From the NCBI RefSeq assembly GCF_900167395.1, contig NZ_FUWK01000020.1:1-32000 (forward strand): a DNA stretch of 32,000 nucleotides. The letters are read 5' to 3'. The DNA comes from Nitrosomonas europaea (GTDB lineage: Bacteria > Pseudomonadota > Gammaproteobacteria > Burkholderiales > Nitrosomonadaceae). The notes under the pieces were generated by a model. It worked only from the letters and a program-made list of their open reading frames with translations, had not been told where the DNA came from and searched no databases. Shown here piece after piece: positions 1 through 32,000 of this stretch. Position numbers and translations under genes: made by a program. Position 1 is the first letter of the stretch. Each line of letters opens with the position of its first letter.

Positions 1-236
1 AACTTCGGAAACTCAGCCTGCAAGTGACGGCATACGTAAACCAGGTAGAAACTCTTGAACTGGCGAAAGCGCAATTGATGAAACAAAACGGTCAAGGTCA
101 TCAACTCCGACAAACTCAACCCGCTGCAGCGCTTGCGCTTCTTTACCCCTGTTTCCAGAAGGCGGCGTTCTAAAGCGGGCTCGAATTGGCAGCAGAAATC
201 ATCTATGAGACAAAAAAGTTCAGTTAAACTGTCCAT
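1..236 (-). CDS. IS982-family transposase, N-terminal part (continues past the left edge of the window)
   Basis: Absent from the ORF track because it has no in-window stop. The reverse-strand ATG (cat at 234-236) gives MDSLTELFCLIDDFCCQFEPALERRLLETGVKKRKRCSGLSLSELMTLTVLFHQLRFRQFKSFYLVYVCRHLQAEFPK... From memory this matches the conserved IS982-family N-terminus (ELFCxxDDFCxxFxP ... RKR ... LSxSExMT ... FHxxxxRxFKxFY ... FP). Confidence 0.8.
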   Translation of the reverse strand, partial: MDSLTELFCLIDDFCCQFEPALERRLLETGVKKRKRCSGLSLSELMTLTVLFHQLRFRQFKSFYLVYVCRHLQAEFPK

Positions 237-300
237 GAGCGCCTCCTGAATGCGATTGATTTGTTTTTGGAAACATAATCTTACGCAAAAAGGCGGGCGC
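1..300 (-). mobile_element. IS982-family insertion sequence, one end only; the inner boundary is uncertain (between 237 and about 320)
   Basis: The transposase start at 236 points away from the adjacent truncated EAL gene. EAL homology only becomes recognisable from about 310-330. The terminal inverted repeat cannot be defined without the other IS end. Confidence 0.6.
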
Positions 301-750
301 TCACTTCCTCTTTTCTTATCCCGAACTCAGGTTATTTACCATATCGATCCAAGCTTGCTGATATTCGAAATAACGGAAACTGCTGCATTAGACAATCTCC
401 CCGGGACACGCAGCCTTTTACGTGATCTGAAGCAACTCGGCTGTGGCTTCGTCCTGGATGATTTCGGAGTGGGTTTTTCTTCTTTCTATTATCTGCGCGA
501 ATTACCGGTTGATGCAGTTAAGATTGACGGTACATTCATCCGTAATCTTGCCAACAATCCGGATGATCAGATACTCGTCAGTGCCCTGTGTACCGTAGCA
601 AAAGGATTTGGCAAAAAGATCACTGCAGAATTCGTTGAAAGTAAGGAGATACTGGACATTCTGGATAGGATGGATATCGATTTTGCCCAGGGGTATTACA
701 TTGGCACACCTGTGCCGGCTGAAAATTTCTTTCCTGATCAAACAGATTGA
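250..750 (+). pseudogene. 5'-truncated EAL-domain (c-di-GMP phosphodiesterase) gene fragment
   Basis: The translation carries the C-terminal two thirds of an EAL domain: EITE, DDFGVGFSS, KIDGTF, EFVE, QGYY. The signature EAL(x)R motif normally lies about 90 aa upstream of ExTE, and any sensor or GGDEF modules are also missing. Only about 40 codons precede EITE, and the upstream space is occupied by the IS982 transposase. Confidence 0.65.
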
Positions 751-766
751 TAGAAAAATACCGGAT

Positions 767-789
767 AAAAAAACCGCCCGAAAGGGCGG
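767..789 (-). terminator. Rho-independent terminator (hairpin CCGCCC-GAAA-GGGCGG plus a U7 tract on the minus strand); may also serve the plus strand
   Basis: Stem 774-779 pairs with 784-789 around a GAAA tetraloop. The A7 run at 767-773 is a T/U run on the minus strand. It lies between the convergent EAL fragment (ends 750) and the small lipoprotein ORF (ends 815). Confidence 0.7.
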
Positions 790-814
790 TTAGAATATTC
801 GAATCATATCTCTC

Positions 815-973
815 TCAGTTTTTGTTGTCTTTTTCTGCCTTGTCTACGTTATCGGGCATGGAATCACGTTCCATCGACATGCTTGGCGGATATTGGGCAG
901 GCTTTGGATCTCCGCAGGCAGTCAAAAAGGTTGTTACAGCCAGTGCAGCAGCCAATACAAGCGAAAGCTTCAT
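815..973 (-). CDS. small (52 aa) predicted lipoprotein
   Basis: Below the ORF-track size cut-off. The minus-strand translation is MKLSLVLAAALAVTTFLTACGDPKPAQYPPSMSMERDSMPDNVDKAEKDNKN. It has a signal peptide with lipobox LTAC, a GGGAGA Shine-Dalgarno 7 nt upstream of the ATG (complement of 981-986), and the strong terminator immediately downstream. Confidence 0.55.
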   Translation of the reverse strand: MKLSLVLAAALAVTTFLTACGDPKPAQYPPSMSMERDSMPDNVDKAEKDNKN

Positions 974-1137
974 TTTTTCATCTCCCATAAATTAAATATA
1001 TAGTCTTTTTTGAGTCACTTTTTGCCTGGCTTCCATTACTGAAAAACCAGCGCACGTTATTTTTAGCAGAATCAAATTTTGTTGTCCAGTAAATTCGGAA
1101 CAGACCTGATATTTATTTCTCTGTCAGCATATTCTGC

Positions 1138-1554
1138 TCATCCGACAATGATTTCATAATCATGCGTGATGTCCACTGTTGCCTTCAGCATCATAGAAGC
1201 AGAACAGTATTTCTCGGCAGAAAGACTGATCGCCCGTTCTATGTGTCGAGGGTCGAGATTTTTTCCTGTAATAATGAAATGCAGATGAATATGGGTAAAC
1301 ACTTTTGGATCTTCTGTTGCACGTTGTGCGTCCATCTCGACCTGACAACCGGTAATTACCTGTCGCCCCTTGCGCAGAATATGTACCACATCGAAAGCGG
1401 TACAGCCGCCCAGGCCCAGTAATATCATTTCCATCGGACGCGGCCCAAGGTTCTTTCCACCCGCTTCCGGCGCACCGTCCATCAATACGGAGTGTCCACT
1501 TCCGACCTGCCCGAGAAAACTGACTCCTTCCTGCCACGCAATATTTGCTTTCAT
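1138..1554 (-). CDS. OsmC/YhfA-family protein (peroxiredoxin-like)
   Basis: 138 aa. It shows the typical OsmC-family pattern: GPRPMEMLLxxLGGC ... and a second Cys in SAEKYCSAS. Confidence 0.8.
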   Translation of the reverse strand: MKANIAWQEGVSFLGQVGSGHSVLMDGAPEAGGKNLGPRPMEMILLGLGGCTAFDVVHILRKGRQVITGCQVEMDAQRATEDPKVFTHIHLHFIITGKNLDPRHIERAISLSAEKYCSASMMLKATVDITHDYEIIVG

Positions 1555-2625
1555 TTACTTTAAAGATAAGTTGATAATGAATGAAAGATCTTTTCTTCCG
1601 ATAATCTTGAAACTGCTATCAGCAGCAAAACAAATCCCGAGATTCAATAATTCCTCCCAGATATCCCCTTGCTCCACTCCCTTGATGATCCGATCAATGA
1701 CAGCTGCCTGCAACAGTGCTTGTACCAGCAATGGATAGCGTATACGCTGAATTGCCCCCATCATCAGTTTTTGTCTGGCAGGCCATATTCGCAATGCTGT
1801 CATGGCCTGTTCGATCGTCATACCCCGGCTGGAATTTTTTAGCAGATGAATTTTTATCAGCAGACGAATCTGTTCCGACAAAATAGCCAGTATCAATGGA
1901 GGTGCCACCCCTTCCCCCTGCAACCCTTCCAGAATGTGGCGATAACGCACCATATCGGCCGTTAGCATGGTCTCCGGTAACTGCAGCACATCAAAACGGG
2001 TAACGTCGAGAATGGCATTTTTGACCTGTTCGAAAGTCAGTCGGCCGGGCGGATAGAGTAATCCAAGTTTGTGGATTTCCTGGTGAGCTGCCAGCAGATT
2101 GCCTTCCACCTTACCAGCAAAGAATTGCAGCGTATCCTGATCAATCATCTGATTCTGCCGGTCGAGACGCTGCTTTATCCAGTGTGCCAGCCGGTCACGC
2201 CCGACCGGTTTTACTTCAATCACCTGGCCTGCCTGTTCAAGTGCCTTGAACCACTTGCTTGCACGTCCCTGTTTATCGATTTCCGGCAGAGTAACGACAG
2301 TCACAGTATCACGCGGTAACTCCCGGCAGAATGTTTCGATCGCTACACCGCCTTCTCTGCCCGGCTTCCCGGAAGGAATTCGCAAATCGAGCATGCGTCT
2401 TTCACTGAATAGCGAGGATTGCCGCCCCCATTGAAACAGATTCATCCAGTCAAAACGCTGATCGGCAGTCAGGATCGTACGTTCGGTGTAGCCCTGCCCT
2501 CTGACATACGCACGGATCCCGTCAACGGCTTCCATTACCAACAGCAACTCATCCCCGAGTACCACATATAGTGGTGCAATACTTCCATCAAGCTGTCTGG
2601 CAAGATGCTCAGGATCCAATCGCAT
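1555..2625 (-). CDS. holA: DNA polymerase III delta subunit
   Basis: 356 aa with the N-terminus L..L...IAPLYVVLGDELLL. It holds the conserved position downstream of leuS-lptE. Confidence 0.85.
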   Translation of the reverse strand: MRLDPEHLARQLDGSIAPLYVVLGDELLLVMEAVDGIRAYVRGQGYTERTILTADQRFDWMNLFQWGRQSSLFSERRMLDLRIPSGKPGREGGVAIETFCRELPRDTVTVVTLPEIDKQGRASKWFKALEQAGQVIEVKPVGRDRLAHWIKQRLDRQNQMIDQDTLQFFAGKVEGNLLAAHQEIHKLGLLYPPGRLTFEQVKNAILDVTRFDVLQLPETMLTADMVRYRHILEGLQGEGVAPPLILAILSEQIRLLIKIHLLKNSSRGMTIEQAMTALRIWPARQKLMMGAIQRIRYPLLVQALLQAAVIDRIIKGVEQGDIWEELLNLGICFAADSSFKIIGRKDLSFIINLSLK

Positions 2626-2636
2626 ACGCTACTATC

Positions 2637-3134
2637 TTATCCCGCAGAGGTGACTGCCGAAACCTGACGAAGAATCTGTTGCACGGCATCTTTCTGCATA
2701 TCCTTGTACAGCATCTCCTCCTCTGCCGCCTTCGCCAGCTCTTGTGCATCCAGGAAAGGAAGAATGCGGGTCAGTCTGATTTCCTGCAGAGACGCCAGTT
2801 CAGCATTGTGCGCATCGAGCAGCCGGGCAGCGACTCGATAGACCAGCTCAAACTCACGCACTCTTCCACTCTCTGACAGCGACAGGATTCTTTTTTCCCT
2901 GATTGCATGAACGATCTGAATGATTGCCTCGGATTTTTCGGCTTTATTGACGACCTTCGCCCGGGTATGTGTACTGATCACCCGTTCCAGATCGGAACCA
3001 ATGGTCAGTCCTGCAGGTGCTGTGATGTAAACCCGTTCAAAAGGAAGTTCAGAAACCTGTCCCCGCAGTTTGAAACCGCAAGCAGCCAGATTCAGTACAA
3101 GCGAAACAGCCATCAGGGTTCGCAATGTCGTCAT
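2637..3134 (-). CDS. lptE: LPS-assembly lipoprotein LptE (RlpB)
   Basis: 165 aa with lipobox LAAC followed by GFKLRG, and synteny leuS-lptE-holA. Confidence 0.85.
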   Translation of the reverse strand: MTTLRTLMAVSLVLNLAACGFKLRGQVSELPFERVYITAPAGLTIGSDLERVISTHTRAKVVNKAEKSEAIIQIVHAIREKRILSLSESGRVREFELVYRVAARLLDAHNAELASLQEIRLTRILPFLDAQELAKAAEEEMLYKDMQKDAVQQILRQVSAVTSAG

Positions 3135-3151
3135 AGGTAAGACCTCTTCCG

Positions 3152-5761
3152 CTAAACAACGATATTGATCAGTTTTCCCGGCACGACGATGACTCTCTTG
3201 ACAGGCCGGTAGGCTATACTCTTTTGTATATGCTCATCTTGTAATGCTGTTCGTTCAACAGCAGCCCGATCTGCTTCCCTGGCAATGCGTATCTGCCCGC
3301 GCAGCTTGCCATTGATCTGGACGACAATTTCAACTTCATCCTGAATCAATGCCTGATCATCTGCTTGCGGCCAGGGTTGATCGAGCAGTTCGGTACCCGG
3401 TCTCAGTTCACGCCACAATACATGACAGATATGCGGAACGATGGGTGAAAGCAGCAGCACGATATTCTCCAGTGCTTCCTGCATCAGTTGGCGTGCGGCC
3501 GGATGGGTGCCCTGTACATCGGACAGCTCATTCATCAGCTCCATGATGGCTGCAATCGCAGTATTGAACGTGTGACGCCGCTCAAGATCATCCGTCACTT
3601 TGACGATAGTTTGATGCAACTGGCAACGCAAATCCCGCAGATCAGCCGGGTATTCCTGATGCGGTACCAGAGTAGTAGTCGCAGCAGCTTCGCCATCCAG
3701 CTGTCTGTGCAAATAAACTTGTCGCCACAACCGCTTGAGAAAACGGAAAGCACCTTCGACACCGGCATCCGACCATTCCAGCGTTTGTGTCGGCGGGCTG
3801 GCAAACATCATGAACAGTCGCGCAGTATCTGCCCCATATTGCTCAATGATTTCTTGTGGATCGATCCCGTTGTTTTTCGATTTTGACATGGTGCCGATAC
3901 CGCCGGATTCAACCGGTTGGTTATCCGCCTGCAAAACGGCGCCGACTCTTTTTCCTTCTCCATCGTGCTGCACATCCACTTCTGCCGGATTGAAATACTG
4001 GATACGCCCGCTGCTGGTTTTACGGAAAAATATCTCGTTCAGCACCATGCCTTGTGTCAACAGATTGGCAAAGGGTTCATCGAACGACACCAGCCCCAGA
4101 TCGCGCATGACCTTGCTCCAGAAACGCGAATACAACAGGTGCAGAATGGCATGCTCGATCCCGCCGATGTACTGATCGACCGGCAGCCAGTAATTTGCCC
4201 GCTGGTCGGTCATGGCAGCAGACTGATCCGGACAGGCATAACGGATGAAATACCATGAGGAATCGACGAATGTATCCATGGTATCGGTTTCGCGGCGTGC
4301 CTGCCGCCCGCAACGTGGACAGGTACACTCATAGAATGAAGGTGTTTTTGCCAGCGGATTGCCCGAACCATCCGGTACCAGATCTTCTGGGAGTACAACA
4401 GGTAACTGGTCGTCTGCTACCGGTACTACACCGCAACTATCACAATGGATCAGTGGAATCGGACAGCCCCAGTAACGCTGACGTGAAATTCCCCAGTCGC
4501 GTAAACGATACCGCACCCGTTTCTCACCCAGCGCTTTCTGCCCCAGTTCCACTGCAATTGCATCGATCGCTTCCGGTGATGTCAGATCTGAAAACCGGTC
4601 GGAATTGAACGTTACCCCATATTCGGTAAAGGCCTGAACGAGTGGTACGGATAGCTCGCCATTTTCTGGCCTGATGACCGGTTTGATCGGCAGAGAATGC
4701 TGGCGGGCAAAATCAAAATCACGTTCGTCATGCGCCGGGACCGCCATGACAGCGCCTTCACCGTAGCTCATCAGTACATAGTTGGCGACCCATACCGGCA
4801 GACGCTCACCGGTCAGCGGATGCAGGACATACAACCCGGTGGCCATCCCTTTTTTCTCCTGGACAGCCAACTCCGCTTCCATGGTGGCACCCTGCCGGCA
4901 GGATTCAATGAAAGCCACCAGATCAGGCTGATTGTGTGCTGCATGTAAAGCAACCGGATGCTCTGCCGCAACCGCCACATAGGTCACCCCCATCAGCGTA
5001 TCTGCCCGGGTAGTGAATACCTTAAGCGCTTGTGGCATGCCGGAAGCAGTATCCGGCGGGAACGTAATGTCCACACCAAAGCTTTTGCCGATCCAGTTGG
5101 CCTGCATGGTTTTTACGCGCTCCGGCCAGCCTGGCAGTTTTTCCAGGTCGGCCAGCAATTCATCTGCGTAGCGGGTTATCGCCAGGTAATAGCCCGGAAT
5201 TTCCCGTTTTTCCACCACTGCACCGGTACGCCAGCCGCATCCGTCAATCACTTGCTCGTTGGCCAGTACAGTCTGATCAACCGGATCCCAGTTGACCACC
5301 TGCGTTTTCTGATAGGCAATACCCTTTTCCAGCATGCGCAGAAACAGCCACTGATTCCAGCGGTAATACTGTGGATCGCAAGTGGCCAGTTCACGCTGCC
5401 AGTCGATAGCAAACCCCAGACTTTGCAACTGGCTGCGCATGTAAGCGATATTGTCATAAGTCCATTTTGCGGGTGGCACTCCTTTCTGGATCGCAGCGTT
5501 CTCGGCCGGCAATCCGAATGCATCCCAACCCATCGGCTGCATGACGTTATACCCCTGCATGCGGCGATAACGTGACAATACATCCCCGATCGTATAGTTG
5601 CGCACATGCCCCATATGCAGCTTGCCGGAAGGATAAGGAAACATGGAAAGGCAGTAGTATTTTGGCCTGTCTGGGATCTCAGTCACATTGAAAATGTTTG
5701 TTTCCTGCCAGCTTTGCCGGGCTTGTCGTTCTATTTCCTGGGGATGGTATTTTTCTTGCAT
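3152..5761 (-). CDS. leuS: leucine--tRNA ligase
   Basis: 869 aa with the class I HIGH-type motif (HMGHVRNY), KMSKS ([10 protein letters not shown]), and a Cys cluster in the CP1/zinc region. Confidence 0.97.
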
Positions 5762-6010
5762 GGATAGATGATTTTCTGCCGGAATGATAAAACTGCGATT
5801 ATACCTTTAAGGAACCTCTGATTAAGTTCTCCATGAGCCGCATTGCGGGCAAAATCGTGATGATTGCAAGAAGCACGAAGAAGATCGTAGCGTTGAAGGA
5901 GCAAGCCATTCAGATCTGACAGAAAACTTCTGGTGAGGAATCTCTCGCTGCTGTGTGTTCTTCCCGCAAAAGATAGGGCTACTTTGCTTGCCATCGGTAT
6001 AATCCGCAGC

Positions 6011-8157
<2,147 letters not shown>

Positions 8158-8191
8158 TTCGCATCCATACCCAATCGAAGGAGAAGATCAT

Positions 8192-8668
8192 ATGCTCATA
8201 ACAGAAGCTTTTGCCCAGACTGCCAATGGTGCAGCTCAGACTTCCGACCCCACCCTGATGAGCTTTCTGCCCATGATTGGTATTCTGGTCATTTTCTATT
8301 TCCTGCTGATCCGTCCGCAGACAAAACGAGCTAAGGAACAGAAAGAAATGCAGAATGGGTTACAGAAGGGAGATGAAATCGTCATCAGTGGCGGTGAACT
8401 GGGTCGAGTCGTCAGTGCTGGCGATAGCTACATCACCATGGAAATTGCAACCGGTGTCGAGATCATCGTTCTCAAATCCTCCGTTCAGACACTGTTACCC
8501 AAAGGAACGCTGAAAAGTGTCGAAACCGGTAAAAGCAATCGGGCACTGAAAAATAGCAGACAGAAAGCCGGCGAATCCCGTCAGGATGAACCTGAAGACA
8601 ACGTAACGGAAACCAGTGAAGTTGAATCTTCCTCAGCACCCTCCAAACAGGATAGCGAAAAAAATTAG
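8192..8668 (+). CDS. yajC: preprotein translocase subunit YajC, with a roughly 45-aa low-complexity C-terminal tail
   Basis: The start is moved to the ATG at 8192 (GGAG 7 nt upstream). It has the YajC core LLIRPQTKRAKEQKEM...GDEIVISGGELGRV and the position tgt-yajC-secD-secF. Confidence 0.9.
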   Translation: MLITEAFAQTANGAAQTSDPTLMSFLPMIGILVIFYFLLIRPQTKRAKEQKEMQNGLQKGDEIVISGGELGRVVSAGDSYITMEIATGVEIIVLKSSVQTLLPKGTLKSVETGKSNRALKNSRQKAGESRQDEPEDNVTETSEVESSSAPSKQDSEKN

Positions 8669-8742
8669 TTTAGCGGTATATCCGATCTCTATGAGATTGC
8701 AACAGCATTTCCGCCCTTTTTTCTTCTGAAACACTGGTTATC

Positions 8743-10590
8743 ATGAATCGCTACCCCCTCTGGAAATATATCGTCATCGCCGTTTCAATACTGCTTGGAT
8801 TGCTGTATACCCTGCCCAACTTTTTTGGTGAATCTCCCGCCGTCCAGATTTCACCCTTGCGGGCCGGCATTCAAACCGATATGGCCCTTCTGCAGCGTGC
8901 TGAACAAGTACTCAAACAGCATGGTCTCCCCTACAACGGAACGATACTCGAATCCACCGGAATCAAGATCCGGTTTTCCGATACCGATACCCAGATCAAA
9001 GCGCGGGATATTCTGGATGCTGAAGTGGGTAGTGATTACATCGTTGCCTTGAACTTGCTGCCGAATTCCCCTCAGTGGATGCGTCATATTGGTGCGCTGC
9101 CCATGTATCTGGGCCTCGACCTGCGGGGAGGTGTCCACTTTATGCTGCAGGTGGATATGGCAGGAGCATTGACCAAGGCACTCGACCGTTACAACGCCGA
9201 TCTGCGCAGCACTTTGCGCGAACAGAGAATTCCTTCAGCCGGCATTGACCGGGATCGTTCGAGAATCATCATCAAATTCCGTGATGAACAGGCGCGTGAA
9301 AAAGCAATTTCTGAACTGGGAAAAACCTTTGAAGATCTCGCTTTTCGGTCGGAAGATGTCAACGGAGAGCGGCGCCTGGTTGCCTCGATCAAGCCTGAAG
9401 CACTGATACGCATGCAGAATACGGCAGTTCAGCGCAATATCACCACTCTGCGCAACCGGGTGAATGAGCTGGGCGTGGCAGAGCCGATCATCCAGCAGGC
9501 AGGCGCCGACCGGGTGATCGTGCAGTTGCCGGGTGTGCAGGATACCGCCAAGGCCAAGGATATTCTGGGCAGAACCGCCACACTGGAAGTACGCATGGTC
9601 GACGAGGACGGCGATATCGATGCCGCATTGCGCGGATCAGTACCTTCCGGGACTGAACTGCTTTCCGAGCGTGGAGGAGGACATCTGCTGGTCAAAAAAC
9701 AGGTATTGCTCACTGGTGATCGCATCACGGATGCTCAACCCGGTTTCGATCAGGACAGACAGGCCGCCGTCCACGTTACCCTGGATAACAACGGTTCACG
9801 AATTTTCAAGCAGCTGACACGTAATAACGTAGGTAAGCGTATGGCTATCCTGCTGGTAGAGAAAAATGTGACTGAAGTCGTCACCGCTCCGGTCATCCGG
9901 GAAGAAATCGGTGGTGGGCGTGTACAGATCAGCGGACAGATGAACAGTATCGAAGCACGTGACGTAGCCTTGCTGTTACGTGCCGGTGCTCTGGCTGCGC
10001 CCATGGAAATCATCGAGGAGCGTACCGTCGGGCCAAGTCTCGGCGCTGAAAACATAGAAAGAGGATTCAATTCGACTCTGTATGGCTTCCTGATCGTATC
10101 CGTATTCATCATGATTTATTACTCGGCTATCGGTGTCATCTCTGTCGTGGCACTCGCTACCAACTTGTTGTTTCTGATCGGATTGCTTTCGATCTTACAA
10201 GCTACACTGACACTCCCCGGAATGGCTGGAATGGCGCTGACCGTGGGGATGGCAATCGATGCCAACGTACTGATCAACGAACGGATCCGCGATGAATTAC
10301 GGCATGGCGCCACACCCCAGGCTGCTATCCATGCCGGGTATGAGCGTGCATGGGATGCAATTATCGATACGAACCTCACCACATTACTCGCCGGTCTCGG
10401 TCTGATGATGTTTGGTAGTGGGCCGATAAAAGGCTTCGCCGTCGTATTGTGTCTGGGAATTCTGACCACGCTTTTCAGCGCTGTCACCGTTTCGCGCGCA
10501 ATGGTCAATCTGTTTTACGGAAATCGTAAACTGACGCATGTCCCGATCGGAGCCATCAAAATACTGAAAAAAAGCAGCAGCAAACGTTAA
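8743..10590 (+). CDS. secD: protein translocase subunit SecD
   Basis: 615 aa. N-terminus MNRYPLWKYIVI, a large periplasmic domain, and a C-terminal six-TM RND-like block. Confidence 0.96.
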   Translation: MNRYPLWKYIVIAVSILLGLLYTLPNFFGESPAVQISPLRAGIQTDMALLQRAEQVLKQHGLPYNGTILESTGIKIRFSDTDTQIKARDILDAEVGSDYIVALNLLPNSPQWMRHIGALPMYLGLDLRGGVHFMLQVDMAGALTKALDRYNADLRSTLREQRIPSAGIDRDRSRIIIKFRDEQAREKAISELGKTFEDLAFRSEDVNGERRLVASIKPEALIRMQNTAVQRNITTLRNRVNELGVAEPIIQQAGADRVIVQLPGVQDTAKAKDILGRTATLEVRMVDEDGDIDAALRGSVPSGTELLSERGGGHLLVKKQVLLTGDRITDAQPGFDQDRQAAVHVTLDNNGSRIFKQLTRNNVGKRMAILLVEKNVTEVVTAPVIREEIGGGRVQISGQMNSIEARDVALLLRAGALAAPMEIIEERTVGPSLGAENIERGFNSTLYGFLIVSVFIMIYYSAIGVISVVALATNLLFLIGLLSILQATLTLPGMAGMALTVGMAIDANVLINERIRDELRHGATPQAAIHAGYERAWDAIIDTNLTTLLAGLGLMMFGSGPIKGFAVVLCLGILTTLFSAVTVSRAMVNLFYGNRKLTHVPIGAIKILKKSSSKR

Positions 10591-10613
10591 ATATTTACTG
10601 AAACCGGATAACC

Positions 10614-11546
10614 ATGGATTTTTTCAGATTCGAACGCGACATTCCTTTTACCCGCTGGGGAAAGTTTTCAATGACTTTCTCCCTGATTATCTCCATCCTG
10701 GCGATTTATTCCCTTACCACAAAAGGGTTGAATCTCGCAGTAGATTTTACCGGCGGTACGGTGATGGAAATCAGCTACCAGCAGCCTGCCAATCTCGATA
10801 AGACGCGTAAAATCCTTGCCGGCATCGGAATGTCTGATGCAATCGTACAGAATTTCGGAACATCCCGTGACGTCATGATCAGGCTTCCCGTCAAGCTGGA
10901 ACACGCCGGGGGTAATCTGTCCGAAACGGTCATGACTGCACTCAAAGTGGATGACCCCTCAGTTGAGATGAAGCGGGTAGAGTTCGTGGGTCCGCAAGTG
11001 GGTGACGAACTGCTGGAAAACGGCCTGCTGGCGATGCTGTTTGTTTCCATGGGTATAGTCGCTTATCTGGCTGTCCGATTCGAATGGAAATTTGGTGTCG
11101 CCTGTATCGTAGCCAATCTGCATGATGTGTTGACTATCTTAGGCTGTTTCTCCTTTTTTCAATGGGAGTTCGATCTGACCGTTCTGGCTGCCGTGCTCGC
11201 GATACTGGGTTATTCCGTCAATGAATCCGTCGTTATCTCCGACCGGATTCGGGAAAATTTCCGCAAACTGCGCAAAGCAACCGTAACAAGAATCATCGAT
11301 AATGCCATCACTGAAACCATGTCACGCACGATCATCACACATGGCAGTACACAAATGGTCGTTATTTCCATGTTCCTGTTCGGGGGAGAAGCGCTGCACA
11401 ACTTTGCACTGGCACTGACCATCGGTATTCTATTCGGCATTTACTCATCGATCATGATTGCCAGCCCGATACTGCTATTACTGGGCGCCAAACGGGAAGA
11501 TCTGGTCAAACCCGAACGCAAACCGCAAGAAGAAGCCTTACCATAA
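10614..11546 (+). CDS. secF: protein translocase subunit SecF
   Basis: 310 aa. N-terminus MDFFRFERDIPFTRWGK, with DFTGGT and a six-TM block. Confidence 0.96.
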   Translation: MDFFRFERDIPFTRWGKFSMTFSLIISILAIYSLTTKGLNLAVDFTGGTVMEISYQQPANLDKTRKILAGIGMSDAIVQNFGTSRDVMIRLPVKLEHAGGNLSETVMTALKVDDPSVEMKRVEFVGPQVGDELLENGLLAMLFVSMGIVAYLAVRFEWKFGVACIVANLHDVLTILGCFSFFQWEFDLTVLAAVLAILGYSVNESVVISDRIRENFRKLRKATVTRIIDNAITETMSRTIITHGSTQMVVISMFLFGGEALHNFALALTIGILFGIYSSIMIASPILLLLGAKREDLVKPERKPQEEALP

Positions 11547-11595
11547 AGCTGTTTTTGTGGGCTTTCCGGTTACATGATTTTTTTGTATTCATAGG

Positions 11596-11982
11596 ATGAT
11601 ATCCGTGGCAGGACTCAATCCACAAACACCTGTTCCGACAGAATTGAAACTGCACCGTAAATCCGGTGTACTAAGCGTGACCTTCAACGATGGCAAGGCA
11701 TTCAACTTTCCATGTGAATTTTTGCGTGTCTACTCACCTTCTGCTGAAGTTCGCGGCCATGAGCCCGGCCAGGAAATTCTGCAGACCGGCAAGAAAAATG
11801 TAACCATAACCCATATCGAGCCGATTGGCCGCTATGCGGTCAGGCTGGATTTTTCTGATGGTCATAACACCGGGCTATATTCCTGGGATTTGCTCTATGA
11901 TTACGGACTGAATCAGGAAACCATGTGGCAGGATTACCTGCAGCGACTGCAGGCTGCCAGTGGCAGTCGCGAAACAGGATAA
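11596..11982 (+). CDS. DUF971-family protein (gamma-butyrobetaine hydroxylase-like N-terminal domain)
   Basis: 128 aa with the pattern [15 protein letters not shown]...[13 protein letters not shown] typical of DUF971. It is commonly found next to ubiE. Confidence 0.75.
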
Positions 11983-12031
11983 TCCTGTTACCCAGACATC
12001 GATCAACCACTCAGTACAACACATCTCCAGA

Positions 12032-12766
12032 ATGACGAATTCCACACACTTTGGTTTCACAACCGTCTCGGAAACGGAAAAAGCCCGCAAGGTTGCGGAA
12101 GTGTTTCACTCTGTAGCAGCACGCTACAATCTGATGAACGATCTCATGTCCATGGGATTGCACCGCTTGTGGAAGCGGTTTGCGATCGATGTCAGCGGTG
12201 CCAAACCCGGGGATAAAGTGCTCGATATCGCAGGTGGAACTGCTGATCTGACCCGGCTTTTTCTTGAAAAAACAGGTAGCACAGGCGAAGTCTGGTTGAC
12301 AGATATCAATAACTCCATGCTGTCGATCGGTCGTGATCGTATGCTGAATGACGGCAAAAGTGTACCGGTTGCACAATGCGATGCTGAAAAGCTACCCTTT
12401 CCGGATAATTATTTTGATCGGGTGTGTGTCGCTTTCGGTTTGAGAAACATGACGCATAAAGATGCGGCTCTTCGGGAAATGTGGCGGGTACTGTCTCCGG
12501 GAGGATCACTCATCGTACTGGAATTTTCCAAGGTATGGAAACCCTTGCAGCCTCTATATGACACTTATTCGTTCAAGGCACTACCCTTTATGGGAAAAAT
12601 CGTTGCCCGTGACGATACCAGCTACCGCTACCTTGCCGAATCCATTCGTATGCACCCTTCTCAGGAAGAACTGAAACAGCTCATGCAGCAGGCTGGTTTT
12701 GAACGAGTCGAGTATTTCAATCTTACTGCGGGAGTCGTTGCACTCCATCGCGGCTATAAATTCTAA
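12032..12766 (+). CDS. ubiE: ubiquinone/menaquinone biosynthesis C-methyltransferase
   Basis: The track ORF starts at 11960. The start is moved to the ATG at 12032 ([40 protein letters not shown] is the canonical UbiE N-terminus). The SAM motif is [10 protein letters not shown]. Confidence 0.93.
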
Positions 12767-12835
12767 ATCGTACGTTCCCACAACCTGCCGGACAGCCTTC
12801 TCCTGCAAATCAGGGTCCGGCAGGCAACGCAGATC

Positions 12836-13807
12836 CTATAACAGCCCGTCAGCCTTGCGCTTTGCCAGCAGACAGATCAGATCACAGGCGATATGGGCTG
12901 CCGCAAGCGCCGTTATCTGGCTGTGATCATAGGGAGGCGATACTTCTACGATATCCATGCCAATCAGGTTGATTGCCGTAAGACCACGAATGATTGCCAG
13001 TGCCTGAGCAGTAGACAATCCTCCACAAACCGGCGTACCGGTACCTGGCGCATAGGCTGGATCAAGGCAGTCGATATCAAAAGTAAGATATGCCGGTTGA
13101 GTTCCGACGATGCGCTCGATTTCTGCAACGACCGCATCCGTGCCCTGCCGGTGTATCCGATCGGCATCCAGAATATTGATCCCCATGAAATCATCATTCC
13201 AGGTGCGAATACCGATCTGAACGGAACGTTTGACGTCGATCAGACCCTCCCGCACCGCTTTGTAAAACATGGAGCCATGGTTCAGTGAAGCGAGTGAATC
13301 ATCCGGCCAGGTATCACAATGCGCATCGAAGTGAATCAACGACAGCGGAGCACCTGTCTTTTCCACATGCGCCTGCAGCAACGGATAGGAAATCGAGTGA
13401 TCACCGCCGAATGTCAGCATACGTGCGCCAGAGGCCAGAATATGCCGTGCATGGTCAACAATCGCACCATGGATCGTCAGCGGGTTATGCACGTCGAGAA
13501 AACAATCGCCAGAATCGATCACGGCAAGATGTTCGAATGGATCGAATCCCCACGGATAAGGCTTTAACGAAGCAACTTCGGCAGAAGCCTGACGAATCCC
13601 CAGCGGGCCAAAACGTGCACCGGAACGATAAGACACCGCCAGATCCAGTGGAATACCACTGATTACCAGTTCGGCACCCGTCAGGTCTTTGCGGAAATTG
13701 CAGCGCATAAAAGAAAGCATGCCCGAGAAGGTCGGTTCACGCAGCATGCCATAAGGTGTTTTACGCGCTATCGCACCATCGATTCTGATCTGATCATCAT
13801 CCGACAT
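12836..13807 (-). CDS. speB: agmatinase (arginase/ureohydrolase family)
   Basis: 323 aa. The Mn-binding motifs are GGDHS, HFDAHCD and DIDCLDP. Long stretches resemble E. coli SpeB (GSMFY..REGLID...SVQIGIRT; YLTFDIDCLDPAYAPGTGTPVCGGLS). GGAG lies upstream of the ATG. Confidence 0.88.
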   Translation of the reverse strand: MSDDDQIRIDGAIARKTPYGMLREPTFSGMLSFMRCNFRKDLTGAELVISGIPLDLAVSYRSGARFGPLGIRQASAEVASLKPYPWGFDPFEHLAVIDSGDCFLDVHNPLTIHGAIVDHARHILASGARMLTFGGDHSISYPLLQAHVEKTGAPLSLIHFDAHCDTWPDDSLASLNHGSMFYKAVREGLIDVKRSVQIGIRTWNDDFMGINILDADRIHRQGTDAVVAEIERIVGTQPAYLTFDIDCLDPAYAPGTGTPVCGGLSTAQALAIIRGLTAINLIGMDIVEVSPPYDHSQITALAAAHIACDLICLLAKRKADGLL

Positions 13808-13894
13808 GATGCAGCTCCGTTCTCATTTCAAATTTTCCATTGGATTCCAAAAGCGGGAAACAGCCTTGCAGAATCTGACAGATTGAAAATAATC

Positions 13895-14377
13895 TCATCC
13901 TTCCTGAACGGAATCATTGCGTCCATTGCGGATACTATCCAGAATCAACAGGAATGCACCGCAAAATATGGCTGAATCAGCCAGATTGAATGCCGGCCAA
14001 TGATAACCGTTCAAATGGAAATCCAGAAAATCAACGACATGCCCAAGCATGATACGATCCCAGAGATTGCCCAGTGCCCCTCCCAGAATAAGGCTCAGCG
14101 CGAAGCAGAACAGCCGGTTGGCCGTATTCTTATACAGCAGATAAACAATCAGGACAGATACGAGAACAGCGATGGTACTCAAGAACCATCGCTGCCACCC
14201 GGAAGCATCACTCAGGAAACTGAAGGCAGCACCGGCATTATAGGTAAGTACGAGATTGAAAAATTCCGTAATCATAATCTGCTGACCATATGTCAGATTG
14301 AGCTCCACCCAGCGCTTGGTGAGCAGATCCATCACCAGAATGATTACCGCCAGAGTCAGGCTGAAATAAAGTTTCAT
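13895..14377 (-). CDS. lspA: lipoprotein signal peptidase (signal peptidase II)
   Basis: 160 aa with four TM segments, NxGAAFS and FNLAD motifs, and a position downstream of ileS. Confidence 0.93.
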   Translation of the reverse strand: MKLYFSLTLAVIILVMDLLTKRWVELNLTYGQQIMITEFFNLVLTYNAGAAFSFLSDASGWQRWFLSTIAVLVSVLIVYLLYKNTANRLFCFALSLILGGALGNLWDRIMLGHVVDFLDFHLNGYHWPAFNLADSAIFCGAFLLILDSIRNGRNDSVQEG

Positions 14378-14419
14378 CGTACGCCCTTCTATATTTTTTC
14401 GATGAGTGTTCCCGGGTAA

Positions 14420-17239
14420 TCAGGCAAAACGACGATATTCACCGGAACCTGCCAAATTGCTTACACAACGGCTGCACAACGAAGAATGTTCGGGAACTGA
14501 CCCCACATCCTGCCGATAATGCCAGCAACGTTCACATTTCATATGCGGACTGGCTGTCACCCGGATAACTTCCCCAGCCGCATCATCCACACGCTGCAAA
14601 TGAACCTCGGACGTAATCAGTACGAACCGGAGATCATCTCCCAGTGAGTCGAGCAATGCGAAATCTTCACCCGCTGCATGGATTTCAACGATGGCAGCCA
14701 GTGAAGAGCCGATTTCACCCTGGATACGCGCATCTTCGAGCTGTTTCAGCACCCTGGCACGCAGTTCACGCAGCCGCTGCCAGCGCGGTATCAATATCTG
14801 TGCATCGGACAGTATTTCTGATTGATCGGGAAAGCAATGCCAGGTATGCAGAAATACGCTGTCTTCTGCTGATTCACCCAGCTCCTGCCAGACTTCTTCT
14901 GCGGTAAAGCTCAGCACGGGTGCAAACAGACGTACCAGACTGTGCACGATATGATAGAGCGCATTCTGAGCCGAACGCCGCGGAATTCCATTTGCCATTG
15001 AGGTATAAAGGCGATCCTTGAGAATATCCAGATAGAACCCGCCCAGATCTTCGGAACAGAAATGGTGCAACCGGGCAACTGCCTGATGAAACTCGTAACG
15101 CTCGTAAAACCCAAGCAGATCATTTTGTAATGCTGCTGTATAAGCGAGCATGTAGCGATCGATTTCCACCCATTCTGCCGGTGGTAATGCATCCGCAGCA
15201 AGATTGAAATCTGCCAGATTAGCCAGCAGAAAGCGCAAGGTATTGCGAATACGCCGGTAGGTTTCGACTGTACGCTTGAGAATTTCATCGGAGATGGACA
15301 ATTCACCGGAATAATCCGTAGAAGCTACCCAGAGCCGCAAAATATCGGCACCGAGTGTATCGGCAATTTTCTGCGGGGCGATGACGTTACCCTTCGATTT
15401 GCTCATTTTGTAGCCCTGCCCGTCTACCACGAAACCATGTGTGAGCAAAGCGGTATAAGGCGCACACCCATCGATCGCACACCCCGTCAGCAGTGATGAC
15501 TGGAACCAGCCACGATGCTGATCGGAACCTTCCAGATAAAGATCGGCCGGATGCCGCAACTGTATGTTCTGCTTCAATACGGTCTCATGAGTGGTACCGG
15601 AATCAAACCAGACATCGAGCGTATCCGTCAGTTTCTGGTAATGCTGTGCTTCCTCTCCCAACAATTCGGTCGCATCGAGGCTGAACCATGCCTCGATCCC
15701 CTGTTGTTCGACCAGGCCGGCCACCTTCTCCAACAGCTCAGGTGTACGCGGATGCAGTGTATGGGCTTCCTTATGGATAAAAAAAGTCATTGGAACACCC
15801 CAGTTACGCTGGCGTGAAATACACCAGTCAGGCCGGTTTCCGATCATGGCTTCCAGCCGCGCCCTGCCCCACGCCGGATAAAAGCGCGTAAGCTCCACCG
15901 CACGAAGAGCGAGATCCCGCAGCGATTCCCCGAAAGATTGTGATTCAGCAGTCTGCCGCTGCATGCCAATGAACCATTGGGGTGTTGCGCGAAAAATGAT
16001 CGGGGTTTTATGTCGCCAGCAATGAGGGTAGCTATGCTCGATCTCTTCGGCATGCAGCAGATGTCCACTACTGCGCAAGGTATCGATCACAACATCATTG
16101 GCCTTCCACACGAACATTCCCCCGACCAGTGAAATCTGTTCTGAGAATTTACCGTCGCCTTTGACCGGGCTGTCACTGGGCAGGCCATACTGCTGACCAA
16201 TGAAGTAATCATCCAGCCCGTGAGCCGGTGCGGTATGGACGAGGCCAGTACCCGCCTCCAGTGTCACATGTCGTCCGCAGATCACTTTGACGATACGATC
16301 GGCAAAAGGATGTTGCAAGGATAGCCCTTCCAGTGCCAGGCCTTTGCAAGTCGCTACTACCCGCCCTTCGAGCTGGTAACGGGCAAGACAGGCATTCGTC
16401 AGCTCGGAAGCCAACAGCAACCAGCCGCGGGAAGTGCTGACCAGACTGTAATCGAACTCGGGATGCACACATACCGCCTGATTGGCCGGGAGCGTCCACG
16501 GCGTCGTCGTCCAGATCACGGCAAAAATACGGGTACCCGCCGGAATTTCTGCTGCCATGACGCCGGCAAGCGGATGACAGACATCCTTTCGCCCGATTAT
16601 TTCAAACCCGACATCGATCGCGGGCGAGCGCTTGTTTTCATATTCCACCTCGGCTTCCGCTAAGGCCGAGCCACAGTCGATACACCAGTTGACCGGTTTC
16701 TGTCCCTGATAAAGGTGGCCATTGCGAAAAATTTTCCCGAGTGCACGGATGATACCTGCCTCGATCGCATAATTCATCGTGAGATAGGGGTGCTCCCAGT
16801 CACCCAGGACTCCCAGCCGCATGAAATCAGCCTTCTGTCGATCTATCTGTTCCTGCGCAAAGGCCCGGCACAGTTTGCGCACCTGATCAGCCGGCAGGTG
16901 CTTGCCATATTTTTTTTCAATCTGATGCTCGATTGGCAGACCATGACAATCCCAGCCCGGAACATACGGTGCATCAAAGCCCGACAGCGTTTTACTCTTG
17001 ATGATGATGTCCTTGAGGATTTTATTGACGGCATGGCCGATATGAATGTCACCATTGGCATAGGGCGGGCCATCATGCAGAATGAACTTCGGCCGTCCCT
17101 GGCTGATTGCACGGATTTTCCGGTAAAGATTTCTTTCCTGCCAGGCTTTGAGCATGGCGGGTTCGCGCCGAGCCAGATCCCCTCGCATGGGGAAAGATGT
17201 ATCCAGCAGATTGAGTGTTTTCTTGTAATCGATCGTCAT
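14420..17239 (-). CDS. ileS: isoleucine--tRNA ligase
   Basis: The track ORF extends to 17278. The start is moved to the ATG at 17239 ([22 protein letters not shown] is the canonical N-terminus). It has HIGH (HIGHAVNK), KMSKS, and a C-terminal zinc finger CxxC...CxxC. Confidence 0.96.
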
Positions 17240-17240
17240 T

Positions 17241-18212
17241 TCAGCAATCCAGGCAGATCGTTTGATGCATGGCAGCATCTGTTCGGGAAAAATAGGCTTT
17301 GGCGCGATCCACGTCCTGTTCTATTTGTTTTACGAGTGTTTCCATATCAGGAAATTTTTCTTCATCTCTGAGTTTTTGTAAAAAATCGACTCGCAAATGC
17401 TGTCCATAGATCTGTTCATCAAAATCAAACAAATGTACTTCCAGCAGCGGTTGTGCGTGTTCGAAAACGGTTGGCCGGACACCCACACTGGCTACTCCCC
17501 GGATTCGCCGTGTATGGCCTGAATCATTACACCAGTTTGCTTCCACCACGAAAATACCGCTTAGTGGAAGATGATGATGCTTCAACCATATGTTGGCCGT
17601 CGGAAAACCCAGTTTTTTGCCCAGTTTGATGCCATCCACCACCCGCCCGCTGATGCTGTAAGGGCGCCCCAGGAAGTCTGCAGCCAGATCGAGGTTGCCC
17701 GATGCCAGGGCATCGCGCACTGCTGTACTTGATACCCTCAATTCATCCACAGTAACGGGGGACATGACCTCCAGCTCATCTGGCTCCGAAAAGAACTTTC
17801 TCAGCAAGGTAAGATCTCCCGAACGCCGGGCACCAAAACGAAAATCCTCTCCTATCAGCAGCCAGCGGACATTCATTTCCTGCAGCAGAATACGTGTGAT
17901 GAACGATTCCGCACTGATTCCGGCAAATTCATGGTCGAAACGACAGATCTGCGTACGACTCACGCCATAACCCGCCAGCAGTTCCAGTTTCTCACGCAAA
18001 TCCGTCAACCGCGCCGGAGCCTGCTCGGGCATCAGACGCTCTCGCGGATGCGGTTCAAACGTCATGACACATGATGCAATTCCCAAACGACCGGCAACCC
18101 GCTTCAGGCGGGCGATCATTGCCTGATGGCCAAGATGCACACCGTCAAAATTGCCTATGGTCAGAGCAACAGGCTCTCCCCTATAGATCACCGACCGTCG
18201 GGTTATACGCAT
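17241..18212 (-). CDS. ribF: bifunctional riboflavin kinase / FMN adenylyltransferase
   Basis: 323 aa with the N-terminal [15 protein letters not shown] and the kinase motif GFPTAN. ribF-ileS-lspA is a conserved order. Confidence 0.94.
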
Positions 18213-18320
18213 ACTATCGAACCAGGCATCAGCCAGCCGGAAATATAATCCGGCCGCAGACCTGCCTCATGACGACCGATGACTCGCGCATGACTGCAGG
18301 TAGCGTGGATCCATTGCTTT

Positions 18321-18752
18321 TTATACTTCGGAAGTATTGAGATCAGCCGGTTCACGATGCGGGAAATGGCTCATCTGATAGCCCATCCAGAGGCGTCCGG
18401 CAATAAATTCTGCGACGGTATCTGCATGTTGCTTCAGTAGCGGGTTGCCCAGTTCGAGCGTCGTTTGCCGGAAAAGCTGCAACCAGCGCTTGAAAAGTGT
18501 TTCATTCAGTTCCGGCAGGGCAATGTGTTTAGGCATGGGGGCACCACGAAAACGGCTGGTACCACGCAATTGGGCTGACCAGAAATTGGTCATTTGTACG
18601 AAATGCGCATCCCAGTCGATCACATGTTCTTCGAAAATAGGACCTAATGCGGCATCTTTTCTCGCTTTGGCATAAAATTCATGTACCAGTTTTGAAACTT
18701 CTTCCTCGGTGTACAGATCGGGACTGGGTTCAGGTATGGGACGGGGTATCAT
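18321..18752 (-). CDS. group III truncated haemoglobin-like protein
   Basis: 143 aa. The pattern FY..AR.D..LGPIF...I.DW..H...MTNFW.......RF.G.PM.KH..L.......F.RWL.LF matches the trHb group III (Ctb-like) family as I remember it. Confidence 0.7.
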   Translation of the reverse strand: MIPRPIPEPSPDLYTEEEVSKLVHEFYAKARKDAALGPIFEEHVIDWDAHFVQMTNFWSAQLRGTSRFRGAPMPKHIALPELNETLFKRWLQLFRQTTLELGNPLLKQHADTVAEFIAGRLWMGYQMSHFPHREPADLNTSEV

Positions 18753-18887
18753 GGCTCTGTATTAAATATATCCGTATGGGTTAAAGTGTATGTGTACCGG
18801 AATGACTCAAGTCATAATCCAGCTGTTTGCAACATCAATTTTCTCATATTTGCAATACTCCTTCGAGTCTCTTTGCATAAGGTCTGA

Positions 18888-21128
18888 ATGTTGTTCAAAA
18901 CCAGTCGATCACTCATGAAAAAAATCCGGTTACAGGTTATCTGTGCAGGCTACTCTCTTGTATCGACCGGCCTGTTGTTACTGAGCCTGATATTGTCCGG
19001 TTGTACCGATATCTGGAATAATCCTTATCCGGCCGCGGATTCCGGTAAAAATATTCTTTATAATGTTTTTGCTGAACGCCCAAAACATCTCGATCCGGTG
19101 CAATCATACAGTTCGAATGAAATTCAGCTCACTTCTCAGATCTATCAACCACCGCTGCAATATCACTTCCTGAAACGTCCTCTTACCCTGATTCCGCAAA
19201 CTGCCAGCAGGATGCCCACGGTAAGCTACTTCGACAGCAACGATACCCGGCTACCCGCCAATTCAGCAGATACCCGTATTGCCTACTCTGTTTATGAAAT
19301 TTCGATCAGGCCCGGTATTTTCTACCAGCCTCATCCGGCCTTCGCCAGAGATGAAAAAGACAACCTGCGCTATCATGAACTAACCGTACAAGATATACAG
19401 CCCATCCACAAAATCAGTGACTTTGAACATACAGGTACCCGTGAACTGGTAGCCGACGACTATATCTACCAGATCAAACGACTTGCCCACCCCGGGCTGC
19501 ACTCACCGATATTCGGTTTGATGGCGGATTACATTACAGGACTGCGCGAATATGCGAATACCCTGAGAGATCAAGCCAGGACCCGACCTGGAAACAGCTT
19601 TCTGGATTTGCGCGACTTTCCTCTGACAGGTGTGGAGCGAGTGGATGATTACACCTATCGCATCCGAATAAAAGGAAAATATCCTCAGTTTATCTACTGG
19701 CTGACCATGGCATTTTTTGCACCGATTCCATGGGAAGCAGATCATTTCTTCTCACAACCCGGTATGGCCGAGAAAAATTTCTCACTCGACTGGTATCCGG
19801 TGGGAACCGGTCCGTACATGCTGGCCGAAAATAACCCGAACCGGATCATGGTGCTGGAGCGCAACCCCAATTTTCAGGGGGAATATTACCCGGATGAGGG
19901 CATGCCGGAAGATATACAAAAAGGCCTGCTGCGTGATGCCGGGAAACCGTTGCCATTCATCGATAAAATCGTGTACAGCCGTGAAAGGGAAAGTATCCCT
20001 TACTGGAATAAATTCCTGCAGGGATACTACGATGCATCCATCATTGGCTCGGACAGTTTCGATCAGGCGGTACAGATAACCGGTCAGGGTGAGGCCACGA
20101 TCACCGACGAAATGGAGGCACAAGGTATTCGCCTTGGAACGGCTGTCGCTCCATCGACATATTACATGGGGTTCAATATGCTCGATCCGGTAGTGGGTGG
20201 CCGCACCGAAGCGGAAAAGGCTGCAGCACGCAAGCTGCGCCAGGCTATTTCCATTGCCGTAAATTACGAGGAATACCTGTCCATATTTGCAAACGAGCGC
20301 GGTATTGCTGCACAAGGCCCGATCCCTCCCGGAATCGAGGGCTATCATGAAGGCAAGGAAGGGATGAATCCGATCGTTTATGAATGGCATAACGGCGAAA
20401 TCCGGCGCAAGTCGATCAAACAGGCGCAGGCATTACTCGCTGAAGCAGGCTATCCTGATGGTATCAGTCGCAAGACCGGTAAACCGCTGGTGCTGTATTA
20501 CGATGTCACTGCACGCAGCGCAGACGATAGATCCATCCTCGACTGGATGCGAATGCAATTCCGCAAACTCAATATCCAGCTGGTCGTGCGCAGCACTGAC
20601 TACAACCGCTTCCAGGACAAGATACGCAAGGGAAATGCACAGATTTTTGAATGGGGCTGGAACGCGGATTATCCTGACCCGGAGAATTTTCTGTTTCTGT
20701 TATATGGCCCACAACGCAAAGTGGGCAACAGTGGCGAAAACGCAGCGAACTATGACAACGCCGAATACAACCACCTGTTCGAACAGATGAAAGACATGGA
20801 ACACGGCCCGCAGCGTGTACGGATCATCGACAGAATGATCACCATTCTGCGGGAAGATGCCCCCTGGCTGTGGGGCTACCACCCGAAGGAATTTGCCTTG
20901 TACCATGCCTGGTATCAGAATGTGAAACCCAACAGAATGGCGTATAACACGCTCAAATATTATCGGATCGATCCTGCGTTACGCGATCAGAAACGAAACG
21001 AATGGAATAAACCCGTACTATGGCCGATCGGCGCGGGTACGGCCCTGCTGGTCATCATTCTCTTGCCGGCATGGGTTGCATATCGCCGCAAACAGCAACA
21101 GCAGAGTATTACTGAACAGGCAACCTGA
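18888..21128 (+). CDS. ABC transporter substrate-binding protein, family 5 (peptide/nickel, YejA-like), with an N-terminal lipobox and a C-terminal TM helix
   Basis: 746 aa. Signal peptide with LILSGC, family-5 SBP features (GTGPYML, NPNFxGEYYP, WGWNADYPDPENF), and a C-terminal hydrophobic segment VLWPIGAGTALLVIILLPAWVAY followed by RRKQQQQ. An alternative start is the ATG at 18915. Confidence 0.85.
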   Translation: MLFKTSRSLMKKIRLQVICAGYSLVSTGLLLLSLILSGCTDIWNNPYPAADSGKNILYNVFAERPKHLDPVQSYSSNEIQLTSQIYQPPLQYHFLKRPLTLIPQTASRMPTVSYFDSNDTRLPANSADTRIAYSVYEISIRPGIFYQPHPAFARDEKDNLRYHELTVQDIQPIHKISDFEHTGTRELVADDYIYQIKRLAHPGLHSPIFGLMADYITGLREYANTLRDQARTRPGNSFLDLRDFPLTGVERVDDYTYRIRIKGKYPQFIYWLTMAFFAPIPWEADHFFSQPGMAEKNFSLDWYPVGTGPYMLAENNPNRIMVLERNPNFQGEYYPDEGMPEDIQKGLLRDAGKPLPFIDKIVYSRERESIPYWNKFLQGYYDASIIGSDSFDQAVQITGQGEATITDEMEAQGIRLGTAVAPSTYYMGFNMLDPVVGGRTEAEKAAARKLRQAISIAVNYEEYLSIFANERGIAAQGPIPPGIEGYHEGKEGMNPIVYEWHNGEIRRKSIKQAQALLAEAGYPDGISRKTGKPLVLYYDVTARSADDRSILDWMRMQFRKLNIQLVVRSTDYNRFQDKIRKGNAQIFEWGWNADYPDPENFLFLLYGPQRKVGNSGENAANYDNAEYNHLFEQMKDMEHGPQRVRIIDRMITILREDAPWLWGYHPKEFALYHAWYQNVKPNRMAYNTLKYYRIDPALRDQKRNEWNKPVLWPIGAGTALLVIILLPAWVAYRRKQQQQSITEQAT

Positions 21129-21145
21129 TCCAATTTTATGCATTT

Positions 21146-22123
21146 ATGCTAAATTACATCATCCGCCGGATACTTTACGCACTTCCGATTCTCATCGGTG
21201 TCAATCTCATCACATTTGCACTCTTCTTTGTGGTCAATACCCCTGATGATATGGCACGCATGCATCTTGGCACGAAACACGTCACGGAAGAGGCCATCTG
21301 GAAATGGAAAGAAGAGCACGGCTACAACAAACCTCTGCTCTATAACGAGGCAGCTCACGGGTTCGAAAAATTTACTGATACTATTTTTTTTGAAAAATCA
21401 GTCTCGATGTTTGCATTCGATTTTGGTCGTGCCGATGACGGCCGTGATATTGCTTACGAGATCCAGTCACGCATGTGGCCCAGCCTGGCGATTGCATTAC
21501 CCGTATTTCTGCTGGGTCTGCTGACCTATATCACGTTTGCTCTGGTGATGATTTTCTTTCGCGCCACCTACGTCGATTTCTGGGGTGTCATCCTGTGCGT
21601 GATGCTCATGTCCATTTCCAGCCTGTTTTATATTATCGGCGGCCAGTTCCTGATCAGTAAGTTGTGGCATCTGGTTCCCATCTCCGGCTACGGCAACGGA
21701 CTGGATATCGGCCGGTTTCTGCTGCTTCCGGTCATTATCGGTGTGGTCAGCAGTGCCGGCGCCAACACACGCTGGTACCGCACCCTTTTTCTGGAAGAGA
21801 TCAACAAGGAATATGTGCGCACGGCCCGAGCCAAAGGATTGGCGGAAAGCGTAGTACTGTTCAGACATGTACTCAAGAACGCGATGATTCCCATACTGAC
21901 CGGCACCGTCGTCGTCATTCCGCTGCTGTTTCTCGGCGGACTGATTACCGAATCGTTCTTTGGCATTCCAGGACTGGGCAGTTATACCATCGATGCCATT
22001 CAATCACAGGATTTTTCGGTGGTACGTGCCATGGTATTTCTGGGTTCGTTGCTGTATATCGCCGGGCTGGTGCTGACCGATATTTCCTACACCTTGGCAG
22101 ATCCGAGAGTGCGACTGGAATGA
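21146..22123 (+). CDS. ABC transporter permease (DppB/OppB/YejB-like)
   Basis: 325 aa. N-terminus MLNYIIRRILYALPILIGV, EAA-loop region YVRTARAKGLAE..VLFRHVLKNAMIPILT, and C-terminus YTLADPRVRLE. Confidence 0.9.
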   Translation: MLNYIIRRILYALPILIGVNLITFALFFVVNTPDDMARMHLGTKHVTEEAIWKWKEEHGYNKPLLYNEAAHGFEKFTDTIFFEKSVSMFAFDFGRADDGRDIAYEIQSRMWPSLAIALPVFLLGLLTYITFALVMIFFRATYVDFWGVILCVMLMSISSLFYIIGGQFLISKLWHLVPISGYGNGLDIGRFLLLPVIIGVVSSAGANTRWYRTLFLEEINKEYVRTARAKGLAESVVLFRHVLKNAMIPILTGTVVVIPLLFLGGLITESFFGIPGLGSYTIDAIQSQDFSVVRAMVFLGSLLYIAGLVLTDISYTLADPRVRLE

Positions 22124-22223
22124 TCATCCGTTTCTGCAACCAGCCTGCCTTTCCCGAGCAAAATCAGATACTGCTCCTTGCTCAAGTGCATCATTCTGTG
22201 ATCGAACATTCGGACGATATGGA

Positions 22224-23924
22224 TTGTTCATCGCTTCATTCGAGGTCTGGCCTGTTTTGAAACCGGTTCTGTACAGTATAAAAAGCAAGATCGTGATTTT
22301 TGCCGTGATTGCCACCCTGCTGCCCACGGCCGGTCTCGGTTTGTTGTCATTCAAGCAGAACGAAGCACTGATCATCGATAGTGTTACCCGCGAATTACGC
22401 GTACTTGCGGATAACGTCAACCGCCAGCTCAATCTCTGGATGGATGAGAACACACTTACCATCCGCGCATTATCGACATCCAACCCTGTCATCGAAGGAC
22501 TGACTATCCTGAAAAAGCAGACGGACAATACGCATGAAAATACGGCGAAACAGACACAATCCGTTATGTCCGGTTACTTGACTGCGGTACGAGACAAACT
22601 GGATGACGTACTGGAGCTGACCGTTTTCGACAGTACCCGGAAAATCGTGGCAAGCAGCGCCAGTACCCCTGAGGTGCTCGAATCTCCCGAGCGCTGGACG
22701 CATGCATCTCTTACCAGAGGATCCATTGCCATTACCCCTCACTGGAACGATCGTTACGATACCGCGGCGTTCAGTGTCATTTATCCGGTCCTCTCCTATG
22801 ACAGTCAGCTCATCGGCGCTATCGCAGCTACGCTGGACTTGGGAATATTCAGAAATAAGCTGATGGAAACCAGAAAATTTTCATCGGGCGAAATCACCCT
22901 GCTGGACCAGAATAGCAGAGTATTACTGAGCAGTGCCTCTGGCATCGATCATCTGGCAGTACCGAATCCACATTATCTGGAATCGATGCAGATACTTGAA
23001 GAATCGATCACACATGATGGATTGTCTTACCCCAAAGCAATCGGCCTGCTGTATGCATCGGAGAACGTTCCGGTAACGATTCTGGTGGAACAGGATCAAA
23101 GTGCCATACAAGCTTCATGGATGAAATTACGTAACCGTTTTCTTGAATTCGTCGCAATTCTGATCGTCATCGTAACTCTGGTGGCTTTGTATATGGGGCA
23201 TTCTATCGTCACCCCTCTGAAACAGTTGATCAGTGCAGTCAGGGGAATTGTAGAGGGAAATCTGGATATTTATCTGCCGGTCAAACGTAAGGATGAAGTC
23301 GGGCAACTGACGACCATCTTTAATCAGATGACTGACGCCCTGCGTAACAAACATACGGAGATCATGGCCGTCAATCAGGCCATGCAGCAGCAAAATCAGC
23401 TTCTGCAGAAACTTTCGATCACGGATGGTTTGACGAGCCTGTACAACCGGGCAAAACTCAATACCATCCTGATCGAACAGCTTGCCAGATTCAAACGCAA
23501 CGATCGTACCTTCTGCCTGCTGATGATCGACGTGGATCATTTCAAAACCATAAATGATAAACTTGGCCATATCACAGGCGATAAGATTCTGATCACGGTA
23601 GCTTCTGCCCTGCTGAAATCGATCAGAACGATAGATTACGCTGCACGCTACGGTGGTGACGAATTCATGGCCATCCTGACCGAAACCAACTCCAGTGCTG
23701 CAATCAAAACAGCAGAGCGGATCCGCTCCGAAGTAAGTGCTGCCTGCTCTGCACTCGAAGAACATCCGATCCAAATCACCCTGAGTATTGGTATTACCCA
23801 GAGCCATCATGACGATACCACCCCGGGTGATCTGATTGCACGCGCAGATGTGGCACTGTATGAAGCCAAGAAACGGGGACGCAACCGGGTGTACTGCGTT
23901 GATGTAGCGCACACTGATCCATGA
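22224..23924 (+). CDS. sensor diguanylate cyclase (TM, Cache-like periplasmic domain, TM, HAMP, GGDEF)
   Basis: 566 aa. Two TM segments bracket a periplasmic region of about 260 aa. The HAMP region is PLKQLISAVRGIVEGNLDIYLPVKRKDEVGQLTTIFNQM. The active site is RYGGDEF with an intact RxxD I-site (RTID) five residues upstream. The track start is a TTG, so the true start is uncertain (another TTG lies about 30 nt downstream). Confidence 0.9.
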   Translation: MFIASFEVWPVLKPVLYSIKSKIVIFAVIATLLPTAGLGLLSFKQNEALIIDSVTRELRVLADNVNRQLNLWMDENTLTIRALSTSNPVIEGLTILKKQTDNTHENTAKQTQSVMSGYLTAVRDKLDDVLELTVFDSTRKIVASSASTPEVLESPERWTHASLTRGSIAITPHWNDRYDTAAFSVIYPVLSYDSQLIGAIAATLDLGIFRNKLMETRKFSSGEITLLDQNSRVLLSSASGIDHLAVPNPHYLESMQILEESITHDGLSYPKAIGLLYASENVPVTILVEQDQSAIQASWMKLRNRFLEFVAILIVIVTLVALYMGHSIVTPLKQLISAVRGIVEGNLDIYLPVKRKDEVGQLTTIFNQMTDALRNKHTEIMAVNQAMQQQNQLLQKLSITDGLTSLYNRAKLNTILIEQLARFKRNDRTFCLLMIDVDHFKTINDKLGHITGDKILITVASALLKSIRTIDYAARYGGDEFMAILTETNSSAAIKTAERIRSEVSAACSALEEHPIQITLSIGITQSHHDDTTPGDLIARADVALYEAKKRGRNRVYCVDVAHTDP

Positions 23925-23971
23925 GGCCACCACCGATTCCAGCGTGACTTACTCTATCCGGATACAACAAA

Positions 23972-24916
23972 ATGGAATATAAGGATTACTATCAGACCAT
24001 TGGTGTCCCGCGAGATGCGACTCAGGATGACATCAAACGTGCTTATCGCAAGCTGGCACGCAAATACCATCCCGATGTCAGCAAGGAGCCAGAGGCTGAG
24101 GCCCGTTTCAAGGAAATCGGCGAAGCCTATGAAGTACTCAAGGATCCAGAGAAGCGAACGGCTTACGACCGACTGGGAACTCGCTGGAAAAGTGGACAGG
24201 AATTTCAGCCTCCACCAGGATGGGATCAGGGATTTGAATTTCATGGTGGTGGATTCACTGAGGCTGCTTCTCAATTCAGCAGTTTTTTTGAATCATTATT
24301 CGGACGAAACCAGCAAAGCCACCGTTATCGTGATCGGGAGTTCAATTTGCATGGAGAAGATTCCCACGCACGAATTTCGATAGCCCTGGAGGATTCTTTT
24401 CAAGGAGGCATCCGCAGTTTGACCTTGCAACATACGGAATCCGGTCAGGATGGACGACCTCTGATCAAAGAACGCACATTGAAAGTCCGGATACCCAAAG
24501 GCATTCAGCAAGGACAGCATATCCGGCTAGCCGGCCAGGGAAGTCCCGGAACCGGAGGAGGCAAAGCCGGTGATCTTTACCTTGAAATCGTATTCAAGCC
24601 ACATCCTCTATTCAGAGTGGAAGGTAAGGATATTTTCCTGGATCTGCCCGTAGCCCCTTGGGAAGCTGCATTGGGTGCCACAGTCGCGATCCCTACTCCG
24701 GCAGGAACAGTGGATCTCAAAATCCCTGCCGGCTCCCGGTCGGGACAAAAACTGCGCCTGAAAGAACGCGGTATTCCAGGCACACCCTCCGGGGATTTAT
24801 ACGTCGTTTTACAGATCGTGCTGCCTGCTGCCGATAGTGAACAGGCACGTGCGTTTTATCGCGAAATGGAACAGAAGCTCGCATTCAATCCTCGTGCCGG
24901 AATGAGTATCCGATAA
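23972..24916 (+). CDS. cbpA: curved-DNA-binding protein / DnaJ-like co-chaperone
   Basis: 314 aa. J domain DYYQTIGV...YRKLARKYHPD. It has no zinc-finger region, has DnaJ C-terminal domains, and is followed by cbpM. Confidence 0.9.
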   Translation: MEYKDYYQTIGVPRDATQDDIKRAYRKLARKYHPDVSKEPEAEARFKEIGEAYEVLKDPEKRTAYDRLGTRWKSGQEFQPPPGWDQGFEFHGGGFTEAASQFSSFFESLFGRNQQSHRYRDREFNLHGEDSHARISIALEDSFQGGIRSLTLQHTESGQDGRPLIKERTLKVRIPKGIQQGQHIRLAGQGSPGTGGGKAGDLYLEIVFKPHPLFRVEGKDIFLDLPVAPWEAALGATVAIPTPAGTVDLKIPAGSRSGQKLRLKERGIPGTPSGDLYVVLQIVLPAADSEQARAFYREMEQKLAFNPRAGMSIR

Positions 24917-24917
24917 A

Positions 24918-25217
24918 ATGGACTACGACATCTTGCATGGCATTGTCATCGAAGAAAGTGAGGCACTCTCACTTTCTGAACTTTGCCAGATTTGCAACGT
25001 CGAGGTTGAATGGATCATGGCGCTGGTAAATGAAGGTATTTTCGAACCCGCTGGAACCCGGCCGGAAGACTGGTTCTTCAGTGGAGTTGCTTTGCGGCGT
25101 GTACTGGTCGTGAGACATCTGCAACGAGATCTGGACGTCAATCTTTCTGGTGCTGCATTAGTACTGGAGCTGCTGGAAGAGCGGAATGCACTGCTTGCTA
25201 AAATAAACTTGTATTGA
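24918..25217 (+). CDS. cbpM: chaperone modulatory protein CbpM (MerR-like fold)
   Basis: 99 aa. It starts 1 nt after the cbpA stop, with typical CbpM size and position and the pattern LCQICNVEVEWIMALVNEGI. Confidence 0.8.
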   Translation: MDYDILHGIVIEESEALSLSELCQICNVEVEWIMALVNEGIFEPAGTRPEDWFFSGVALRRVLVVRHLQRDLDVNLSGAALVLELLEERNALLAKINLY

Positions 25218-25273
25218 TTTTTAAACGAATTTCCATTTGAAACCTGCTCCGGAAATATCGAACGGCAGGATGA

Positions 25274-26167
25274 ATGACAGTCAATTCCAAACCGGCGATC
25301 ATTATGAACCAGACACAGTTAAAAATTCGTATCCACCTGGATCAATCAGCTGATCATCCGAAGATTGAACAAAATTTACCGGAATTGCCGGAGGAGTCCG
25401 TATTTCCCCCGCTCCCTCCGGTATATGAATATAACTGGCCAAGGATCATCGGCGCAGGACTGGTACTGTTGTTTGTACTGATAACCAGTATCTGGATCGC
25501 TGCAGATTGGTTGTCTGATGATGAGAAACTCGAAACGAGTTCCACGGAAATATCATTATCAGCTGTGTCCCCTGCCAGTTCTGAAACACCCTCCACTGAA
25601 CCGGTACCATTGCTGCCATCTGTCGGATTCTCGTCAGATCAACCGTCTGAAAACAATCCGGCAATCGGGAATGTACCTGATGGAGATATTGGATCTGATC
25701 AGGCCGTGCAAGCGCCTGATCCACAGCCACAACGAGCTGCTCCATCTGCATCGGCCCCTCCGGTCAAACCTGGAATCAAACCGGACATCACTATTCCTCA
25801 GGCAAAAACGAAAAACGTCTCACAAGGAAGCAATCATTCTTCCGGCCTGATCAAAGCACAATTGACTTCGAATATCCGGCAACGACAACCGGTCGATAAT
25901 ATCAATCAGATTTCGCTGGGTAGCAAATCGAGCAGACCGATTTTCCTTTTTCTGCATCTGAACAAATTCAGAGGCGAGAAAATATTGATCAACTGGTACT
26001 ATCGGGATCAGTCCATTGCCAGAATCGTTCTACCGGTCGGTAATAATGACTGGCGCACCTATTCCAGCAAGGTGCTCAACCGGAACAGGCTGGGTCCGTG
26101 GCATGTCACTGCCTCGGATCAGGCAGGAAACCTGCTGGCTGAATTCAAATTCAGAGTGACTCGTTAA
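25274..26167 (+). CDS. DUF2914-domain membrane protein
   Basis: 297 aa. One TM segment (IIGAGLVLLFVLITSIWIA), a Pro/Ser-rich linker, and a C-terminal domain IFLFLHLNKFRGEKILINWYYRDQ...WRTYSSKVL...GPWHVTASDQAGNLLAEFKFRV that resembles DUF2914. Confidence 0.7.
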   Translation: MTVNSKPAIIMNQTQLKIRIHLDQSADHPKIEQNLPELPEESVFPPLPPVYEYNWPRIIGAGLVLLFVLITSIWIAADWLSDDEKLETSSTEISLSAVSPASSETPSTEPVPLLPSVGFSSDQPSENNPAIGNVPDGDIGSDQAVQAPDPQPQRAAPSASAPPVKPGIKPDITIPQAKTKNVSQGSNHSSGLIKAQLTSNIRQRQPVDNINQISLGSKSSRPIFLFLHLNKFRGEKILINWYYRDQSIARIVLPVGNNDWRTYSSKVLNRNRLGPWHVTASDQAGNLLAEFKFRVTR

Positions 26168-26183
26168 TCTGACCTTTCAAGGT

Positions 26184-26741
26184 ATGAAATTTTGCAGTCA
26201 ATGTGGCGGCGAAGTTATTTTACGTATCCCGGAAGGTGACACACTACCCCGGTATATATGTCCGAAATGCCACACTATCCATTACCAGAATCCCAAAGTG
26301 ATCGTCGGCTGCATCCCTGAATGGGAAAACAAAGTTCTATTGTGTAAACGTGCTATTGCACCTTATCGGGGCAAATGGACATTGCCTGCGGGGTTCATGG
26401 AAAACAATGAAACGCTGGTACAAGGTGCAGCAAGAGAAACGCTGGAAGAAGCGAATGCCAGAGTGGAAATTCGTGAACTCTACGCGGTTTACAGCCTGCC
26501 ACATATCAGTCAGGTCTACATGTTGTTCCGGGCAAAATTACTGGATCTCGATTTCTTTCCGGGAATCGAAAGTCTGGAAGTCAGGCTTTTTGGAGAACAG
26601 GAAATCCCCTGGAATGACATTGCTTTCCGTGTAATACATGATCCCTTGAAACGTTATATGGAAGAGCGACATCATGGACAACCCGCCTTTCACCTTGGCA
26701 TCATCAATAAACCTCAGGCAGGTAGTAATTCGAATGAATGA
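26184..26741 (+). CDS. Nudix hydrolase with an N-terminal zinc-ribbon
   Basis: 185 aa. CxxC...CxxC (CSQCGG...CPKCH), and the Nudix box GFMENNETLVQGAARETLEEANA (Gx5Ex7REUxEExGU). Confidence 0.88.
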   Translation: MKFCSQCGGEVILRIPEGDTLPRYICPKCHTIHYQNPKVIVGCIPEWENKVLLCKRAIAPYRGKWTLPAGFMENNETLVQGAARETLEEANARVEIRELYAVYSLPHISQVYMLFRAKLLDLDFFPGIESLEVRLFGEQEIPWNDIAFRVIHDPLKRYMEERHHGQPAFHLGIINKPQAGSNSNE

Positions 26742-26768
26742 ATTACCGATAACCTTTCTTGTGATTGG

Positions 26769-26793
26769 ATGCTGTCCCTTCCACAGCATTTTT
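26769..26793 (+). terminator. Rho-independent terminator after the Nudix gene
   Basis: Stem ATGCTGT (26769-26775) pairs with ACAGCAT (26783-26789) around the loop CCCTTCC, followed by TTTT (26790-26793). Confidence 0.6.
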
Positions 26794-26846
26794 CAGAAAA
26801 AGCTTGAATTTTTTGTGTTGCCGATAGCGATGCAGAAATTTACCAT

Positions 26847-26875
26847 TTGACTTAAAACAGTATTTTCCTTATAAT
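26847..26875 (+). promoter_or_regulatory. sigma70-type promoter of initiator tRNA-Met
   Basis: TTGACT (26847-26852), a 17-nt spacer, then TATAAT (26870-26875). The mature tRNA 5' end lies 13 nt downstream. Confidence 0.7.
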
Positions 26876-26887
26876 GTTTGGCTCAGT

Positions 26888-26964
<77 letters not shown>

Positions 26965-27513
26965 GCTTATCTTTGCAAAGTTCCATGTAGTTCCCCGGTA
27001 AGAATTCAGATTTATGGGATGAAGTCAGTTATCCTGTTTCTATCCGGCAAAATTTCGAATCTTCCCACCAGTCATATTTCTGCTGACTGATCCAGTTACC
27101 ACTTTGGCTTGTTGCTGCAGTGAAGAATCATCATCACTAGCCTTACTGCCTCCGCCAAACATTCCAGCAAAGCTACCATGCAGATCTGGCGTATTCAGAT
27201 TCAGCAACCCTATCTTTTCAAGCATGAGTACAATCTACCAATCAGATTTCCAAGCAGGTCTGCTGCCACAGTGCTGATTTCTTCCCCGCCGGGAGAAATT
27301 CGCAGTGCTTCAACTTCTTCCTTGCCCGAGGCAGTGTATTCACCATGGAAACGGAGTATGAAAAAGTCCATATTGTCGGGCTGACCGAATCTACATACTT
27401 TTAGAAATACAATGCAGTCGTTCAGATAAAAGAAATCAGGAAAATCATCCCGACAAAATAGAGAACTGCGGAAATACCGGAATGGCAGAACCAGATGTAA
27501 ATATCTGATTTAT

Positions 27514-27589
27514 TGGCTCCCCGACCAGGGCTCGAACCTGGGACCTGCGGATTAACAGTCCGTCGCTCTACCGACTGAGCTATCGGGGA
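27514..27589 (-). tRNA. tRNA-Asn (anticodon GTT)
   Basis: The reverse complement reads TCCCCGATAGCTCAGTCGGTAGAGCGACGGACTGTTAATCCGCAGGTCCCAGGTTCGAGCCCTGGTCGGGGAGCCA. It is 76 nt, folds as a cloverleaf, has the anticodon loop CTGTTAA, and encodes its CCA. Confidence 0.93.
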
Positions 27590-27619
27590 ATATGTTGTGG
27601 TAACTGCTACAAGCGCGGT

Positions 27620-27648
27620 ATGTTAGACTTTTATGCTGTGCCGGTCAA
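27620..27648 (-). promoter_or_regulatory. candidate sigma70 promoter of tRNA-Asn
   Basis: On the minus strand: TTGACC (complement of 27643-27648), a 17-nt spacer, then TAACAT (complement of 27620-27625), followed by a GC-rich discriminator (ACCGCGC). Confidence 0.45.
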
Positions 27649-27760
27649 CTTTTCTCGTAGCCAGTTACGGAATCAATGATATCGTCAGCCAGATCAGATT
27701 GTTTTTTTAAATAACACAGATAAAACTGCCTTTTTTATCACTGGAAAGAATCCTGTCTGC

Positions 27761-28030
27761 ATGAGAAAAAAATCATCATCGAACAAAGAAGAAACAGCAT
27801 TACATCCGCCACCGGAAAATTTTGAAACAGCCACGGCCGAACTGGAACAGATCGTAGCCGGCATGGAAACCGGGCAAATGTCTCTGGAAGATGCGCTTTC
27901 TGCGTACAAACGCGGGGTGGAATTGTTACAATACTGCCAAAATATACTGAAAAATTCGCAACAACAGATAAAAATACTTGAGGCGGATATGCTGAAACAC
28001 TTCTCACCTGCTGAGCACGATGCATCCTGA
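27761..28030 (+). CDS. xseB: exodeoxyribonuclease VII small subunit
   Basis: 89 aa. FETATAELEQIVAGMETGQMSLEDALSAYKRGVELLQYCQ matches the XseB core. It is the first gene of the conserved xseB-ispA-dxs operon. Confidence 0.92.
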   Translation: MRKKSSSNKEETALHPPPENFETATAELEQIVAGMETGQMSLEDALSAYKRGVELLQYCQNILKNSQQQIKILEADMLKHFSPAEHDAS

Positions 28031-28913
28031 TTTCCAGTCATGGGCAAGCGAACAGCTTGCTCTGGTTGAAACCTGTCTGGAAAAACATCTTCCGGAGACC
28101 AATTGTGCTCCGGCACGTTTGCATGATGCAATGCGATATTCCGTGCTGGGCGGAGGTAAACGGGTACGACCGCTGCTGTCGTTTGCGGCCGGAGAATTGA
28201 GTGGCGCAGATAAAACACACGCCACCATTGCCGGTGCGGCAGTGGAACTGATTCATGTCTACTCCCTGGTACATGATGATCTGCCCTGCATGGATAACGA
28301 TACACTGCGACGCGGCAAACCAACCTGCCATGTCAGATATGATGAACCTACCGCCCTGCTGGTGGGTGACAGCCTGCAAAGCCTGGCTTTTCAGTTATTG
28401 ACGGAAACTAATCTGACTGAAGACCCACATGTCCAACTCGAAATGGTTCGACATCTTGCATTTGCAGCCGGATCCCGAGGTATGGCGGGCGGACAGGCAA
28501 TAGATCTGGACAGCGTAGGTAAAACACTGAGCCTGCCGGAACTCGAATTTATGCATATTCACAAGACCGGCGCGCTGATTCGGGCTGCAGTCATACTGGG
28601 CGCCCGCTGTGGCAACAGACTGGATGAGACACAATTCAAGCTGCTGGATCATTTTGCCAAATGCATGGGGCTTGCGTTCCAGGTAATAGATGACATCCTC
28701 GATACAGAAGCCACCACTGCCGCGCTGGGTAAAACAGCTGGAAAGGATGCAGAAAACAATAAACCCACCTATGTTAGTATACTGGGCATCAAACAAGCAC
28801 GAGAACTTGCCCACGAGCTCCGGCAGGAGGCCACCGGGGTATTGAATCAGTTTGGATCCGAGGCCCTGCGTTTGCAGCAGGTCACTGATTTCATTGTACA
28901 GCGTGAGTTTTGA
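28020..28913 (+). CDS. ispA: (2E,6E)-farnesyl diphosphate synthase
   Basis: 297 aa. First Asp-rich motif LVHDDLPCMDNDTLRRGKP and second FQVIDDILD. It overlaps xseB by 11 nt. Confidence 0.93.
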   Translation: MHPDFQSWASEQLALVETCLEKHLPETNCAPARLHDAMRYSVLGGGKRVRPLLSFAAGELSGADKTHATIAGAAVELIHVYSLVHDDLPCMDNDTLRRGKPTCHVRYDEPTALLVGDSLQSLAFQLLTETNLTEDPHVQLEMVRHLAFAAGSRGMAGGQAIDLDSVGKTLSLPELEFMHIHKTGALIRAAVILGARCGNRLDETQFKLLDHFAKCMGLAFQVIDDILDTEATTAALGKTAGKDAENNKPTYVSILGIKQARELAHELRQEATGVLNQFGSEALRLQQVTDFIVQREF

Positions 28914-28970
28914 TCTTACGCTGCCAACCTGTAAGTCGTTCATTTTAAGCTACACATCTTTTAAATCTGC

Positions 28971-30815
28971 ATGTATCCATTACTTGATCGCATTGAGATA
29001 CCCGCACAGCTACGTACACTGAAACGCAATCAACTGCCGCAGTTAGCGGATGAATTACGTAATTTTCTGGTTGAATCCGTGGCAGGCACAGGCGGGCATT
29101 TATCTTCTAATCTCGGGACGGTCGAACTGACCATTGCACTGCACTATGTGTTTGATACACCCTTTGATCGTCTGATCTGGGATGTCGGACATCAGACTTA
29201 TGCTCATAAAATCCTCACTGGCCGGCGTACAGGAATGGCTCGTCTGCGCATGCAGGGAGGAATTGCCGGCTTTCCCAGACGGGATGAAAGCGAATACGAT
29301 GCTTTTGGCACCGCACATTCCAGCACCTCCATAAGTGCAGCACTCGGCATGGCAGTCGCCGCACGGCTCAAAGGCGTAAAGCAGCATGCAATTGCCGTGA
29401 TTGGTGATGGTGCAATGAGTGCAGGTATGGCTTTTGAAGCACTGAACAATGCCGGCGTAATGGATGCCAATCTGCTGGTTATTCTGAACGATAATGATAT
29501 GTCCATTTCCCCTCCTGTAGGGGCGCTCAACAATTATCTGGCCAAACTGATGTCCGGTCGTTTCTATGCTACTGCCAGACGCGCAGGCGAGAAAATGCTG
29601 GGTGTGGTTCCTCCTGTTTTGGAGCTGGCAAAACGAGCCGAAGAACATGTCAAAGGTATGGTAACGCCCAGCACACTATTCGAAGAATTCGGCTTCAATT
29701 ACATCGGTCCGATAGATGGTCACGATCTGGATATCTTGCTGACCACGCTGAACAATATCAAGCAACTCGATGGCCCGCAGTTTCTACATGTCGTCACCCG
29801 TAAAGGCAAGGGTTATAAACAGGCAGAAGAAGATCCGATTCTCTACCATGGAGTCGGAAAATTTCAACCGGATCAGGGTATTGTATCGAAACCTTCTGCC
29901 AAACTGGCTTACACGCAGATATTCGGTGACTGGTTATGTGACATGGCAGCAAAAGATTCACGTCTGATTGGTATCACTCCTGCCATGAGAGAAGGCTCCG
30001 GACTCGTTCGTTTTTCGAAAGAGTACCCGGATCGCTATTTCGATGTAGGGATCGCAGAGCAGCATGCCGTGACATTTGCCGCAGGTGCAGCTTGCGAAGG
30101 ATTGAAACCGGTCGTGGCAATTTACTCGACCTTCCTGCAACGTGCTTACGATCAGCTGATCCACGATGTTGCCATTCAGAATCTGCCGGTTGTTTTTGCA
30201 ATCGACCGTGCCGGGCTGGTGGGTGCAGATGGACCGACACATGCCGGCAGTTTCGATCTGAGTTACCTGCGCTGCATTCCCAATATTACGGTCATGACGC
30301 CCGCCGATGAAAACGAGTGCCGTCAGATGCTCTACACTGCCTTCCAACTCGATACCCCTGCTGCCGTTCGCTATCCACGCGGCTCAGGTCCCGGTGTACA
30401 GATCCAGCAGGAAATGCAGACCATCCCGCTGGGTAAAGGTGAAATCCGCCGACAGGGTAAGCAGATTGCACTGCTGGCATTCGGCAGCATGCTGACCCCC
30501 TGTCTCGAAGCGGGAGATGAACTAGATGCCACGGTAGTAAATATGCGTTTTGTCAAACCGTTGGATCAAGAGCTGGTTGCAACCCTTGCTGCCGAACATG
30601 AATTACTGGTTACCATTGAAGAAAACACCATCATGGGAGGCGCTGGCAGTGCAGTCATGGAAAGTCTTTCCAGTCTGGATAAAAACGTCAGACTGCTGCA
30701 ACTCGGCTTGCCAGACAGCTTCATCGATCAGGGTGATCCCGCACACATGCTATCCGACTGCGGACTGGATAAGGCCGGCATTATCCAGTCGATAAAAGAA
30801 AGGTTCTCTTTATAA
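28971..30815 (+). CDS. dxs: 1-deoxy-D-xylulose-5-phosphate synthase
   Basis: 614 aa. GGHLSSNLG, the TPP motif [16 protein letters not shown], and [12 protein letters not shown]. Confidence 0.97.
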
Positions 30816-30841
30816 TGTCACTAATGTCATACATCGCAGCG

Positions 30842-31274
30842 TTAGGCCGCTAGGGAGGCCATCGTGGATCTTGCGCAAAAATCAGATGCAGAAATCTTGG
30901 CTGTAGCGACTCCCATCATGGACAACCTGATGGATGCTTCCACGGCTATCGACTACGAGCGTCATACTCGTGACTTCACGGAACGGGCCAGAAGTGTTCT
31001 GTCCGAAGAGTCGCTTCAGTCAATCTGCGAGCACTATCAAAGCACCAAAGGGTTCTTTGCCAAACGCGAATTTGTGGCAGCTTTCAGGCGCCCCGACTCT
31101 GTGGCTATCGTCTGGCGTCAGCAGTTCACTAAGCAACCGGGGGAGTTCGTAGCCGAGCTAATCTTGGTGCAACAAGGCGGCAAGTATCTCGTTGACCATG
31201 TGATGGTCTTCTAGTACGCGGCCTAACAATTCATTCAAGCCGACACCGCTTCGCGGCGCGGCTGAATTCAGGCG
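30842..31274 (+). mobile_element. integron-type gene cassette (one ORF plus attC), integrated outside an integron
   Basis: It begins with TTAGGC directly after a G (30841). It ends with a 60-bp attC whose R'' box GCCTAAC (31221-31227) is the exact complement of G+TTAGGC. It holds a single co-oriented ORF with its own SD. See the findings. Confidence 0.75.
30864..31214 (+). CDS. cassette-encoded hypothetical protein (116 aa)
   Basis: GTG start 5 nt after AGGGAGG (30852-30858). The reading frame is open and uninterrupted, and I recognise no motif. It ends 6 nt before the attC. Confidence 0.65.
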   Translation: MDLAQKSDAEILAVATPIMDNLMDASTAIDYERHTRDFTERARSVLSEESLQSICEHYQSTKGFFAKREFVAAFRRPDSVAIVWRQQFTKQPGEFVAELILVQQGGKYLVDHVMVF

Positions 31275-31280
31275 ATAAAC
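31221..31280 (+). other. attC (59-base-element) recombination site; R' half replaced by target DNA after the crossover G at 31274
   Basis: The sequence is GCCTAAC-AATTC-ATTCAAGCCG-ACA-CCGC-TTC-GCGG-CG-CGGCTGAAT-TCAGGC-G. It is an imperfect palindrome with the R''-L''/L'-R' layout and bulged bases. From memory it is very similar to the aadA1-type attC of class 1 integrons. Confidence 0.75.
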
Positions 31281-31306
31281 GACAACACTGACCGAATGTC
31301 GTTTTT
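31277..31306 (+). terminator. candidate intrinsic terminator of the xseB-ispA-dxs(-cassette) transcript
   Basis: AAACGACA (31277-31284) pairs with TGTCGTTT (31297-31304) around a 12-nt loop, and the T run continues to 31306. The stem is AT-rich, so this is a weak call. Confidence 0.4.
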
Positions 31307-31409
31307 CACTGTCTGATTCAATGATCTCTCGTTACCCGGAATAGAGCGGGTATTCAAACGGCAATCAGCCGGCGTTGATCCTGGATCAGTTTTACAGGAA
31401 GGAGTTTTT

Positions 31410-32000
31410 ATGAACAAACAGATCGATCTACCCATTGCTGATGTACAAGGCTCGTTGGACACAAGACATATTGCCATCGACAGAGTAGGAATCAAAGCGA
31501 TCCGGCATCCTGTCGTGGTGGCAGATAAAGGCGGTGGCTCCCAGCATACCGTGGCGCAATTCAATATGTACGTCAATCTGCCCCACAACTTCAAGGGAAC
31601 CCACATGTCTCGCTTTGTCGAGATACTGAACAGTCACGAGCGCGAGATTTCGGTCGAATCGTTCGAGGAAATCCTGCGTTCCATGGTCAGCAGACTGGAA
31701 TCGGATTCCGGACATATCGAAATGGCCTTCCCTTACTTCATCAATAAATCTGCACCTGTCTCGGGTGTAAAAAGCCTGCTGGACTACGAAGTGACATTTA
31801 TCGGTGAGATCAAACACGGCAATCAATATAGTTTTACCATGAAGGTAATCGTCCCTGTTACCAGCCTGTGCCCCTGCTCCAAAAAAATATCCGACTACGG
31901 TGCACACAACCAGCGTTCACATGTCACGATTTCGGTGCGTACCAATAGTTTCATCTGGATCGAGGACATCATCAGAATCGCGGAAGAGCAGGCCTCATGC
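31410..32000 (+). CDS. folE2: GTP cyclohydrolase FolE2 (type IB), 5' part (continues past the right edge)
   Basis: Absent from the ORF track because it has no in-window stop. The ATG at 31410 follows AGGAAGGAG. The translation is [37 protein letters not shown]...[29 protein letters not shown]...[19 protein letters not shown]. These are the FolE2/DUF198 signature stretches. Confidence 0.85.

Follow-up and report, generated by a model that had tools for sequence, protein, structure and literature searches.

A complete integron gene cassette of 433 bp lies between dxs and folE2 on the Nitrosomonas europaea chromosome, and it very probably came to lie there when an integron integrase inserted the circular cassette into a double-stranded site that belongs to no integron, 5'-GCG/ATAAAC-3' (a secondary, or attG, site; here and below the slash marks the crossover point). 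The first-pass annotation of the 32-kb stretch of DNA that we analysed, which we call the window, had proposed a lone cassette at a secondary, non-attI site between these two genes, and that proposal is upheld by homologs of the cassette in integron arrays, by a covariance model of attC sites, and by the empty sites of related lineages.

A complete cassette between dxs and folE2

The locus is organised as follows.

28971–30815, + strand: dxs (1-deoxy-D-xylulose-5-phosphate synthase), the upstream neighbour, a 614-aa ORF
30842–31274, + strand: the inserted gene cassette, TTAGGC... to ...CAGGCG, 433 bp, missing en bloc from lineages L114, L108, L109, and L112
30853–30858, + strand: Shine-Dalgarno sequence GGGAGG, cassette-borne, 5 nt ahead of the GTG start
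30864–31214, + strand: the cassette ORF, 116 aa, a predicted NTF2-like small protein, exact match to CAD85073.1 of N. europaea ATCC 19718
31221–31274, + strand: the cassette-derived part of the attC, from the R'' box GCCTAAC through L'', a central CCGC-TTC-GCGG hairpin, and L' to the crossover G
31411–32000, + strand: folE2 (GTP cyclohydrolase IB, Pfam GCHY-1), the downstream neighbour, extending beyond the window

The Dxs encoded in the window is 100% identical to a Nitrosomonas Dxs (P0121) and carries the Pfam DXP_synthase_N and transketolase domains, and in L081 and L083, whose loci are identical, folE2 is called as a PF02649 protein of 268 aa. Between them, the cassette is made up of a 5' end reading G/TTAGGCCGCTAGGGAGG, one 116-aa ORF, and a 60-nt attC. 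Its boundaries are read directly in the sequence, and our reading agrees with the earlier one at each point. GTTAGGC at 30841–30847, which fits the core G/TTRRRY, is the exact reverse complement of GCCTAAC at 31221–31227; the left flank ends in GCAGCG, and ATAAAC follows G31274. A single co-oriented ORF lies between the two cores, its GTG start following a 22-nt leader that begins after G30841 and includes the Shine-Dalgarno sequence. A consensus scan found no promoter-like site inside the cassette. The bases GCG are common to the attC and the target, and the sequence alone leaves the position of the crossover ambiguous within these three bases.

A hybrid attC site

The stretch 31221–31274 is the imperfect palindrome that had been described for it, with the layout R''/L''/central hairpin/L'/R', and a model alignment pairs its R and L boxes while leaving the spacer and bulge positions unpaired. 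Its bottom strand folds at −15.2 kcal/mol (z = −2.5 versus shuffles); the fold of the top strand is no better than that of shuffles (z = −1.2). Rfam holds no attC family and returned chance matches only, so we built our own covariance model, R1, which is a proxy and is distinct from the model used by IntegronFinder. It was trained on 22 attCs from arrays L093, L095, L096, L101, and L104 plus aadA1, with none taken from the window, and contains 17 pairs. The R-box and L-box pairs covary in these training sites, with 88% of cells paired versus 19–45% when the partners are slid, and with 36 double-sided changes versus 11 in shuffles.

The attC called in the first-pass annotation is also the one match that R1 gives in the window (31221–31280, + strand, 52.7 bits, E = 7e-11). 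The next-best match in the same 32 kb reaches 11.6 bits, bona fide array attCs score 20–75 bits, and loci that lack the cassette gave no match. A single match each was also found in the 12-kb L083 locus and in the L115 loci. The non-standard pairs of the window match are at the expected places: three belong to the R box, which has a chromosomal 3' half, and the fourth, at 31264, belongs to the L box. Besides the R' half, the attC differs by two substitutions, at 31245 and 31264, and it is 52/54 identical to 60-nt attCs in the cassette array of a Luteimonas metagenome-assembled genome (L095). In a base-by-base comparison up to the crossover G, it agrees with the aadA1 and aadB attCs of plasmid pBT2101 at 48 of 54 positions; an identity of roughly 90% to the aadA1 attC had been given in the first-pass annotation, and this figure is close to the 89% found up to the crossover G and above the 83% (50/60) found over all 60 nt. 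Plasmid records that match a 71-nt stretch of the site number over 5000, and in these the match falls at the 3' end of class 1 integron cassettes (aadB, aac(6')-IIa, and catB3).

The identity ends exactly after G31274, where ATAAAC stands in place of TTAGGC. The R'' triplet at 31225–31227 is AAC, and the R' triplet at 31274–31276 is GAT, not GTT. Since GAT is the product of insertion at a GWT secondary site, we read this as a hybrid site rather than as one with a canonical R'.

If the gene were instead native to the locus and followed by a GC-rich palindrome, for instance a terminator-like hairpin, that resembles an attC by chance, the unremarkable top-strand fold would be as expected, as would an ORF with no Pfam match of its own. 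We attach practically no probability to this explanation. The matches to plasmid cassette ends and the R1 score are far beyond chance, the site agrees with attCs within arrays at 52 of 54 positions, the same ORF occurs with the same 5' boundary in integrons, and the whole unit is missing from sister lineages. A role of the palindrome as an intrinsic terminator was rejected, as no T-run was found.

Two substitutions in the central stem, at 31245 and at position 6385 of L083, are both G-to-A on the top strand. The first separates all copies in the N. europaea clade from the array consensus, and the second is found in the lineage of L083. On the bottom (recombining) strand, and there only, each of the two preserves a pair as a G.T wobble. 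With two events, this pattern could also reflect a plain C-to-T mutation bias.

The same cassette in integron arrays

Homologs of the cassette are found in genuine integrons. One, whose product P0003 is 92% identical, adjoins intI in L093, L094, and L098 and lies inside arrays in L095 and L096; the integrase beside it has Phage_int_SAM_4 and Phage_integrase domains and the IntI-type patch KY..A.KEL.WQF..RHH. A second (P0002, 93%) is also found within arrays, and the homolog of Nitrosomonas sp. Nm51 lies within array L101. Every array copy starts with G/TTAGGCCGCTA(A/G)GGAG..CATC-start after the previous attC or an attI. This boundary and leader correspond to 30841–30863 of the window, with AAGGAG/GGGAG as the counterpart of the Shine-Dalgarno sequence, and the 5' end is identical in arrays L093–L098. 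The array copies carry a 112-nt attC with R''/L'' and L'/R' ends as in the window and a longer central part, and the 60-nt attC type of the window is found on other cassettes of those arrays. The nearest integron-borne copies are ~85% identical in DNA, with dS of ~0.9, so the actual donor lies outside the sampled copies.

Several of these homologs have features of their own. The short contig L098 (429–2918) bears intI, a non-class-1 attI-like junction ...TTATTAGGTAG/TTAGGC, the present cassette in first position, and then an aadA-like gene, which places a cassette of unknown function and a resistance cassette in one integron. In the Nm51 array (L101, 3507–3545), the homologous cassette is followed by only ~27 nt, CTCTAACAGTTCAGTCAAGCG/TTAGACC, an attC that has kept R'' and R' and is without its entire central part. 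An 83% homolog lies between a 5'-nucleotidase gene and hom on a 2.77-Mb high-GC contig (L099, 8001–8351), and a 78% homolog lies in a 4.66-Mb Acidovorax contig (L118, 6001–6351); neither a GTTAGGC boundary nor an attC was detected with R1 at either. These two may be cassettes domesticated after loss of their attC, or they may represent a pre-cassette chromosomal form of the gene.

The cassette product

The cassette protein has 639 homologs, nearly all of them exactly 116 aa long, in hosts that include Luteimonas, Halothiobacillus, Comamonas, Acidovorax, Alicycliphilus, and Nitrosomonas sp. Nm51, and its 90% protein cluster includes Xanthomonas arboricola proteins. Against the array copies, dN/dS is ~0.04, indicating strong purifying selection across the family. 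An AlphaFold2 model from a 38-sequence alignment (pLDDT 96.5) consists of helices followed by four long strands, and its Foldseek matches are the NTF2-like proteins SgcJ, SgcE6, and SPO1084 and the N-terminal NTF2-like domain of PBP2a/PBP5, at TM-scores of 0.5–0.64. The product is thus predicted to have an NTF2-like fold. By sequence, the window protein has no match in Pfam, NCBIfam, PADLOC, or the PDB; membership of its family in Pfam DUF3887 is weak, with matches in 7 of 38 relatives, and UniProt names the protein as DUF4440-containing. No defence, resistance, or enzymatic family was matched. The ORF presumably bears the locus tag NE1162, a search for which in the searchable literature returned nothing.

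Empty sites and a probable single gain

We reached the corresponding sites of relatives through a search for Dxs homologs and the contigs that encode them; a scan of genome contigs with Dxs gave none closer than 84% among the matches listed. Ordered by the identity of their Dxs to that of the window, the lineages are as follows.

L083: Dxs 100%, occupied, dxs dS to the window 0.04
L115–117: Dxs 98%, occupied with an identical attC, dxs dS 0.11
L114: Dxs 97%, empty, dxs dS 0.34
L108: Dxs 96%, empty, dxs dS 0.52
L109–111: Dxs 95%, empty
L112 (N. eutropha): Dxs 92%, empty

Lineages whose Dxs is at least 98% identical are therefore occupied and those at 97, 96, 95, and 92% are empty, with dxs dS values of 0.04–0.11 in the occupied lineages versus 0.34 in the nearest empty one. 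Occupied loci comprise L081–L092 and L115–117 only, all in the N. europaea clade, and the exact protein and a 99% variant always occur in the context dxs-ORF-folE2 on N. europaea-like contigs. In the empty lineages, folE2 follows dxs directly, with no ORF and with spacers of 115–167 nt, and the two genes are adjacent in more distant Nitrosomonadaceae as well. Conservation of the ORF and palindrome at this locus across a whole family had been raised as grounds for abandoning the cassette interpretation; both occur here only in the N. europaea clade, and the homologs elsewhere sit in cassette arrays with intI.

The first-pass annotation had also predicted the sequence of the uninterrupted junction, and relatives without the ORF reconstitute it. 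L114 reads ...ATATTGCGATAAACAAG... and L109 reads ...ATATTGCGATAAATAAC..., compared with ...ATCGCAGCGATAAACGAC... for the window minus 30842–31274; over longer spans, the sequences are ...ATGTCATACATCGCAGCGATAAACGACAACACTGACCG... for the window so edited, ...ATGTCATCACATATTGCGATAAACAAGAGAATTGATCG... for L114, and ...TATTGCGATAAATAACAAAACTGACCG... for L109. The nine bases of the predicted junction, GCGATAAAC, are contiguous in the nearest sister lineage, L114, where they read GCG/ATAAAC, so the insert is exactly one 433-bp cassette unit. The L114 target site is TATTGCG/ATAAACAAG, and the dxs-folE2 junction of N. europaea rejoined after removal of the cassette would read GCAGCGATAAAC. In metagenome contigs, we found no unoccupied allele of the N. 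europaea type (CATACATCGCAGCGATAAACGACAACAC), and the occupied junction was found there just once, so this absence is uninformative about polymorphism or excision.

Parsimony favours one gain, on the branch that leads to the N. europaea clade, as the account of this distribution. The opposite polarity, with the cassette ancestral at the locus and lost from sister lineages by precise integrase-mediated excision, would turn the apparently empty sites into excision scars, and precise excision would leave exactly the nine-base junction. This history is very unlikely in our view, however, since the cassette would have to have been lost precisely, each time independently, from four or more lineages (L114, L108, L109, and L112) and from all more distant Nitrosomonadaceae, as compared with one gain. 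The empty sites also vary in an ordinary way (GCGATAAAC, GCGATAAAT, GCAATAAGC), like an old uninterrupted spacer, and the dxs dS values already suggest that the occupied state is limited to one terminal clade.

Nor do the flanks suggest that a chromosomal integron or CALIN once stood at this locus and decayed, losing its intI, its attI, and all its cassettes but this one. Single attCs and CALINs are frequently taken to be relics of integrons, and an integrase is reported in N. europaea, which would both fit such a history. Yet the flanks together seamlessly restore the spacer of the relatives without additional DNA, and on its left the cassette borders on chromosomal sequence and on neither attI nor attC. 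A second attC was found neither in the 32 kb upstream nor in the 6 kb downstream, and there is no fragment of intI. We give a decayed integron hardly any credence. The earlier statement that the window lacks intI agrees with a tblastn search with two integron integrases, in which the only match had E = 0.13, and the R1 scan and tblastn together found neither a second attC nor an intI near the insertion. That weak tblastn match, at 17946–18161, falls inside ribF and is not a recombinase.

The target site and the probable mechanism of insertion

Recombination of the cassette with the site seen empty in the sister lineages, which remains our preferred reading, divides the target into two halves.

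30833–30841, + strand: left half of the attG target, ...CGCAGCG, ending with the crossover G30841 and aligning with ...ATATTGCG of the L114 and L109 empty sites
31275–31283, + strand: right half of the attG target, ATAAACGAC, which with G31274 forms the hybrid R' box G/ATAAAC and is contiguous with GCG in L114

GATAA had been put forward as a secondary site, and G31274/AT indeed fits the GWT consensus of genomic attG sites. The IntI1 secondary sites of Francia 1993 and Recchia 1994 reportedly have the consensus GWTMW or GNT, and GATAA fits the former. At +6 to +9, the target lacks the CRGM hot-spot motif, which is a feature of E. coli hot spots and not of all attG sites; these positions read CGAC in the window and CAAG in L114. 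According to Frumerie et al., the first base must be identical in both partner sites, and recombination stays close to the wild-type level when one partner is altered at the second base of GTT. The title of Leon & Roy 2003 states that the N. europaea integron integrase excises and integrates cassettes.

If the established integron pathway operated here, a circular cassette bearing the NTF2-like ORF and a 60-nt attC of the Xanthomonadales/aadA type would have been opened at the G/TT of its attC, and the folded bottom strand of this attC would have recombined with the target at G/AT. The single-strand exchange would then have been resolved by replication; for the strand-exchange and replicative steps after synapsis, we infer this course from established integron biology, with an integron integrase as the presumptive enzyme. 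The expected product, target-left-G/TTAGGC...cassette...CAGGCG/ATAAAC-target-right, agrees with both junctions of the window, where the attC is now a hybrid whose R' half is chromosomal. One insertion of this kind in the ancestor of the N. europaea clade, after its split from the nearest sampled sister lineage, followed by vertical inheritance, would account for the present distribution. Transposition was considered and rejected, as there is no flanking direct repeat or target duplication beyond the shared GCG and no transposase nearby.

Transcriptional setting

The cassette is followed by folE2 and preceded, at the end of dxs, by one further feature.

30789–30816, + strand: promoter-like TCGATA-16-TATAAT, which shares bases with the stop codon of dxs and precedes the cassette by 25 nt

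This site has 10 of 12 consensus matches and is a pattern match only, since such sites are no commoner in the region than in shuffles; it is a candidate source of transcription for the cassette and folE2. A consensus scan found no terminator-like site between dxs, or the promoter-like site, and the cassette. Lacking its own promoter and equipped with its own ribosome-binding site, the cassette shares the orientation of dxs and folE2, so its transcription, ahead of folE2, most likely comes from dxs by read-through or starts at the promoter-like site where dxs ends.

Other features of the surroundings may be recorded here. The last codons of dxs, just ahead of the promoter-like site, contain an abutting inverted repeat of 14+14 nt (30763–30790, GACTGGATAAGGCC/GGCATTATCCAGTC, 93% complementary). 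Farther upstream, a 1-kb gap between a NUDIX gene and xseB (26742–27760) holds two tRNA genes on opposite strands, at 26888–26961 (+) and 27517–27589 (−), and in the relatives L108 and L112 the annotation shows fragments of transposase genes immediately ahead of xseB.

Comparison with known single cassettes

Insertion at genomic GWT sites, termed attG, has been demonstrated experimentally as efficient and integrase-mediated, and genome-inserted cassettes are reported to be expressed when they lie near a resident promoter. The element described here fits the definition of a SALIN that probably formed by attC x attG recombination. It consists of one CDS and one attC, its vicinity is free of intI and of further att sites, its crossover lies at a GWT triplet (here GAT) with the attC left as a hybrid, and the cassette is close to, and co-oriented with, a resident transcription unit. 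Unlike the attG hot spots, the target has no CRGM motif, which is not a general requirement, and the host is a chemolithoautotroph whose cargo is not a resistance gene. The insertion is natural and fixed and its empty site is kept in sister lineages, whereas no such check is reported for the SALINs in the available part of the census. That census counts 3400 SALINs in 21,105 RefSeq genomes, which speaks against the view of the first-pass annotation that an isolated chromosomal cassette is unusual, and a RefSeq-wide count of this kind would probably have included the present case without comment. We did not find the dxs-folE2 case in the searchable literature. The accompanying expectation that the cassette is fixed in place also needs to be relaxed, since occasional excision of genome-inserted cassettes at the insertion point has been observed experimentally; such a cassette is not strictly locked.

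Earlier natural cases of a cassette at a secondary site are known for aadB in RSF1010 and in pRAY. These likewise concern a complete single cassette at a non-att site, just downstream of a promoter there and of a promoter-like site here, but they are plasmid-borne resistance genes under selection, whereas the present cassette is chromosomal and lies between two core biosynthetic genes. On the Pseudomonas aeruginosa plasmid pBT2101 (NZ_CP039991.1; L113, 3007–3072), an aadB cassette ends in ...CAGGTG/TTGAACGACAGC and directly adjoins a resolvase gene and a Tn3-family transposase, where a further cassette or a 3' conserved segment would normally follow; this end may be another off-integron junction.

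With the 60-nt attCs of aadA1, aadB, aac(6')-IIa, and catB3 and those of Xanthomonadales chromosomal integrons, the present attC shares the R'' box GCCTAAC, the L boxes, and the central hairpin, but its R' sequence beyond the crossover G is chromosomal, ATAAAC and not TTAGGC. The element resembles a CALIN in being an attC-bearing cassette with no adjacent integrase. A CALIN comprises at least two clustered attC sites, often with remnants of intI, and with only one attC the element is not a CALIN.

Implications

The dxs-folE2 cassette is a natural and unusually complete example, dated and exact to the base, of how integron cassettes spread by the "genome route", a route that has itself already been described. 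One can see both of its junctions, a cassette of the donor type in real integrons, and, in sister lineages, the virgin target. In censuses of isolated attCs, true insertions cannot be told apart from false positives or from remnants of arrays, and in the present case this separation can be made. The current model of integron biology is unchanged, and specialists would find no surprise here after the attG work.

To our knowledge, N. europaea carries no cassette array, and together with the active integrase reported for the species this would allow scattered GWT sites to serve as its normal manner of keeping cassettes. In such an organism, the cassette would have been domesticated into the dxs-folE2 unit, with the bottom-strand foldability of its attC under selection, as the two stem substitutions, both G.T wobbles on that strand only, might suggest. 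We regard this extension as speculative and unlikely. If a foldable attC were nevertheless selected, the gene would stay mobilisable, or the expression of folE2 would be modulated. The locus also shows that, in a streamlined ammonia oxidiser, a cassette of unknown function can become established between two genes essential for biosynthesis and be retained there through speciation-level divergence.
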